In this document: positions 1-64,000 of the stretch, one piece after another
How the letters are laid out: the number at the start of each line of letters is the position of its first letter
Position numbering within the stretch: position 1 is the first letter of the stretch
Source: a virus
Taxonomy: Duplodnaviria > Caudoviricetes
Reading direction: 5' to 3' (one strand)
Length of the DNA stretch: 64,000 bases
Virus record (IMG/VR): IMGVR_UViG_3300046007_002820
Span: 325-64,324 of that record
The notes under the pieces: model-generated
What the model was told of the DNA's origin: nothing
Databases searched by the model: none
The model's input: the letters and a program-made list of their open reading frames with translations, nothing else
Translations under genes and position numbers: made by a program

Positions 1-133
1 CGTCGTTCTCGAAGAAATTCGAGCTCGGGGTCGTTCGCTTTGTCCAGTAGGCGTCAAGACCTGCATCATCGGAGCTTCCGCAGGAAGTCTGATCGCCAAC
101 GAATAGACTCCTCATCACCGTTACGTAATACAG

Positions 134-166
134 AACAGCCTTCGGAGAAATTCGGAGGCTGTTTTT
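134..166 (+). terminator. Rho-independent terminator
   Basis: AACAGCCTTCGGA-GAAA-TTCGGAGGCTGTT stem-loop running into a T tract, after a partial upstream reading frame that stops at about 106. Confidence 0.8.
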
Positions 167-173
167 CTAAATA
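167..173 (+). promoter_or_regulatory. T4-type late promoter (CTAAATA variant of TATAAATA)
   Basis: CTAAATA lies 20-40 nt before late genes here and at 2991, 6646, 10064, 43988 and 45348 (+), and at 43248 (-); it also heads the longer endonuclease leaders at 21796 and 39535 (-). Confidence 0.7.
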
Positions 174-197
174 TGACTGAGCTATAGAAAGATAACA

Positions 198-2966
198 ATG
201 CCTGATACTTCTCTTCTAGATCAAGTCAAACAAATTCTTTACGGATCTGGAGCAAATCCTCCACTCATCGATCAAATCACGAAGATGATGTTCGGCTACG
301 ATTCTACAACTACGGCGACGGGTAAATCTCCGGACGAAGTCAATCTGAATCCGAAACTCGACGATATGATGGGATATACTGCCGAGCAAATCGAATTGAT
401 GGAAATCTTCGACAGTCGGCCGGATTATAAGCATGTTGGTACGCGTGAACTTCTATCCAGCACGCAACACAATTATCAGTTTAATCATGGTGAACATAGA
501 TACGGTGTAACGATTAGTCACCACGAGGCTACGCCTAATCATGCCGAAGTAACTTTTTATAAGCACACACAACGTGGCCCGACAATGGCGATGCAACATG
601 ACGACGACGGGCAGGCGCATAAGATTGTTGGTAAAGTCATACATATCGTTCGCGATCATGTCAAGAAACATAAACTGAAATCTATAGGATTTGGTAGCGA
701 TACGAGAGATAAAGGTCGCACAAAACTCTATAAAAGTCTAGCTAGAAAGCATGGTGGATCTTCTTGGTTTGGTGGATCGTCACATCGTATTCCAGTAAAC
801 GAATCCTACGAGATTCAACAACTCAACGAACTGTTCGACACTCCTGTGAAATATACTACGGGTGAACACCACCATCCAGAAAATGGGGATCATCATTATG
901 TATTTCATCATAAAAGTAAATCAGTTCATGTGAATATTGAACATTCCGAAGAGGACGAAGATACCGCGAAAGTAGAATTTTATAAAAAAACGCATTCTGG
1001 AAAGCATATATATTCTCAAACTGGCGATCATCCACAAGACGCTCACAAAATTCTGAGTGGTGTCCATCATATCGTAAAAGATCACGTTGCGAAATATCCA
1101 GAAATCAAACATATTAGATTTACTGGATCAGGACACTCCAGAGAAAAACTTTACGATAGAATTTCTCGAAAGCATAAAGGACGATCATCCAGAGATGTGT
1201 TAGATACAAACTACGAAATACCTGTTAATCAACATCACGAGCATGTAGCATTCACATTTGGACGATTCTCAGTTCCGTCAAAAGGTCATTCGAAACTCTT
1301 TGAGAAACTCAAGGAAGAAGCGGGAACTGGTCCTCACTACGTCTTCGCAAGTCATACGCAGGATTCTGAACGCAATCCGCTTTCGTGGAATACGAAGGTT
1401 TCCATCATGGAGCAATGCTGGCCAGATCTAAACATCTGTCAGGAGACGAATGTCAAGACGCTTTTCCAAGCTATCAGCCTACTAGAATCTGAAGGCTTCA
1501 AGAGCGCTACGCTCGTAGTTGGTCAAGACCGCTACGCAGAGTTCTCGAAGCTTCTAGAGACCTATCAAAAAGACTACTCGATGACTATTGGAATTGTCGC
1601 AGTTCCCAGAACGAGCGATGACGAATCGGCGACCAAAATGCGCGAAGCGGTCATCAACGAGGATTTCGAGACTTTCGCAGAAATGTTCCCAGAAGATACC
1701 GAGGAAGGTCTTGCTGAATTCGTCTACGATGTCGTCGGCGAGAATTTGAACGAACTGTTCGATAAACCTCACGAATATAAGAAAGACACTGAAAACAGCA
1801 CTGATTATAGACATATCTATAATTTTCACCATGGCGACGATCATTTCGAAACCAGCATTCATCATCATGCCGGGCCGAAAAAGGGAACAGCAACAGTAGT
1901 ATTCAATGATCAACACGGAGAGACTGGTGTGACTGGGAGACACAAAGGTTCTGCACATAAAGTCATCAGCACCGTTCATCACATTGTGAAAGACCATATT
2001 GCGAAACATCCTGAAATCAAACACGTTCGATTCACAGGCGACGGTGATCATGAGAAACTTTACAGTAAAATCACAAAGAAACGCGGGGGTGTTGAAGGTC
2101 CATATACTTGGGGTAAAGAATTCAAAATCCCAGTGAATGAATCGCTTGATGTTCAACAGCTCAACGAACTGTTCGACACTCCTGTGGAATACGAGACTGG
2201 CAACGAGCATAGAACCCAATATGGCGCGCATCATTACGTGTTTCACCATAAAGGTCGGCCTATTCATGTCAAAATAGATCATGGTAGTCTCAAAAAACCT
2301 ACACATGCATCCGTGAGGTTTCATGCAGTAGATGTTAATGGATGGTCGGAATACGAACAAACTCACGATCATCCAAAAGACGCTCACAAAATTCTGAGCG
2401 GAGTTCACCACATTGTGAAAGATCACATCAAAAATCATCCTACTGTGAAACACGTCACATTCTCTGGCGAAGGTGAATCTAGAACGAAACTCTACGATAG
2501 ATTAGCTCGTAAGAATAAAGGTAGATCTAAAAAGCATCCTATCTTCTCCGACGTTAAAAAGTATAGTGTTCCAGTAAACCGCAATTTGAAAGAAGAAGTT
2601 CTGGACATCATGAATGAATCTAAAATAATTCATGAACCGGGTAAGATGACTATTGGGCATGTTTCGGCAACTTTCCATCCAAAGTCTCGAGGTGGTGGAG
2701 GTGGATGGATCGTTAAAAATCATAGAACGCACGACTGGCACGGCGAGCTTTGGAACAAGAAAGACGCTCGTGATTCAATGGTAAAAATGTATCATGCTAC
2801 AAAAAACGACGATTTTATGGAATCTGCCAGGATTCCATCTCCGACTGGACAAAAGCCTGAAGATGAACGCCTCGGTCTAGACTCTAATCTAGGATCGAAG
2901 GACGATGTTCAACTGAGACGTCGGAAGACTATGAAAAGATTCAAGCAAATCATCGATGAAACCTGA
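198..2966 (+). CDS. His-rich repeat protein (putative internal head polyprotein) with a central nucleotidyltransferase-like domain
   Basis: Four ~130-aa repeats each starting L(N/M)E(L/I)FD; central FGRFSVPSKGH...GQDRY...SATKMR motifs resemble HIGH-superfamily cytidylyltransferase-like proteins of T4-like phages; late promoter upstream. Confidence 0.75.
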   Translation: MPDTSLLDQVKQILYGSGANPPLIDQITKMMFGYDSTTTATGKSPDEVNLNPKLDDMMGYTAEQIELMEIFDSRPDYKHVGTRELLSSTQHNYQFNHGEHRYGVTISHHEATPNHAEVTFYKHTQRGPTMAMQHDDDGQAHKIVGKVIHIVRDHVKKHKLKSIGFGSDTRDKGRTKLYKSLARKHGGSSWFGGSSHRIPVNESYEIQQLNELFDTPVKYTTGEHHHPENGDHHYVFHHKSKSVHVNIEHSEEDEDTAKVEFYKKTHSGKHIYSQTGDHPQDAHKILSGVHHIVKDHVAKYPEIKHIRFTGSGHSREKLYDRISRKHKGRSSRDVLDTNYEIPVNQHHEHVAFTFGRFSVPSKGHSKLFEKLKEEAGTGPHYVFASHTQDSERNPLSWNTKVSIMEQCWPDLNICQETNVKTLFQAISLLESEGFKSATLVVGQDRYAEFSKLLETYQKDYSMTIGIVAVPRTSDDESATKMREAVINEDFETFAEMFPEDTEEGLAEFVYDVVGENLNELFDKPHEYKKDTENSTDYRHIYNFHHGDDHFETSIHHHAGPKKGTATVVFNDQHGETGVTGRHKGSAHKVISTVHHIVKDHIAKHPEIKHVRFTGDGDHEKLYSKITKKRGGVEGPYTWGKEFKIPVNESLDVQQLNELFDTPVEYETGNEHRTQYGAHHYVFHHKGRPIHVKIDHGSLKKPTHASVRFHAVDVNGWSEYEQTHDHPKDAHKILSGVHHIVKDHIKNHPTVKHVTFSGEGESRTKLYDRLARKNKGRSKKHPIFSDVKKYSVPVNRNLKEEVLDIMNESKIIHEPGKMTIGHVSATFHPKSRGGGGGWIVKNHRTHDWHGELWNKKDARDSMVKMYHATKNDDFMESARIPSPTGQKPEDERLGLDSNLGSKDDVQLRRRKTMKRFKQIIDET

Positions 2967-2990
2967 GCTCACAACGGACCAATTTTTATT

Positions 2991-2997
2991 CTAAATA
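2991..2997 (+). promoter_or_regulatory. late promoter
   Basis: CTAAATA upstream of the AGGA SD and TTG start at 3018. Confidence 0.65.
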
Positions 2998-3017
2998 TAT
3001 TTGAATTTGTTTAGGAT

Positions 3018-5804
3018 TTGATTGGAATGGATCTTTCGGAAGCGTTTATCTCGAATTTGAGAAATGTCGCTAATCTGAAAGATGTTCGCCCGGTCAGATT
3101 CGCCGATGGTCACGCGACGACTGTTCCAGCATCAGTTGCTCTCAAGGCTGTTAATCGTTATGATGCAATAAGAAACCCTGGGCAGAAAAGAGTAGCTGCC
3201 GAGCAAATGAGGTCGTCGTTGTCAAATTTTAAGAAGTCTATTTCGGAAGATAAACAACTCGATGAAATTTCCGACGAGCTCAAGTTCCGGTATCTTGGAA
3301 AGCACAGCGATAAATACGAAAGACATTACGCGTTCAAGCGACATGGTTGGAACGACGACGGCAAACATCCGGTTCCGAAAGCGTCCAGTGAAAAAGCCGC
3401 GCAAAAGACCGGCGAGCATTTCAATCGTAAATGGACGGCACAAGCCGCCGAACACAAACGCCAAGAAGAAGAGCGTGATCGCAAACCACTAGAGCATGAA
3501 CCAAAAGTTCACGATCTTCGCCATCTGTCTCATGGTGAAGCCTATAACAGATCTCAGACCGACGATAAAATCAAAGACGGCGACGTTCTGCATCTAAAAG
3601 GCGGGCATCATGCAATCATGTACAAAGCATGGCCGACCAATGGTCCAGGATCGAATGCAAAAGAACATCACCATCTCGCAGCTGGCAATTCTTGGCATCA
3701 CGAGAATATGACCCGTTACCACAAATCCGCGAAGATCGCCGAAGAGGGAGCTAAGAAGCACTTGAAAGAATCCGAAGAAATCAACGAAATTTCCAAAAAT
3801 ACGCTTGGGCGATATATTTCGCATGCGTCTATGGATAAGTCTCATTCGGCTGAAACGATCGGTTTCGACAACGGGGAAGGTGTAACTACGGGTAAAAGAA
3901 CTTACTACAGCCGTAACGAAATCGAAAAAGACCATAAGAAACATGCTCGCCGCTCTGCAGGAATTCAGCATGCGACTATGAAACTCATCGGACACGACCC
4001 ACACAATCCCAAATGGAAAATGAAGCGTCCGGCCACGAACGAAGAACTAGAGATTACTGAAAAGACTAAATTCGACGACGATGCTGACGAAAGAGCAGAA
4101 GCTGCTCGTCGTAAGAAGCAAGAAAAGTCGAAAGTCCAGAATGCCAATTACCGTCGTAAAGAGAAGTATACGATGGAAGACTTCGATGCGATGGACGATG
4201 ACGAGTTCGATTTCGTCGTGGAAAATCTAGAACAACTCGACGAGCTCAGCAAGGCTACGCTTGGTCGGTATGTGAATCGTAGTTTGAACGATGTTAGAAA
4301 CGCTAATCAGTCGAAGATTCGTTGGGAATCGAAACCAAAAGATGATTATTTTGGTCTTGATCCAAAAGGAAATCGCGTGACTAAAACTTCAGCGGAAATG
4401 CAAAAAATTCATTCTAAAAACGCGACAAAAAGAGAAAAAGGTATTAGAACAGCTGTGGCAAAACTTACCAAAGAATCTGAAGAAATCAACGAGCTCAGCA
4501 AGGCTACGCTCGGTCGATATCTTGATAAATCCGTTCGCCAATCTGTAGAAAAAGCCGAAACTTCCGGGTATCATTCGGCTCTTAACGATTACAGCCATCA
4601 AGTGAAGGCTGATAAAGCCGCAAGAAAAGCAGAAAAAAGGTATGCTGGATCAATGACCGCAATTCAAAAACTCACCAAAGAAGATTTCGACATCGATGAA
4701 ATCAACGAGATCATGGATCGCGTAAATGCTGGACTTCAGCTCGACGAGCTCAGCAAGGCTACGCTTTCCAGATACATGGATAATGCTAGTGGCGATGCTT
4801 GGTCATCTGAAAACAAAGCTGATGCTAAAAAGAATGGTAGTGTCTCACAGCATTACTACCAGAAGCGTGCCGATAAGAGATATCGCGGATTGGAAAAGGC
4901 GGATCGTAAAATGAATGAAGACTTCGACGATAGAGTAGTTCTAGAGCTCATCGAACAATTTATGGCCGAAAATGATCTAACGATCAACGAACTTTCGGAC
5001 GATACTCTGAAATCTTACGTCGGTAAAAGTAATGCTCAACTAACTGCGATGAAATCTAAGCGCGGGCGTAAATCAGCTGCTGATCTGAAGACTGCAGCAA
5101 AGAGAACTGCTGGAGGAACGAAAGCTTCTAAGACTCTCTATGATAGACGCGCTAAAGAATGGGCTAAAGGCGAGATCACTTCTCGATCGGCTTATTCCAA
5201 AGCTCTGCATGATACTGCCAAAGAGCATGGATATAATCTCGCCCATTCCGGCCGGCATTCGGATATCTATACGAAGCATGAAGAGCACGATACACATGCA
5301 GTGCATCCCGACCGCGAAGGCCAGCTTCAACACAGTATGAAACATTTCCATGATTTGCATGTTCTCAAGATTCATCACGGTGGAACCGAAAATCATCCTG
5401 AACCAGCGTTCACTCTGTCCAGCGCGAGCGGAACAAGAAGTGACGGTAAACATTATCGGAACTGGAGCAGCACGGGATCAGAATCCGAACATTACACAAA
5501 GCATAAAAATGAAATCGGTAAGACTTTCGAGCGTCATCACGAGCATGTTAATTCTGCTTGGCATGGTCTTCATGAATCCGAAGATATTAACGAAAAGACC
5601 AAATTCGATGATGAAGCCGATGATCGTAACGACGCCTACGTGAAAAACCGCGTCGCGCGTAAGTACGCTCAGATGAGGAAAGCTCGTCGGAAGGAAAAAT
5701 ATGCTACCGAAGAGACCGTGCTTTCTGATGATGCTGTCGCTCAGTTCGGATTCACTCAATCGTTTGCGGATGCTCTTCTAAAGATCAGTAAACCAAAATC
5801 GTAA
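3018..5804 (+). CDS. His/Lys-rich repeat protein (putative internal head polyprotein)
   Basis: 928-aa ORF with six (L/I)(D/N)E(L/I)S-x-x-(T/E)L-x-x-Y units and two EKTKFDD...RRKEKY units separated by acidic linkers. Confidence 0.75.
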   Translation: MIGMDLSEAFISNLRNVANLKDVRPVRFADGHATTVPASVALKAVNRYDAIRNPGQKRVAAEQMRSSLSNFKKSISEDKQLDEISDELKFRYLGKHSDKYERHYAFKRHGWNDDGKHPVPKASSEKAAQKTGEHFNRKWTAQAAEHKRQEEERDRKPLEHEPKVHDLRHLSHGEAYNRSQTDDKIKDGDVLHLKGGHHAIMYKAWPTNGPGSNAKEHHHLAAGNSWHHENMTRYHKSAKIAEEGAKKHLKESEEINEISKNTLGRYISHASMDKSHSAETIGFDNGEGVTTGKRTYYSRNEIEKDHKKHARRSAGIQHATMKLIGHDPHNPKWKMKRPATNEELEITEKTKFDDDADERAEAARRKKQEKSKVQNANYRRKEKYTMEDFDAMDDDEFDFVVENLEQLDELSKATLGRYVNRSLNDVRNANQSKIRWESKPKDDYFGLDPKGNRVTKTSAEMQKIHSKNATKREKGIRTAVAKLTKESEEINELSKATLGRYLDKSVRQSVEKAETSGYHSALNDYSHQVKADKAARKAEKRYAGSMTAIQKLTKEDFDIDEINEIMDRVNAGLQLDELSKATLSRYMDNASGDAWSSENKADAKKNGSVSQHYYQKRADKRYRGLEKADRKMNEDFDDRVVLELIEQFMAENDLTINELSDDTLKSYVGKSNAQLTAMKSKRGRKSAADLKTAAKRTAGGTKASKTLYDRRAKEWAKGEITSRSAYSKALHDTAKEHGYNLAHSGRHSDIYTKHEEHDTHAVHPDREGQLQHSMKHFHDLHVLKIHHGGTENHPEPAFTLSSASGTRSDGKHYRNWSSTGSESEHYTKHKNEIGKTFERHHEHVNSAWHGLHESEDINEKTKFDDEADDRNDAYVKNRVARKYAQMRKARRKEKYATEETVLSDDAVAQFGFTQSFADALLKISKPKS
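4242..4765 (+). repeat. three identical 20-nt repeats encoding ELSKATL
   Basis: GAGCTCAGCAAGGCTACGCT at 4242, 4491 and 4746. Confidence 0.9.
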
Positions 5805-5810
5805 GAGCCA

Positions 5811-6140
5811 ATGCCCGGTACGCATGACATCACGATTGTTCAGGGAGCTACGTTCAAGATCACAGTGTCTGCCAAAGATGCTGCGAATAACAACGTACTC
5901 GCACTAGCGACTTCAGCTGCTGCGCAGCTACGAGAGCTTCCTGAATCTTCTACTGTTCTTGCGGACTTCGATTGCGATCTGACTGCGAACAATGCTGGGA
6001 TCACCGTATCTCTTACGCCTGCTCAGACTGCGAATCTTTCGATTCGTCGAATGTATTGGGACCTGAAGGTTGTGTGGCCGGACCGTGAAGAATATTTACT
6101 AGAAGGTAAAGCGATTCTCAATACCACAGTTACGAGGTAG
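5811..6140 (+). CDS. putative virion structural/adaptor protein
   Basis: DITIVQGATF...WDLKV...LLEG pattern typical of small phage tail/baseplate adaptor proteins. Confidence 0.6.
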   Translation: MPGTHDITIVQGATFKITVSAKDAANNNVLALATSAAAQLRELPESSTVLADFDCDLTANNAGITVSLTPAQTANLSIRRMYWDLKVVWPDREEYLLEGKAILNTTVTR

Positions 6141-6146
6141 ACTGAA

Positions 6147-6641
6147 ATGTCGAATACGACAGTAACTGTTCTTTACGAAAATCTAGCTGCGACTGTTTCA
6201 GAAGAGTTGAATGCTGTCGCTGTTACAGTATCTAATACCATTTACAATGTGAACGTTTCTTCTACTACCACATCTGTCGTAGAAATTGAAGTTCCTGGAT
6301 ACCTTTCTCCGCCTCCTCCGATTGAATTGTTTGTGTCGGGACTTGTAGGTCCATCAGAATTACTGATGAGATACATTGTTTTACGCGATAATCTTCAGAT
6401 TGTATCAAATCTTACACAGGCTTCCTGTGAAACACCAGCGACATCTAATGCTGTATTTCTTATCGTTAAGAACGCGAATACAACAATAGGTAATGTGAGT
6501 TTCACTGCAAACTCGACAATAGGTAATGTCCAATTCTCAAATAACAGTTTTCAGAGTAATGATGTCATCAAAGTAATCGGTCCAGTATCGCAAGATCCAA
6601 CATTAGCGAACATTACCATAGCTTTTAATCTAAGCTATTGA
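6147..6641 (+). CDS. putative virion structural protein
   Basis: Asn/Ser/Thr/Val-rich ORF in a late operon. Confidence 0.6.
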   Translation: MSNTTVTVLYENLAATVSEELNAVAVTVSNTIYNVNVSSTTTSVVEIEVPGYLSPPPPIELFVSGLVGPSELLMRYIVLRDNLQIVSNLTQASCETPATSNAVFLIVKNANTTIGNVSFTANSTIGNVQFSNNSFQSNDVIKVIGPVSQDPTLANITIAFNLSY

Positions 6642-6682
6642 ATGACTAAATATCCTTGAAATACTGCAAGGAATAATAAGAA

Positions 6683-7135
6683 ATGGCAGCTGGCAACTTT
6701 ACCGTCTTCAACATCGCAAAGTTGAAACTTGTGAACGGTACTCACGATCTAGATACTCATACGTTCAAGATGGTTCTATGTGCAAACTCTCAAGCGATTG
6801 ATGCAACGTTCGCCGGATCATCTGCCAACGCCCGCTACGCTGATTTGACTGGTGAAGTCGCTGCGAACGGAACCAACGGGTATACGACTGGTGGTAAAAC
6901 TTTGACTATGTCGGTATCCAGATCTGGAGCGAACGTCGCTGTAGATTGTGATGACCAGTCTTGGACTGGTGCGACTATCACTGCCAAATACGCGGTAATT
7001 TTCAATGATACTGCTGCTAACGATGATCTGCTTGGATTCTGCGATTTGGAAACCGGTAATGCGACTGGAATTTCTGCAACTTCGGGAACCATCGCTGTAA
7101 ACATCAACGCATCAGGTCTATTTACGCTATCATAG
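6683..7135 (+). CDS. putative tail/appendage protein
   Basis: DLDTHTFKMVL...GYTTGGKTL...ITAKYAVIF pattern of a widespread phage structural family; late promoter at 6646. Confidence 0.7.
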   Translation: MAAGNFTVFNIAKLKLVNGTHDLDTHTFKMVLCANSQAIDATFAGSSANARYADLTGEVAANGTNGYTTGGKTLTMSVSRSGANVAVDCDDQSWTGATITAKYAVIFNDTAANDDLLGFCDLETGNATGISATSGTIAVNINASGLFTLS

Positions 7136-7147
7136 GATCGAGTGTGA

Positions 7148-7603
7148 ATGGCTGATAATTTAGGATATACGCCCGGTGCTGGAGCGAACGTCGCTACCGA
7201 CGAAGTTGGCGGCCAGCATTATCAAAGAATCAAACCTGCATTCGGTGACGACGGTTCCGCTACTGACGTAAGTATCGCTAATCCGCTACCAGTTGCAGCG
7301 TACGGAGAACTGATTGAAGTTCTCGAAGCTCAACGGACTGTTCTTCAATCCCTGACTAGAACAATTGGTATGGCCATGCCCGATGTCGCAGGAAGACTTC
7401 GTATCGCGATCGATGCAATCTCAGCATCACTCACATTGGCGACCATTACGAATGTTGGTACTGTAACTACAGTGACGGGTGTCACGACCGTATCCACACT
7501 GACGAACCAAGCTAACATTGGTGGTTTACCGGCGATCGAACAAATTCCAGCATTAATGCGCCTTGGCGCGGACTCTCTTAGACGCAACATATCGGTGACA
7601 TAA
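7148..7603 (+). CDS. putative tail/appendage protein
   Basis: MADN...ATDEVGGQHYQRIK...NPLPV N-terminus seen in phage fibre-associated proteins. Confidence 0.65.
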   Translation: MADNLGYTPGAGANVATDEVGGQHYQRIKPAFGDDGSATDVSIANPLPVAAYGELIEVLEAQRTVLQSLTRTIGMAMPDVAGRLRIAIDAISASLTLATITNVGTVTTVTGVTTVSTLTNQANIGGLPAIEQIPALMRLGADSLRRNISVT

Positions 7604-7606
7604 GCA

Positions 7607-9049
7607 ATGACGACAACAATCGGCAATAGAAAAATTCTTGATCTGAAGCGCTGGGAGTTTTGTACTCCTTCGCCTGTAGCAACCGCTGCGGCCATGTGTG
7701 TCATTTCGTCTAGGCACGCCCGCCGCCGCCAGCTGTTCATGACTTCTGCCACAGTTCATTATCTATATGATCCAAATGAAGACGGATGGATTCAAATTCC
7801 TTCCGGGGCATTTGGTGGTACATTCGGTGCAGGAACCTGTGGCGTAGCCACTGCTGTCGGGCCGAGCGGAACTGCGACTGCAGGAACGACTACGACTCTA
7901 ACAACGAACTTGACCATTCAGCGAGATTTGCGCGGATATTCAATTCATATCACATCTGGACCAGGTGCTGGTGATACCCGAACAATCGCATCGAACACTA
8001 TCGGAGCGAACGCCGTAATCACTGTGACTTCGGCATTCAGCGGAACGATCACATCGTCAAGCACTTATAGATTGCTGACGCCTCGTTGGTATGTGCTGAA
8101 CGCAGTTGGTGCCTCTGGTACGACCACGACGGCTCTTTTCAGATTTTACGATTTTGCTCTAAACACTTGGACAAACGCTGAAACTGGCGCTACGGACGGT
8201 GTTGCTCCTGCTGCTGTTATCGGAACCGATGGACGATTGATTTCTACACCATCTTGGTTGGACAGTGGATATAAAGCATTCGGCGGAGGAACAGCAACGT
8301 CGGCCACTGGAACCACATTATCCGATTCCGGGAAATCTTGGACTGCTTCACAATGGATCAACTATCAAGTCCGAATCGTCAGTGGAACTGGTGCTGGGCA
8401 AATTAGAACTATTACTGCCAATACCGGAACGCAGTTGACTGTTGCGACGTGGACTATCAACCCAGATGCGACGTCAGTCTACACTATCGAAGGTAACGAC
8501 GATTTCATTTACTACATGGGATCTAACGCAGTTACATTGTATCGTTATTCGATAAGTGGTGGAACTTGGACTACTCTATCTCCTGGTGTAGCTCGTGCAG
8601 CGGCTCCGTCTACCGGAATGTCCGCGCATTGGGTTTGGGATGCTGAAGACCCTGCCTGGACTAACGAATCGGCTATTCTAAATGGTCGTTACATTTACAG
8701 TTTCCGAGGTGGTGGTTCAACCGTTCTGGATCGTTACGATATTGCTGCGAATACTTGGACGAACGCCATTCCATACGCGCCCGCGACGGAAACATTCACG
8801 ACCGGAACATCGTATTGCTATCATGGAAGTTATCTTTATATTCAAAAAGAAGCCACAGGAAGATGGTTTAGATACAATTTCGTGACTTCTGAAATGGATC
8901 CATGGAATACCATGATGTATACTCAGGGTGCTGCGGTCTTAGGAGACAAAGCCTGGGATGTGCTGTATACAGACGGAGCTACTGAAATAGTATATATCTA
9001 TTGTCTACTGAATACTTCCACGGTTCTGCTCCGTCAAATGGTAATCTAG
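7607..9049 (+). CDS. putative receptor-binding/fibre protein with Kelch-like beta-propeller segments
   Basis: YIY...RYDIAANTW-type blades plus two I(T/V)SG(P/T)GAG(D/Q)xRTIxxN repeats. Confidence 0.65.
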   Translation: MTTTIGNRKILDLKRWEFCTPSPVATAAAMCVISSRHARRRQLFMTSATVHYLYDPNEDGWIQIPSGAFGGTFGAGTCGVATAVGPSGTATAGTTTTLTTNLTIQRDLRGYSIHITSGPGAGDTRTIASNTIGANAVITVTSAFSGTITSSSTYRLLTPRWYVLNAVGASGTTTTALFRFYDFALNTWTNAETGATDGVAPAAVIGTDGRLISTPSWLDSGYKAFGGGTATSATGTTLSDSGKSWTASQWINYQVRIVSGTGAGQIRTITANTGTQLTVATWTINPDATSVYTIEGNDDFIYYMGSNAVTLYRYSISGGTWTTLSPGVARAAAPSTGMSAHWVWDAEDPAWTNESAILNGRYIYSFRGGGSTVLDRYDIAANTWTNAIPYAPATETFTTGTSYCYHGSYLYIQKEATGRWFRYNFVTSEMDPWNTMMYTQGAAVLGDKAWDVLYTDGATEIVYIYCLLNTSTVLLRQMVI

Positions 9050-9053
9050 TCCA

Positions 9054-10055
9054 ATGTTACTAACACTTCTACAGTCCGCAGCGGGCGGTGGGAGTGATGC
9101 GACCGCAAATCTTGATTTCGGTACGCTCTCGATTACCGGAAATCCGTTTACGACATCTGCGACTGCCAATTCTGATCTTGGCGTCTCAGCATTATCGTTA
9201 GTCGGATTTGGACCTAGCGTAAATGCATCTTCTAATTCCGATCTTGGATCATCGGCGTTAAGTCTTACGCCACTCGCACCATCGGTAAATGCGTCTTCAA
9301 ATTCCAATCTCGGAACTTCGACTCTATCTATCACACCACTCGCGCCAGCTGCGAATGCGAGTTCCAATTCCGATCTAGGATCGACTGCGTTAAGTGTTAC
9401 GTCATTTGCGCCGTCTGTAAATGCATCTTCTAATTCAGATCTAGGAACTTCGACACTCATCATCGATGGTTCGCAAATTTCTTCGAACGCAGGATCAAAT
9501 TCGGTTCTGGGTTCGTCTACTCTGTCTATTACTGGTTTCGCAGCAAATACGTCGGCGAGTTCTAACTCGAATCTAGGAAATTCTGCTCTTACCATAGATG
9601 GTCTTGCAGCAAATACCTCAGCCAGTTCTAATTCCGATCTAGGATCGTCTGCTCTATCTATTACAGGATTTGCGCTTTCAGCGAACAGCAGTTCTAACTC
9701 TGATCTTGGCTCATCAGCTCTAGTAATATCTGGATTCCCAGTAAATACTGCAGCAAGCTCTAACTCTGATATTGGATTCAGTAACCTATCGATGACTGGA
9801 TACGCTCCGACCATCGTCGCTTCTTCAAACAGCAGCTTTGGTATCGGATCTATTCTGATCGATGGTAAAATTGTGACTGCGGGAGTTTCAGTCAGTAGTG
9901 ATCTTGGACTGGGTAATCTAATCATTTCCGGATATGCTCCAGAAGTTACTGATGGCACTATTTTTGTTCGACTTGGATTAGGTTCGTTGTCTCTATCCGG
10001 TAAAGAAATGCATCCTGGAGCATACAAGTCTCGTAGATTCGTAATGGTAGGCTAA
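9054..10055 (+). CDS. Ser-rich tandem-repeat structural protein (~14 x 22 aa)
   Basis: Consensus about ASSNSDLGSSALSITGFAPSVN; 66-bp periodicity (GTAAATGC at 9219 and 9285). Confidence 0.75.
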   Translation: MLLTLLQSAAGGGSDATANLDFGTLSITGNPFTTSATANSDLGVSALSLVGFGPSVNASSNSDLGSSALSLTPLAPSVNASSNSNLGTSTLSITPLAPAANASSNSDLGSTALSVTSFAPSVNASSNSDLGTSTLIIDGSQISSNAGSNSVLGSSTLSITGFAANTSASSNSNLGNSALTIDGLAANTSASSNSDLGSSALSITGFALSANSSSNSDLGSSALVISGFPVNTAASSNSDIGFSNLSMTGYAPTIVASSNSSFGIGSILIDGKIVTAGVSVSSDLGLGNLIISGYAPEVTDGTIFVRLGLGSLSLSGKEMHPGAYKSRRFVMVG

Positions 10056-10108
10056 ATTACTTTCTAAATATATCAGTAATAAGCAACTAGAATAAGAAGA
10101 ACCAAACA

Positions 10109-10978
10109 ATGGCACAAACTCTATGGGGTCGGGCAAACCTTTCAACGAATGCTCCAAAATTTGTTGTTCAAGGATCGACTTCCTCGTCGAATAATACGAA
10201 CATTCCAACCGGAACTAAGACATTCGTCAACACGACTCCAAACATCTTCGTAAACAATCAGATTGTTACGACCTTCGGCGTCAATACTGCTTCAGCAACT
10301 TCCTTCGGTAAAGGTGTGTCTCCTGGATGGGTTTCGCGTAAACTCGGAACAGGTCCGGTAGCTTCTGTATCACTAGCTGCTGCGACTGCAACTGCGCCGA
10401 ATCCTGCTGGCCTCGGGTTCTCGAATGGTAATATCATCACGTTCTCGAACGGAACGACTAACGCTGTTGCGACGATTACTACAAATACTGTTGGTGCAAT
10501 TACGTCATTCTCGCTCGTTGGTGGACGCGGATTCGTGAACGTTGCGACGACTGTGGTTGCTGTGACCAACTCGACTGGTGGAGCTGCTGCAGGTAACACT
10601 GCAATTGCTGCTGTATTCTTCGGCGCTGGTGCAACTCCTGGCGGAACGGGATATTCGAATACGAACCTCGTTCGCGTATCTAACGGAACGTCTAACGCCT
10701 CGGCGACTATTACGACTAATACGACTGGTGGAATTACTGCGTTCGCGATTACGACTCCTGGAACTGGATTCATCAACGTAGCTGCTTCGGTTGTTGCAAT
10801 CACGAACGCGACTGGTGGAGGTACTGGAGTCGGAACTGGTGCGAACGTCACGATTCAGATCGGTCCTCGTTACTCTTGGAGTCTTGGTGGCCGTGCTGGT
10901 CGAGTTGAACTCGAGAACCTGGTCGTGTTCCGCGGAAGTGGAACAAATATCACCGGCGCAAATACTCCGCTGACGTAA
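10109..10978 (+). CDS. putative virion structural protein (Gly/Thr/Asn-rich, internal duplication)
   Basis: LWG N-terminus and GGRAGRVELENLV C-terminus of a T4-like structural family; late promoter at 10064. Confidence 0.7.
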   Translation: MAQTLWGRANLSTNAPKFVVQGSTSSSNNTNIPTGTKTFVNTTPNIFVNNQIVTTFGVNTASATSFGKGVSPGWVSRKLGTGPVASVSLAAATATAPNPAGLGFSNGNIITFSNGTTNAVATITTNTVGAITSFSLVGGRGFVNVATTVVAVTNSTGGAAAGNTAIAAVFFGAGATPGGTGYSNTNLVRVSNGTSNASATITTNTTGGITAFAITTPGTGFINVAASVVAITNATGGGTGVGTGANVTIQIGPRYSWSLGGRAGRVELENLVVFRGSGTNITGANTPLT

Positions 10979-11278
10979 ATGAAATTCACTGAAATCAGAG
11001 ACAGGGGCGATACAGCAAACTCTATAGCTGCTGATACGCTTCTGTCTGTTTGTGTGACTCCAAATACGAACCCGACGTCAAAAGTCATCACAGGCGAGAA
11101 CTTCGCGAATTCTTTCAACAAACCTGGAACGACTAATACACTTGTTCTGATGACTTCGTCGACTCCAGCGAATGCTGCGATTGTATGTCGCGGAGGAACA
11201 ATCTTCTTCGACAACAACTACATTTATGTCGCGATCGCAAACAACGTCGTAAAACGCGCTGCTCTGAGCAGCTTCTAG
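10979..11278 (+). CDS. small structural protein
   Basis: C-terminal GTIFFDNNYIYVAIANNVVKRAALSSF motif common in phage fibre/structural proteins. Confidence 0.65.
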   Translation: MKFTEIRDRGDTANSIAADTLLSVCVTPNTNPTSKVITGENFANSFNKPGTTNTLVLMTSSTPANAAIVCRGGTIFFDNNYIYVAIANNVVKRAALSSF

Positions 11279-11287
11279 GAGTAAATC

Positions 11288-11680
11288 ATGACCTTCTATT
11301 TTCCGAAAACATACGATCCTCGTGGTCAGAAGATTCTGAATGAATCAAATGCACACGGCGGACATTACAGTGTACCAGCTAACTATTCCGTAGAATATGA
11401 CATGGATGATATGAGAAACAATCCAGGAAATCATGATGCCGTCAAACGACACGTATTCCAAAAAACTGGTGAATCTAAAGAAAAAGTAGTTCAAGGTGGT
11501 ATAGGCGCGCATAGAAAAGCGTTCGCTTCGACAAGAAAAAAGGTCGGTACAGTTAGTAAACGCGGATGGAACAATTACGTTGCTACACATCATCCGTCTA
11601 AAGAGAAACAAAAAGTTTCATCTCATTCAGACGGATTAAAATGGATTATAGATAAACACAATTCTCATTCTGATACCTGA
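11288..11680 (+). CDS. His/Lys-rich hypothetical protein (possible internal head protein)
   Basis: AGGAG SD; ILNES motif near the N-terminus; His-rich. Confidence 0.6.
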   Translation: MTFYFPKTYDPRGQKILNESNAHGGHYSVPANYSVEYDMDDMRNNPGNHDAVKRHVFQKTGESKEKVVQGGIGAHRKAFASTRKKVGTVSKRGWNNYVATHHPSKEKQKVSSHSDGLKWIIDKHNSHSDT

Positions 11681-11704
11681 ATCTAGAATCTTCTAAATCA
11701 TTGT

Positions 11705-12106
11705 ATGAGTTCAAAAGATAGTCTTCATTCAGATTCGTTCATAGTATATGCAGCGAAAAATTACACGAATCCTGATTCTATATCAGATGAAGAATTCTTT
11801 GATGATCTAAAGCGTATCAAATATATCAAGCGTCTATTCAGACTCTATGAAGAAACCGGAGAGCTCAAAGAGCGTCTCATTCTGAATCATCTTCTAGTGT
11901 TCTATAACGTGTTCGGTCTAGTTCCGGCGAATCGTATGTTGTTCTTCAGACTCGATTCCAAATACTATCCATATCTCAAAACCTTTCTGGATTTTCTTGG
12001 ATATCTACCAAATCGTATAGAAAACATTGGTTTGCCTCCGAAATCTCTAAATATGTGTGAAATAGAACCAGATATCACGATTATGCAAAGGCTCAAGAGT
12101 ATATGA
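11705..12106 (+). CDS. conserved T4-like phage hypothetical protein
   Basis: YAAKNY.NP...EFFDDLKRIKYIKRLF...LKERLILNH motif. Confidence 0.75.
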   Translation: MSSKDSLHSDSFIVYAAKNYTNPDSISDEEFFDDLKRIKYIKRLFRLYEETGELKERLILNHLLVFYNVFGLVPANRMLFFRLDSKYYPYLKTFLDFLGYLPNRIENIGLPPKSLNMCEIEPDITIMQRLKSI

Positions 12107-12567
12107 AATCATTCAAGAAAATCTCTAATGAACCTTATACTCCGAAGGTCGGCGACCGTGTTCGCATTCGGCGCGGCGATTACAAAGGTACGCGCGGGAA
12201 AGTCACCGAAGTTCATCCGGGTAGGCATGCGACAGTGGATAATGGATTCGGTGGAATTCGTTACCATCACGACGATTTGAAACGAATCGACGAAGACCTT
12301 CACGAAATGTCTCACGAGAAGCTTCGCCAATACCGTGATGCTGCTCATAAAGATTACATCGACAAGATGAATACCAATCGTTCGAAATCTATCAAGAGAG
12401 CGGTGTTCAAGCAGAAGGCTGATATCCGTCTGGTTGGTGAAGACGCAGCAGTTCCTACGAACGCTGTCGGATCAGGGAATATCGCTGGAGCAAATCAAGA
12501 TCCTCCGGGTAAGAAATTCACTAAATTAAAGGTAGTGAGGCGTCAGCTTCCTAAATCTGGAGTTTAG
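12103..12567 (+). CDS. basic protein with KOW/SH3-like segment, possible internal head protein
   Basis: MKSFKKISNE N-terminus resembles the T4 internal-protein capsid-targeting sequence; KVGDRVRI...G..GKV; EMSHEKLRQY unit resembles the repeats in 3018..5804. Confidence 0.6.
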   Translation: MKSFKKISNEPYTPKVGDRVRIRRGDYKGTRGKVTEVHPGRHATVDNGFGGIRYHHDDLKRIDEDLHEMSHEKLRQYRDAAHKDYIDKMNTNRSKSIKRAVFKQKADIRLVGEDAAVPTNAVGSGNIAGANQDPPGKKFTKLKVVRRQLPKSGV

Positions 12568-12571
12568 TTAA

Positions 12572-13111
12572 TTGCCCGTCCTAATGTTTCTAAGGAATCT
12601 TCCCTGGTTGAATATTCTCCCATGGGTTCTTGGTGTAGTTGCCGTAGTCGGATCTTATTGGTATGCGTACGATAAAGGATTCGACAAGGGTGATGATCGA
12701 GCGACTCAAAGAATCGCTGCCTACGAAAAGCAGATCAAAGATAAAGGCGCGAAGATCGAGAATGGAGTATTCAAGATCAACGAAACAGTTCGCACCGAAT
12801 ACAAAACCAAGACTCAGAAAATCTACGTCGAGCGCGATGTCAATCGTGGGCTTGCTCAGAATGTCGTAAAGAGTAACGGCAACCTCGCCGCTGGTTGGGT
12901 ATATGTTCACAATCTAGCGGCTCAAGGTGGAGTCGGCGACGTGAAGAAAGCTGCCGATGCGACCGATTCTCAAGTCTCCACAAAGAAGGCTCTGGAAGCT
13001 ATCACTGAAAATTACGCTGTTTGCAAAGCCGAAGTTGCGAAACTTCAGCAGTGGCAATCTTGGTATCAACAGGCTGAAATCACAGTCAAAGCAGTGAATG
13101 GAACGAAATAA
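12572..13111 (+). CDS. putative inner-membrane spanin (Rz-like)
   Basis: N-terminal transmembrane helix, periplasmic helical region ending AITENYAVC...LQQWQ; adjacent lipoprotein gene. Confidence 0.65.
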   Translation: MPVLMFLRNLPWLNILPWVLGVVAVVGSYWYAYDKGFDKGDDRATQRIAAYEKQIKDKGAKIENGVFKINETVRTEYKTKTQKIYVERDVNRGLAQNVVKSNGNLAAGWVYVHNLAAQGGVGDVKKAADATDSQVSTKKALEAITENYAVCKAEVAKLQQWQSWYQQAEITVKAVNGTK

Positions 13112-13320
13112 TGAGAAACTTCATTATCGCCGTAGTTGTTCTAATCGTTTGTATTTTCCTTCTTGCGGGTTGCGGAACTCTAGGCAAACGCGACCCTAAG
13201 ATCGTTTATATGCTTCCGGAGATTCCTGCGGAGTTGAAAGTTCCACCTCAACCACTCAAGCCAATTCTACCTTACACGACCGAATTGGGAGTAGTTCCAG
13301 ACGTTCCGGAGACGAAATAA
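13111..13320 (+). CDS. putative outer-membrane spanin lipoprotein (Rz1-like)
   Basis: Signal peptide with LLAGC lipobox; Pro-rich mature part. Confidence 0.7.
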   Translation: MRNFIIAVVVLIVCIFLLAGCGTLGKRDPKIVYMLPEIPAELKVPPQPLKPILPYTTELGVVPDVPETK

Positions 13321-13803
13321 ATGCCTACAGACAGCCCTGCTGGCCATGAACGCCGCATCGCAGTTTTAGAAAGTCAATCGGGAACTCATGAAAAGCATCT
13401 TGATCGTCATGATACCGCGATCGAGAAATTGGCTGAAATATCTACACAGTTGAAAGAAATCGTGAAACATCAGGCTGATGAGACTGATAAACTTCATCAG
13501 GAAAAGATCAATTTGTGGGAAGAACTGGAAAAGCGTCGAGAAATTATCGATGCTCACAGGCAAACTGCTCAACAAGAAATATCGACGTTGAATACCGCAT
13601 TCACAACTTCCATCACGAATTTACAAACGACTTTCAACAATTCCATTACTGACATCAAGAAGGAATTCAATGATTCAGTCGGATCGCTCCAGAAAAAGAT
13701 TATGGACTTAGACCGCTACAAATGGATCATCATCGGCGCAGGTGTTGTGCTTCTATGGCTGTCAGACCATTGGGAAGTAGTTCAGACATTATTCACGCGG
13801 TGA
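13321..13803 (+). CDS. coiled-coil protein with C-terminal TM helix (possible holin-associated)
   Basis: RIAVLE coiled coil, C-terminal KWIIIGAGVVLLWL; lies in the lysis cluster. Confidence 0.55.
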   Translation: MPTDSPAGHERRIAVLESQSGTHEKHLDRHDTAIEKLAEISTQLKEIVKHQADETDKLHQEKINLWEELEKRREIIDAHRQTAQQEISTLNTAFTTSITNLQTTFNNSITDIKKEFNDSVGSLQKKIMDLDRYKWIIIGAGVVLLWLSDHWEVVQTLFTR

Positions 13804-13809
13804 TTTCGA

Positions 13810-14055
13810 ATGTCATTCCGAGATTGGATGATCAACATACTGATCGCGATAGATCAGTTCTTCAACGCATTATTTCGCGGTGATCCTGACGAGACATTGT
13901 CGTCTCGTGGTGGTAAAGCTCTCCTGAGAATTCAGAACGGTAATCGTCAACCAGGCGATTGGAAATGGGAGATCATGTGCGCAGCACTGCACATCTTCGA
14001 CAAACACCACTGCATCAAAGAGAACATATTAGAACGCGACGAAGGAAAATTTTGA
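13810..14055 (+). CDS. conserved small phage protein
   Basis: NILIAIDQFFNALFRGDPDETLSSR...DKHHC motif. Confidence 0.7.
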   Translation: MSFRDWMINILIAIDQFFNALFRGDPDETLSSRGGKALLRIQNGNRQPGDWKWEIMCAALHIFDKHHCIKENILERDEGKF

Positions 14056-14083
14056 TTTTCATTTGATGAAATTGAGGTATAAT
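14056..14083 (+). promoter_or_regulatory. sigma70-like early promoter
   Basis: TTTTCA-16nt-TATAAT. Confidence 0.55.
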
Positions 14084-14116
14084 GAAATTCTAAGGTAATC
14101 AACCGGAAGTTTCATA

Positions 14117-14353
14117 ATGTCTCAAATTCATATGCTGATGGGTCGCAAGTCTTCGGACGAGGGATATTGGGAATGGAATGTTCGTCCATATTTCAGCAAA
14201 CATGCTGCCCAAGATGCTGCCGATTATCTCAACCATGTTCTCGAAGACTCCGATTTCGTGAAAGTGATGAAAAGGATAAAGGACGAAAAGCTGGATGACA
14301 ACTGCGACTATCTTCCGGATTCATACTATGTCGAGACCTACGACGTCGTTTAA
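14117..14353 (+). CDS. hypothetical protein
   Basis: ORF downstream of the promoter. Confidence 0.6.
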   Translation: MSQIHMLMGRKSSDEGYWEWNVRPYFSKHAAQDAADYLNHVLEDSDFVKVMKRIKDEKLDDNCDYLPDSYYVETYDVV

Positions 14354-14361
14354 CTAATCGC

Positions 14362-14390
14362 TTTACTTCTTCGGTAATTTGACGTAATAT
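14362..14390 (+). promoter_or_regulatory. sigma70-like early promoter
   Basis: TTTACT-17nt-TAATAT; spacer similar to the cassette copies at 38036 and 49239. Confidence 0.65.
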
Positions 14391-14422
14391 AATCATATCA
14401 GGTGATCAAGGAGGTTTTTATC

Positions 14423-14812
14423 ATGGCTATTGTGCTCGAACCTAATCATCGCGCTAACGTCGATGCGGTTCTGAATAAGACCGAGCATTTCGTCGCTTAT
14501 GACCCGCTGATCGTTCCTCATGCCATTACTCGTCATCAGCCGAAGTTCATGACGGCTGCTCTCGAATGGGTTATCTTTACCAATAACGAAATTCAGCGCG
14601 ATATGGTTCACTGGACCAAGGTCACCGAATATCGTCATAAGAACGCCTACCGTTCAATCCAGCCTCGTGTTGTTGGTGTGATGGCTGCGGATTATACCTA
14701 CTATAAGGCTAATCAATATGCGTATGGGAATTTCATGGGGGCCATCGTTGCTTTCGATCCTGGCAATGATTCTCGTGGATATCACACTGTTCTAACTGTG
14801 GATTCGAACTAG
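14423..14812 (+). CDS. hypothetical protein
   Basis: AAGGAGG SD before ATG 14423 (start moved from the track's 14402). Confidence 0.7.
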   Translation: MAIVLEPNHRANVDAVLNKTEHFVAYDPLIVPHAITRHQPKFMTAALEWVIFTNNEIQRDMVHWTKVTEYRHKNAYRSIQPRVVGVMAADYTYYKANQYAYGNFMGAIVAFDPGNDSRGYHTVLTVDSN

Positions 14813-14823
14813 GACGTAGAAAG

Positions 14824-15051
14824 ATTCGATATCTAACCGACGGAAAACGTCATCTGATTTGTGTTCCCTATTCAGTGGCGAACCTTCATCGGATGGCCGA
14901 GGATCTAAATATCTCTAGAGTGTGGTTTGATTCTAATCCGAAACATCCTCACTACGACATTCCTGTTCGTCGAAAGGTCGAGATAGAGTCTCAATGTGGA
15001 TTGATTTCGAGCAAAGAACTCGTGAAAATAATTCACGAAAGTCTAAAATAG
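14824..15051 (+). CDS. DUF4031-like protein, apparent ATT start (not in ORF track)
   Basis: Frame reads IRYLTDGKRHLICVPYSVANLHRMAEDLNISRVWFD...HYDIP; no in-frame ATG/GTG/TTG upstream before TGA at 14767; AGGA 9 nt before the ATT. Confidence 0.55.
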   Translation: MRYLTDGKRHLICVPYSVANLHRMAEDLNISRVWFDSNPKHPHYDIPVRRKVEIESQCGLISSKELVKIIHESLK

Positions 15052-15054
15052 TGC

Positions 15055-15083
15055 TTTACTTCATTCTAGAAGTAAGGTATAAT
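15055..15083 (+). promoter_or_regulatory. sigma70-like promoter for the primase operon
   Basis: TTTACT-17nt-TATAAT. Confidence 0.7.
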
Positions 15084-15188
15084 TCGAACTTGTTCGTTCA
15101 AGGCTCTCCTTGAACCTGTTCAGATTTCATGTGATACTCTGTTCTGAATGATGTTCAGTTCAGTTTCTCACTACGTTCGAAACGAAAA

Positions 15189-16250
15189 ATGGCTGTTGCT
15201 GCTAAAACTATCTTTGAACAGAACCTGATTGATGTTCAATACGCAAATAGAGTAGGTCTCTACCTATCACAATTTAGAGTCCTGAAAACACGTCCGTATT
15301 TGGCTAGATTCAGATGTCCCGTGTGTGGTGACTCTCAAAAGAATAAGACCAAAGCCAGAGGATTCTTTTACGCCGATACCGCAGCCGGAAACAAGCTCAG
15401 ATTCAAATGTCACAACGGCTGCCCATCAAGCACGTTCCGAAATTTCCTGAAGACTCAGAATCCAGCACTATTCAAGGAGTATGTATTTGACTTATATACC
15501 AAACCAGTCCAGCCCGATCATGGATCTGATATTCGATCAAGCGATGAACCGGAAACCGAAAAAGCAAAACTTCAGATTGGAACAGGTCTCCGACAAATCA
15601 ATGATCTTGAAGAAGATCATCCCGCAAGAGCCTACTGTATTCAACGACGAATACCAAATTCGGGATTGGAACTTTTACTATACACTCCGAACTTTACCAA
15701 ATTCGTTAATTCGCAAATACCGGGTAAGCTGAAAGATACATTCAAGGAACCACGTCTAATTATTCCTTTCACGAATGAAGCTGGTGAATGTTACGGTTTT
15801 CAAGGAAGGTCATTCGATCCTGATGCAACTATGCGTTATGTATCTATCATGTTGAATACCGACGAAGTCAAATGCTTCGGTCGACATCGGATCAATACAA
15901 ACAAGATGATCTATGTATTGGAAGGCGCGATAGACTCGTTGTTCGTAGATAATGCTATTGCGTCGACGCAAGGCGATTTGTTGAATGTCGATGGACTGTT
16001 TCCAGGAGCTCGTAAATGCTACATACCAGACAAGGATCGGAGAAATCCTCAGATTCTAAAGATCATCGAGAAGTTGATTGCGAGAAAGAAGAGTGTTTGT
16101 TTGTTGCCAACGGACTTACCCGGAAAGGATATCAACGAGATCGTGATCAATACTGGAATGTCACAACCCCAACTGATGTCTATGATTAAGGCCAATACCT
16201 ACGAAGGATTACGATTGAAACTTGAATTTGCGAAATGGAGAAAGATGTGA
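15189..16250 (+). CDS. gp61: DNA primase (T4 gp61-like)
   Basis: FRCPVCGDSQKNKTKARG...FKCHNGC zinc ribbon; GFQGR; TOPRIM VLEGAIDSLF; GKDINE. Confidence 0.95.
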   Translation: MAVAAKTIFEQNLIDVQYANRVGLYLSQFRVLKTRPYLARFRCPVCGDSQKNKTKARGFFYADTAAGNKLRFKCHNGCPSSTFRNFLKTQNPALFKEYVFDLYTKPVQPDHGSDIRSSDEPETEKAKLQIGTGLRQINDLEEDHPARAYCIQRRIPNSGLELLLYTPNFTKFVNSQIPGKLKDTFKEPRLIIPFTNEAGECYGFQGRSFDPDATMRYVSIMLNTDEVKCFGRHRINTNKMIYVLEGAIDSLFVDNAIASTQGDLLNVDGLFPGARKCYIPDKDRRNPQILKIIEKLIARKKSVCLLPTDLPGKDINEIVINTGMSQPQLMSMIKANTYEGLRLKLEFAKWRKM

Positions 16251-16477
16251 AACGTATCGTGTTAGAAGTCGGCGACAAAGCTTGGATTTATGTTCGCGGC
16301 CATAAAGGAAATTTGACGAAGGGTCGCGTAGTTCACAAATTTTGTCTGAATAGAAGTTCAGAAGAAATGTATGTGATTGAGATTGATACTCCTATGGATC
16401 CGATATATGAAGTTCGAGATGGATTAACTATTTCTGATACTAAGAAGGGTCCTATTGGGATGCATAGAATATCATGA
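16235..16477 (+). CDS. hypothetical protein
   Basis: Co-directional overlapping ORF; start may be GTG 16247. Confidence 0.55.
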   Translation: MEKDVKRIVLEVGDKAWIYVRGHKGNLTKGRVVHKFCLNRSSEEMYVIEIDTPMDPIYEVRDGLTISDTKKGPIGMHRIS

Positions 16478-16680
16478 CTTCGAAAGAATGTATTGATCCT
16501 GCAGTATTCATTCCGTTTTCGGAAGAGAATCCGAGAAGAAGTTGGGATCCTCCAGGTGCAACCGGCACGTGGAGACAATGTCGCAATCTCTATACTTCGT
16601 ATGACGGCTTTGACGGCGAACGGTGGAAATGTGATATTTGCGGAAAATCCTACTTTCTAGATTACGAGGACATGAAATGA
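16474..16680 (+). CDS. small hypothetical protein (CxxC)
   Basis: ATGA overlaps at both ends; [12 protein letters not shown]. Confidence 0.6.
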
Positions 16681-17537
16681 ATCAGAACACAAACTTCGAA
16701 GAGCTCCAGTATCTTCAACTCATGGCGAATCTTCTGAATGATTCTGAAGATCCTCGCAATCTGATTCCAGACCGAACTGGAACTGGTCGATATGGTCGCT
16801 TCGGTGCGCAGATGCGGTTCAATCTTCGGAACGATAGATTCCCTCTCCTGACGACCAAGAAGGTCTTCATGAAAGGTATCGTTCACGAACTTCTATGGTT
16901 GATCTCAGGCTCGACGAACATCAAGTATCTTGTCGATAACGGTGTTCATATCTGGGATGAATGGGCCGATACGAATGGCGATTTGGGTCCGGTGTATGGT
17001 AAACAGTGGCGTGCTTGGGATGGTATTGTTTATTCTGAATTTGGTGACGCAGTTGCATTCGGGGAAATTGATCAGCTCGCGAACGTCATCGAAGAACTAA
17101 AGAAAAACAAATTCAGCACTCGTCATATTGTGACTGCGTGGAATCCTGCCGATGTTCCGGATCAGGCTCTTCCGCCATGTCACTGTTTCTTCCAATTCGA
17201 TGTGAATACCAAAAACGAGTTGTCCTGCCAACTATACCAAAGATCCGCCGATATGTTCCTCGGAGTTCCATTCAATATTGCCAGCTACGCTTTGCTGACT
17301 CGAATGATCGCGGATGTTTGTGGATATACTCCTGGAGATTTTGTTCATACTCTCGGCAACTATCATCTGTATGCAAACCATCTAGATCAAGCTCGCGAAC
17401 AATGCTCTAGACTTCCGAAGAATTTCCCGTTACTGAAACTAAACCATAGAGACTCAATTGATGCCTTTACTTTTGACGACGTAAAGGTTATCAATTATGA
17501 ATCACATCCAACAATCAAAGCAGAAGTAAGTGTATAG
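16677..17537 (+). CDS. td: thymidylate synthase (ThyA type)
   Basis: [47 protein letters not shown]; start moved to ATG 16677. Confidence 0.97.
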
Positions 17538-17555
17538 ACTAAGGAGCACTACCAA

Positions 17556-19811
17556 TTGAAAGTAACAAAGAGAGATGGAACAAGAGTCGATCTAGATATC
17601 GAAAAGATTCACGAAGCGTGTAGATGGGCGTGTGAAGGTATTGAAGATGTTTCCGTCTCAAGTCTACAGTTGGCATCCGGACTAAAGCTCTATAACAATA
17701 TCAAGAGCTCAGATATTCAAGAGACGCTCATCCGTTCTGCTGCTGATCTGATCACTGAAGACTCCCCGAACTATCAGTATGTTGCATCGAAACTTCTGCT
17801 TTGGTCTCTCTATAAAGAGGTTTACGGATCGCTCGAAAAGTATAGTCTGACTAAACTAATTGAACAAAATGTAAACCTTGGGTTCTATACATCCGAACTT
17901 CTAGAATGGTATTCTCCCGACGAACTCGATTGGTTCGATGGGCATATCATTCATGATCGAGACTACGACATTCCTTATGCTGGAATGGAACTCATGCGGA
18001 CAAAGTATCTAATCAGAAACCGAATGACCAGCCGTATTCTCGAGACGCCGCAAATGGCTTTCATGCTCATCGCAATGACGTTCTTCCACAAATACGAGAA
18101 GAAGCGTCGTCTAGAATATGTCGTGAATTTCTATAATGCTCTGTCTCAATTTGAGCTGTCACTACCGACGCCGATTATGGCGGGTATGCGAACTCCCGAG
18201 AAGCAATTCTCATCCTGTACTTTGATCGAAGCCGATGATAATCTGAATTCTATTTTCTCGACTGCGACTGCGATCGGTCTCTATGTTGCAAAGAAGGCCG
18301 GAATTGGCATCGGCGGCGGAGCTTTGCGCGGCTTTGGTTCACCAATTCGCGGCGGCCAATCTACACATACTGGCGTGTTCTCATTCTATCGTTTGTGGGA
18401 AGCAGCTGTTCAGTCTTGTAATCAAGGTGGAGTTCGTAAAGGCTCTGGTAATCTGAACTACGTCGGCTGGCATCAGGAATTCAAAGATCTGATCGTCCTG
18501 AAAAACAATAAAGGAACTCCAGAAAACCGTATCAACAATCTAGATTATACTGTTCAGCTTTCCAGACTCTTCTACGAGCGTCTGATTGAAGGTGGTGATA
18601 TTACCTTCTTCTCACCATCGGACGTGCCAGGACTGTACGAAGCCTTCTTCGAGAATGAAGATAAGTTCCAGGACTTGTACAAAAAGTATGAGAATAACAA
18701 GAAAATCCGAAAAACTTCCATGAAGGCTCTGGAGTTCTTCACGACTCTGATGACGGAGCGTAAGGAAACCGGCCGAATCTATATCATGAACGTCGATCAT
18801 GTGAATTCTCACGGCTCGTTCATTCCTGAACTTGCTCCGATTAGAATGACCAATCTTTGCACGGAAGTTACACTTCCAACCAAACCATTCGAGAATCCGT
18901 TCGATGGGTCCGGAGAAATCGCGCTTTGCGTATTGGCTGCTATTAATGCGGGGAAACTGAATGACCAGAATAAAGATCTTATCCGTCTTGCTGATTTGCT
19001 TGTGCGCGCTCTTGATGAGCTCTTGGATTATCAGGAATATCCTGTTGCTGCTGGGGCTCATGGTGCTCTTCGGAGGCGTAGCCTTGGTATTGGGATTACT
19101 GGATTTTCGCACTGGAAAGCCAAGAATAACATTCGATACAATTCTATCACTTCTGAAGATTACGAAAAAATCGACGACTTTGCACAAGCCTGGTCTTATG
19201 CACTCATTAGAGCGTCGGTCGAGGTCGCAAAAGAAAAAGGACCATGTGATCTAATCAGTCATACAAAGTATGCTGGTGGAGTGCTACCGATTGATACATA
19301 CAAGAAAGAAGTCGACGAGATTGTTCCTCATAAAGATAAACAGGATTGGGGATCACTTCGAGATGATCTAAGCAACTACGGCATTCGAAACTCTACGCTC
19401 ATGGCTTTCATGCCAGCCGAAACTTCGAGTCTCATTTCCAATTCTACGAATGGTATCGAAGATCCGCGTGGTCCGATCTCAATCAAGATCAACAAAGATC
19501 AGGTATCAAAGCAAGTCGTTCCGGAAATCAAGAAATATGGACGACGCTACGATTACCTGTGGAATCAGAATTCACCTATTCCTTATCTGAAGACTATGGC
19601 GATTTTCCAAAAATATATGGATCAGTCGATCTCGGTCAATACATCTTACAATCCGAAAAACTTCCCGGGCGATGAGATTTCTATGAATACTCTTCTGCAG
19701 GATCTATTGACCTTTTATAAATACGGTGGGAAATGCCTCTATTACTTCAACACCAACGATAATGCTGGGGAGGAAGAAACCGAAGAAGGTTGTGACACTT
19801 GTGTCATTTGA
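17556..19811 (+). CDS. nrdA: ribonucleotide reductase class Ia large subunit
   Basis: ATP-cone VTKRDG, PTPIMAG, QFSSC, NLCTE, RNSTLMAFMPAETSS, C-terminal CDTC. Confidence 0.97.
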   Translation: MKVTKRDGTRVDLDIEKIHEACRWACEGIEDVSVSSLQLASGLKLYNNIKSSDIQETLIRSAADLITEDSPNYQYVASKLLLWSLYKEVYGSLEKYSLTKLIEQNVNLGFYTSELLEWYSPDELDWFDGHIIHDRDYDIPYAGMELMRTKYLIRNRMTSRILETPQMAFMLIAMTFFHKYEKKRRLEYVVNFYNALSQFELSLPTPIMAGMRTPEKQFSSCTLIEADDNLNSIFSTATAIGLYVAKKAGIGIGGGALRGFGSPIRGGQSTHTGVFSFYRLWEAAVQSCNQGGVRKGSGNLNYVGWHQEFKDLIVLKNNKGTPENRINNLDYTVQLSRLFYERLIEGGDITFFSPSDVPGLYEAFFENEDKFQDLYKKYENNKKIRKTSMKALEFFTTLMTERKETGRIYIMNVDHVNSHGSFIPELAPIRMTNLCTEVTLPTKPFENPFDGSGEIALCVLAAINAGKLNDQNKDLIRLADLLVRALDELLDYQEYPVAAGAHGALRRRSLGIGITGFSHWKAKNNIRYNSITSEDYEKIDDFAQAWSYALIRASVEVAKEKGPCDLISHTKYAGGVLPIDTYKKEVDEIVPHKDKQDWGSLRDDLSNYGIRNSTLMAFMPAETSSLISNSTNGIEDPRGPISIKINKDQVSKQVVPEIKKYGRRYDYLWNQNSPIPYLKTMAIFQKYMDQSISVNTSYNPKNFPGDEISMNTLLQDLLTFYKYGGKCLYYFNTNDNAGEEETEEGCDTCVI

Positions 19812-19814
19812 GGC

Positions 19815-19843
19815 TTTACAAATAGAAAGGAGTGACTTAGAAT
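19815..19843 (+). promoter_or_regulatory. sigma70-like promoter upstream of nrdB
   Basis: TTTACA-17nt-TAGAAT. Confidence 0.6.
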
Positions 19844-19927
19844 GGAACTGTTCATTCTCGGTATGATCACGCTGACGTTTGCGTTGTTCTACGCGCCAGC
19901 GTTTTGTGATTAACATTAAGGAGTAAG

Positions 19928-21031
19928 ATGTCGTATTCAGTTTTTGATATTTCGGAGCGCAATACGTCGAAAGAACCAAGATTATTCTTAGGTCCTACGG
20001 CGACTATTGCGCGCTACGACAAGGTTCGGTATCCACAATTCCTGAAACTTGCGCGTAAACAAGAGGGATTCTTCTGGCAGCCAGAAGAGGTTTCACTCGA
20101 GAGGGATATCAAAGACTTCAAGAGTCTGACGAAAGAAGAAGAGCATATCTTCACGTCCAATCTGAAACGGCAAATTCTACTAGATTCGGTCCAAGGGCGA
20201 GCTTTATCTCTTGCCTTTGGACCGGTCACATCTGACCCTGAACTCGAAGGCTGGTGGAAAGTTCAGGAGTATTTCGAGCGTATTCATAATCGCACATACT
20301 CTTATCTGCTGCAGAACGTCTATCCAAATCCGTCGAAAGTGTTCGATGAGATGTTGGAAATTCAAGAAATCGTGGACTGCGCTAAGAGTGTTTCGAAAGA
20401 ATACGATAGACTTATTGATTATAATGCCACGACTAATCTGTCTATGTGGTCACCGTCTCGGGATTACAAATATGCTGTTAAAGAACAAATCTGGCGGACT
20501 ATTCACGCAGTTAATGCTTTAGAAGGTATTCGGTTCTATGTATCTTTCATCTGCTCCTGGGCATTTGCTGAACAGGGTAAAATGGAAGGTAATGCGAAAC
20601 TCATCAAGTTCATTGCTCGAGATGAAAACATCCATCTTGGAGTGACTCAGCAACTCATCAAGCTTCTTCCCAAAGATGATCCAGAATTTGAACGAATTCA
20701 GCGATTTGATGCTGAATACATTCAGCAATTGTTCACTGAAGTCGTGAACCAGGAAAAAGCATGGGCCAAATACCTATTCTCGACCGGTTCAATGCTTGGA
20801 CTCAACGAAGAAATCCTGTACGAGTATGTCGATTATATCGCAGCGAAACGTGCTCGCGCCGTGGGCATTCAAGGATTCAAGAATGTTCAAAATCCTCTAC
20901 CTTGGGATGCGAAATGGATCGCAGGCGCTGAAATTCAAGTAGCTCCTCAGGAAACTCAGATCAATTCCTATACTGTCGGGGATATCAAAAACGACGCATC
21001 ATCAGATTCATTCAAAGGATTTTCATTGTGA
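19928..21031 (+). CDS. nrdB: ribonucleotide reductase class Ia small subunit
   Basis: FFWQPEEV, QILLDSVQGR, ERIHNRTY, LEGIRFYVSF, IARDENIH, VAPQE. Confidence 0.97.
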   Translation: MSYSVFDISERNTSKEPRLFLGPTATIARYDKVRYPQFLKLARKQEGFFWQPEEVSLERDIKDFKSLTKEEEHIFTSNLKRQILLDSVQGRALSLAFGPVTSDPELEGWWKVQEYFERIHNRTYSYLLQNVYPNPSKVFDEMLEIQEIVDCAKSVSKEYDRLIDYNATTNLSMWSPSRDYKYAVKEQIWRTIHAVNALEGIRFYVSFICSWAFAEQGKMEGNAKLIKFIARDENIHLGVTQQLIKLLPKDDPEFERIQRFDAEYIQQLFTEVVNQEKAWAKYLFSTGSMLGLNEEILYEYVDYIAAKRARAVGIQGFKNVQNPLPWDAKWIAGAEIQVAPQETQINSYTVGDIKNDASSDSFKGFSL

Positions 21032-21725
21032 CAAGAGAAGGATGTTTATGTCTTTTATGGCTAGAAAGTCCACTTGGTCCTTTTACTTTTAAGTTGCATA
21101 CATCACAAATCATGTCAATTTGAGAATGATGTCTACCTTCTGACAGTAATTTACTATTACGTTCTTTAGCAAACAAAGAACCTTTTTCTCCAGAAAATTG
21201 ATGAACACCTCGTGCGACTCTATCTTGTTGAAATTTTGATCCGAGAAAATGATGAGTGCCATTTTCTACCATAGTCTTATTTCTTTTAATCGCATTCGCA
21301 GTACCGAGTACACCTGCAAAAGGATGGGTTCCTTCTAATATACGCTTTTTATTACTTTCCGAAGAACATTTTGACCGTTTTAATCTGAATTCTTGGGATT
21401 CCCAGCAGGTCGGCACTCTTCCGTCGTTGTTATGTTTATTGAGATAATCTTCTCGTGATCTAACGTCTAGTTTATTCAATACACGCGTTTCCCAAGAATA
21501 ACATGCTGTTTGATTCTCGCCAAATATTTTTCGAATTTGTATCACGTCTGGATCACCATTTTGTTCGATGTATTTGTTAACAATTTTAGATGAGGTGAAA
21601 TATGTAACCCACAAATCGTCGGGATGGCAATTCCGCGCCCATTTGCCACCATAATATTTCATGTTGGTTTTAAACCATTTCAATAGATATGTATAGCAAA
21701 TCCAAGGTCTGATATAAGTATTCAT
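21012..21725 (-). CDS. free-standing GIY-YIG-family (Seg-like) homing endonuclease
   Basis: YTYLLKW...YYGG...DLWVTYFTSS...E.RVL N-terminal domain; G(T/V/R)H(P/H/Q) repeats; C-terminal CDVC...H...H zinc finger; start ATG 21725 with AGGAGA SD; AT-rich. Confidence 0.75.
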   Translation of the reverse strand: MNTYIRPWICYTYLLKWFKTNMKYYGGKWARNCHPDDLWVTYFTSSKIVNKYIEQNGDPDVIQIRKIFGENQTACYSWETRVLNKLDVRSREDYLNKHNNDGRVPTCWESQEFRLKRSKCSSESNKKRILEGTHPFAGVLGTANAIKRNKTMVENGTHHFLGSKFQQDRVARGVHQFSGEKGSLFAKERNSKLLSEGRHHSQIDMICDVCNLKVKGPSGLSSHKRHKHPSLVTMKIL

Positions 21726-21802
21726 TGCTGGAGTTCTCCTGTTCAAGCAGTTGAGATCTAGTGGTAGTGGATGCGTCAACATCGCGACTACCAAGTATTT
21801 AG
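21726..21802 (-). promoter_or_regulatory. late promoter plus structured 5' leader of endonuclease gene (copy 1)
   Basis: Minus strand: CTAAATA-CTT-GGTAGT-CGC-GATG-TTGACG-CATC-C-ACTACC-ACTAG...AGGAGA-ACT-CCAGC-A-ATG; covaries with the copy at 39480-39541. Confidence 0.75.
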
Positions 21803-21807
21803 GAGAT

Positions 21808-22341
21808 ATGATGTTAACATTGAAAGAAACGAGATATAACGAATTATACATGGATATCGCTAATCGAGTATCCAAAATGTCTTATGCTAAAAGATTGCAT
21901 GTTGGAGCCTTGATTGTGAAAGATGGTAATATTATTTCCATGGGCTGGAACGGTCAACCAGCAGGATTTGATAATATATGCGAAGAATTGAATGCAGATG
22001 GCAGTTTAACTACACTGCCGACAGTTATGCACGCCGAATTTAATTCTATACGAAAAATAGCTAGAAGCACAGAATCCGCAGAAAATGCTACCATGTATTG
22101 CACTCACGCTGCATGTTTGCAATGTGCTCTTTTGATTTATGGCTCTGGAATCAGCACGTTCATATACGGTCAAGATTATCGAGATTCTTCAGGATTGGAT
22201 TTTCTTCGCCGAGCTGGTGTGACTGTTCTGAAACACAAAGAAGCATATACGCTAGCATCGGTTGATTGGCGAAATGCTTACAACGAACCAACTCGAATGC
22301 ATATGTTGGAGGATCATTTCTATGACAACAGCGAAGATTAG
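21808..22341 (+). CDS. cd: dCMP deaminase
   Basis: VGALIVKDGNIISMGWNG, HAEFN, CLQC; AGGAG SD before ATG 21808. Confidence 0.92.
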   Translation: MMLTLKETRYNELYMDIANRVSKMSYAKRLHVGALIVKDGNIISMGWNGQPAGFDNICEELNADGSLTTLPTVMHAEFNSIRKIARSTESAENATMYCTHAACLQCALLIYGSGISTFIYGQDYRDSSGLDFLRRAGVTVLKHKEAYTLASVDWRNAYNEPTRMHMLEDHFYDNSED

Positions 22342-22394
22342 ATTCGAGTAATCACTAAGTTCTTTCAATAGTTTCAATTAGATAGGAAATATCA

Positions 22395-22541
22395 ATGAGC
22401 TCTTGGAAAGAATGTAATTCCTGCAACGAAGAATATCAGGTCATCGGCGGATCGCTAGATACTCCAGCAGTATTCTGCCCGTTCTGTGGAACAGTCGTAG
22501 AAGATGACGAAGATCTCTTCCCAGAAGAAGATGAAGAATGA
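22395..22541 (+). CDS. small zinc-ribbon protein with acidic tail (not in ORF track)
   Basis: MSSWKECNSC...FCPFCG...EDDEDLFPEEDEE; AGGA SD; ATGA overlap with the next gene. Confidence 0.75.
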   Translation: MSSWKECNSCNEEYQVIGGSLDTPAVFCPFCGTVVEDDEDLFPEEDEE

Positions 22542-23032
22542 TTCGCCGCTTCGCAGAGATTCTCAAAGAGAGCTCTGAATCTCCCAAATTCAGACGGGAT
22601 AATCCCGGTGGTGATTGGCTCAAACATAAGCAAGAAGATGCCAATACCAACTATCATCGAAGAAAAGGTCTGAATGGAGCTACGACTGGGTATTTCAACA
22701 AAAATTTGCATCTCCCAGTATCAAAACTTCACAAACTCCCTGGCGCGATGGATGAACATAAGTTCAGACATGAAGGTCCGAAAGCAGAGCGTCTAGCGAA
22801 ACAAATTGGCCATCCGAAGAATTTCAATTCCAAAGACCACCCAATCATGATCGGTGTAAACCATCGTGGCGAGCCTCATGTTATGGAAGGTAACCATCGA
22901 CTCGCGTATGCACACAAACATGGAATTTCACATATTCACGCAGAAGTGAAATACTATAACGGCGGCGAAGATCATCCTCATCTCGGCGATTTCCATCCTC
23001 ACGAGCTTCTAAAACATCACAAAGATGACTAA
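22538..23032 (+). CDS. His-rich ParB/Srx-like domain protein
   Basis: PIMIGV...HVMEGNHRLAYA...I.AEV ParB-N motif; MIRRFAEILKE leader. Confidence 0.7.
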   Translation: MIRRFAEILKESSESPKFRRDNPGGDWLKHKQEDANTNYHRRKGLNGATTGYFNKNLHLPVSKLHKLPGAMDEHKFRHEGPKAERLAKQIGHPKNFNSKDHPIMIGVNHRGEPHVMEGNHRLAYAHKHGISHIHAEVKYYNGGEDHPHLGDFHPHELLKHHKDD

Positions 23033-23570
23033 CATCATTACCTCTGGCGTGGATTATTCCATGACCAGTCCCGCGATCACATTACATGATTCCAATACCG
23101 ACGAATTCACGTATCATTTCTATACGACAGATAAGAAACTGGAATGGAAACATCCGTTCTATGGAACTCTGGCAAAGCCTTTCTCGAACAATCAAGAACG
23201 ATTCGACCGTCTTAGCGATTGGGCTCTGAGTATCTTATGTAAGTCTGACAAGATTGCGATAGAAGATTACGCGTTCGCTGCCAAAGGTATGACGTTCACC
23301 ATGGGTGAAAATACCGGACTGTTGAAACTCAAACTCTGGAAAGCTGGTCTGAATTTTGAATTGGTTTCTCCTCCCAGCCTGAAGAAATTCGCCGCAGGTA
23401 AGGGCAACTCCAACAAAGATCAGATGGAGACGGCGTATTTCCTGGATCAGGGAATCTGGATTCGTTCCGAGATCAATCAGAAAGAGACATCCGAGAATCC
23501 GTCATCAGACATCATCGACTCCTACTTTCTTTGTCTTTGGGCTTTACAAAGGCCAACATCTAAGGTATAA
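23025..23570 (+). CDS. RuvC-like nuclease (putative Holliday junction resolvase)
   Basis: GVDYSMTSPAI, IAIEDY, PPSLKKFAAGKGNSNKDQM, SDIIDSY. Confidence 0.8.
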   Translation: MTNIITSGVDYSMTSPAITLHDSNTDEFTYHFYTTDKKLEWKHPFYGTLAKPFSNNQERFDRLSDWALSILCKSDKIAIEDYAFAAKGMTFTMGENTGLLKLKLWKAGLNFELVSPPSLKKFAAGKGNSNKDQMETAYFLDQGIWIRSEINQKETSENPSSDIIDSYFLCLWALQRPTSKV

Positions 23571-23571
23571 T
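23543..23571 (+). promoter_or_regulatory. sigma70-like early promoter
   Basis: TTTACA-17nt-TATAAT. Confidence 0.7.
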
Positions 23572-23600
23572 CAAGCCTTCACTAGAGGAGGTTCATACTT

Positions 23601-23852
23601 ATGCCGAAGGTCATTAAGCAAAAGCCGGAACTTCAGTGGGTTCAGGTTTCCGGCCGCGCGACTATATCGCTCGGGTTTGACCGGGCCGAGCTGTTGCGTT
23701 CGTTCCCCGAAAAGAAGGTTGATAGCCTGTCCGACCGCGAGCTGATTAAGTTAGCTATCGCTCACGGCAGCTTCACGGTGTTCCCCGATAAGGACGGCTG
23801 GGTGGTGGAAACCGAAGTTAAGCAACCCGCGAAGCTGGTCGATTTATGCTAA
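23601..23852 (+). CDS. hypothetical protein
   Basis: GAGGAGG SD; downstream of promoter. Confidence 0.7.
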   Translation: MPKVIKQKPELQWVQVSGRATISLGFDRAELLRSFPEKKVDSLSDRELIKLAIAHGSFTVFPDKDGWVVETEVKQPAKLVDLC

Positions 23853-23995
23853 TCTTCGTTGTAATATTCAAAGGTGTTCCCGTCGGGTATGTCAAAGCCG
23901 ATTCTGAGCAAGAAGCTCGTATCGTCGCAGCATCATATGGATTCAATGAATACGGTGAACCTCCGGTAGTCTTAGAGCTTGAAGAGTTAGATTAG
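23846..23995 (+). CDS. small hypothetical protein (not in ORF track)
   Basis: MLIFVVIFKGVPVGYVKADSEQEARIVAA...; fills the gap between genes. Confidence 0.5.
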   Translation: MLIFVVIFKGVPVGYVKADSEQEARIVAASYGFNEYGEPPVVLELEELD

Positions 23996-24006
23996 GAGAT
24001 AATGAT

Positions 24007-24243
24007 ATGGATGATGGATACAATCAGTATCGATTCTACAAAATGTTCCGACCGTTCGGGAAGAACGGCATTCTGATACTTGTCTCGGTTTTCGATCAAT
24101 GTGCAGGTGACGATGTAATGCGGCAACGTTGGATCAAGAATGTGGGATTTTTCGAGCCAAGATTCAACTGGAAGTCACTCAGAAAGACTCTTGAAGTTGG
24201 GTTCGAATGTCGCGGGTATCTTTGTACGGTATTCTTCGAATGA
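24007..24243 (+). CDS. hypothetical protein
   Basis: AGGAG SD. Confidence 0.55.
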   Translation: MDDGYNQYRFYKMFRPFGKNGILILVSVFDQCAGDDVMRQRWIKNVGFFEPRFNWKSLRKTLEVGFECRGYLCTVFFE

Positions 24244-24668
24244 AAAGAGTCTTATATGAACATAAACACGCTCGCTGGCTAAAGATTGAATCGACCGAAG
24301 AAGGTCCCGACCGGTGGGGAAAAACCCAACACAAATGGTGGATCGAAGGATACTATTCCAAAGATAGAGGGATTGGGGAATTAGTCTTTGTGAATAACGA
24401 AGATCGCGATGCGCCGATTTTTGTAGTCATCGTAGATTATAATACCGCAGATTCTTACACTTCAGATTGTGGTAAGTATTCGGTGATCGATGCATTCTCA
24501 ACTCGAGAAAAGGCTGAGGCTCTGGTCGAAATTATGGAAACTTCGGATTCAGAACCGTTTTCATATGTCAACGATTTTGGTGAGACTATCAAGGTAGGCT
24601 GGTCACCGTGGGTCGGTTATTTTGAAACGATCAATCATACGTCGGTTTATAAAGTGAATTCGCTGTAA
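24240..24668 (+). CDS. hypothetical protein
   Basis: ATGA overlap at 24240. Confidence 0.55.
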   Translation: MKRVLYEHKHARWLKIESTEEGPDRWGKTQHKWWIEGYYSKDRGIGELVFVNNEDRDAPIFVVIVDYNTADSYTSDCGKYSVIDAFSTREKAEALVEIMETSDSEPFSYVNDFGETIKVGWSPWVGYFETINHTSVYKVNSL

Positions 24669-24676
24669 AGGAGCTT

Positions 24677-25687
24677 ATGATGCACAAGTTTCCATCTATC
24701 GAGCAATTTTCGAACTGTATTCGAACCGTAAAAGAACGTGTTCGCTGGCAGGGCAAAGATGCCGACGGTAATCCGATTTACGATGATACTGTCACTCTTC
24801 CGAAAATTCGATTCCGCGGAACTGTGAAGATTCACGGGACCAATGCTGCGATTCATTTCAATCGTGCAATTGGTGAAATCAACTACCAGTCCCGCGAACG
24901 AGTCCTCACGCTAGAGCAGGACAATTGCGGTTTCATGCTCCACATGAAGCAACACGAAGAACTGCTGTGGGAAATGACCGAATATCTTTGGGACGATGGC
25001 TTCATCGATGAACTCGTTGTCTACGGAGAATGGTGCGGTAAAGGTATTCAGAAAGGCGTAGCTGTCAACGAACTCGATAAGATGTTCGTTGCATTTGCCA
25101 TCTATCAGGTTGGTTCGGGCTGGGTGAAGATGTCTTCGGAAGAAGCTCGAGATTTTCGATTCGAAGAAGCTCGAATCTTCAACATCATGGATTTTCCGAC
25201 TTGGGAGATTACGGTAGATTTTGCACAACCCGAACTGGTTCAAAACAAACTCATTGCCATCACTGAAGAAGTTGAACGCCAATGTCCTGTCGGCAAATTC
25301 TTCGGCGTCGAGGGCATCGGTGAAGGTGTAGTCTGGACGCCAATTAAGAATCATACCGGAGCGCCGCCATTCAAAGTGAAGGGTGAGAAGCATTCTGTAT
25401 CTAAGGTAAAGTCTCTGGCTCCTGTTGATCTTGAAGCGATTCAGAATGCTCAGAAGTTCGTAGAAGAAGTCGTGACCGAAGCTCGTCTGGAACAAGGTCT
25501 TTGGTGGCTAGAACATGAGGCTCTCAAGCCTATCGCTCCGACTTCCACTGGCGACTTTATTCGTTGGGTCTATAACGATATCATGAAGGAAGAAGAAACT
25601 CGAATTGTAGAAGCTCAAATTGATCCAAAGAAGATTGGTGCACTTGTTGCGAATGCTGCTCGACCCTGGTTTCTGAAAAGGTTGTGA
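24677..25687 (+). CDS. RNA ligase (Rnl2-like)
   Basis: Motif I KIHGTNA, VYGEWCG.GIQKGV, GEGVVW, FKVKGEKH. Confidence 0.85.
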   Translation: MMHKFPSIEQFSNCIRTVKERVRWQGKDADGNPIYDDTVTLPKIRFRGTVKIHGTNAAIHFNRAIGEINYQSRERVLTLEQDNCGFMLHMKQHEELLWEMTEYLWDDGFIDELVVYGEWCGKGIQKGVAVNELDKMFVAFAIYQVGSGWVKMSSEEARDFRFEEARIFNIMDFPTWEITVDFAQPELVQNKLIAITEEVERQCPVGKFFGVEGIGEGVVWTPIKNHTGAPPFKVKGEKHSVSKVKSLAPVDLEAIQNAQKFVEEVVTEARLEQGLWWLEHEALKPIAPTSTGDFIRWVYNDIMKEEETRIVEAQIDPKKIGALVANAARPWFLKRL

Positions 25688-25734
25688 GGTTATAGTTTAA
25701 GTATAATCTATCCGGTCTAGGAGAAAATTATACC

Positions 25735-25763
25735 TTTACATTATCCTCATCTTGAGGTATAGT
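25735..25763 (+). promoter_or_regulatory. sigma70-like early promoter
   Basis: TTTACA-17nt-TATAGT. Confidence 0.65.
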
Positions 25764-25787
25764 AGGTCTAAAGATAGGAGAAATTAG

Positions 25788-26198
25788 ATGGCTGATCTGA
25801 GCGATTTTGTTGGCGAATATATCTTCACGCTTATTCCAGATTGTAGCGAAGTTCACCAAACAGATGCGACGGTAGTTTCGTTTGGGTTGGATAATATGGT
25901 CATCTTCGTACATGAAAATCCTTCTGATGGATACAGAAGTCATGTTGGTGATGTTGTCGTTGCCGGTCTGGCAGACTGTTCGAAAGTTCATAATCGCATT
26001 CTTCCAGTCAATCAATATGTGATTTGTGAATTTTCTGATTCGTGTGACGAAGATATTTTGCGAATTAGATCAGCGAAAACAGGATTGTTGATTTTCATAA
26101 TTGGAACTGATAGTGCGGATGATTACTATCCGTGTTTCGTTTGGACCTATTATCCGGAAAATTTAGATGCTAATCAGGAGATGAATGAAAATGCCTAA
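25788..26198 (+). CDS. hypothetical protein
   Basis: AGGAG SD; ENPSDGYRS...GTD..DDYYPCF motif. Confidence 0.7.
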   Translation: MADLSDFVGEYIFTLIPDCSEVHQTDATVVSFGLDNMVIFVHENPSDGYRSHVGDVVVAGLADCSKVHNRILPVNQYVICEFSDSCDEDILRIRSAKTGLLIFIIGTDSADDYYPCFVWTYYPENLDANQEMNENA

Positions 26199-26529
26199 GA
26201 CTTACGAAGAAATCATGGAATCTGATGAAGATTTTGTTGTCGATGAACTCATGAATTTGGGCTTTGCGAAGCTCTATGCGTTATATGATACTGGCAATCC
26301 TAAGCCACGTCTAAGCTGGTGGGAACTGGCTAATGGCACCCAAATTTATCTTCACCTGTTTGAAAATGTCGCTAAGAAAGAGGGCGTATCTAGGTCCGAA
26401 TGGATTAAAATCATGGGGCCATTTCGAACTCAATTCTGGCAGTATCCATTCGGTGGATTTTGGTTCTCGGTAACCATTCTAAGCTGTCAGTTTGCACTCG
26501 ATTATGATCCAGGGAGGTATTACGGATGA
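26185..26529 (+). CDS. hypothetical protein
   Basis: Co-directional ORF with AGGAG SD. Confidence 0.55.
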   Translation: MKMPKTYEEIMESDEDFVVDELMNLGFAKLYALYDTGNPKPRLSWWELANGTQIYLHLFENVAKKEGVSRSEWIKIMGPFRTQFWQYPFGGFWFSVTILSCQFALDYDPGRYYG

Positions 26530-26690
26530 TCATCCGTAAAGAATACGAATTTCCAGTTCTTGAAAAAGACGGCATCAAAGCTGTCGAACAAACTTGGCTA
26601 GAACTCAAGCGTAAACGTCGTGAAGAAGAACTGAGCGAGGCGGAGCTCGACTGGTTCGATTATGCAAACAACATCCTGTTAACAGCATGA
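26526..26690 (+). CDS. small hypothetical protein (not in ORF track)
   Basis: GGAGG SD; MIIRKEYEFPVLEKDG...; ATGA overlaps on both sides. Confidence 0.6.
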   Translation: MIIRKEYEFPVLEKDGIKAVEQTWLELKRKRREEELSEAELDWFDYANNILLTA

Positions 26691-26995
26691 CGAAGATAAT
26701 CGCAGTAGCTCTGAATTTCGACGGTAATGTGATTTCTTTACCACCGCCGAACCGACATCACAATTTGATGTGGCTTGCTCATATTTTAGGATTGAATCCG
26801 AACAGGGCTGAACAAGGTTTCATCGATGAGTGCGGATTGTTTTGGAATCGTAAAGATGCAGCCGAAGAAGTTCTTTCAACAGGCCAGGTGAAATCTTTGA
26901 TCGCCCGGCCGAATTTGTATTCTGAAGATTTGTTCGATGGCGGAGCCAATCTTCCTTCGTATGAAGAGTTGAGAAAGTTTCTATGCGGGAACTAA
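26687..26995 (+). CDS. conserved phage hypothetical protein
   Basis: PPNRHH...EQGFID..G.F..RKDA...LYSEDL motif. Confidence 0.7.
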   Translation: MTKIIAVALNFDGNVISLPPPNRHHNLMWLAHILGLNPNRAEQGFIDECGLFWNRKDAAEEVLSTGQVKSLIARPNLYSEDLFDGGANLPSYEELRKFLCGN

Positions 26996-27249
26996 ATCCG
27001 TTCAAATATCATGATCGGATTGGTCTAGATTTTCGGACTGGCCGAAGCAAAATGTTGGAGCCTGTAGAACGTCCGGGCTGGCCAACATTACATATCATGA
27101 AGACCATCGTCGGCGATAAATATCTCAGATTTGTTTTGAGAAATAAACGAAAACCTTACGAAAAATATAGACGAGATCGAAGAATCAAGAGATTAAGATG
27201 GAATATACTACCAACTTTAACACTGACTATGCGGCGTCATGATGACTGA
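26983..27249 (+). CDS. basic hypothetical protein
   Basis: ORF track; co-directional. Confidence 0.45.
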   Translation: MRELNPFKYHDRIGLDFRTGRSKMLEPVERPGWPTLHIMKTIVGDKYLRFVLRNKRKPYEKYRRDRRIKRLRWNILPTLTLTMRRHDD

Positions 27250-27405
27250 CCAATTTCGAGTAATTGTAGAACTCTGGAAGAAGAACAAGAAAACTGGAGA
27301 AGCTCGATTCGCTGATTTCAACGCAGCTCGACGATTCATGCTTTGGTATCGCGACGTCTATAGAGCAGAACCAAACACATACCTGAAAGGTCCGTATCCG
27401 CCAAT

Positions 27406-27603
27406 TTAGACTATTGTCAATCTTGATCCCGAAGAGCAAACTCTATATTTGATCGCTTGAGGTTGACAACCGACTCTAGGATTCATGTAATTAGATTCCC
27501 ATTGTGGAATTCTATCAGGAGATACTGTCTTAGATGGTTCACTTGGTTGCGCTAAGTTTATATGCAGTATAGTTGCGATCAACTTGAAAAATTCAGAAAC
27601 CAT
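27406..27603 (-). CDS. possible small late protein
   Basis: GGAG SD and TTAAATA-like late motif (27643-27649, minus strand) upstream; fills a gap with no obvious plus-strand gene. Confidence 0.4.
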   Translation of the reverse strand: MVSEFFKLIATILHINLAQPSEPSKTVSPDRIPQWESNYMNPRVGCQPQAIKYRVCSSGSRLTIV

Positions 27604-27626
27604 AAGAGGAATCTCCGGTAAAGAAA

Positions 27627-28025
27627 ATGCTTAAGCAATATCTATTTAAGATCTGGTTGTGGATTGGTGAGAAGTATTTCGTCGAACAGTATAAGAATAC
27701 CTCCATGTATTATTTCGTGAGGGATCAGGCGCGCGCCGCAAGAAATTTAGACATTGAAGAAGAGTTCAAAACGGCGAAACCTATTCTTTCTAAACCGAAG
27801 AAGAAATCGATTTCAAATGAACAGCTCATTCAAAAGCCTCGCTTTGGTGTAGGTACAGTCCCGCTCGAGAAATATGTTCCTACTGCTTTGGGATCAACTG
27901 CGCCAACCATTCATCTGTTCGGAGCAGCAAAACAATCGGAACCGCATCCAGACGAACAGGCAATTCAAGCAGAATTCCAACGTCAACAAATCTATAAAAA
28001 GCATGGTGTTCACGTCGATTCCTGA
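27627..28025 (+). CDS. hypothetical protein
   Basis: ORF track. Confidence 0.6.
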   Translation: MLKQYLFKIWLWIGEKYFVEQYKNTSMYYFVRDQARAARNLDIEEEFKTAKPILSKPKKKSISNEQLIQKPRFGVGTVPLEKYVPTALGSTAPTIHLFGAAKQSEPHPDEQAIQAEFQRQQIYKKHGVHVDS

Positions 28026-28035
28026 TAGATATCGC

Positions 28036-28064
28036 TTTACATTCTCTTAGATTCATATTAGAGT
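28036..28064 (+). promoter_or_regulatory. sigma70-like early promoter
   Basis: TTTACA-17nt-TAGAGT. Confidence 0.55.
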
Positions 28065-28090
28065 GAATTTCTGGAATGGAGGAAAGCGAA

Positions 28091-28222
28091 ATGAAATCTG
28101 GATCTATTCGTAATCCGATCGCGCGAGCTTTACGCTCGCCGCATTTGCGTAAGCAGGTGATCAAGCCGAAGAAGGGTCCAGGCTCTTATGATCGCCGCAA
28201 CAAGAAAGATGAATCTGAATGA
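28091..28222 (+). CDS. ArfA-like (alternative ribosome-rescue factor A) peptide, 43 aa (not in ORF track)
   Basis: MKSGSIRNPIARALRSPHLRKQVIKPKKGPGSYDRRNKKDESE matches the ArfA pattern N.I.A.L..P.(F/L)R..V...KKG.GSY.R; GGAGG SD; ATGA overlap with the next gene. Confidence 0.7.
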   Translation: MKSGSIRNPIARALRSPHLRKQVIKPKKGPGSYDRRNKKDESE

Positions 28223-28611
28223 AAGTTTCAATCGGTCCATATTCTAGGAAGAGTGGAACGCGTCGTGTGAATGTTCACATCGATGACTCCGATATCTGGA
28301 ATCTTGACCATACTCTAGCGTTGATCATTCTTCCCGCTCTTCAGAAGATGAAAGATGCGAAGAAGGGAGCTCCATTCGTAGATGATGAAGATGTTCCTTT
28401 CGAGCTTCGATCCATCAACGCCAAATCGAAAGAAAACGAGTGGGATATCGACGAATTTTGGTTCGATCGTTGGGATCATGTGATTCAGGTGATGATTGAC
28501 GGATTTTCTGAAATTGTCAACGATGGTGTAAATGACCATACTGTCGATGACAAGAAGGTTCGTGATGGTCTTCGTCTGTTCGGAAAATATTTTCGTGGCC
28601 TATGGTGTTAA
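28219..28611 (+). CDS. conserved T4-like hypothetical protein
   Basis: DIWNLDHTLALIILPAL...GAPFVDDEDVP...GLRLFGKYFRGLW. Confidence 0.75.
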   Translation: MKVSIGPYSRKSGTRRVNVHIDDSDIWNLDHTLALIILPALQKMKDAKKGAPFVDDEDVPFELRSINAKSKENEWDIDEFWFDRWDHVIQVMIDGFSEIVNDGVNDHTVDDKKVRDGLRLFGKYFRGLWC

Positions 28612-28622
28612 TATAGAGGATT

Positions 28623-29825
28623 GTGGACATGAAATATGAATTTCCTCTCATCACTGATGTAGAGCAAGTTCGGGCTGCTGTAAAAGGCAGGCCTGAATTC
28701 ATCGAAGCAGTTCGAGATCATTACACGATCTTCAACTACGTCGTATCTCTTCCGGATACATTCCCGCCTGTGAACAGTGAAGAAGAAGCGATTCTTCGTG
28801 AATGTCGCGGGATCGCGTTCTGCAACTATACCGGTAAAGTCCTGAACAGGAAATTCCACAAGTTCTTCAATCTCGCAGAACGAGAAGAAACTCGTCCGGA
28901 GAATGTGGATTTCTCGAGGTCGCATAAGATCATCGAGAAGCTTGATGGCTCTATGATTACGCCGATTCTTATCGACAACGAGCTTCAGTGGCATACCAAG
29001 ATGGGCAAGACTGAGATTGCCGATCAGGCTGCGACTTGGGCCGCTGAACATCCTAACTACGAACAATTCGCTCGCGCTTATCTGGCTCACAAAAGAACAC
29101 CAATATTTGAATGGTGCTCAAGAGATAATCAGGTTGTCATTGAACACGAAACTCCGAGACTTGTGTTGTTGGCCGCTCGGTATAATAGATCCGGGGAATA
29201 TATCCCGAGATGGGAATTGAAACACGATGCTGAGGTTTTTGATATAGATCTAGTCAGAGAGTTCGATTACTCGCAAATCGCCAACACGGAAGAAATCTGT
29301 GAACTTGTTCGGCAATGGACCGATGCTGAAGGTATCGTGATTTCGTTCGACGACGGTCACAAGATCAAAGTGAAAGCAGACTGGTATGTTCAGCTTCACC
29401 GCACCAAGGAAAAGATCAAGAGTGAGCGTCATATCATTTCGCTGATTTGTGAAAATCTAGTCGACGATCTTCTACCTGCTCTACAAGAAGTCGATAAGGA
29501 AATGGTGCTTCGGTATCAACACGAGTTCAACAAAATGGCTAACGATTGGACTCAGAATCTGACGCGAGTAATCAGCGCTGCTCAGACGAAACGCCTGACG
29601 CGTAAAGAATTCGCGCTGGATGTTGTGTCAGAATTCCCGCCGATTGTTCAATCGGTGCTTTACAAATGCTTCGAAGTAGGGTATGATGAGCTTCAATTCA
29701 CTGTGTTCAAGGAACTGGTTGGGCTCATGGCTAGGAATTCTGCTCATACGCGGAACTTCGAAAAGCTCAAGGCTCAATTGTTTCCGAGATTGGTTTATGC
29801 AAGGAAGGAGATTCTAGATGTCTGA
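28623..29825 (+). CDS. rnlA: RNA ligase 1 (T4 RnlA-like)
   Basis: LRECRGIAF, FHKFFNL.E, motif I EKLDGSM, TPIFEW, EGIVI, IKVKADWY. Confidence 0.9.
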   Translation: MDMKYEFPLITDVEQVRAAVKGRPEFIEAVRDHYTIFNYVVSLPDTFPPVNSEEEAILRECRGIAFCNYTGKVLNRKFHKFFNLAEREETRPENVDFSRSHKIIEKLDGSMITPILIDNELQWHTKMGKTEIADQAATWAAEHPNYEQFARAYLAHKRTPIFEWCSRDNQVVIEHETPRLVLLAARYNRSGEYIPRWELKHDAEVFDIDLVREFDYSQIANTEEICELVRQWTDAEGIVISFDDGHKIKVKADWYVQLHRTKEKIKSERHIISLICENLVDDLLPALQEVDKEMVLRYQHEFNKMANDWTQNLTRVISAAQTKRLTRKEFALDVVSEFPPIVQSVLYKCFEVGYDELQFTVFKELVGLMARNSAHTRNFEKLKAQLFPRLVYARKEILDV

Positions 29826-30345
29826 AGAAAAGCGTCGACCCATCTTTCTCATGATGGTCGGACTTCCGGCCTCGGGTAAGTCGACTCTGGTCGATATCCT
29901 GAAGGGTCCAAACGATGTCGTGCTCTCGACCGACAATTGGCTCGAAAATTATGCTAAGAACATCGGGCGCACGTATAACGATGTGTTCACCAAAATGCCT
30001 GAAGCTTTCAAGGCTGCAGAAATGCATATGGGTTACGATCTGCAGGATGCCATCGCGCGCGGCTCGGATATCGTTTGGGATCAGACGAATTTGTATCCGA
30101 AGACTCGTAAGGCGAAGCTCGCGAAGATTCCCAAGCACTACGAAAAGATCTGCATCAACGTCGTGACGCCGGATCCTGATGAGTGGGAGCGCAGACTTCG
30201 GTCACGTCCGGGTAAGATCATTCCGCAGCATGTTCTGGACTCCATGTCCAAGAGCCTGGTTTATGCGACTCCCGAAGAAGGCTTCGATGTCGTCTTTACT
30301 GTCGATCCGAGCTCTATGCTGATCGGTTCGAGCGAAGAAACCTAA
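29818..30345 (+). CDS. P-loop kinase, polynucleotide-kinase-like
   Basis: GLPASGKST Walker A, LSTD, WDQTNL...R; directly after the RNA ligase. Confidence 0.85.
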   Translation: MSEEKRRPIFLMMVGLPASGKSTLVDILKGPNDVVLSTDNWLENYAKNIGRTYNDVFTKMPEAFKAAEMHMGYDLQDAIARGSDIVWDQTNLYPKTRKAKLAKIPKHYEKICINVVTPDPDEWERRLRSRPGKIIPQHVLDSMSKSLVYATPEEGFDVVFTVDPSSMLIGSSEET

Positions 30346-30353
30346 GTTATATC

Positions 30354-30545
30354 ATGGCGAAACAATTTCACGTAGATTTTCGGAGAAAGAAACCAGAAGA
30401 GTCTGGTCTCGGAACACGATCGAAGATTTCAGGATCGATTGGGCAGGCTCTTCAGGGAGCTCAATCTGAAACAGCTGTGCAAATGTATCTTGCTCAGAAA
30501 TATCCTGGGAATGTCATCACAATTATGAAACTGGAGTGGAAATGA
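30354..30545 (+). CDS. hypothetical protein
   Basis: ORF track; co-directional. Confidence 0.55.
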   Translation: MAKQFHVDFRRKKPEESGLGTRSKISGSIGQALQGAQSETAVQMYLAQKYPGNVITIMKLEWK

Positions 30546-30798
30546 AGAAAGACAATTGGTTGATCATCAACACGATCGAATGGATCGGCGCGATTCTAGG
30601 ATACGCGATCCTTTTGGCAGTCATTCCATACGCAATCTGGAGTTTCTTCTTTGGCTAAGTTCGCGAAAGACATTCGCCCACTGAATCCGGATCCTATCGG
30701 CCCTGCTCACATCTACTGGCCGAATGGAGCTCCAACAAGTCGCGCCCCAAAGAAAGGAATTTACGCAATTGGATACAACAACGAACGCCTCTACGAAT

Positions 30799-31032
30799 TT
30801 GGTGAATTCTTTAGTCAGCGTATGGGGTAAAGACAACTGCCCACGTTGCGAGAAAGCTAAACATCTTCTAGCGAAACATGATATATCGTACAATTATTAC
30901 AAACTCGGCAAAGATTTTGAAAGAGAAGAATTGTTGGAGTGCGCTCCTAACGCGAAAGAATTCCCGCAAATTTTTGTGAATGATTACAATATCGGCGGAT
31001 ATACAGAATTGGAAAAGCTTCTAAATGGGTAG
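30799..31032 (+). CDS. glutaredoxin
   Basis: VWGKDNCPRCEKAK...FPQIFV...IGGYTEL; start uncertain (track gives 30724). Confidence 0.85.
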   Translation: MVNSLVSVWGKDNCPRCEKAKHLLAKHDISYNYYKLGKDFEREELLECAPNAKEFPQIFVNDYNIGGYTELEKLLNG

Positions 31033-31954
31033 AATTTTAGTAACAGGCAGCTCGGGATATATCGGTCGAGTTCTAGTTCGACGTCTGCAAGAACAGGGAT
31101 TTACTGTAATCGCTGTCGATAGAAATCCCTTCGATCATAAGGTGATTACGGATGTCGAAACAAGACTGTTAGATTGCCTTTACATTCCACATGATATTCA
31201 TCACGATAGCTACGATGCCATCGTGCATCTAGCAGCAGAAGATTTGATTTTACCTGGTCAGGAATATCCTGAACGGTATTATCTAAACAATGTCGCGAAA
31301 CTTCAGGCTGTGCTTCACGATCGCATTCGAAATAAACCATTCATCTTCGCATCGTCAGCAGCTGTATATCATCCTAGATTCCCTGGAGTTGTATCTCCTA
31401 GAACTGTATACGGTCGGACGAAACTTCAAGGAGAAGAGTTCCTTCTCGACATGAAGCGCGCGAATCCCGATTTCAAGTTGGCGATTCTACGATTCTTCAA
31501 CGTAGTCGGCGGCCATGAAGAACTCGGCCAGCCGGTCGATCAGCCGCATGTTTTGACTTCGATGCTTCGCGCTCGAGAAAAAAGTCAAGATTTTGTGATT
31601 CAAGGTGGAAACTACAGGACTCGAGATGGGACAGTCGTCCGAGATTACATCCATGTTCTAGATGTTTGCGATCACATCATCGACAATATGATGTACATGC
31701 CTTCGTCTAACGATACTATCATTCAGGATGTTGGAACAGGGAAGGGTACGACTCTTCGTGAACTGTTCGAAGTCTTTGTTCATACTGTAGGTAAACGTAT
31801 GCAGTGTGTCGAAGGACCTCGTCGGAGTTTCGAAGATCCTGAAGAGCTCATTGCGAATGCTAAGTTTATGGGTAATCTAGAGCATTCATCTTTACAGAAT
31901 ATCATTGTAACAGCGACTAAGGCATATGAAAAAGCAACCACCATCACGAACTGA
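31025..31954 (+). CDS. NAD-dependent nucleotide-sugar epimerase (GalE-like)
   Basis: ILVTGSSGYIG, VHLAA, FASSAAVY, YGRTK, LRFFNV, DGTVVRDYIHV. Confidence 0.9.
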   Translation: MGRILVTGSSGYIGRVLVRRLQEQGFTVIAVDRNPFDHKVITDVETRLLDCLYIPHDIHHDSYDAIVHLAAEDLILPGQEYPERYYLNNVAKLQAVLHDRIRNKPFIFASSAAVYHPRFPGVVSPRTVYGRTKLQGEEFLLDMKRANPDFKLAILRFFNVVGGHEELGQPVDQPHVLTSMLRAREKSQDFVIQGGNYRTRDGTVVRDYIHVLDVCDHIIDNMMYMPSSNDTIIQDVGTGKGTTLRELFEVFVHTVGKRMQCVEGPRRSFEDPEELIANAKFMGNLEHSSLQNIIVTATKAYEKATTITN

Positions 31955-32162
31955 AAAAGAAACTCCAGAAGAGATTGAACATCAGTACTCCGAAGAACTT
32001 CAGAAATTCGCAAGAGCCGCTCGAAATTTGAAGCGGTATCATGAAGATTGGATATATGCTTTGGGCATTTATGCATATATGATGAATGATCAGTTCGTTG
32101 CCGAACGCTGTTCGGAATCTATCGACGTAATTTTAGAAGTTGTAGAAGCATTCGGAGCATAA
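31926..32162 (+). CDS. hypothetical protein
   Basis: ORF track. Confidence 0.5.
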   Translation: MKKQPPSRTEKETPEEIEHQYSEELQKFARAARNLKRYHEDWIYALGIYAYMMNDQFVAERCSESIDVILEVVEAFGA

Positions 32163-32166
32163 GAAT

Positions 32167-33168
32167 ATGGGACTCATTGCCTGGAATGAATATTCCGAAA
32201 AATCCAATGGTGGCACTGAAATGTGTGCGCGATGGCTAGAAGCCGAACTTGGAGATGAATTTGGAAAAACACATCAAGTCATTCCGTCGAGAGTCCGTGA
32301 ACTTGATGAATCTCGCTACCGTGTATATTGGCTTCATGATCTCCCCTGGGATCCGGAAACGAGTCATCTGCAGGATGTAAAATCCCGCGAAAGATTTCAT
32401 CAGCTGGTATTTTGCGGCAACTGGCAACGCGCCATGTATCAGGGAGTTCTAGGAGTTCCTGCCGACGATACCGCACTGGTTATTGATACACCATCTCCAC
32501 CGATTTCTGTGACGAAGAAAGATGCTGAAGCGCCGATTCGTCTAGTCTATACCTCGACGCCTCAACGAGGATTGGAGATTCTGGTTCCAGTTTTTGTTGA
32601 ACTCTGTAAGAAGTACGACAACATTCAGCTAGATGTTTTCTCCTCATTTGAAATCTATGGTTGGGTGGGCGCTGACGAGCGTTTTGCGGAAGTATTCAAG
32701 ATTTGCCGCGAGCATCCACAGATTGTCTATCATGGAGCTCAGCCCAACGAAGTTGTTCGGAAACATCTAGAATCTGCGCATATTTTCGCGTATCCATCTA
32801 CATGGTTGGAATGTAACTCCAGATCACTCATCGAAGCTATGAGTGCGAAACTGATTTGTGTCCATTCCGATTACGGTGGTCTAGTCGACACGTCTGGATC
32901 AATGACTTGTATGTATCCGTATTTTCAGAATCCTAATGCTCACGCAGCTAGATTCTATACAGAACTCGACAACATCATCTCGAATTACAAAGATCGATTC
33001 GAGGAATATGATAACTATACATCGTTCGTAAAGCAATACGCCGATATGCGATTCAACCCAGCCACGCTTGCTTCGAAGTGGCGCAGTGTGTTAGAACGCC
33101 TTCCGAACAAATACGGATCGATTGGAATTCTTCCTCCGGGTGATACAGTTCTAGAGTTCAAAATCTGA
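32167..33168 (+). CDS. glycosyltransferase (GT-B fold, GT4-like)
   Basis: NGGTE, WLHDL, LVYTSTPQRGL, AYPSTWLE...LIEAM (EX7E motif). Confidence 0.85.
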   Translation: MGLIAWNEYSEKSNGGTEMCARWLEAELGDEFGKTHQVIPSRVRELDESRYRVYWLHDLPWDPETSHLQDVKSRERFHQLVFCGNWQRAMYQGVLGVPADDTALVIDTPSPPISVTKKDAEAPIRLVYTSTPQRGLEILVPVFVELCKKYDNIQLDVFSSFEIYGWVGADERFAEVFKICREHPQIVYHGAQPNEVVRKHLESAHIFAYPSTWLECNSRSLIEAMSAKLICVHSDYGGLVDTSGSMTCMYPYFQNPNAHAARFYTELDNIISNYKDRFEEYDNYTSFVKQYADMRFNPATLASKWRSVLERLPNKYGSIGILPPGDTVLEFKI

Positions 33169-34133
33169 TGAGCTTCACAGTTGCCGAAAGTCCGCTACGT
33201 ATCAGTCTATTCGGCGGCGGATCAGATCGACCAGAATTTTATGAAGAACATGGTCCGGGCACAGTTCTAGCCTGTGCGATCGACAAATACATGCGCGTCG
33301 CAGTCAATAAAGTCGACAACGATCTAATCAAGCTCATGTATTCTAAGATTGAAATTGTAGACGATATCGAAAAGCTTCAGCATGATATTGTTCGAAATGT
33401 CTGGAAACATTGGGAATTTCCAATGGGATACGAGATCGCATCGTTCGCCGATCTTCCAACAGTCGGAACTGGTCTCGGATCGAGTTCAGCTTTCACATGT
33501 GCATTAGTAGCAGCATTAGGAATAGAAGAGCAGGCACAATATATTGCAGAAGTTGCTTGTTCGATCGAGATTGATTTATGCAAGTCTCCGATTGGTAAAC
33601 AAGACCAATTCATGAGTGCATTCGGCGGCTCTGGTCAAATTATGTTTGATTCTATCGGAACTCATGTATCCTATACCGCACCCGTTTTAGATATGTCTTG
33701 GGCGATGTTAATCTATACAGGAACAAAAAGAAATACAAACTCCGTTCTTACACAACAAACAATGACTCCTGATAATGTGGAAATTCTAAAAAGATTGCGC
33801 GGCCAAGTATGGGACGCTACCAGCGAATTTTACGAAATTTGGTTGAATCAGACTCTCGAAAGTTATAAAACGATCGGTAAAATGCTTCACGAATCTTGGG
33901 AACTAAAAAGAACACTTCCTGGAGCTACAAATTCAGATATCGATGCTATATATCTAAAGGCTCGTCAAGCCGGAGCTCTAGGAGGAAAGATTCTAGGTGC
34001 TGGCGGTGGTGGATTCATGTTGTTGTGGGCTCATCCAGATGATCATCTGCAGATTCGAGATGCTCTTCATCCGCTTGTCCATACTCCATTCGAAATTTCA
34101 AAAACAGGAACCAGGTTGTTAACCAATGTTTAA
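33168..34133 (+). CDS. hddA: GHMP sugar kinase, heptose-7-phosphate 1-kinase-like
   Basis: SPLRISLFGGGSD, GTGLGSSSA, IGKQDQ, GGKILGAGGGGF. Confidence 0.85.
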   Translation: MSFTVAESPLRISLFGGGSDRPEFYEEHGPGTVLACAIDKYMRVAVNKVDNDLIKLMYSKIEIVDDIEKLQHDIVRNVWKHWEFPMGYEIASFADLPTVGTGLGSSSAFTCALVAALGIEEQAQYIAEVACSIEIDLCKSPIGKQDQFMSAFGGSGQIMFDSIGTHVSYTAPVLDMSWAMLIYTGTKRNTNSVLTQQTMTPDNVEILKRLRGQVWDATSEFYEIWLNQTLESYKTIGKMLHESWELKRTLPGATNSDIDAIYLKARQAGALGGKILGAGGGGFMLLWAHPDDHLQIRDALHPLVHTPFEISKTGTRLLTNV

Positions 34134-34734
34134 TCCGTATAATGTTCTATGGCACAGTGCTGATCTGGCCGCCAACGTCATAAACTGGAATATCAATGAA
34201 GAACAGCTACAAGAAATCTACAATACCCTCTATCATTGTATAGAATGTGAAGCGACTATCTATCTGATGGGTAACGGTGGTTCGGCTGCAATTGCGAATC
34301 ATTTCGAAACAGATTTACTAAAAGGTGTTAGAACATCGACTTGGGTCCGACCCAAGGTTAGATCACTATCATCGAACCCAACAATTCTAACAGCGATTGG
34401 TAACGATATTGGATTCGACGAAATCTATTCATATCAACTTCAATCGTTAGTCAAAGATGATGATGTTATTATTCTAATCTCTTCTTCAGGCAATTCTCCG
34501 AACATGAAATCTGTTGTGGAAACTCATAGAAAAGGAACCATCGTCGCAATTACTGGATTCGATCCTAACAATTACTTGAATACTTCTGACAAAGTCAAGC
34601 ATAAGATTCATATTCCTGTGAATAACTATGGCGTTGTCGAAGATGTTTCCTCGATGGTGATGCACAGCCTATCGCAGACTCTAAGAAAAGAATTTGCCAT
34701 GTATCCCGACGAAACAAAGAGCTTTACATTCTGA
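34126..34734 (+). CDS. gmhA: phosphoheptose isomerase (SIS domain)
   Basis: MGNGGSAAIANHF, TAIGND.GF, ISSSGNSPN, ITGF, YGVVED. Confidence 0.85.
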   Translation: MFNPYNVLWHSADLAANVINWNINEEQLQEIYNTLYHCIECEATIYLMGNGGSAAIANHFETDLLKGVRTSTWVRPKVRSLSSNPTILTAIGNDIGFDEIYSYQLQSLVKDDDVIILISSSGNSPNMKSVVETHRKGTIVAITGFDPNNYLNTSDKVKHKIHIPVNNYGVVEDVSSMVMHSLSQTLRKEFAMYPDETKSFTF

Positions 34735-34751
34735 TTGAAATGACGTATTAT
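34723..34751 (+). promoter_or_regulatory. sigma70-like early promoter
   Basis: TTTACA-17nt-TATTAT. Confidence 0.6.
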
Positions 34752-34789
34752 GACTTTATTGGAAACTTCCACGAAAGGAGTTCGTCATA

Positions 34790-35911
34790 ATGGCTGGTCG
34801 TCCTAAAGCCCCGAAAATCTCGGGAACTCAGAAAATGGCCGAAGTGAAGCTTCGGGGTTCTGAGCCTCAGAATGTCAAGATCGATACCGACCTCGACTAT
34901 ATGAACGCGATGAACTGGTACGCCGCTTACGGCGACAAGGAGTCGGCGCTCGGTTACCTCAAGGCTTATATGTCGAAGGGTGTGTTCACGAAGGATCAGA
35001 TCGATGTGATCGAACTTGGTCGAGTCGACCCTCTTCGCCTCATGAGCCTTGGTCATCGGGCTCGGATGATGAGTCGCGGCTGTGTCTTTGGCGAAAAGTT
35101 CCAAGGCTGGTTCGACGAGGGTCTTCAGAAGCTCATCGAAAGCGCGCAAACGAAGCGTCTTCAGGAAGTCAAGCCTACGACTGCTCAGCGTCTGCCAGGC
35201 GTAACTCAGTCAGATAAAATCTACGAAGAAGTTGGCTATGTCGAGGAAGCGCTCGACCAGTTCCTGCTTTCTGGGACTTCCGACTTCAGCGCCTACCAGT
35301 TCTTCAAGAATCGAAACTCGCGCCCCGATGCGGCGAAGATCGTGATCGATCGCTATACGCGGATCATCGAAGAACTCAATGCGGGTCTGGAAGAAGCTCG
35401 ACCAATGCCGACTCGTCAGAAGCGTGCGTATATCGTCTTCCTTCAGAAGATCATCGACGAATGCAATCTGTTCCTCGGTGCGAAGCAGGCCGAGAAGTCC
35501 GCAAAGAAGATTCAGCGCAAGCCGCGTCAGGTCAAGGCGAAGCCAGCCGAGGTGCTGGTCAAGAACGTCCGGTATCAGGCCGAGTCGAGCGAGTTCAAGA
35601 TTTCCTCGATTCAGCCAGCAGCCATCATTGGCGCGAAAGCTCTCGTAATCTTCAACACGAAGAACCGCAATCTTCAGCTCTATATTGCAGCCGATGATAC
35701 CGGTCTCGCCGTGAAGGGCACGAAGCTCATGAACGTCGACGAAGCAGCCTCGTTTGGATATAAGCTTCGCAAACCTGAGGTCTTCCTGCCGGCCACGGCC
35801 AGCCTGAACCTAAAGGCTCTCCAAGTCCAGATGCGGAAGCTTACCACAATGGAGCATAAGGGTAACGGTCGGCTCACCGAGGATACGATTCTTCTCAAGG
35901 TGTTCAAATAA
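34790..35911 (+). CDS. conserved T4-like hypothetical protein (basic)
   Basis: GSEP...AMNWY...IIGAKALVIFNTKNR...KLRKPE...NGRLTEDTILLKV; AAGGAG SD. Confidence 0.8.
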   Translation: MAGRPKAPKISGTQKMAEVKLRGSEPQNVKIDTDLDYMNAMNWYAAYGDKESALGYLKAYMSKGVFTKDQIDVIELGRVDPLRLMSLGHRARMMSRGCVFGEKFQGWFDEGLQKLIESAQTKRLQEVKPTTAQRLPGVTQSDKIYEEVGYVEEALDQFLLSGTSDFSAYQFFKNRNSRPDAAKIVIDRYTRIIEELNAGLEEARPMPTRQKRAYIVFLQKIIDECNLFLGAKQAEKSAKKIQRKPRQVKAKPAEVLVKNVRYQAESSEFKISSIQPAAIIGAKALVIFNTKNRNLQLYIAADDTGLAVKGTKLMNVDEAASFGYKLRKPEVFLPATASLNLKALQVQMRKLTTMEHKGNGRLTEDTILLKVFK

Positions 35912-35915
35912 ACAC

Positions 35916-35973
35916 TTTTCATTCTTATACGAATGAGGTATATTGAACTCATAGGAATTAGCTCTTAGGAGGT
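35916..35973 (+). promoter_or_regulatory. early promoter-leader cassette copy 1
   Basis: TTTTCA-17-TATATT-GAACTCATAGGAATTAGC...AGGAGGT. Confidence 0.85.
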
Positions 35974-35980
35974 ACGGTAA

Positions 35981-36208
35981 ATGGCTTGGCAATTGATAGA
36001 TACTGCACCGAAAGATGGGACAGTGTTCCTTGGCTGGCGGGAGGTCCCCACCTATGATGAGGACCTGCGGAAAACCGTCATCACGCGTGAGCCGTGTATT
36101 GCCCAGGTGGTCTTTGGTTCATTGTCCTCCATTCCGTTCTACGCCCGACCGGGTGGAGAACGGATTACCCACTGGCAGCCAATATCCCCACCGGAGGTGC
36201 CTAAGTGA
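35981..36208 (+). CDS. DUF551-like protein
   Basis: WQLIDTAPKDGT...ITHWQPI. Confidence 0.75.
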   Translation: MAWQLIDTAPKDGTVFLGWREVPTYDEDLRKTVITREPCIAQVVFGSLSSIPFYARPGGERITHWQPISPPEVPK

Positions 36209-36456
36209 AAACTTTCACGTCCGAAGAACTGCAGGAGCATGAGGATCGAGAAGAAGCTATCCGAGTTTTTCTGCGGGAGAAGGCTAAAACCCATTCCGCT
36301 CTACAAAAGGACCATATGCCTTGGTTCTGGGAGCATGCCTATTTGAATAGCTGGGATATGCTAGCGGATGGTCGAATCGCGGTACACTTGGACTGTGGTA
36401 CTCAGACCTACGTGTGTATCACGGTAGTACTTCCTGCTCAGGTCGCGGAGTCGTAG
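36205..36456 (+). CDS. hypothetical protein
   Basis: GGAGG SD, GTG start. Confidence 0.6.
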   Translation: MKTFTSEELQEHEDREEAIRVFLREKAKTHSALQKDHMPWFWEHAYLNSWDMLADGRIAVHLDCGTQTYVCITVVLPAQVAES

Positions 36457-36457
36457 A

Positions 36458-36769
36458 ATGACTCAAGGAGTCAACACGATGGATGATGAAGGTGTGAAAT
36501 TACTACTTCTCCAAGCAAAATATGTGCTGCGCGATCTGCATGTTAAAGATGATAAGTGCGGCTACGGAAAAATGGCCGACGGTGTTCTAGCTGCTTATGA
36601 TCGACTCGAAGCATATGCAGAACGTGAGCATGAATTAGAACAGGCTTTGGCCGGAGCCATCCAGGAGCTTATTACGATGGCGCACACGCAATGGTCCGAG
36701 ATTGAATGCACCGAAGAAGAATTGGTCGGAGATTACCGCAGAATTCTAGACAAAGAACAAACAAAATAA
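36458..36769 (+). CDS. hypothetical protein
   Basis: ORF track. Confidence 0.6.
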   Translation: MTQGVNTMDDEGVKLLLLQAKYVLRDLHVKDDKCGYGKMADGVLAAYDRLEAYAEREHELEQALAGAIQELITMAHTQWSEIECTEEELVGDYRRILDKEQTK

Positions 36770-36773
36770 TCGC

Positions 36774-36832
36774 TTTACAAACGAAAAAATCTGACGTATA
36801 TTGAACTCATAGGAATTAGCTACTCAGGAGGT
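36774..36832 (+). promoter_or_regulatory. early promoter-leader cassette copy 2
   Basis: TTTACA-17-TATATT-GAACTCATAGGAATTAGC...AGGAGGT. Confidence 0.85.
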
Positions 36833-36840
36833 TCATTCGA

Positions 36841-37212
36841 ATGTCACTTTCTAAGGCTCAAGCGAACGAAATTCATCGCGAAGTTCATGCTGCTCTGAAG
36901 GCTATCGCTGAAAAGCATGGGATGGCTGTCATTCAGGCGCGGGCGAATTTCACCGATACCGATATGAAGTTCACGACCATGATGAAGCTCGAAGGCGAGA
37001 AGAGCCGGAAGGAAATTCAAGGCGAGAAGAGCCTTGGCTTCTATCTGGCGATGTATAAGCTCAATGAAACGAACGCTCGGGGCGACCGCCTGATCGCGTA
37101 TAATTCGCGTCAATATAAGTATCCGTTCATCTATGTGACCAAGGAGGGGAAGCGTTTCAAGTGCGATCTTGATAGCGCGACGCTGCGTTTCGGTCAGAAG
37201 CAGGAAGCGTAA
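36841..37212 (+). CDS. hypothetical early protein
   Basis: Directly after the cassette; YNSRQYKYPFI...GKRFK motif. Confidence 0.75.
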   Translation: MSLSKAQANEIHREVHAALKAIAEKHGMAVIQARANFTDTDMKFTTMMKLEGEKSRKEIQGEKSLGFYLAMYKLNETNARGDRLIAYNSRQYKYPFIYVTKEGKRFKCDLDSATLRFGQKQEA

Positions 37213-37385
37213 TGGCCGCCCCCGAAGAACTACTCATGAAAGCCTACGACGAAGGATATGCGTCGTATTTTGCTGGCGACCTTCTCGGAGAAAACAATCC
37301 GTACGAAATGGGAAGCGCTGAAGCGGATGAATGGGAAGCAGGAAGCGAAGACGCTGGTCTAAACGATTTCATCTTCAACGGATAA
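37212..37385 (+). CDS. Rmf/CrpP-like small protein, 57 aa (not in ORF track)
   Basis: KAYDEGYASYFAG...NPY...DEWEAG..DA resembles the Rmf pattern A...GY.A...G...PY...W..G...A; TAATG overlap. Confidence 0.55.
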   Translation: MAAPEELLMKAYDEGYASYFAGDLLGENNPYEMGSAEADEWEAGSEDAGLNDFIFNG

Positions 37386-37391
37386 TTTTGC

Positions 37392-37445
37392 TTTTCATTT
37401 GAACGAATTTGAAGTATATTGAATTCATAGGAATTCAAAGGAGGT
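37392..37445 (+). promoter_or_regulatory. early promoter-leader cassette copy 3
   Basis: TTTTCA-17-TATATT-GAATTCATAGGAATT...AAGGAGGT. Confidence 0.8.
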
Positions 37446-37450
37446 CGTTC

Positions 37451-37642
37451 ATGCTCGGCAATCTCGCAATGCTCTTCTGGTATTCTTACGATGATCGGCT
37501 CGCCAGTTTTGTAGGAATTCCAGAAATCGGGCAGCTCCCGACTATTGTTTGGTTTGTTCTGGGAGCTGTTTCGGTTGGTTCGGAATTCCTGAGCGGGATC
37601 ATCCAGGAATTGTTCAACACTGTTCGAAATAAGATGAGGTGA
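37451..37642 (+). CDS. small membrane protein
   Basis: ATG after the cassette SD; hydrophobic segment. Confidence 0.65.
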   Translation: MLGNLAMLFWYSYDDRLASFVGIPEIGQLPTIVWFVLGAVSVGSEFLSGIIQELFNTVRNKMR

Positions 37643-37646
37643 TTTA

Positions 37647-37847
37647 ATGAAACGCTTTTTGCTATTTGCAGGATCGAATTACTATCCGAGCGGCGGCTGG
37701 TTTGATTTCCGAGGATCATTCGATTCTATCGCCGAGGGTGTAACTTTTACGGAAGAGATTACGTTCTCTAAACGCTTTGACTGGTATCACATTATTGACT
37801 CCGTGACTGGAGAATTCGTCCGCGAAGAATTCGGACTGGGAGAATGA
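37647..37847 (+). CDS. conserved small phage protein
   Basis: RFLLFAG..YYPSGGW.DF.GSFD motif. Confidence 0.75.
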   Translation: MKRFLLFAGSNYYPSGGWFDFRGSFDSIAEGVTFTEEITFSKRFDWYHIIDSVTGEFVREEFGLGE

Positions 37848-38029
37848 CCGCCACGCCCGAAGATATTTTAGAAAAATCACGATGTCCAGGTGTTGAAGAT
37901 TTGGAAAGAATGCTCTTGAGAGCTCATCAAGAAATCCAAGATCTTCGATACGAGCTCTCTGATGCTCTGGAAGAATGCAAAGAGTTGCAACAAGAAGTAA
38001 ATAGCTACAAATATGATTATCGTGATTAG
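37844..38029 (+). CDS. coiled-coil hypothetical protein
   Basis: ATGA overlap; GGAG SD. Confidence 0.55.
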   Translation: MTATPEDILEKSRCPGVEDLERMLLRAHQEIQDLRYELSDALEECKELQQEVNSYKYDYRD

Positions 38030-38035
38030 GACCCC

Positions 38036-38089
38036 TTTACTTCTTCGTGAGTTTGAGGTATATTGAACTCATAGGAATTAGCGGGAGGT
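38036..38089 (+). promoter_or_regulatory. early promoter-leader cassette copy 4
   Basis: TTTACT-17-TATATT-GAACTCATAGGAATTAGC-GGGAGGT. Confidence 0.85.
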
Positions 38090-38096
38090 CCGGCAA

Positions 38097-38273
38097 ATGA
38101 AAAAGGCTCAGTGCGTCCAGTACTCCAAAGACCGCAAGGTGTTCTTGGATGCTTGTCTGAAGGCGCGCGAGATAATCAGCCGGAGCCGTTCTGGTTCAGA
38201 AATCAGAACGGCTGAGATCGATCTTCGCTATTCGCAAGATGCGTTAGTTTACCTTCGTGGGAGGAAATCATGA
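38097..38273 (+). CDS. small hypothetical early protein (not in ORF track)
   Basis: MKKAQCVQYSKDRKVFLDAC...; follows the cassette SD; ATGA overlap with the next gene. Confidence 0.65.
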   Translation: MKKAQCVQYSKDRKVFLDACLKAREIISRSRSGSEIRTAEIDLRYSQDALVYLRGRKS

Positions 38274-38917
38274 GATTCATCGGCGACGTTCACGGTAAAT
38301 GGAACCGCTACGAAAAGCTCGCGAAAGAAGTCCCTGCTTCGATTCAGGTCGGAGATTTCGGGATGGGTTTCGGTCCGAAGCATCCTTTCACCTGGAAAGA
38401 TAACAAAGCTCCGTATCGCGATCATAAGTTCATTCGCGGAAATCATGATTCTCCGAGCCATTGTGCGCAGGTTGAATGGTGGATTCCCGACGGTACTGTG
38501 TGGCACGATTCCATGATGTTCGTTGGTGGAGCTCTTTCCATTGATGCTGCGCATCGTATTGAAGGTGTTTCCTGGTGGCGGGATGAGGAACTTTCGCTCG
38601 CTGCGATGGAGAAGATCATCACGAAATACGAGGCTGTGAAGCCTTCTATCATGGTGACTCACGAATGCCCGAATGTGATCGCGCGGGTTCTGTTTTCCTG
38701 GATGACTAAGCAAGAGTATCCATCCAGGACGCGGCAACTGTTTGATACGCTTTGGGAAATTCACAAACCACTGGTTCACGTATTTGGTCATTGGCATGAA
38801 GACAAAGATCAAATCATCGAAGGAACTAGGTTTATATGTTTGAATGAACTCAGTTATATAGATTTGGATCTAGATAATCCGGTTAATTCTGGAAAGATTG
38901 TGCCATATTACAATTAG
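38270..38917 (+). CDS. calcineurin-like metallophosphoesterase
   Basis: GDVHG, QVGDFG, FIRGNHD, VTHECP, FGHWH. Confidence 0.9.
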   Translation: MRFIGDVHGKWNRYEKLAKEVPASIQVGDFGMGFGPKHPFTWKDNKAPYRDHKFIRGNHDSPSHCAQVEWWIPDGTVWHDSMMFVGGALSIDAAHRIEGVSWWRDEELSLAAMEKIITKYEAVKPSIMVTHECPNVIARVLFSWMTKQEYPSRTRQLFDTLWEIHKPLVHVFGHWHEDKDQIIEGTRFICLNELSYIDLDLDNPVNSGKIVPYYN

Positions 38918-39479
38918 CAAAATGCCATCGTTTCATAGCTCTGTATTGCCCAATTTTGCCACATACGTCGCAAGCGGCTTTGTTGTTCGGATGATTGCCA
39001 TCCAAAATTCGTTTGGCATAAATTCTAGATGCATGAGTTTTACTGGCTTTCGATATCTTTTCTAAAGTTTCGTCAGAATGTTTTCTACCATAGAATGAAT
39101 TCAAGTTTCCGGTTCTTTTCTTCTGTCTTTCAGAAACAAGTTTTCTATTTTCATCACTCATTGGTTTAGAAGATAATCCTTCACGATTTATATAATCCCA
39201 ACCACCCCCGCCACCTAATTTTAGATTGTATGTATCTTTGTTAAGAACCCACTCTTCATCAACCCAAAATCGCTCTCGTTCATTGAGTTGTTCAACAGTT
39301 TCGCAATATTCTAAAATTTCTTTTGTAAAATTTTCTATGCCATATTTTTGAATAGCACGATTAATCAATTTACCTGAACCAAAATATTCGTCATCTAGAT
39401 TCTGCGTGGTATGTTTACCACGATATATTTTACCGTTTACATTATTGGTTATCTGATATATGATATGATAAATAGTCAT
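38883..39479 (-). CDS. free-standing GIY-YIG (Seg-like) homing endonuclease
   Basis: IIYQITNNVNGKIYRGKH...YFGSG...KYGIENFTKEIL...YNLKLGG.GG; NUMOD3-like FYGRKHSDETLEKIS; C-terminal CDVC...RWHFANC. Confidence 0.9.
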   Translation of the reverse strand: MTIYHIIYQITNNVNGKIYRGKHTTQNLDDEYFGSGKLINRAIQKYGIENFTKEILEYCETVEQLNERERFWVDEEWVLNKDTYNLKLGGGGGWDYINREGLSSKPMSDENRKLVSERQKKRTGNLNSFYGRKHSDETLEKISKASKTHASRIYAKRILDGNHPNNKAACDVCGKIGQYRAMKRWHFANCNMAQSFQN

Positions 39480-39541
39480 AGCTGGTCTCCTGTAAGGCTA
39501 GAGCTGATGGAGTTGGCGCTCGCGATCAGCATTATATTTAG
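39480..39541 (-). promoter_or_regulatory. late promoter plus structured 5' leader of endonuclease gene (copy 2)
   Basis: Minus strand: CTAAATA-TAAT-GCTGAT-CGC-GAG-CGCCAA-CTC-C-ATCAGC-TCTAG...AGGAGA-CCAGC-T-ATG. Confidence 0.75.
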
Positions 39542-39574
39542 TCGAGTATGGATATCCGGAAAGGAGAATATGAA

Positions 39575-39763
39575 ATGGCTGCCGATATCAACGCGTTCTT
39601 CACGGTTCTAGCATTCTCTTCTGGAGTGTGGACAATTTTGAGTACTTTTTGGATGTTGGGTGATACTACGGATGGACGCAAGCCTACAGCGACTTTCTGG
39701 TCAGCAGCGCTCGGATTCTGGATGACTGCTTTGTGCGCAAGTATCGCAGCAGCTGCATCATGA
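39575..39763 (+). CDS. small membrane protein
   Basis: AAGGAG SD; two hydrophobic segments. Confidence 0.55.
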   Translation: MAADINAFFTVLAFSSGVWTILSTFWMLGDTTDGRKPTATFWSAALGFWMTALCASIAAAAS

Positions 39764-40068
39764 GCACTAATCTAGCACATGGCGAACTCCATCCGGATTT
39801 CTCGCTTCTTGAAATTGAGACGATGCTGGAAGAACGTATCGAAAAAGAATTCCAATGCGGTAAGAAAAATGCTATCACGCATGAAGAATATCATAAGATC
39901 GTAATGTTCGCACTAGAAATTTTGGAATTCGAGTTTGATATTTGCCGCCCAGTCTATATCTTTTTCGACGAGGTGCGGTTGCCGTTTGTGACTATTGATC
40001 CTAAAATTCCTTCGATTAAAGCAAGTTCGAGACTGTCGTTCGATCTCTTTTTCAATCTAACTCGTTAG
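39760..40068 (+). CDS. hypothetical protein
   Basis: ATGA overlap at 39760. Confidence 0.5.
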   Translation: MSTNLAHGELHPDFSLLEIETMLEERIEKEFQCGKKNAITHEEYHKIVMFALEILEFEFDICRPVYIFFDEVRLPFVTIDPKIPSIKASSRLSFDLFFNLTR

Positions 40069-40511
40069 TAGTTTTTACCGAGTTCTTTCTCGCTCAGGAC
40101 TACGAACTGCCAATTCCGTTCTGCGCAGAATGCTCTCGCAGCATTCCATTTGGCATCGTTGATTACACGAGTCGCAGCCTCGTTCAGGAATCTTCTAGAC
40201 CCTCTTCCATCTTTCGGTGGTCGAGGGTCTTTTAGTTCCGAGGTATGTTTGATCTCCACCATGATCGTCGATAGAGTCTGATCAGCATTCCTTTTGCGTA
40301 TCACGAAATCTGGAAAGTATCGATGAACACGTCCGGTGGTTGGTTTGATATACGGAATCGTAATTTCTTCTGAGGCCCACTGGACAATGTCCGGATGCGT
40401 ATCAAAATACTGCATGTATCGCAATTCGATCCGGGACCTGTAGACGATGTTAGCAGATTCACCGAGATATTTCTCTGGGTTCTTTGGTTTGAACTTTCCA
40501 CGCCAAGCCAT
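40065..40511 (-). CDS. gp4: head completion nuclease (T4 gp4-like)
   Basis: GKFKPKNPEKYLG...IVYRS...WASEE..IPY...HRYFPDF...VEIK...N.AKW.AA. Confidence 0.92.
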   Translation of the reverse strand: MAWRGKFKPKNPEKYLGESANIVYRSRIELRYMQYFDTHPDIVQWASEEITIPYIKPTTGRVHRYFPDFVIRKRNADQTLSTIMVEIKHTSELKDPRPPKDGRGSRRFLNEAATRVINDAKWNAARAFCAERNWQFVVLSEKELGKNY

Positions 40512-40520
40512 ACTTTTTCC

Positions 40521-40574
40521 TTTTCATTCATATAAATTTAGGGTATATTGAACTCATAGGAATTTGTTGGAGGT
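40521..40574 (+). promoter_or_regulatory. early promoter-leader cassette copy 5
   Basis: TTTTCA-17-TATATT-GAACTCATAGGAATT...GGAGGT. Confidence 0.8.
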
Positions 40575-40581
40575 AAGTCTC

Positions 40582-40788
40582 ATGCAGAATGCGCTGCATT
40601 TCGTTGGATTCAAGGATGATAGGATCCACAACGCGATCAAGACGTTTGGTCAGCCGGATTTCTATCATCGGATTTGGGATGGTCGTGCGAAGTCCATGAT
40701 CATCGATGGTGACGTCGCGGTCTTTGCGGATGGAGACGAGAATGATACTCCGCAAATGTTTTCGTTCGACGACTCGCAAATGTGGTAA
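40582..40788 (+). CDS. conserved small phage protein
   Basis: LHFVGF.....NA...FG.PDFYHRIWD.RA motif; ATG 40582. Confidence 0.7.
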   Translation: MQNALHFVGFKDDRIHNAIKTFGQPDFYHRIWDGRAKSMIIDGDVAVFADGDENDTPQMFSFDDSQMW

Positions 40789-40806
40789 CAAGAAGGAACT
40801 GTAACA

Positions 40807-41364
40807 ATGCCATATGAACTATATCCGAATTTCTTACCGCGCGACGTAGTTACTAGTACGTTCGCGCGGCTTGCCGATGATCTGGATTGGGAGCGTCGTG
40901 ATACTGCTCCGCGATATGAATATTGGGTCGCTTCGAAAGATTACACATATGGTCGAGGTATTGGCGCGCGGACGTATTCTCCCAGGCCAACTCATGAAGA
41001 TATTGAACATATCAATGATTTGGTTTCGGAGTTTCTGGAATTTCCAATTCCATACAATGCGTGTTTCCTGAACATGTATGAAAATTCCCGAGACTCGTTA
41101 GGTTGGCACGCCGATGATGATCCGGGTATTGATCACAGGTTTGGGATTGCAATCGTGACTCTGTATGAATATGCAGGGAAAGATCGTAATATCTCTTTCA
41201 AGAATATTGCAACAGGAGAAACCGAAACGATCGCTGCGGCTTATGGTTCGCTGATTTATATGCCACCCGGAATGCAGTCGACTCATTTGCATCGTATTCC
41301 GAAGGCTGGGTTCGAATGCCCTCGGCGAATTTCATTGACTTACCGTATGTTGAAGGAGGATTGA
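40807..41364 (+). CDS. AlkB-like 2OG-Fe(II) dioxygenase
   Basis: NACFLNMY...SLGWHADD...GSLIYMP..MQSTHLHRIPK...RISLTYR. Confidence 0.9.
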   Translation: MPYELYPNFLPRDVVTSTFARLADDLDWERRDTAPRYEYWVASKDYTYGRGIGARTYSPRPTHEDIEHINDLVSEFLEFPIPYNACFLNMYENSRDSLGWHADDDPGIDHRFGIAIVTLYEYAGKDRNISFKNIATGETETIAAAYGSLIYMPPGMQSTHLHRIPKAGFECPRRISLTYRMLKED

Positions 41365-41372
41365 AAAAAAAG

Positions 41373-41639
41373 ATGAAAGTGTATATTGTATTTGAGGAAG
41401 AGTCTGATCACGATTTTCATTGTTACGATGCAATCTATGTCGCATTGTCACAAGAAGATGCCGAAGGTTTTGTAAAATCTACGTTCGATGTGAAACTATA
41501 CGATCCGGAATACGATGATATTTGGGTTGAGACCGATCGTTCGTTCAAGAAACGCCAGAAAGAGCAATTAATCGCCTCGCAGCGAACCTACAAAATTGAA
41601 GAATATGAAGTCGGTGTAAGAAAGGATTACGACGAATGA
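41373..41639 (+). CDS. hypothetical protein
   Basis: MKVYIVFE...YKIEEYEV pattern; start could be TTG 41361. Confidence 0.6.
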   Translation: MKVYIVFEEESDHDFHCYDAIYVALSQEDAEGFVKSTFDVKLYDPEYDDIWVETDRSFKKRQKEQLIASQRTYKIEEYEVGVRKDYDE

Positions 41640-41812
41640 TTTACTACGAATTAGCAGGCCAAACTCGAGAAGAAGTCGAAGAGAAATTCCAAGAACTTTG
41701 TCGGTCATATCATCCGGCTGGATACGGAACGTCGTATTCAATGAGACCGTGTTTTGACGATAAGCTATGTGTATGGAAAGCTAGAGTCTATCGCTACGCT
41801 TCTTGCGACTAG
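41636..41812 (+). CDS. small hypothetical protein (not in ORF track)
   Basis: MIYYELAG...SYHPAGYGT...RYASCD; ATGA overlap. Confidence 0.6.
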   Translation: MIYYELAGQTREEVEEKFQELCRSYHPAGYGTSYSMRPCFDDKLCVWKARVYRYASCD

Positions 41813-42597
41813 AGCAGGCCTTTGAATTTTGACTTGAGCAGTGATCCGGTATTTTTCACACTGGACACTGTTCGGTTGACTTGCGCGCCGACGTTCTGAA
41901 CACGTCCTATGACGTCCTGAACTTCATTCATGCGACCGATCACTCCATTAACTCCGCGTGCTACCGTAGTCGTGAATCCTGATAGACCAGAACCAGGAAG
42001 AAGAGTTCCGAGTTTGAGGTTTGTAGAACCAGAGCGTTGACCAACGTTGGATCTTCTCCAAGTCCGGTATTTCCAGATGACTTCAAATTCCATGACCTCA
42101 TCACGCGAATTCCAACGCAGGCCGACTGGTTGAATATTCACTGGAAACGCATCGACGTATGTGTATTCCAGAATGCGATTACCTTCTGTATCAAATTGTG
42201 TGACTAATACCTGTGATACAAAATAGTCGCGGTATCTGATACGAAATTTCTCTGGATCATCATCAAGCCAGTTGACGGTATTCCACGACCAGTCTTGAAA
42301 GAATCGAACAATGGAAGAATTCTGATCTGCATAGAAAGAAGTCTGTAGATCGAAGAACGATGCGCCAGTCGGAAAATACTCAAGCAGACCAGAGCCAAAA
42401 ACTCGATTGTCGATGGAGTCGATATTCACGCCAGGAAGCGAAGCCTGATTACAGAAGAAGCGTACGCTCTTACCATCGTGCTCGGTCCCATTACTCCATT
42501 CTGGCATTCCTGGAATAGAAAGCTCGAATTGCGATGGCCTCATGAATCCGTTCACGCCAGCGATCTCTGCTACGAATGTCGAAATGTCGTGGCTCAT
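41809..42597 (-). CDS. tail tube / baseplate tube-initiator protein (gp19/gp54-like)
   Basis: RPSQF...FFCNQASLPG...FFQDW...YRDYF...DAFPVNIQPVGL.W...F.V.WKYRTW. Confidence 0.8.
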   Translation of the reverse strand: MSHDISTFVAEIAGVNGFMRPSQFELSIPGMPEWSNGTEHDGKSVRFFCNQASLPGVNIDSIDNRVFGSGLLEYFPTGASFFDLQTSFYADQNSSIVRFFQDWSWNTVNWLDDDPEKFRIRYRDYFVSQVLVTQFDTEGNRILEYTYVDAFPVNIQPVGLRWNSRDEVMEFEVIWKYRTWRRSNVGQRSGSTNLKLGTLLPGSGLSGFTTTVARGVNGVIGRMNEVQDVIGRVQNVGAQVNRTVSSVKNTGSLLKSKFKGLL

Positions 42598-43226
42598 TTA
42601 GAAGCTCCAATCTTGCGTAGACTGTCTGCCCATACCGTAGATTTGCTGGCTTTCTCGAAGTTTTCAGAATTTAGTAGAACAGCATACTGCCACTCTTCCG
42701 GAGGAACTGGTCTGAACAATGATCTAACATGGGCAGATAAGTATCTTTTCACACATGGTTGAAATTCCGGCATGTTCTTGATTGCGTTTAACATGGAAGC
42801 AGTAAAACGATATTTCTTTTCGTCAGTCATTCCGCGTTTATTCATGATTCCAATGATACGATCCATCAGCGCAGCGCGCATATATGGCGGGAGGTAGTGC
42901 AAATTCAGACCATAGAAACCATCCTCCGTATAATTGAACGGAATGATCAGCGGGAATGTATCGTAGTAGGGTAGCGTCTTTTTGTGCTTCGGATCATACA
43001 GGAAGAAATACATGGAATTGAGACGAAGCTTGTTCGTCGGACCATCGCTGTCTTTGATCGCAATCTTGGAAGTCCGAGCAGTCTTTAGAGCTAGTCCACC
43101 ATGTGCAAGTTTCACGACTTGATCTCGCAACCATTCGGTGGACTTGTCGCGTTCCTTTCGCAGTTTCACAACATTGCGAGCGTTATCGCGCATCTGTTGA
43201 GTATGTGGTCCGTATTTCCTAGGCAT
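42594..43226 (-). CDS. gp2: DNA end protector protein (T4 gp2-like)
   Basis: MYFFLYDPKHKKTLPYYDTFPLI...GLNLHYLPP..R...PCVKRYL..HVRS. Confidence 0.92.
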   Translation of the reverse strand: MPRKYGPHTQQMRDNARNVVKLRKERDKSTEWLRDQVVKLAHGGLALKTARTSKIAIKDSDGPTNKLRLNSMYFFLYDPKHKKTLPYYDTFPLIIPFNYTEDGFYGLNLHYLPPYMRAALMDRIIGIMNKRGMTDEKKYRFTASMLNAIKNMPEFQPCVKRYLSAHVRSLFRPVPPEEWQYAVLLNSENFEKASKSTVWADSLRKIGASK

Positions 43227-43256
43227 TCATTTCCTTGGGTTTCCTCATATTTAGAC

Positions 43257-43312
43257 TTTACAAGCGAAAGATTTTGAGGCATATTGAACTCATAGGAATT
43301 AGCTGCGGAGGT
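43257..43312 (+). promoter_or_regulatory. early promoter-leader cassette copy 6
   Basis: TTTACA-17-CATATT-GAACTCATAGGAATTAGC-TGCGGAGGT; back-to-back with the gp2 late promoter (43248-43254, minus). Confidence 0.85.
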
Positions 43313-43319
43313 CATTCAA

Positions 43320-43748
43320 ATGAACGCTACGGAAATTCTTCTCGAAGCCAAGGCTGCGGCGATAGAAGCGGTCCGAAAGGATATGGTTCGTTTTGATGGA
43401 GAAGAGCCTCCGCATATGGAATGCGGCTTTGCTTGGGTCAATCTCTACTACAATCGCAATAAGGCTCCTGCGGCCAACGTCGAGTTCATCAAAGCTCTCA
43501 AGAAAGAAGCGAAAGCCGCAGGAATTTCTTACGACAGCGCGGGAAATCGAGTCATCTCCAACACCGTCGACCAAGATTTGATTCAGGCTTTTGGTCGGCC
43601 GGATTATCGCCCCTCGACTTGGCAGTGGTGGAATCCTGGTGAATGTCACTGGCAATATATGCATACCAAGATCGTCGGCGCTCAGGCTTTCGCCGATGTT
43701 CTGAAGTCTCACGGAATTCAGGCGCGCGTTGATTATCGGTACGACTAA
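43320..43748 (+). CDS. conserved phage hypothetical protein
   Basis: CGFAWV...GAQAFADVLK..GI.A...RYD family pattern. Confidence 0.75.
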   Translation: MNATEILLEAKAAAIEAVRKDMVRFDGEEPPHMECGFAWVNLYYNRNKAPAANVEFIKALKKEAKAAGISYDSAGNRVISNTVDQDLIQAFGRPDYRPSTWQWWNPGECHWQYMHTKIVGAQAFADVLKSHGIQARVDYRYD

Positions 43749-43764
43749 GAAGGAGAAAAAGTAA

Positions 43765-43986
43765 ATGCCCTATACATTGCGCAAGAGATCTATGGTTTCA
43801 AATAAATTTCATTCTATGACCTTCGAGAATATTTCCGAAGAAGAATTTCAGAAATGTTTCAAGTTGTGGATGAACGATACTCTAATGCAAGATGCCTTTC
43901 CGATGCTTTCCGAAGACGAGCGAGAGTTCATCATGACGGGTATTACTCCCGAAGAATGGAATCAGATGTGTCCCGACGACGATTGA
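43765..43986 (+). CDS. conserved small phage protein
   Basis: QDAFPMLSEDEREFIMTGITPEEW motif; AAGGAG SD. Confidence 0.75.
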   Translation: MPYTLRKRSMVSNKFHSMTFENISEEEFQKCFKLWMNDTLMQDAFPMLSEDEREFIMTGITPEEWNQMCPDDD

Positions 43987-43987
43987 T

Positions 43988-44018
43988 CTAAATATTCCTG
44001 AGTCCATTTCAGGAATAT
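43988..44018 (+). promoter_or_regulatory. late promoter overlapping an RBS-occluding hairpin
   Basis: CTAAATA at 43988; stem ATATTCCTGA (43992-44001) / TCAGGAATAT (44009-44018) covers the AGGA SD. Confidence 0.7.
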
Positions 44019-44022
44019 ATGT

Positions 44023-45351
44023 TTGACTGTTTCCATCGGCGGTAAGCTGAAATCACTAGAGATATCGCTTACGAAATACAGCGGCGAGAAAACCATAGAT
44101 CTTCGGCCATTTATGGTCGATGTTACTATCTATGAAAACATTTTCAATTCGTCTCTTCATGGTGTAATGACCATTGTAGATGCAGTCGGATTCCTCTCGG
44201 GATATGGATTTCCAATCCTTGGCGAGGAACTGTTGACATTTCGGTATGCAATTACCGATGACGCAGTTCCAGAAAAGATCTTGACATTCTTGGTCTATAA
44301 GATCGACAGCGTCGTCAATGCCGAGAATATGAAACATAAGCGGTATCTTCTACGGTTTTGTTCTATCGAAGATCTTGCAAATTCCACAATTCTGATTCAA
44401 AAAGCGTACGATGCTCCGTGTTCGGAAATTGTCAAGAACATCATGGGAGAGTATCTGGCAACTTCTAAGAGTGTGCAGACGCTTCCAACCAAAGGCGCGC
44501 AGAAACTCATCATTCCACAGCTGCGCCCGTTCGACGCGATCGAATTCCTTCGTAGAAGATCCATCTCCGAAAAGAAATTCAAAGCTGCCTCCTACGTTTT
44601 CTACGAGAACACCGAAGGCTTCATGTTTACAGATATCGAGCAGCTCATAGAACGAGGCTCTAAGAAGGCTGATGAAGAACCCGACGTATATACCTACTAT
44701 GTGACCGATGGCTCTCTGCAACGTTCTAATGAGTCTAACACTAGCGAAAACTACAGCGATCCACGATATTACAACATTGCGGAATTCAAGACTCTCTTTT
44801 CTTTCTCGCAGAATCATCGAACTGATACAATTGAAAGAATCAAGAAGGGTGTATTCCAATCTGTCGTGACGACGTTCGATCCGGTCAATGTCGAATACAA
44901 AGAAAAGACTTTCAAATACAATCCATTCAGATATACGACTCTTTCGCCACAAATCCAACATTCGGCAGAGTTCCAATTCGATTTTGCTGGCGCGGATAGC
45001 AAAACATCTATGCATCGTAACTTCTATATCATGCAAGACTCGACCGTTCCTGATACACATCTAGATGATATCATTCCTAATACTGCATCGTATATGACGA
45101 ATCTAGCTCAGAACATGTTCTCAGCATCTATCATTGGTGATCCAAGAATTCTAGCTGGCGATGTAATTAACATTCCATTCATTCCAGCATTTAGAAATCC
45201 AGACCAGCTGGGATTAGATGATAAACTGCTTTCGGGTAAATTCTTAGTCGCTGGTATTCGCCACAAGTTCGGTCAAGAATCTTACGTCTGTGATGTCGAG
45301 CTTTTCAAGAATGGTTTCGCGGAAAAGGTAGACTTTCCGTTAGAGCTCTAA
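44023..45351 (+). CDS. baseplate hub / tail protein
   Basis: IYENIF...G...IVDA...PILGEE...IIPQLRPFDAI...VFYEN..GF.F...GD.I...SGKFLV..IRHKF. Confidence 0.8.
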   Translation: MTVSIGGKLKSLEISLTKYSGEKTIDLRPFMVDVTIYENIFNSSLHGVMTIVDAVGFLSGYGFPILGEELLTFRYAITDDAVPEKILTFLVYKIDSVVNAENMKHKRYLLRFCSIEDLANSTILIQKAYDAPCSEIVKNIMGEYLATSKSVQTLPTKGAQKLIIPQLRPFDAIEFLRRRSISEKKFKAASYVFYENTEGFMFTDIEQLIERGSKKADEEPDVYTYYVTDGSLQRSNESNTSENYSDPRYYNIAEFKTLFSFSQNHRTDTIERIKKGVFQSVVTTFDPVNVEYKEKTFKYNPFRYTTLSPQIQHSAEFQFDFAGADSKTSMHRNFYIMQDSTVPDTHLDDIIPNTASYMTNLAQNMFSASIIGDPRILAGDVINIPFIPAFRNPDQLGLDDKLLSGKFLVAGIRHKFGQESYVCDVELFKNGFAEKVDFPLEL

Positions 45352-45379
45352 ATATGTTCAGCATTGTATAGGAACATAA

Positions 45380-46267
45380 ATGGCTCTTCCAGACCCTCGA
45401 CAGTTTATCGGCCGGACCGAACTGAAAGGCGCGAAAGCTCAGTCCTTTCCACCAACGATCGACAACGAGATTCAGAATTTCTTCGAATTGAAATTCGTCA
45501 ACTACGATAGAAACGCATCACTCGCAAAAGCCAATGAATCTCCGAACTCTCATACGATCTTCCTTCCGGTTCCGGTGAATCTTGAAGATACGACGCGTCT
45601 AGATTACGGTGAATATCAATCGTTCGGCGGGATCGATAATCTCCTACAACAGGGAACTTCATCCGATATGGCGGCGATGGGTGTTGAATCGGCTAAAGGA
45701 TTCATGCAAGCTATGGCTCTGGCTGGTGCGAAATACGCTCCAGAATTACTATCTTCGGTCATCAAAGATAGAGCAAGATTAGATGTTTCTGGATTGGCTG
45801 GTCGAGCTTCTGCTGTGATCGGAACTTCTGTTGGAGCACTTGCCAACCCAGCTCTGGCTGTCGAGTTTCGAGGAATTCAACGCAAAACTTATAATTTCAG
45901 CTGGCGTTTCACGCCTCGATCGAAAGCCGAATCCGAAACACTCGCGGCGATCATAGATGCGATTCGATGGAATACACTTCCAGAGAAAGTCGCCGGAGAC
46001 TGGATTCTGACCTACCCGAATATTGCATTCATGCATCTTCACGGTAATCTAGAATATGGTTCTGAAAATGCGAAACGACGACTCATTCAGTTTGCGCCAC
46101 AAGGTGCTGTTTGCGAAGCGATGAATGTTTCCTATAACAATAGTAGCGGTCAACAGAGTTTCTATGAAATTACCGGCGAACCGATTGAGGTGATTCTAAA
46201 TTTGGTGTTTGCTGATCGCGGGATCATCTCGAGAAACGAGATTCCGACTGAGAAGTGGAAATCATGA
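45380..46267 (+). CDS. gp48: baseplate tail-tube cap (T4 gp48-like)
   Basis: IFLPVP.NL.D...Y; NP....F.G...K.YNFSWRFTPRS..ES..L..II; LTYP. Confidence 0.8.
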   Translation: MALPDPRQFIGRTELKGAKAQSFPPTIDNEIQNFFELKFVNYDRNASLAKANESPNSHTIFLPVPVNLEDTTRLDYGEYQSFGGIDNLLQQGTSSDMAAMGVESAKGFMQAMALAGAKYAPELLSSVIKDRARLDVSGLAGRASAVIGTSVGALANPALAVEFRGIQRKTYNFSWRFTPRSKAESETLAAIIDAIRWNTLPEKVAGDWILTYPNIAFMHLHGNLEYGSENAKRRLIQFAPQGAVCEAMNVSYNNSSGQQSFYEITGEPIEVILNLVFADRGIISRNEIPTEKWKS

Positions 46268-46869
46268 GATACTTCGGCACGTTTCCAGTCATAGACTATA
46301 ACGATCAGCGCGTAGTCAATCTTATCGCGCGCGTGAAAGTCCTAGAGAGCGCAAAGAATGACAGAAGCGTATATCATCCGTTTGTTATTCTAGACGGCGA
46401 GACGCCTCAGAAAATAGCCTACGATTATTACGGTTCAACCGAATACATTTGGATCATCTTTCTGATGAATAACATCATTGATCCGTATTATGAATGGCCT
46501 TTATCAACGATTGAGTTTGAAGAATACATCAAGAAGAAATATGGATCATTAGCTGCTGCTCAGAGTGAAATTCTATATTACAAGAAAAAGTCCGACAAAT
46601 TCTATCTGGATATTTTCGATCCACAAAACTACGTTGCGGAAGCTTCATTTTCAGGGGACGCATCTCGATATACATTAGTCGAAATCAACAAAGAACTGAA
46701 GAAATCAAAAGAGTCTTACGATAGAAATCCAGATGTTTCATATCTTCCAGTTTACGCATACGATGAAGAGCAAATACTAAACAATAATAGAAGACACATC
46801 AAACTGTTGGATCAGTCTTTCAAGAAAGAAATAGATAGAGAGCTCAAAGCTCTATTGAATGGAAAATAG
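46264..46869 (+). CDS. gp53: baseplate wedge protein (T4 gp53-like)
   Basis: YF..FP.IDY...DGETPQKIAYDYYGS...WIIFLMNNIIDPYYEWP...YI.KKYGS. Confidence 0.88.
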   Translation: MRYFGTFPVIDYNDQRVVNLIARVKVLESAKNDRSVYHPFVILDGETPQKIAYDYYGSTEYIWIIFLMNNIIDPYYEWPLSTIEFEEYIKKKYGSLAAAQSEILYYKKKSDKFYLDIFDPQNYVAEASFSGDASRYTLVEINKELKKSKESYDRNPDVSYLPVYAYDEEQILNNNRRHIKLLDQSFKKEIDRELKALLNGK

Positions 46870-46873
46870 ATAA

Positions 46874-48973
46874 ATGTTCAATCCGACTTGGTTCTTCGGA
46901 ACTGTTGTTGATAGAGATGATCCGCTCAAACTCGGACGTTGTAGAGTTCGTGTCGACAACATTCATCCTCTAGATACGACACTCGTTCCAGACGATTCAT
47001 TACCATGGGCTATGCCTATTCAATGGATTCAGAGTGCGGCGACGCAAGGTATTGGACATGCTCCAGTAGGACCATTGCCTGGAACTAGAGTGTTTGGATT
47101 CTTCATCGACGGATCAGATTCTCAGATTCCTGTGATGATGGGAACAATCGGCGGTAATATCGGACATTTGACCTTCCCGTCGGTGACCGAAGAATCTGCT
47201 CCAGCGAAAGCTGAAACTCCAACCAAAGAAGCCGAACAGATCGCACCTCTCGGTAATCTGCCGACTGCTGAGAATCAGAAAGCGGTCGCGCTTGCGAAAC
47301 GATTGAAAGCTGATCTTGGCTTGACCGATGTTCAGGCTGCTGGAATCGTCGGAAACTTTTTAGTAGAATGTCCTGGTCTAATCCCGAATCTGAATCAAGG
47401 TGGTCGCAAAGGATTGCCAGCGAGCGGAACATCCTCGGGTAAAGGTTATGGATGGGCTCAGTGGGATAATGTACGTCGTAAAGCCTTCGTTGATTTTTGT
47501 GCTCAGCGCAATCTGAATGTTCAGACCGATGAGGCCAATTATCAGTATCTGTTACACGAAGCTCGAACGACTGAACGTTCTGCAATTGCTCAATTGAAAA
47601 CTCAAACGACTATCTCTGGTGCAACCAAAACATTCACAGACAAATTCGAGCGCGCAGGAGTTCCTCATTACGAGAGACGCATCGAAGCTGCGACAACTAT
47701 CTACAAATCATTGACTGGAGCGAACGTCCCTGTTCGTGTAGTTGGTGCATCCGAATCTGCGGACGGAACTAAGACTGAGCCCGAAAACGTTCCTAACGAT
47801 ATTCCTCCGTCGACTCCAATTGGTCCGGAACCAATCCAACAGTTCCGAGGTGTCTATCCTTTCAACAAATCATATCGTTCAGAGTCCGGTCATATCATTG
47901 AAATAGACGATACACCGAATGAAGAGAGACTGTTTGATTATCATACATCTGGGACTTACACAGAAATCAATGCGCAGGGTCGTAGAGTCGTCAAGGTTGT
48001 CGGTGAAAATTATACGGTAATTGCTCAAGACGATAACCTCTATGTCGAAGGTAGCGTGAACATCTTCGTGAAAGGTAATATGTCGGCGAAGGTCAATGGT
48101 AACCTCGCTGCTGATGTTGGTGGAGATGTGTCGACACGCGCTGCTGGCGCGATACGAATGCAAGGTGCTGAAGTGTTCATCGAGTCTTTAGGCGAAATGA
48201 ATATCAAGGCTGGTGGAAATCTATACATCGATTCTCCTGAAACAGATTTTGCTGATGCTGCCGGAGCAGGTATCTCGATCGCAATGAATCCTGATGATTT
48301 AGCCTTCTTGATTGACGACGATGAAACAGGAGTCGCTCTGAAAGAAGCTCAAGATGCAGGCCTCATTCCGACTGATCTAGCAACTGTCATGGAAGATGAA
48401 GTTCCGGTCGAAGAAGCGACGGCTGAAGAAAAAGTCGAACCAGAGAAAATCTCGGGCGATTGTGGTGGATTAGATCAAGAAGAGGATCCTGATCCAAATA
48501 CCAAGATCTCGAAATACTACAGACTTGCGAGTCTCACAACGCTTCCTCCTGCATCTAGAACAGCGCTGGCTGCTCAGAAGGGATTGACGAAAGGTCAAAT
48601 TGCTTGCAATCTTTCCCTACTTGCGAAGAACTGTCTCGATAAGATCAAAGAGAAATACCCGAATATGATAGTCACTTCTGGATTCAGAGCTGCTCCTGGA
48701 AAGAATCCTGGCTCTGATCATCTACTCGGTAAGGCTGTTGATATACAATTCTCCGGAGTTTCCAACGAAGGCTATACTGAGATTGCGAAATGGATTCGAG
48801 ATTATTCTGGAATTCCATATGATCAGATGCTGTTAGAGCATAAGGATACTCAATCGAAAAAATCCTGGATTCACATTTCATATCGTAAAGAAGGTAATCG
48901 TCAGCAGACGAAGACGTTCTTCAACCATAGACCTTACCGAGATGGACTCGTCGGGAGATCAGCTGTTGTCTGA
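46874..48973 (+). CDS. gp5: baseplate hub/spike gp5 with phage-tail-lysozyme and peptidase M15 domains
   Basis: OB-fold WFFG.V.DRDDPLKLGRCRVR; QAAGIVGNFLVE...GYGWAQW...FERAG; YPFN...ESGH.IE.DDTP..ER; C-terminal SGFR...SDHL.G.AVD...WIHIS. Confidence 0.9.
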   Translation: MFNPTWFFGTVVDRDDPLKLGRCRVRVDNIHPLDTTLVPDDSLPWAMPIQWIQSAATQGIGHAPVGPLPGTRVFGFFIDGSDSQIPVMMGTIGGNIGHLTFPSVTEESAPAKAETPTKEAEQIAPLGNLPTAENQKAVALAKRLKADLGLTDVQAAGIVGNFLVECPGLIPNLNQGGRKGLPASGTSSGKGYGWAQWDNVRRKAFVDFCAQRNLNVQTDEANYQYLLHEARTTERSAIAQLKTQTTISGATKTFTDKFERAGVPHYERRIEAATTIYKSLTGANVPVRVVGASESADGTKTEPENVPNDIPPSTPIGPEPIQQFRGVYPFNKSYRSESGHIIEIDDTPNEERLFDYHTSGTYTEINAQGRRVVKVVGENYTVIAQDDNLYVEGSVNIFVKGNMSAKVNGNLAADVGGDVSTRAAGAIRMQGAEVFIESLGEMNIKAGGNLYIDSPETDFADAAGAGISIAMNPDDLAFLIDDDETGVALKEAQDAGLIPTDLATVMEDEVPVEEATAEEKVEPEKISGDCGGLDQEEDPDPNTKISKYYRLASLTTLPPASRTALAAQKGLTKGQIACNLSLLAKNCLDKIKEKYPNMIVTSGFRAAPGKNPGSDHLLGKAVDIQFSGVSNEGYTEIAKWIRDYSGIPYDQMLLEHKDTQSKKSWIHISYRKEGNRQQTKTFFNHRPYRDGLVGRSAVV

Positions 48974-49229
48974 AGTCGCTAGAGTTGGTCTGGACCTCGT
49001 CGGCTCTTCTGGATTGATTCAGACCAAAGGTAATACCGTGAAAATCGCTGGGATTGAAATCGCTGTGAAAACTGCGACGATCTCGACTCATGATGGTCAC
49101 GTCGGTGCAACGGTCACTTCTGGATCAGATCGTGTGAAGATCGCGGGTGATGAAATTGCACGAAAAGATGATACAGCATCCTGTGGTCATACGATTGTAT
49201 CTGGATCGAGTCGCGTCAAAATTTCCTGA
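48966..49229 (+). CDS. PAAR-like spike tip protein (gp5.4-like)
   Basis: VARVG.D...H..H...SGS.RVKI.G..IAR.DD.ASCGH.IVSGS.RV; TTG start inferred. Confidence 0.85.
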   Translation: MSEVARVGLDLVGSSGLIQTKGNTVKIAGIEIAVKTATISTHDGHVGATVTSGSDRVKIAGDEIARKDDTASCGHTIVSGSSRVKIS

Positions 49230-49238
49230 TCGTTTCAC

Positions 49239-49296
49239 TTTACTTCTTTGTGAGTTTGACGTATATTGAACTCGTAGGAATTAGCTCTTAGGAGGT
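49239..49296 (+). promoter_or_regulatory. early promoter-leader cassette copy 7
   Basis: TTTACT-17-TATATT-GAACTCGTAGGAATTAGC-TCTTAGGAGGT. Confidence 0.85.
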
Positions 49297-49303
49297 TCAT
49301 TCA

Positions 49304-49462
49304 ATGGATACTACTGTCGTTTTCATTTTCACGGCGACTACGATTTTTTGGTTCCTGAGTTTGATTTGGACTCGCAAGAATCTCTTTAATCTTCTGATGA
49401 AATGTGTGTTCGTCGCAAATGCGATTCTTGGGACCTTCATCATTTTCCGGATGTTTGCATAG
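49304..49462 (+). CDS. small two-TM membrane protein, 52 aa (not in ORF track)
   Basis: MDTTVVFIFTATTIFWFLSLIWTRKNLFNLLMKCVFVANAILGTFIIFRMFA after the cassette SD. Confidence 0.7.
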   Translation: MDTTVVFIFTATTIFWFLSLIWTRKNLFNLLMKCVFVANAILGTFIIFRMFA

Positions 49463-49474
49463 GAGGTTCGTTAA

Positions 49475-49615
49475 ATGAAAAACGCGAATTACCGGAAGCT
49501 CAACGATGGTTCTCATAACAGCTCGACCTATCACAAGAAGGACGGGACTCCTGTTCGTCAGATCCTGAAGCGCGAGCTGCAGAAGCTCGTGAAGTCTGAG
49601 AAGCCCACAGAATAA
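49475..49615 (+). CDS. small basic protein, 46 aa (not in ORF track)
   Basis: AGGAGG SD; MKNANYRKLNDGSHNSSTYHKKDGTPVRQILKRE... Confidence 0.7.
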   Translation: MKNANYRKLNDGSHNSSTYHKKDGTPVRQILKRELQKLVKSEKPTE

Positions 49616-49624
49616 TCACTTCAA

Positions 49625-49700
49625 GTCCACATAGCTCAGGGGATAGAGCTGCGTTCTTCTAAAGCGCCGGTCGGGAGTTCGAATCTCTCTGTGGACGCCA
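49625..49700 (+). tRNA. tRNA-Arg (anticodon TCT)
   Basis: 76-nt cloverleaf: acceptor GTCCACA/TGTGGAC, D arm GCTC/GAGC, anticodon arm GCGTT-CTTCTAA-AGCGC, T loop TTCGAAT, encoded CCA. Confidence 0.95.
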
Positions 49701-49706
49701 ATTCAC

Positions 49707-50633
49707 TTACAGATATCCCAATCCGTAAGTAAACTGCGTATAGCCCGATCCATTCATGATCAACTGAGCTTGATACTCGTTGACGGTTGGATCGGGCCAA
49801 GGTGGCTCTTCTGCAGTTCCTACTGGAGTAGCTCCGCCTGTAAAGGAAACGATGAATCCGTAGTCGTCGTCTTCGCTGATCTGACTGAGATCGATAGAAT
49901 TGTTCGCGGATGAAGTCGGATTGCCATTCGCCGTAAGTCCGGGAATGATTCGAATTGTTTCGATGATTTTCGCGAGCGAAGTCGTATCGTCGAATAGATT
50001 GAGACGGATATCCTTGATGATCTCTGAACGACTGAACGGTCCATACAGCGAAACTTTCATCACGAAATCTAGATTCCAAATTACGATACGATTGCCAACA
50101 CGCATATCATCTTCGTAGTTATCGTCGAGTTCCACGTTACCGAGATAGATAGGAACGTCGATAGTCGTATCCATATCCGGAACAACATTCAGAGTCAATG
50201 TGATTTCGGGTGTAAACGACGGGATGATTTGCTCGACAATTCGAGTTCCATCATCGGCATTTCTGGTAATGACACTCAGACGAATGTGTAAATTGTAAGG
50301 AACTGGACCTGGCATTCTAGTCATCGTTCCCAGGAATTCGTTAGTCTTACGAATTTCGTTCGTCGTATTGAGTTTACGAGATGCGTCGTATTGCATCGAG
50401 ACAATCTCGAAAGCCATACGCGGTAGCACTCTATTGATTGGCCGCTCTAGATCAGTGTTATTGTAGTATTGCGCGAGATACCATTCCTTCGGCCCATACG
50501 ACAGTGGGACCTTTACGTTCTGCTGTACATCTCCCTCGGCATCAGTCCTCTCGATATAGATATCGGTGAAGAGCGATCCGAAGAGAACAATATACTTTCG
50601 AATAAGACCGTGATAGAATGGATCTTGAGCCAT
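49707..50633 (-). CDS. gp15: tail sheath stabiliser / tail terminator (T4 gp15-like)
   Basis: FYH..IRKYIVLFGSLF.DI...KVPLSYGPKE...LPRMAFE...YDASRKLN...PVPYN...VEQIIP.F.P. Confidence 0.92.
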   Translation of the reverse strand: MAQDPFYHGLIRKYIVLFGSLFTDIYIERTDAEGDVQQNVKVPLSYGPKEWYLAQYYNNTDLERPINRVLPRMAFEIVSMQYDASRKLNTTNEIRKTNEFLGTMTRMPGPVPYNLHIRLSVITRNADDGTRIVEQIIPSFTPEITLTLNVVPDMDTTIDVPIYLGNVELDDNYEDDMRVGNRIVIWNLDFVMKVSLYGPFSRSEIIKDIRLNLFDDTTSLAKIIETIRIIPGLTANGNPTSSANNSIDLSQISEDDDYGFIVSFTGGATPVGTAEEPPWPDPTVNEYQAQLIMNGSGYTQFTYGLGYL

Positions 50634-51374
50634 CTACGACAGCTTTCCGAATGGATTGGATTCTGAGAAATCCATGATGACTTGACTTTCATCTTCAATG
50701 TATTCATTCTGAGTATCAGGTGAAGAGAACGGATCGGCTGGAGTTGTGTTTGCGGTAACTCCAAAGATTTGCTCTGTATTCAATTCGACGCCACTCTCGA
50801 GTTCCATGATTTCACCATCCTCGGTCTCGAAGGTATCCAATTCTGAAGTTGCGAATGAATACTCGCTCTCGATGGCATCAATCGAAGATACACCAGTATC
50901 CAGACGTTCCGAGCTGTAATTGAAGCGTTCCACCTTCAGATCGAAATAGAGCAGCGTTCCGTGCTGGTAGAAGTTATCTTCATGCTCGACGTATTTGACT
51001 TCGAACAAAGACTTAGTCATTGGAACGTAGATTAGATCGCCTGCGAATGGTCTAATCATCTCAGGGAATACAGTAAGGAACCGATGTTTCATGACACAAA
51101 GAGTCAACGTATCATTCATCATAGGACCGAACTTACTCATGATGTCTGACATCATGCCGTATCCCATGTAGTCTTTGATGTACATCTCGATCAATCGAGC
51201 AGTCTCGAACTTTGATAGAGGATCTTCTAGAAACAATTCATCAATCTGAACATGTTCGCGCCGAATATAATATAATTCTAGCCCATAGATCTGAATCATC
51301 TCTGTGCTCAAATCTCGTAAAAGATTTTGTTCTTCTGTATAAGCGTAATTGTTAAAATAAGGATTTAGAGTCAT
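50634..51374 (-). CDS. gp14: neck protein (T4 gp14-like)
   Basis: NPYF...EQNL..DL..EMIQIYG...YI.R...LF.EDP.SKF...GDLIY.P...LFEVKYVEHE..FYQ.G...DFSESNPFG. Confidence 0.92.
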   Translation of the reverse strand: MTLNPYFNNYAYTEEQNLLRDLSTEMIQIYGLELYYIRREHVQIDELFLEDPLSKFETARLIEMYIKDYMGYGMMSDIMSKFGPMMNDTLTLCVMKHRFLTVFPEMIRPFAGDLIYVPMTKSLFEVKYVEHEDNFYQHGTLLYFDLKVERFNYSSERLDTGVSSIDAIESEYSFATSELDTFETEDGEIMELESGVELNTEQIFGVTANTTPADPFSSPDTQNEYIEDESQVIMDFSESNPFGKLS

Positions 51375-51381
51375 CTAGTCT

Positions 51382-52122
51382 CTACCCACTGAATATTTCG
51401 AGGACTCCGCCCCATTTTTCAATGACGGTTTCTTGAATTTCCTTGATTTCTTGTTCAGCATCTTTTAGAATTTGAGTACCGTTGAATTTCATTCCGCCTG
51501 GCAATTGTTGATCTTGGAATTTACTGAGATTTGATCCCCACTGATACTTAATCAGCGCAGTCGCATACTGTTTCAACCAGTAGTCATTCCACATCTCGGT
51601 ATATTCATCTGGATCGATTACTTGATAACATTCAATCATGATATGAAAATCGGGCTGAACACGAGTCCAAGTCATGTCGATGTACAGTCGGCCTTGATTT
51701 TTATTGAATCGAACTGGTTGAACTCCTACGAGAATCTGTTCGATGAGCTGAATATACTGCATATTCATGTAGTATGGTGCAAGCTGAGTTGAAGTCAGAT
51801 CGAAGATATTGTTCAAAGCCCACTGATATTGGAATGAGAAAATAGAGTTCATCGCGATACTCGTTCCCAATGGGAAAATTCGAGTAACTCCCAAAATGTT
51901 TTCTGGGAGCGTGATGTATTTGTTGGCAATATCATTCGCAGTTAGTTTGTATTTGTAGAATGATTTCTGCGTCCCATCGTAGTGATGATGATAGTATAGC
52001 TGGATCGCCTCGTCGACGCGATCATCGACTTGGTCATCGGAAACTTCTATGTTCAATACCGGCTTGCCGAGTTTGCGCAAACAAAATTCTTTGAAAGACG
52101 CTCTGTTTGTAGGAACGCTCAT
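51382..52122 (-). CDS. gp13: neck protein (T4 gp13-like)
   Basis: CLRKLGKPVLNIEV.DDQVDDR.DEA...HYDG...WLKQYATALIK.QWG.NLSKF...LPGG...NG. Confidence 0.93.
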   Translation of the reverse strand: MSVPTNRASFKEFCLRKLGKPVLNIEVSDDQVDDRVDEAIQLYYHHHYDGTQKSFYKYKLTANDIANKYITLPENILGVTRIFPLGTSIAMNSIFSFQYQWALNNIFDLTSTQLAPYYMNMQYIQLIEQILVGVQPVRFNKNQGRLYIDMTWTRVQPDFHIMIECYQVIDPDEYTEMWNDYWLKQYATALIKYQWGSNLSKFQDQQLPGGMKFNGTQILKDAEQEIKEIQETVIEKWGGVLEIFSG

Positions 52123-52340
52123 TGTCTATCACCTTTCACGATTGTTTCTAATTCTAGTAATCTATGTTCTAGTTCGTATAACAGAGCTCTATCTTTCAGT
52201 CTTTGAGCTTGCTCTTGTTTATCACGCAATCTCTTATTCCTGGCTTCGACATCTATCGACAGAATCGCGCCAGAGATCGGATCTTTTTCTAGAACATCAG
52301 ACTCGCGAAGTTTGATTTTAGGAATTCCGACTGGCATCAT
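52119..52340 (-). CDS. small conserved protein upstream of the neck genes
   Basis: LEKDPISGAIL..D motif followed by a coiled coil. Confidence 0.65.
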   Translation of the reverse strand: MMPVGIPKIKLRESDVLEKDPISGAILSIDVEARNKRLRDKQEQAQRLKDRALLYELEHRLLELETIVKGDRQ

Positions 52341-52347
52341 ACTCTAC

Positions 52348-54783
52348 CTAGATTGAAGAAATGACGCGGATATTGTCGACTGCTGGCGAAAGATAAGCAT
52401 CGTTCGCAAGGAATACAATCTTGACAGCGAAGGTTTTGAACGAAAGATATGCGACACCATTCTTTCCGAAGTATTTGACACTGTCGGTGATAGAATCTTT
52501 GAACGCAGCATTCTGCGGAGAGAGAGTCGAATAGACAGCAGCTGTCGAAGTGAACCCGCAGTTCGAAACCAAAGTCAGTGTAGTATTGCTTGTGACAGCA
52601 TTTACCTTATGAACCTGGGAAGTTCCGCCAGAAGTTAAAAGGATGATATCACCGTTGCTGATGTTTGACTGGAAGGTCGTTCCTACACCAGTTACCGAAG
52701 TCGTAGTCGTAGATACTGACATTGATCCCGAACGTAGCGTAGCTCTTGGAGAAGAAGGAACGATATATTCCATTTCAATGAAATCGTTCTTATTCACTGC
52801 ATCAGAGAATCCGTTGTTCGCGATATTCTGCATACGAGTCCAGTCTTTGGAATCGAATGATTCTTGATCGGTAGAATTGAGCAATTTCACATAGACGTCT
52901 AGCTCAGTCCCTGGCGGACGATATCCGGTGAGAAGAACTTTGATATCTTCAGCGTCGTTACCGTCTTTTAGAATTACCGTCTTAGATACGTAACGCGAGA
53001 ACGCGCTACCCGACTTCGTATGCTCATTCTGATTATTTGCATTGATACGATTCGCGTATACCATCACAGTCGGAATAGATAGATCTACGACTGGTGACAA
53101 TGTATTTGCTGCAGACGCAAACTGAACATTCATGGTGAATGACTTTCCACCAGCGTAATACAGAATTTCGTTTGATTTCGATGCAACGATAGCATCGCGG
53201 CGATCAATCAGATTCGTCGCAATTGCATATTCTTCTTGAGCAGGAGCAGCATAATCATTACCGATTACTGTTCCAAACAACTTGAAACTTGTATCGGCGA
53301 CAGCCGTAGTTGAGAGTAGAGGCTGGAACAGATTTACGTCTTTATTGATAACAGCTACTACGTTGGCGTAGGCTCCACTATCGGCTCCGATTACGTTACG
53401 TCCAGTTCCGAATAGGAATGACGTATTAGTCGCTGTGGAATCAATGATCGAAAGCTCGGATTTATTTGAATTGAATGTATCGACCTTTCCAATTGGAGTC
53501 TTCCAAGTCAGTGCCGAAGTATTCGAGAAAGATGGCTTCTTTCTGAGCGTCATGAAAGTGCTGTTCGTGACCGATTGAATACGAATAATGTCGATATCAG
53601 TATTTGAGTTCACGAGGGTGATATAAGCATTGGCGCTGAAATCACTGGTAAAGTTAGTCCCAGATCCTGTGATTTCATAAGAAGATGTGTTGGTCGAAAC
53701 AGTTCCCGACAGAGCAGAGACTGGTTCTTGAGTTACGAATTCACCAGTCAGGAACGTTCCTGAAGTATTCGCAATCGTGAAGAATTCGTAGTCTTTATTG
53801 ACAATACGCCCAAACCCAGATGATGCGTTGAAGGCTGCGTAGTTGAGTTTGAATTTAGGATACTCATCAGTAATCGGCGTCCAATCATTACCGTTCGTCG
53901 GTAGATAGAGCTTCCCTTCCCATTCCTTTGAAATAGTCGAGTTCGTAGTTGCATCGGTTTCACCAACTCGGCCAGTCTTGATAGAATAGTTGCTTCCGCC
54001 ACCATCGGGAATGGGCGAGATCGCATACTCTTTACCAGAGGCTAGGAATACAATTCCAGGGAATGTTACTGTCGTCGGGCCGGATGTGCTGATATCATCA
54101 GGAATGAGACGTACTCTGGAGAGTGGTAGATTCGTAGTCTTAGGAATACCGTTCTCGACTTCACGAATTTCCACAACACAGCCGAAGGTTGTATCTTTAG
54201 TTGCGAAATACAGGTCTACAGAAGATACGTAAATACCTTCTTTGTTTCGAGCAATTGCCGAATTGATCAGGAAAGTCCACGACAGTGGATTTCTGAATCC
54301 ACCAGCGATTTGAGATTTATTCGCGAGTTGACGATCTTTCTTTGTACCTTCAACCTGAACAAGTCGAGTGTTATAGAAGTCTTCGGATGTCTGCGGGTAA
54401 TTGAAGCTGTTGTAAGTGACTTCGGCTCTAGTCGTATAAGAATCGTTAGTCGCATCTTTAACGACTAGAATTCCCGAGCCTACCAGAAAGGTTTTAGCAG
54501 GAACATAGAACGCAAATACTGCATCACCGGATGAAGAAGAAACAAGTTGATCACCGATATTTCCCGTAGTTCTCCAAGAACCTTCTTGGTCTAGAGTCGA
54601 ATTTTCATCTAATTCTAGCTGGCGGCAATGAGCCGATACGTTCACGTCGTTGAAGAATACGTATAAATTCGCGTTCGGGCGCAGTCCTGAGACCTTCACC
54701 AAAAGACGGCGAGGTTTCATATAAGGACGCAAATTTGTAGGAGTTGTAAATCCTCCAGCCAGTAGTGCTTCAGTCGCTTGCAA
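52348..54783 (-). CDS. large baseplate/tail structural protein (DUF4815/VrlC-like C-terminal part)
   Basis: PYM.PR.L...GLRPN...FFND.NV; PLSWTF...IYVSSVDLYF; SRYVSKTVIL.DG.DAEDI.V.L..YRP.GT; F.TFAVKIV; GGAG SD plus TTG. Confidence 0.8.
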   Translation of the reverse strand: MQATEALLAGGFTTPTNLRPYMKPRRLLVKVSGLRPNANLYVFFNDVNVSAHCRQLELDENSTLDQEGSWRTTGNIGDQLVSSSSGDAVFAFYVPAKTFLVGSGILVVKDATNDSYTTRAEVTYNSFNYPQTSEDFYNTRLVQVEGTKKDRQLANKSQIAGGFRNPLSWTFLINSAIARNKEGIYVSSVDLYFATKDTTFGCVVEIREVENGIPKTTNLPLSRVRLIPDDISTSGPTTVTFPGIVFLASGKEYAISPIPDGGGSNYSIKTGRVGETDATTNSTISKEWEGKLYLPTNGNDWTPITDEYPKFKLNYAAFNASSGFGRIVNKDYEFFTIANTSGTFLTGEFVTQEPVSALSGTVSTNTSSYEITGSGTNFTSDFSANAYITLVNSNTDIDIIRIQSVTNSTFMTLRKKPSFSNTSALTWKTPIGKVDTFNSNKSELSIIDSTATNTSFLFGTGRNVIGADSGAYANVVAVINKDVNLFQPLLSTTAVADTSFKLFGTVIGNDYAAPAQEEYAIATNLIDRRDAIVASKSNEILYYAGGKSFTMNVQFASAANTLSPVVDLSIPTVMVYANRINANNQNEHTKSGSAFSRYVSKTVILKDGNDAEDIKVLLTGYRPPGTELDVYVKLLNSTDQESFDSKDWTRMQNIANNGFSDAVNKNDFIEMEYIVPSSPRATLRSGSMSVSTTTTSVTGVGTTFQSNISNGDIILLTSGGTSQVHKVNAVTSNTTLTLVSNCGFTSTAAVYSTLSPQNAAFKDSITDSVKYFGKNGVAYLSFKTFAVKIVFLANDAYLSPAVDNIRVISSI

Positions 54784-54813
54784 CGCTCTTAGTCTCCTGC
54801 ATTCACGTTATAT

Positions 54814-57800
54814 TTAAGCAGTAAATGGTAGAGCATCAACCAGCGGATATTCTCTGTAAAGATCAGGCCTCGGATAGAAAGTTCCACCAGCGATCAGCAA
54901 TTCGATAGTCGTCGTGAATCCAGCACGTCTTGCAATTTCTTCGACAGTGAACTTCTGAGTGTTATCTTCATTCGTATAGTAGTCGACATATCCCTGCGCA
55001 TTCCAATGTGTGGAATAGTATGGTCCGGTATATTGTCTGACTGGTGGAACGGTCTCGTCATAGACTGGATCATATGGCGGCCAAATTTCTGGAGTCGGCG
55101 GCATTTCATCCCACGATGGTCCACCGAGACTTCTGGTTCTCGAACTCTTCTTTTGCTCGAATAGAGTTTCATCGGTATAAGACAACGACAGAATTTGCCC
55201 AGACGAATAGGTATTCGATCCTGAATCGTATTCTAACTCAATCGCATGAGAATCCAGAGCTGGTCGAACCAACGAATTCTTAGTATCCAGAATGGCAGTG
55301 AACTCGAAGTCTGAGATATTGGCGATATTTGAATCGTCGAAACCATCGACGAAAATACCGTTCTTGAATCGCTCTAGACCAGAAGCGTCTTTGATTGTGA
55401 GTTCAGTCGATTTCTTTTCTAGTAAACTCAGTGACGCGTAGTATTCCAGATTCTCAACACGCTTCGCAACTTCACGAAGATCTTTCATTGTGAATCGTGG
55501 AACCTGATTATCACGCGTCGAAACCATCATCGCTTCGCGATTGTAATCAGCAGCTTCGATCTGAGATAGAGATGGATACGGTTTGACGTATACGGTCGCT
55601 ATCGTCATTGCACCATTGATATCTAAAGGCGGCGACGGATTGCTGGTCGGAGCACCTTCAATGACTTGGAAATTACCAGTCGTATCCAGAATGAGTTTGT
55701 CGATTCTAGGATAGTAAAATTCCAGAGCAGTATCGAACGTCTCGTTCGGAGATGCAACATAGTTCTGAGAGGCTGACGAGATCGAGGCTGTATTGACCGG
55801 ATTGATCGTCGCAGCACCTTCGGTAGTCGCATAGATCGCAGTGTTCGAAACCAGCGGTCTGAAATCGACACAATCGCGAAGATTGTATTTGCCACCATTG
55901 ATATCCGAGAAGAAGTACGGAATTTCCTGAGTCGTGACAGCGGTCGTATTGGCAGTATTCGCATCGTCGATCGGATAGGAATCAATCGAGAAGAATCCTG
56001 TCCCGCCATTTGCAACAAATACGTCGCATTTGATTAACAGCTTATCGGTATTCGCCAGAGACAGAGAAGTTCCAGGAATTCTAGAGATAGATGCCAGATT
56101 ATAGAATCCGTCGCGCTGACCATCATCTAGAACGAACTCGTCGGCCTTATCAAGTCCAGCAGATTCCGTATACGCATTCGAGACATATACAGACTTGATG
56201 TTGAATACATCGGGCAGACCTAATGACCATGGTCCAACAGTATTACCAGCGTTGTTTGAACAGTCAACTTTCACATAGACGTTTTCGATTACAGTCTTTC
56301 CGCGCTGCAGAGCTTGGAAATCTCGAACATCGTAAGTGATCGCCAGATCTAGGTTCGCTGAAAGCGTCTCGATTTGACCGTTAGAAGAATTGAGAGTCAG
56401 CGACAGGGTTGTCGAGTTTGATGCGACAATAGAAGAATTTCTGTTATTGAATGGAATCGGAACGTTCGCAGGATATCGTTTCGCGTGAGACTGCGCAGAA
56501 ACAGTCGACATGATGTTTGGTTCGACTTCCATCCAAGTATTGTTAGAAATACCAACGATACGAACTGGAGTTGCGACGGTGTTGATAGCGATATAATCGC
56601 CGATTTGATATTCGCTCACGAATGCGGTAGAAGTACCGTTGATGAAAGCAGTGTTAGAGTTCGCCGTCGCGACGCTTCCGCTTTTCGTAAGTGTGACGTT
56701 CGCGGAAGTCGATGGAACAGCTAGAATCTTGAGTTCTTGTGTCTCATTCAGAGTTCCGATACCGTATGGAAACTCCTGAGTTCCAGAAAGCGTAATCGCG
56801 CCAGTTGTTCCGGTATTCGCAATGCTATGAGCGGTCGTAGTCGTTCTGAATACAAACGAGGTATCGTTATTCGCTCCGTCGCGAAGCGTCTTGATTGCTC
56901 CTTGACCGAACGGATATACTAGAGTCGCGAAATTGGATTCTTTAAGAACTGCTTTACCAGACTCTAAGACTAGGTCGCCGAGGCCTGTTGATACTCTAGC
57001 GCATTTGACATCCTGGAAATTCTTTCCAGAACTCATGACAATATCAGTCAGATAGAGCTTATACTGTGTAGAATCAACGCCAGGAACTCCAGAATGTAGA
57101 GCTACCGAAAGTAGTTTCGCAGTTCCAATTTCTGATCCTGGAGCAGTCAGTACAAATGATCCGCCTGAACTGATTCTAGTTCCAGCAGTATCACGAAGAG
57201 ATACAGTAGATACTTTGTTCGGCTCGAAATATCCAACAACTTCGTTGATTAGAACGTAGTTGCCGTAGTTGGCTACGATTTGTTGACTGTTGATGATGCT
57301 CGTATTGGTTGCTTTACGAACTGGTGTGCTCAGATTGTTGAGCTTCTGGACTCGGTAACCATTGACATACGCAAGACCTTGAGTCGTATTCAGATTGAGG
57401 TGAGTTGTATTACCAGCGACCGCAGAGGTCGTGACGATGAATGGAGAAACAACGTAGTCGCCAGACTCTTCAGCTGTTCGACGAGCGAACTCTTGACCGA
57501 GCGTGGAATAGACGCTGTTCCTGTTTTCGCGAACAACTTCGCCATTTTTCCATTCTGCGAGAATGACGAAGTTGTTGTCCGGAACGCTGTTCGCAGTATA
57601 GACTTCTAGTTTGGCTTCGAGCTTAATTCTATGAGCACCAGGAGCTTTCTCATTCGAGAAGCCTTTACTGTTATCGTAGAGGGACGTATCAGAAAACTCA
57701 GTGACAATCGTTTCTTTGGTCGTTAGACCCACGACGACATTGTTCGGCGAGTTGTTATATTTTGAAACGACTACGGAAATATCATCAGGAACGCGAATGA

Positions 57801-58389
57801 AGAATCCGTTCTGATAGACGATACCGTCGCCGATAGAAAAGCCATATCCGGTTCCGATGGGATTGACTGCGACGGCATCTAGCGTCGTTGGAAGAACCTT
57901 TACGGTATAATCAGCCTGAAGCACTCCTGCTGCAGTATAAAAGGTGATCTCATCATCGGCAGCAAACGTCTTTTTCTGGCTCGTACCAGTGTTCATGTAT
58001 TTGACGTAAATGGTTTTGGTATCAGGATTCTGAGTCTCGAAACCATCCTTGTAATCTACAACGACTCCGAACAGTCCGGAAACTTCATCCTTGACTGTGA
58101 GTCCGACTAGATCAGAAAGCGTATTCTTGTCTAGATTTACTCGAAGATCGCGAAGCTTGACGTAGTCGTAGGCAGTATCATACTTGAATGCGCAACCTTT
58201 GATTACCGATCCGCTTAGATATACTGAGTCGCCGAATCTCTCAATTTGGTTCTGTAGAATAGTCTGGAGTTGTGTGAGTTCGCGCGCCTGAATTGCTTGT
58301 TCTGGCACGAATAGAACTCGGTGAAAGTTCTTGCTTTCATCGAAATCGTCAAAATAAGGAGAAACATTCAGATCAGTTTTGAGGGACAT
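54814..58389 (-). CDS. large baseplate/tail structural protein (DUF4815/VrlC-like N-terminal part)
   Basis: LNVSPYFDDFDE.KNFHRVLF.P..AIQARELTQLQTILQNQIERFG; ARRT.EESGDY; LRDC.DFRP; RFTMKD...RVENLEYY.SLS; RFKNGIFVD.F. Confidence 0.88.
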   Translation of the reverse strand: MSLKTDLNVSPYFDDFDESKNFHRVLFVPEQAIQARELTQLQTILQNQIERFGDSVYLSGSVIKGCAFKYDTAYDYVKLRDLRVNLDKNTLSDLVGLTVKDEVSGLFGVVVDYKDGFETQNPDTKTIYVKYMNTGTSQKKTFAADDEITFYTAAGVLQADYTVKVLPTTLDAVAVNPIGTGYGFSIGDGIVYQNGFFIRVPDDISVVVSKYNNSPNNVVVGLTTKETIVTEFSDTSLYDNSKGFSNEKAPGAHRIKLEAKLEVYTANSVPDNNFVILAEWKNGEVVRENRNSVYSTLGQEFARRTAEESGDYVVSPFIVTTSAVAGNTTHLNLNTTQGLAYVNGYRVQKLNNLSTPVRKATNTSIINSQQIVANYGNYVLINEVVGYFEPNKVSTVSLRDTAGTRISSGGSFVLTAPGSEIGTAKLLSVALHSGVPGVDSTQYKLYLTDIVMSSGKNFQDVKCARVSTGLGDLVLESGKAVLKESNFATLVYPFGQGAIKTLRDGANNDTSFVFRTTTTAHSIANTGTTGAITLSGTQEFPYGIGTLNETQELKILAVPSTSANVTLTKSGSVATANSNTAFINGTSTAFVSEYQIGDYIAINTVATPVRIVGISNNTWMEVEPNIMSTVSAQSHAKRYPANVPIPFNNRNSSIVASNSTTLSLTLNSSNGQIETLSANLDLAITYDVRDFQALQRGKTVIENVYVKVDCSNNAGNTVGPWSLGLPDVFNIKSVYVSNAYTESAGLDKADEFVLDDGQRDGFYNLASISRIPGTSLSLANTDKLLIKCDVFVANGGTGFFSIDSYPIDDANTANTTAVTTQEIPYFFSDINGGKYNLRDCVDFRPLVSNTAIYATTEGAATINPVNTASISSASQNYVASPNETFDTALEFYYPRIDKLILDTTGNFQVIEGAPTSNPSPPLDINGAMTIATVYVKPYPSLSQIEAADYNREAMMVSTRDNQVPRFTMKDLREVAKRVENLEYYASLSLLEKKSTELTIKDASGLERFKNGIFVDGFDDSNIANISDFEFTAILDTKNSLVRPALDSHAIELEYDSGSNTYSSGQILSLSYTDETLFEQKKSSRTRSLGGPSWDEMPPTPEIWPPYDPVYDETVPPVRQYTGPYYSTHWNAQGYVDYYTNEDNTQKFTVEEIARRAGFTTTIELLIAGGTFYPRPDLYREYPLVDALPFTA

Positions 58390-58397
58390 TTACTTTC

Positions 58398-60695
58398 CTA
58401 ATAGAATTGAAGAACTAATCTAATCTTTTCGCTCTGAGAACTATCCTTGACTACTGGTAGAATATTCTCAACATATAACAGTTTACCGCTATATCTTTGA
58501 ATATGAGGATATTCTACAGCATTCACGATAATCTTTTTCGCTCCATTAGTACTCTGAATATATTTAGACCCAGAATTAGAAGTAATCTCGAAATTGCCTT
58601 TGACATTGGTCAAATAGACGGATTGAGTATTTCCGCTTGCAGAGATGGTATGAATGATACCCGAGGCGATTACGTTGTTTGCAGCGTCGTATTGGAACAC
58701 AGTATTTGGTGATGCGAACGCAGTTGAGCCTACATCGTATTCTCCAGTAATCAGCGTTCTATTATCGAATGAATCCTCTTGACCCGTAATACTCACGATA
58801 TTTGCGCCGACTGAAGACGATAGTCCCTCGATTTGTGTATTGGTTGTGAATACACCAGTAACTTCGTTTAGGACTAAATGAGTTGAATTTGATGTATTCG
58901 CCATAACACCAGTCACGAACAATGATGTATTCGACGAAATACTTTCTTGAACACTGTTCGTGAAGTATTTGTCGAAATACACAATAGAACTATTCGACAG
59001 CGTTGGCGCAGAGATATCTATAGAAGTCGCATTTATTGTATAATTGGAATTACTGACTTGAGTATTACCAACGAATACGTTGTATTTGTCGGTCGCGAGC
59101 GCATATGCGAACATCGTGTTAGAACCGTCGCGACCATAGATGGTTCCGTTAGAATATCCTTGAGTGATAGACGAGATGAATCCGTTCACAGATGAGTTAC
59201 CAGATACTTCAATCGAGGTCGAATTGACCCAGACGCCAGCGTCAGTTCTGATCAGAATAGAGTTCGTTGCAAGTTTATCGATGACGACGCCAGAAACTGA
59301 ACCGTTGCTCGATTGAACAAGAACCTGATCATTCGCGAAAGACACTGGTCCAGAGAACTGTAGAACTTTGTATTTTCCAATGTCGTAAGTCAATGAATAT
59401 TGATATTCGTCACTGTTGGTTACCGTTAGTGTAAATGTATCTTTCACAGCTTGCGAAATCTTTTCACCAACAATGAATGAGCCCGAGGCGTTCGCGAATT
59501 CAATGATCACGTTGCTGTATTTTGGCTGGGCCAACAGCCCGAGTCGACGATATGATTCTGTATCTGGAACAAATGCGTCAGAATTGTCGAACTCTATAGA
59601 AATGCCGATCTTGTTCCCAAACAGTTCCGAAAGAATGTCCGAAGCATGCCCACCTTTTGGAGAAATGAGTGCAGTCGCATTTGCGCTATTTGCAACGACG
59701 ATCGTCCCAGTGTTACCTACTACTCGTACCGTCGCATTAGTATATCCGGAACCTTCATTGATCATTGTGATAGAATCTACAGAGAGAGTGCTCGTATTGA
59801 CCTTTGCGATCGCGGTCGCTCCAGTTCCATCACCCTCGAAAATGACGCGCGGTGTGATCTCCCAAGTCGATGACAAATCGGGGATTGTATTGAATGCAGA
59901 GTTTACGGCGACGAGCTTACTGTTGCCGGAAATAGTGTATCCCGAGATGGTTTTCAACTCGCCAGCGCCAGGTCCCGATCTGATATAAATGGTCGAGTCG
60001 GTATAGAAGTTCGTGTTCGTCGAGAGGTTGTTCGCTGAAATAGCGAAGACGCGCGTATTACCCGAAACAGCGATTTGGTCGAAAACCCCATTGGCGAATG
60101 ACAAATACGTCGCCCCGCCTGAATTGACTTCCACAGCAGAAATGATACCAGACGAAGGAACTACGTTACTGTTCGCAAAGACTGGAATATGTGTGCTAGT
60201 TGTGAATTTGGTCCACGAAGTCTCGTCGATTGAATACATGTATTTCCACTGATAACCATCCGATGTGAAATACTGAGTATCGTTGTAAGTGGTTTCAGAG
60301 AATTTCGGCGGGAATGTAGAAGCGATTCCGCCCGCATTGTTCAGACATTTGAAAACATGGTAGATGCCAAGTTCAGGATGCACAACAAAGAAGTCTTTGG
60401 ATTCTAGATTTGCATCTTCGGGATTATACGGATCGTATACGGTGTTATAAGTCCAGTCATTTCTATTGATCATGTACGCGGTATCACCCGAAACGATTTT
60501 CTTACCGAAGATCATTTCATCGTAAAAGCCGTATGACAGAAATTGAGGTGTAGCCGAAAGACTCGGAATTACTAAATCATCGTCCCATGCGGTATGTTTC
60601 GCTGCGACTACGTAATGAGGCGTCGTTTGAATTCCAGCCAGTGGCGTGAAATAATCGGTCGCATCTTTAGAATTGAAAACCGTTGTATTTGCCAT
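58398..60695 (-). CDS. gp8: baseplate wedge protein (gp8-like, extended)
   Basis: MIFGKKI...R.DW...YD.Y...VFKCLNN...SDGYQWKYMYSI; SPKGGH; YSGK.LYVEN..PV...Q.EKIRLVL.F. Confidence 0.8.
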   Translation of the reverse strand: MANTTVFNSKDATDYFTPLAGIQTTPHYVVAAKHTAWDDDLVIPSLSATPQFLSYGFYDEMIFGKKIVSGDTAYMINRNDWTYNTVYDPYNPEDANLESKDFFVVHPELGIYHVFKCLNNAGGIASTFPPKFSETTYNDTQYFTSDGYQWKYMYSIDETSWTKFTTSTHIPVFANSNVVPSSGIISAVEVNSGGATYLSFANGVFDQIAVSGNTRVFAISANNLSTNTNFYTDSTIYIRSGPGAGELKTISGYTISGNSKLVAVNSAFNTIPDLSSTWEITPRVIFEGDGTGATAIAKVNTSTLSVDSITMINEGSGYTNATVRVVGNTGTIVVANSANATALISPKGGHASDILSELFGNKIGISIEFDNSDAFVPDTESYRRLGLLAQPKYSNVIIEFANASGSFIVGEKISQAVKDTFTLTVTNSDEYQYSLTYDIGKYKVLQFSGPVSFANDQVLVQSSNGSVSGVVIDKLATNSILIRTDAGVWVNSTSIEVSGNSSVNGFISSITQGYSNGTIYGRDGSNTMFAYALATDKYNVFVGNTQVSNSNYTINATSIDISAPTLSNSSIVYFDKYFTNSVQESISSNTSLFVTGVMANTSNSTHLVLNEVTGVFTTNTQIEGLSSSVGANIVSITGQEDSFDNRTLITGEYDVGSTAFASPNTVFQYDAANNVIASGIIHTISASGNTQSVYLTNVKGNFEITSNSGSKYIQSTNGAKKIIVNAVEYPHIQRYSGKLLYVENILPVVKDSSQSEKIRLVLQFY

Positions 60696-60705
60696 TATTT
60701 CGTTT

Positions 60706-62850
60706 TTACATCCAACCGATTAAGTATGTGAACTGCGTTGCCTCATCATTATTTAACACCAGCATGGCATCGCCGCCAGCGCCAATGACTATTTCTATAT
60801 CCGACGAGCCAATCAATCTAGTAATCTCAGTCGAGTTCTTGACAACACTACCGAACATCTTCGTACCAGAAATATGCATCAACTTTTTCAGAGCATCCGC
60901 ATACTTATCTATGCTGAATTTTGTCTGAATTTCGTAGCTATATTCTTGATAGTAATCGTTGTCGTGAATGTATTTGTTAGAATTCAATTTTGAGTTATTG
61001 TATTCCCAATGACCATTAGCCTTACCTTGACGAATAAGATTTCCGGTTCCAGTAAATGTGACTTCGGTATTAGTCTTAGATGTGAAGGTAAGAGTCTCAT
61101 TTTGAACATACCCGAATCCAGAATCCAGAATCTCAGCTTCGGCGACAACTCCAGAAAGCGAAGTCGCATTCGCCGTCACGATTGCATTGTTACCCATCGT
61201 ATAGAGGGTATTGTTTACAACAGATACAATGTTACCAATACCCGAAATTTCACCGTTCGAGAAATACGAAACGAGTTGCTGGTTGTTGGCCATGGTATCT
61301 GCGAACAACACTCGAATGAGTTCTAGATGAGTTGCATTCGCGCTTCGGACAACAGCCTTCGCTCCAGAAGCAGCCGTCGCATTTTGACCATCGATGAAAG
61401 TCCCCGAAACGTTCGCAATCCCAACAGTCCAGTCATATTTACCGGCTCCAGAGATGTTCGGATTGTCGATGGAAATCATTGGCGGCGTATCGTAGTTTTG
61501 TCCAGGAAATACGCGAATAGAAAGAATAGATCCAATGTACTGAGAGTTGGCGAGTTCGGTGTTGGAAATTTCGCGGATCGTGAAATTCGCGTTGCTGCCG
61601 AGACTTACGCGAGTAGATACCGAAATGACGTTCGACGTTGTTCCGCGAAGATTAGTTCCGCGAATGAACGTTCCGTTAACATTTTTTAATCCAATCGCGT
61701 TCGCGTTGACTGCCATAACGATGGCGTTCGCTGTATTCGAGACTGCGCCGCTCACTAAGACGTTCGATATTGCATTAGAACTCACGACGATTTTATCAGC
61801 AGTGCTTAGATTTCCACTATCGACAGCGATAGAAATATTCGTCGAGTTCGTCGCATAGACTATCGCATTACCGAGAAGCGTATTTGCAATATCGTAAACT
61901 TCTACGATTGCCGTATTTGGAATTGAGTTGTTACTAGTAGAAAACGAGAACACATTCTGAACAATCGTCTCGCCGACTGTATAGTTGTTGCCGTTAATCG
62001 TATTACCGTGGAATACTACAGTGTTTGAAACAGTTACGACAGTGCTGTTTGAATTGTAGCCTGATCCGCCGTTCATTAACACGAAATCAACTTGGCCGTT
62101 ACCGTCTACCGTCGACGCGATCCTGAGCGTGCCGTACTTGCCTGAAGAACCTGATATATCAAATAGATCACCATTGCTGATACCAAAACCACCGTCAACA
62201 ATGCTAATTGAAGAAAGACTTCCCAGTACTTTCGGAGCGTCGACAAGACTGTTGTCTTTGGTAATATATTCTTCAACACTGAAATTGCCTCTTAAATCGG
62301 ATAGAAAAATTACATCGATGAGTCGCCCATTAACATTCTTTCTCACAACCGATTCTACAATCGCCGTAGCTCCAGACGTCGCTCCAGTAATCTCTTGCCC
62401 AACAAGGGCTCTGTTTCTGTCGTCTGCAGACACCTCTAGGTATTGCGGAATATGCCATTTACCCGAAGACGCTTTGATTACGTCTTTACCGGGTTTGTAG
62501 ATTTCAGCTTCTTGGCCATACAGTAATTCAAAGAACAGCTTGACACCTTCAGAAGTTCCTTTGCTTCTGTAGAGGTCTTGAATATTCTTGATTTGAAATG
62601 CTTGTTGAGTTTTACTGGTTTGTGGTAAGTGTTCTAGATACGCCGACTTGTAATATTGAACAAACGTATTGACCGACGAATCAATGTCTAAATCGCTCAG
62701 CAGCGTTCTTGAATACCCGAGAATATTGTTGCTCTGTTCTAACCACTCATAGTAAGTCTTGACGAACTTGACAAAGTTTGGACCTTCTGAATGGTAGTAC
62801 TCTGGAAATTGCTGAACGACTACCGAACTGATTGGGCGTTCTATAGTCAT
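60706..62850 (-). CDS. gp7: baseplate wedge protein (gp7-like)
   Basis: QFPEYY...FV.F.K.YYEWLE...IKNI.DLYRSKGT.EG.KLFF.LLYG; C-terminal IHDNDYYQEYSYEI...LMH.SGTKMFG. Confidence 0.78.
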   Translation of the reverse strand: MTIERPISSVVVQQFPEYYHSEGPNFVKFVKTYYEWLEQSNNILGYSRTLLSDLDIDSSVNTFVQYYKSAYLEHLPQTSKTQQAFQIKNIQDLYRSKGTSEGVKLFFELLYGQEAEIYKPGKDVIKASSGKWHIPQYLEVSADDRNRALVGQEITGATSGATAIVESVVRKNVNGRLIDVIFLSDLRGNFSVEEYITKDNSLVDAPKVLGSLSSISIVDGGFGISNGDLFDISGSSGKYGTLRIASTVDGNGQVDFVLMNGGSGYNSNSTVVTVSNTVVFHGNTINGNNYTVGETIVQNVFSFSTSNNSIPNTAIVEVYDIANTLLGNAIVYATNSTNISIAVDSGNLSTADKIVVSSNAISNVLVSGAVSNTANAIVMAVNANAIGLKNVNGTFIRGTNLRGTTSNVISVSTRVSLGSNANFTIREISNTELANSQYIGSILSIRVFPGQNYDTPPMISIDNPNISGAGKYDWTVGIANVSGTFIDGQNATAASGAKAVVRSANATHLELIRVLFADTMANNQQLVSYFSNGEISGIGNIVSVVNNTLYTMGNNAIVTANATSLSGVVAEAEILDSGFGYVQNETLTFTSKTNTEVTFTGTGNLIRQGKANGHWEYNNSKLNSNKYIHDNDYYQEYSYEIQTKFSIDKYADALKKLMHISGTKMFGSVVKNSTEITRLIGSSDIEIVIGAGGDAMLVLNNDEATQFTYLIGWM

Positions 62851-64000
62851 GATACGACAGCGCTCACGTCAATATGCATGTAATCTAGGCCGACGCCTAG
62901 AATTGTATTCAAGTCGACCGAAATATCCTGTTTCACTGTTGCGGCGAAGATTCTGATTTCACTGCCAGTATATTCAGAGATGTTAAGATTACTGATCTTG
63001 ATCTCGCCTGTAGTATAGTCGACCGAGCCTACGTTCTTTGCGAGGATAGTATTGTTGGACGCGGTATCAGATACGATATTCAGATTACCTTCTCCATCGT
63101 CTTGAAGAAGTCCTGAGATGTCGTTATAAACGAAAGCTGAAGAATAGATCGAAGATTTCTCTAAAGCATTCTGGAATTGCATCGTAGCTTTATATGCGGT
63201 ATTCAGATCAGGCAGAACAATTTTGTACAACCCTACAGTAAGATCGGTTCCTACAATAGATTCATCAGCTTCATTGATAGTCGTACCGAGCTCAGCATAT
63301 CTGAATTTCACATGGAAGTCTTGAAGATTTTCAGAATTGAATTCTGTGATCGCATCAGTTATTAGCGTCTTGATATCTTCGGCAGATTTTTGAGTTTTCG
63401 TCGTGCTGTATTCTGCATCCAATTCGATATGAAGATACAGATATTCTGGTTCTACAACTTGAGGAATGAATGTTGCAACCATTTTCGGCCGAATGAAATT
63501 TTCGATCGCAGTCTTTTGAGCCGACGAAATTCCATCGAAATTCTCGATGTCTACGGAAATGAGAATTCTGCCATATTTCGGCGGGGAGACTTCTTCACCA
63601 CCATAAACATGAAGAGTGCGAATTTCCGGGAATGCTTGACTGATGAGCGTCTCGTAATCTAGATATGTTACAGCCGACTCTTGAGTCTGGTAATGCCGTG
63701 GCGCATTGAACCGAATCGACTCAATCGACTCTTGTTCGGCTCCGCCGCGAGAACTTGAAACAGTGTTGATGGTGTATGTGGAGTATCCACCCATACTGTT
63801 GGATGTGAGCTTGAATGTATCAGCGCCGTTCGCATCATCTCCAGACGCGACTCTATAAGAGATATCGACGATATTCCCAGTCGTAGGTTTCCGACCTAGA
63901 ACTCCATCCCCAAACAAGACTTCGTATTTGTTGTTGGAAGTCGCTTGGACGAAGAACACGTTAGAATCGTTTTTCAAACTCTTTAGTGTATTCGTCGTTT
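62847..64000 (-). CDS. gp6: baseplate wedge protein (gp6-like), 5' end outside the window
   Basis: YEVLFGDGVLGRKP..GNIV...Y...G..ANGA...GGAE.ESIESIRFNAP..Y.TQ..AVT..DY...GGEE..PP.YG. Confidence 0.92.
   Translation of the reverse strand, partial: TTNTLKSLKNDSNVFFVQATSNNKYEVLFGDGVLGRKPTTGNIVDISYRVASGDDANGADTFKLTSNSMGGYSTYTINTVSSSRGGAEQESIESIRFNAPRHYQTQESAVTYLDYETLISQAFPEIRTLHVYGGEEVSPPKYGRILISVDIENFDGISSAQKTAIENFIRPKMVATFIPQVVEPEYLYLHIELDAEYSTTKTQKSAEDIKTLITDAITEFNSENLQDFHVKFRYAELGTTINEADESIVGTDLTVGLYKIVLPDLNTAYKATMQFQNALEKSSIYSSAFVYNDISGLLQDDGEGNLNIVSDTASNNTILAKNVGSVDYTTGEIKISNLNISEYTGSEIRIFAATVKQDISVDLNTILGVGLDYMHIDVSAVVS

Follow-up and report, generated by a model that had tools for sequence, protein, structure and literature searches.

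A widespread two-hairpin cassette at homing-endonuclease genes of aquatic T4-like phages and the small antisense RNA that it may encode

Homing endonucleases must be expressed at a low level and late, as they otherwise harm the phage that hosts them, and in T4 this control is exerted by hairpins that sequester the ribosome-binding site and by autorepression. In a 64,000-nucleotide stretch of DNA from a virus of the Caudoviricetes (the window), two minus-strand nuclease genes, HEG1 and HEG2, begin behind the same structured leader, which raises the question of what this element does and on which strand it acts.

Two copies in the window and their family

The minus-strand layout that a sequence-only reading had described for the two genes was confirmed at both positions. 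Copy 1 (21802..21723) runs from CTAAATA (21796..21802) through CTT, GGTAGT, CGC, GATG, TTGACG, CATC, a single C, ACTACC, A and CTAG and, farther downstream, to CAGGAGA, ACT, CCAGC, A and ATG. Copy 2 (39541..39477) runs from CTAAATA (39535..39541) through TAAT, GCTGAT, CGC, GAG, CGCCAA, CTC, C, ATCAGC, T, CTAG, CCTTA, CAGGAGA, CCAGC and T to ATG. By its sequence, CTAAATA in each copy is the sense late-promoter box of the nuclease mRNA, followed by a spacer of 3 nt in copy 1, where the family has 5, and of 4 nt in copy 2. A pattern search of the window with the common 5′ part returned these two places only, with 0.00 expected from 100 shuffles.

The open-reading frame of HEG1 (21012..21725, minus strand) encodes 237 aa and is antisense to its neighbours nrdB (19928-21031, plus strand) and the dCMP deaminase gene (about 21808-22341, plus strand); that of HEG2 (38883..39479, minus strand) encodes 198 aa and is likewise antisense to both neighbours. 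The two proteins share little similarity, as had been claimed, with a BLASTP E value of 0.004 over 29 residues. HEG2 is a SegB/SegE-like GIY-YIG protein with a NUMOD3 domain, as seen from Pfam matches to GIY-YIG (23.4 bits, cut-off 22.6), SegE_GIY-YIG (27.5 bits, cut-off 25) and NUMOD3 (27.6 bits) and from ~46% identity with SegB/SegD-like genes in tblastn. The assignment of both genes to the GIY-YIG family thus held for HEG2, while for HEG1 it is tentative, being drawn from a weak SegE_GIY-YIG match below the cut-off (15.7 bits against 25, E 0.019, the best Pfam match) and a motif recognized by eye. Residues 74-217 of HEG1 are ~28% identical to I-TevIII-like nrdB-intron endonucleases. No relatives of HEG1 came out of a protein-based search of viral contigs; homologues headed by the same cassette are present on contigs L279, L285 and L288.

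Three scans of viral contigs gave at least 94 distinct copies of the cassette, and a metagenome scan gave 45 additional ones. Phage contigs carry between 2 and 8 cassettes each; in five of them, with 8, 7, 3, 2 and 3 copies, a reading frame of at least 126 aa lay behind 23/23 model matches, in keeping with the proposal that the element moves with nuclease genes as a unit. Pfam searches of 61 downstream reading frames identified NUMOD3 (25), HNH (6), GIY-YIG (4), SegE_GIY-YIG (3), HNH_3 (2), HNH_5 (1) and a TnsA-like domain (1). The cassette is widespread in aquatic T4-like phages, and its sequence and spacing are conserved. Ascertainment accounts in part for the invariance of TC.CGA, TC.A, CTAG and GCTGG, because the search patterns behind most copies already fixed some conserved letters.

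The cassette was found in none of 185,579 prokaryotic genomes, and the core pattern had no match in the five cultured relatives S-PM2, S-SRM01, Melnitz, HTVC008M and Cr30. A DNA search of named phages with the window region and the nuclease locus of contig L128 also returned no match. Whether the element was already in Rfam had been left undecided; no family of Rfam 15 reached its gathering threshold at the element, the only match in the whole window being a tRNA at 49625-49697, and a permissive scan of 21650-21900 gave noise only (best E 0.42).

Two covarying hairpins and the strand that they favour

The promoter-proximal hairpin, SL2, can be drawn on both strands and occupies 21763..21792 in copy 1, where folds, covariation, wobble asymmetry and a 55.3-bit match to the R1 model identify it, and 39503..39530 in copy 2, where folds and a 56.9-bit R1 match do so. 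In copy 1, it consists of stem P1 (GGTAGT/ACTACC), one G-C ‘mid’ pair between bulged bases, stem P2 (GATG/CATC) and a loop of 6 nt; in copy 2, P1 is GCTGAT/ATCAGC, the mid pair is again G-C, P2 is GAG/CTC and the loop is CGCCAA. That the element is a conserved, covarying structure was borne out by nine distinct copies, in which 99% of the stem cells are paired compared to 72.9% in shuffles, with 0/500 shuffles reaching 99%, and both sides change in 8/11 pairs. When aligned alone, the two window copies were misaligned by MAFFT, and the alignment was therefore built from more copies.

Segments previously taken to be unpaired turned out to be paired. Within the CGC ‘bulge’, the G has a partner in the single 3′ C, and the pair covaries: on the sense strand, it is G-C in 40, A-T in 33 and A.C in 21 of 94 copies, and in the subset for which both bases were free in the search pattern, the same three types occur 15, 16 and 13 times with nothing else. 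In the metagenome set, collected with a pattern that allowed any purine opposite a pyrimidine at this position, the antisense counts are G-C 29, A-U 11, G.U 5 and A.C 0. Likewise, CTAG pairs with CCAG(C) and, together with three more covarying pairs, closes a second covarying hairpin, SL1, that encloses an anti-Shine-Dalgarno sequence. In copy 1, SL1 lies on the plus strand at 21728..21761, as indicated by the fold of the plus-strand RNA, the family pair counts and RNAalifold; CUGG (21728-21731) pairs with CUAG (21758-21761) at its base, with one G.U pair, and its upper part holds the anti-Shine-Dalgarno CUCCU, complementary to CAGGAGA at 21735-21741. In copy 2, SL1 (39482..39501, plus strand) is formed by CUGGUCU and AGGCUAG according to the fold, with the anti-Shine-Dalgarno in the 5′ arm and loop.

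The sequence-only reading had folded the nuclease mRNA, and both wobble pairs and folding energies favour the opposite strand. Among 1034 SL2 stem cells, 999 are Watson-Crick pairs, 31 are A.C or C.A on the sense strand, which is G.U on the antisense strand, and none is a sense G.T. The SL1 core contains an antisense G.U that is invariant (84/84), and wobbles at inner pairs 1-3 of SL1 are of the antisense type in 27 cases and of the sense type in 4. The antisense fold is the more stable in 83/86 copies, with a mean of -18.4 kcal/mol compared to -13.8 kcal/mol; for SL1 alone, this holds in 84/86, the sense form being weak (mean -2.7 kcal/mol). The window copies behave in the same way, with -24.1 kcal/mol for the plus-strand RNA and -18.7 kcal/mol for the minus strand in copy 1, and -19.3 and -11.2 kcal/mol in copy 2. 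Because of this wobble pattern and these energies, the selected structure is placed on the strand opposite to the nuclease mRNA. The antisense alignment has 98.0% of 1432 cells paired compared to 79.5% in shuffles, a value reached in 0/500 of them; sliding the 3′ partners lowers pairing to 27-48%, and 11/18 pairs vary on both sides. RNAalifold independently returned the same two hairpins, SL1 and SL2. The R2 model has 72 positions and 18 base pairs.

At the loop-closing position of SL2, 36 of 94 copies have T..G and 45 have C..A. A YUNR U-turn motif, looked for by eye in the antisense SL2 loops, was dropped since only some loop types fit it.

Convergent late-promoter-like boxes and a predicted antisense RNA

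The structure had been placed downstream of the late promoter, and this was upheld in the window copies as in the family, the box ending 3-5 nt before the first paired base. Across the family, the outer box occupies -13..-6 relative to the first hairpin base, with T at -1 in 89/93 and G at +1 in 83/93 copies. In the window, CTAAATA occurs 12 times; of the ten sites outside the cassettes, nine have an ATG within 50 nt downstream, five carry the T-G start signature, and all ten have a purine at +1. T4 late promoters have a box of 8 bp that precedes the start by roughly one turn of the helix; an A(-13) variant has been described at nine sites, and transcripts of either polarity are known (PMC2988020).

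Conservation of sequence extends beyond the ATG through codons 2-4, and the complement of the conserved x-Ile-Tyr start (ATT TAT) reads as a second late-promoter-like box, which points backwards and has the geometry of the outer one, box-N4-T-G. In 86/94 copies, the G of GCTGG is preceded at 4-7 nt by an inner ATAAATA that has no more than one mismatch (exact in 69); the spacer is exactly 5 nt in 65 copies of this set, and T at -1 and G at +1 are found in 73/93 and 85/93, respectively. The box also recurs in 40/44 metagenome copies that were found with a search pattern lacking it. Codon usage is skewed accordingly: the third base of the conserved Ile codon is T in 72, C in 5 and A in 15 cases, compared to 328:139:348 for ATT:ATC:ATA elsewhere in the same reading frames, and that of the Tyr codon is T in 76 and C in 2, compared to 341:147 for TAT:TAC. 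In copy 1, the antisense box is TATAAGTA (21713..21720, plus strand), within HEG1 codons 2-5 and followed by TTCATT and a G at 21727; it is a weak variant, with one mismatch to TATAAATA and two to the phage's own CTAAATA, and its ATAAGTA form is also found in other copies (e.g. L073, L122 and L147). In copy 2, it is GATAAATA (39467..39474, plus strand), within HEG2 codons 2-5 and followed by GTCATA and a G at 39481. Late genes of the window phage use CTAAATA, its inner boxes are these two variants, and ATAAATA is rare elsewhere in the window and not positioned before genes, so the inner promoter may be weak or silent in this phage. No sigma-70-like site was called at the element in scans of the window and of contig L149. 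The position of a late-promoter-like box within the first codons suggests that the cassette specifies an antisense RNA of its own and not a leader of the mRNA.

We therefore regard it as the likeliest reading, at roughly even chances, that the product of the cassette is a small antisense RNA covering the start of homing-endonuclease genes, many of them unrelated. It would be a portable unit of ~100 bp in which two face-to-face T4-type late promoters surround a structured segment of ~60 bp. The outer promoter (TATAAATA; CTAAATA in the window phage) would start the nuclease mRNA no more than 1-2 nt from the first SL2 base, and the inner box, complementary to nuclease codons 2-4 (Ile-Tyr, ATT TAT giving ATAAATA), would start the antisense RNA at the G facing the last C of CCAGC. 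The predicted RNA would fold as a 5′ G, SL1 (CUGG/CUAG, with CUCCU in the upper half of the hairpin), SL2 and a tail rich in U, the tail being the complement of the outer promoter. It would measure 67-92 nt (median 74), span CCAGC to the outer promoter and be, by position, complementary to the entire 5′ UTR of the nuclease mRNA, with CUCCU opposite the Shine-Dalgarno sequence and its predicted 5′ end at the base of SL1. In the window, it would extend over 21727..21803 with the tail AAGUAUUUAGG for copy 1 (R2 match of 49.5 bits, E 3.8e-13, filters off) and over 39481..39542 with the tail AUUAUAUUUAGU for copy 2 (49.3 bits, E 4.6e-13), both on the plus strand. By pairing over the ribosome-binding site, it would keep nuclease expression down, to which a collision of converging polymerases could be an alternative or an added route. 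We infer the firing of the inner box, the position of the RNA 3′ end and the role in holding down nuclease expression from the sequence, and by analogy this role would resemble that of IS10 RNA-OUT or of a type I antitoxin RNA. Among the sequencing runs listed as containing the stretch, none was an RNA run.

The inner box might instead serve the gene next door. The upstream neighbour is divergent in 60/90 cases, the gap to it has a median of 54 nt and is under 30 nt in many, and the divergent start often lies within ~50 nt. An unlikely reading built on this arrangement has the inner promoter and hairpins on a longer transcript into the divergent neighbour, in the window the dCMP deaminase gene and a small reading frame at 39575. 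Through the cassette, that neighbour would gain or regain late expression, the hairpins would stabilise or insulate its mRNA, and the neighbour's expression would favour keeping the nuclease gene; promoters for neighbours inside T4 seg and mob genes have been documented and argued to aid retention (PMC2988022). Copy 1 is in keeping with this, as its tail is only weakly U-rich, with the deaminase Shine-Dalgarno sequence and ATG next, at about 21805-21811, and that Shine-Dalgarno starts a few bases past SL2 and overlaps the complement of the outer promoter. An efficient terminator after SL2 would silence a divergent neighbour, which counts against a terminated RNA, and a simple terminator rule applied to the window and contig L149 recognised the hairpin and its tail as a terminator on neither strand, the stem being bulged and the U run preceded by A. 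In 60/86 copies, however, the first 9 nt after the stem contain 5 or 6 U, and a structure that opens right at the predicted 5′ end, with a U-rich run behind it, has the look of a discrete small RNA. The tail U content is the same for divergent and co-oriented neighbours (5.10 and 5.13) and so does not help in choosing between terminated and read-through RNA. The remaining 30/90 upstream neighbours are co-oriented, and a longer transcript would run antisense into them; a two-hairpin structure before unrelated neighbours would also have no obvious role as a leader.

We give still less credence to an action on the nuclease mRNA itself, as the sequence-only reading had it. SL2 as a 5′-terminal hairpin would then protect a short late mRNA against 5′-end-dependent decay, or would be a site for a phage or host protein, with the antisense features as by-products. 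The position of the outer box and the prevailing G at the first P1 base imply that the late mRNA should start flush with the hairpin, small hairpins open three other late leaders of the window (at 6646, 43988 and 45348), and the conserved bulges and loop-closing bases suggest a specific recognition surface. Selection for a sense structure is, however, difficult to reconcile with the 0 sense G.U and 31 sense A.C among the SL2 cells, with an invariant A.C mismatch in sense SL1 and with a sense fold that is the weaker one in 83/86 copies, and it leaves the promoter-like box and the codon bias of codons 2-4 unexplained. This estimate refers to the main selected function; sense and antisense roles could coexist.

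A signal at the DNA level, either a PeSL-like recombination module or a single-stranded DNA hairpin used in homing or repair, with the inverted promoter boxes as terminal repeats that let nuclease bodies swap between loci, is improbable. One cassette before unrelated nuclease families at 2-8 copies per contig would offer ample homology for exchange, as proposed for PeSL cassettes in the shuffling of T4-type phages (PMC4122927, PMC2839356), and G.T is the most tolerated mismatch in DNA hairpins too. Against this, P1 varies in sequence while its pairing is kept, which leaves less usable homology and indicates that the structure is what is selected; the element has no recombinase associated with it, the late-promoter geometry of both boxes would be unneeded, and no nuclease-less allele that would define the element's ends was seen in the contigs of four DNA runs with partial coverage of the stretch, which yielded short pieces of the same phage and no joints. 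Of the further suggestions of the sequence-only reading, autoregulation by the nuclease is unlikely as a general mechanism because GIY-YIG, HNH and other unrelated families have the same element, and neither the structure nor the Rfam scans give any sign of a riboswitch or a ribozyme.

If the antisense reading is true, a built-in antisense RNA would be a third, portable form of control common to unrelated nuclease families, and the principle behind transposon RNA-OUT and type I antitoxins would extend to homing endonucleases. The shared Met-x-Ile-Tyr start of differently folded nucleases would also be explained, as a promoter read on the other strand. A broader version, which we hold more tentatively, is that the cassette is a universal ‘nuclease socket’ of aquatic T4-like phages, ~100 bp with convergent late promoters for the nuclease mRNA and a throttling antisense RNA of ~74 nt, behind whose same first four codons nuclease bodies of unrelated kinds (GIY-YIG, HNH, TnsA-like and others) have been inserted time and again. 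The conserved unit of such mobile elements would then be the cassette and not the nuclease, and the cassette RNA would be among the most widespread uncatalogued small RNAs encoded by phages. The cassette RNA is a defined candidate for a new Rfam family, and the R2 model is a specific marker with which free-standing nuclease genes and their degraded remnants could be sought in phage metagenomes. More generally, a hairpin beside a gene may act on the strand other than that gene's.

Comparison with known systems

A close parallel in arrangement is RNA-OUT of IS10/Tn10. There, an outward promoter inside the 5′ end of the transposase gene of a mobile element produces an antisense RNA of ~70 nt, a bulged stem-loop complementary to the mRNA 5′ end and ribosome-binding site, and the same promoter can also read into adjacent genes. 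The cassette is similar in having a promoter-like box on the opposite strand within the 5′ part of the nuclease gene and a predicted RNA that covers the ribosome-binding site. It differs in that both putative promoters are of the phage late type, the predicted RNA has two hairpins, and the overlap is the whole 5′ UTR; in addition, it sits on homing-endonuclease genes of several families and is predicted from sequence. The Rfam RNA-OUT family, as every other family, stayed below threshold at the element.

The hairpin described for I-TevI, segB and Aeh1 mobE encloses the late promoter and masks the ribosome-binding site with its 3′ arm; it forms on early read-through RNA alone, and expression is restricted to late times (PMC2988022). 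The cassette likewise places a late promoter and an RNA hairpin directly before the reading frame of a phage homing endonuclease, and here too expression would be confined to late times. Its promoter, however, lies outside the hairpin, which does not pair with sequence upstream of the start: the SL2 arms lie upstream of CTAG, and the Shine-Dalgarno sits in SL1, weak as a sense structure and with an invariant A.C mismatch. The distinction from the I-TevI type drawn earlier thus holds, as does the separation of the loci themselves, since 0/64 loci of the classical type carry the element, and the HEG2 relatives on L003, L005, L009, L012 and L018 have the classical hairpin instead. A stable hairpin directly upstream of the ribosome-binding site that does not sequester it has been described for seg43(25) of Aeromonas phage 25 and, by that description, resembles the cassette hairpin (PMC2988022).

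PeSL cassettes, as described, pair an early sigma-70-type promoter with a terminator stem-loop, both on one strand and beside ORFans (PMC4122927, PMC2839356). Like these, the present cassette is small, repeated and a composite of promoter and stem-loop beside mobile or variable genes; unlike them, its boxes are late-type and convergent and stand before nuclease genes, and no sigma-70-like site was called. An antisense RNA over a free-standing homing-endonuclease gene has been detected by experiment in a T4-like phage, namely CfrI of cyanophage S-PM2 (PMC2984593), which is ~225 nt long and reaches into psbA (Millard et al. 2010, via PMC2984593). The account of CfrI given there describes no conserved two-hairpin cassette; the S-PM2 record has 0 core-pattern matches.

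Finally, Dassa et al. (2009) reported hairpins in 15/16 5′ UTRs of free-standing endonucleases at ‘fractured gene’ loci in ocean metagenomes, ten of them with TATAAATA (PMC2677866). In that work, the hairpin was read as sequestering the ribosome-binding site, and its main text does not contain ‘antisense’ or ‘opposite strand’. The endonuclease hairpin that it describes may be the cassette hairpin.

Two copies in the window and their viral relatives

The window belongs to a virus contig of 64,324 bases that was detected in metagenome runs from lake water, and its ribonucleotide reductase large subunit is ~55% identical to the counterpart in the T4-like Caulobacter phage Cr30. Both nucleases are encoded on the minus strand, antisense to the genes on either side: HEG1 (21725..21012) is flanked by nrdB and the dCMP deaminase gene, HEG2 (39479..38883) by a metallophosphatase gene and one small ORF. 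Residues 74-217 of HEG1 share about 28% identity with I-TevIII-like endonucleases of T-even nrdB introns, and the gene (21012-21725, minus strand) directly follows nrdB (19928-21031, plus strand), the two 3′ ends sharing 20 nt; this resemblance and position suggest nrdB as the target of HEG1. At 21796-21812, the Shine-Dalgarno (SD) sequence of the deaminase gene (UAGGAGAU, plus strand) and the complement of the late-promoter box of HEG1 overlap, so that two divergent genes have those bases in common.

The leader layout that the sequence-only reading had given for both genes is present letter for letter, and a pattern of its 5′ part matched at these two places only in the window, against 0.00 expected. 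CTAAATA is the late-promoter box of this phage and occurs 12 times in the window. At the 10 sites other than the element copies (167, 2991, 6646, 10064, 12047, 14905, 43988 and 45348 on the plus strand, 43254 and 58567 on the minus strand), an ATG follows within 50 nt in nine, the sixth base past the box is a purine in all 10, and this base is a G preceded by T in five. The box of the window phage is (T)CTAAATA(T) and not TATAAATA, which occurs once in the window and stands in its place in most element copies. Small hairpins directly follow the late box in three window leaders (6646, 43988, 45348). In T4, as outlined in a review of late transcription, the late promoter consists of 8 bp placed roughly one helical turn before the start, nine sites have an A(-13) variant, and late transcripts run in either polarity (PMC2988020).

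Pattern scans filtered by stem complementarity gave at least 94 distinct copies in viral contigs, and further copies exist; among 156 core-pattern matches in the examined loci, at least four of the five tested P1 pairs were complementary in 127 and not in 29. A stricter pattern matched 87 stretches of metagenome contigs, representing 73 distinct sequences of which 45 were new, and had no match across 185,579 prokaryote species at one genome per species. The core pattern was absent from five cultured relatives. R2, a covariance model covering the full element, recovered exactly the two copies in the window (49.5 and 49.3 bits, none other at E up to 1), and five phage contigs (134-283 kb) yielded 8, 7, 3, 2 and 3 copies. 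The element matches no Rfam family, the sole Rfam match in the window at the gathering threshold being a tRNA gene (49625-49697, plus strand). Pairs of copies about 0.6-0.8 kb apart on a single contig were seen in two cases, in opposite orientation at L328 (2068-2141, plus, and 2705-2775, minus) and in tandem at L173 (786-853 and 1596-1665).

Pairing and strand of the two hairpins

The hairpin originally drawn, here SL2, was strongly supported on nine copies, and its CGC is only partly a bulge, as the G pairs with the lone 3′ C. This mid pair covaries (G-C 40, A-T 33 and A.C 21 in the 94 copies listed), and in the subset with both bases free in the pattern only G-C (15), A-T (16) and A.C (13) were found. 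Over 1034 SL2 cells from the 94 copies listed, the nuclease-sense strand shows A.C or C.A in 31 and G.T in none, and every recurrent non-Watson-Crick state of SL2 is an A.C on that strand. On the complementary strand, a sense-strand A.C reads as a G.U. Read antisense, the mid pair of the metagenome set is G-C in 29, A-U in 11, G.U in five and A.C in none, and of the 270 cells of P1, which lay outside that search pattern, 268 are Watson-Crick. The loop ends of SL2 (e.g., window 21779/21774) are T..G in 36 and C..A in 45 of the 94 copies listed and Watson-Crick in only two, both T..A; this covariation is wobble-only and looks identical on both strands.

The CTAG and CCAG motifs, taken previously for unpaired invariants, pair with each other in a second hairpin (SL1, which carries an anti-SD), as CUGG/CUAG with an invariant G.U on the antisense strand and with an invariant A.C mismatch at the same position on the sense strand, the invariance of letters fixed in the search patterns being partly due to ascertainment. 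Three further SL1 pairs covary, with pairing in 74, 74 and 62 of 86 copies (shuffle means 45, 41 and 40; maxima 57, 55 and 55), with 27 antisense-type and four sense-type wobbles. In an alignment of 85 antisense-strand sequences, standard pairs made up 98.0% of 1432 cells, compared with 79.5% in shuffles (0/500 reaching 98.0%) and 27-48% when the 3′ partners were slid, and both sides change in 11 of 18 pairs. RNAalifold independently returned the same two hairpins on the antisense alignment. The antisense strand gave the more stable fold in 83 of 86 copies, and also in window copy 1 (-24.1 vs -18.7 kcal/mol) and copy 2 (-19.3 vs -11.2 kcal/mol). Wobbles and folding energies thus favour the strand opposite to the one folded in the sequence-only reading.

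An inner promoter-like box and a predicted antisense RNA

With copies anchored on CCAGC, the bases that follow were conserved across protein families, with the ATG on either side of CCAGC. The conserved bases read, on the other strand, ATAAATA, four bases, T and GCUGG, a late-promoter-like inner box within the first codons. Among the 94 copies listed, this box departs from ATAAATA by no more than one base in 86, matches it fully in 69 and has a spacer of exactly 5 nt in 65; it was also present in 40 of 44 metagenome-set copies, where it was not part of the search pattern. The inner start (T at -1 in 73/93, G at +1 in 85/93) mirrors the pattern of the outer promoter, the late box for the nuclease mRNA (box at -13..-6, T in 89/93, G in 83/93). 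The Ile and Tyr codons encoding the inner box are ATT and TAT far above their usage elsewhere in the same ORFs. The window inner boxes are GATAAATA and TATAAGTA, whereas the phage uses CTAAATA; since CTAAATA in that reading frame would entail a stop codon, the inner promoter may be weak in this phage.

In the arrangement we propose, the nuclease mRNA would start from the outer promoter at the first base of SL2, and an antisense RNA would start from the inner box at the SL1 base, pass through the anti-SD and then SL2, and end in, or read past, a U-rich tail complementary in sequence to the outer promoter. Across the entire 5′ UTR, the mRNA and the antisense RNA would be complementary. The predicted antisense RNA has a median length of 74 nt (range 67-92 nt), and 5 or 6 of the first 9 nt of the tail are U in 60 of 86 copies; a terminator scan made no call at the element. 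Alternatively, the antisense transcript may continue as the late mRNA of the neighbouring gene, since 60 of 90 copies have a nearby, divergently oriented gene upstream. Copy 1 of the window fits such read-on especially, with the deaminase SD almost directly after SL2 and a tail that is weakly U-rich. The likely product, a predicted discrete antisense RNA, differs from what was proposed earlier, as do the strand and the pairing of CTAG and CCAGC; on this reading, the nuclease of a mobile element would be under cis-antisense control.

Downstream nucleases and known systems

All 23 R2 matches in the five contigs have an opposite-strand ORF of 126-284 aa downstream. Among 61 downstream ORFs compared with Pfam, matches were to the NUMOD3 (25), HNH (6), HNH_3 (2), HNH_5 (1), GIY-YIG (4), SegE_GIY-YIG (3) and TnsA-like (1) families, and many of the ORFs had no match. 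In part the sequence-only interpretation holds: the element and the nuclease ORFs downstream of its copies do form a structured RNA-plus-nuclease unit. The element was found in none of 64 loci encoding HEG2 relatives, several of which carry the classical I-TevI-type hairpin enclosing the late promoter. Given the varied downstream families and this absence, the element is a module of its own and not a trait of one nuclease family.

In other T4-like contigs, relatives of HEG2 that are SegB-like, and often lie beside tRNA genes, have the classical hairpin, with the late promoter inside it and pairing to the ribosome-binding site (~100 nt before position 2501 in L003, L005, L009 and L012, and before position 150 in L018; the box in L003 is CTAAATA). 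Five cassette copies (L183, L187, L191, L193, L208) precede ORFs of only 11-44 aa, probably decayed nuclease genes; the inner box is intact in four of them, and L208 lacks CCAGC. At L090 (502-575), upstream of an HNH_3-type ORF and with the mid pair in a CAC/T variant (A-T), TATAATA replaces the late box, so the cassette is also found with an apparent sigma-70-type -10 box. Cassette-bearing nuclease genes are also flanked by co-oriented T4 core genes, which by eye are gp55-like and gp47-like (L149, 2922-5016), small and large terminase (L122, 3176-5740) and, on one side, UvsX-like (L110, 1423-4005), indicating that the antisense position seen in the window is common but not obligatory.

Controls reviewed for T4 mobile elements include hairpins sequestering the ribosome-binding site, autorepression and promoters inside seg and mob genes, and the same account leaves a non-sequestering hairpin at seg43(25) unexplained (PMC2988022). 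In ocean metagenomes, Dassa et al. (2009) found conserved hairpins in the 5′ UTRs of 15 of 16 endonuclease genes, many of the hairpins with TATAAATA, and interpreted them as translational hairpins; the word "antisense" does not occur in the main text, and SL2 may already be drawn in the figures or supplement (PMC2677866). Our literature searches gave no account of homing-endonuclease genes sharing an antisense RNA or a cassette of convergent late promoters. The nearest working analogies to the predicted antisense RNA are RNA-OUT of IS10 and the antitoxin RNAs of type I systems. Among phages, the nearest precedent for an antisense RNA is CfrI of S-PM2, as recounted in a review (PMC2984593).
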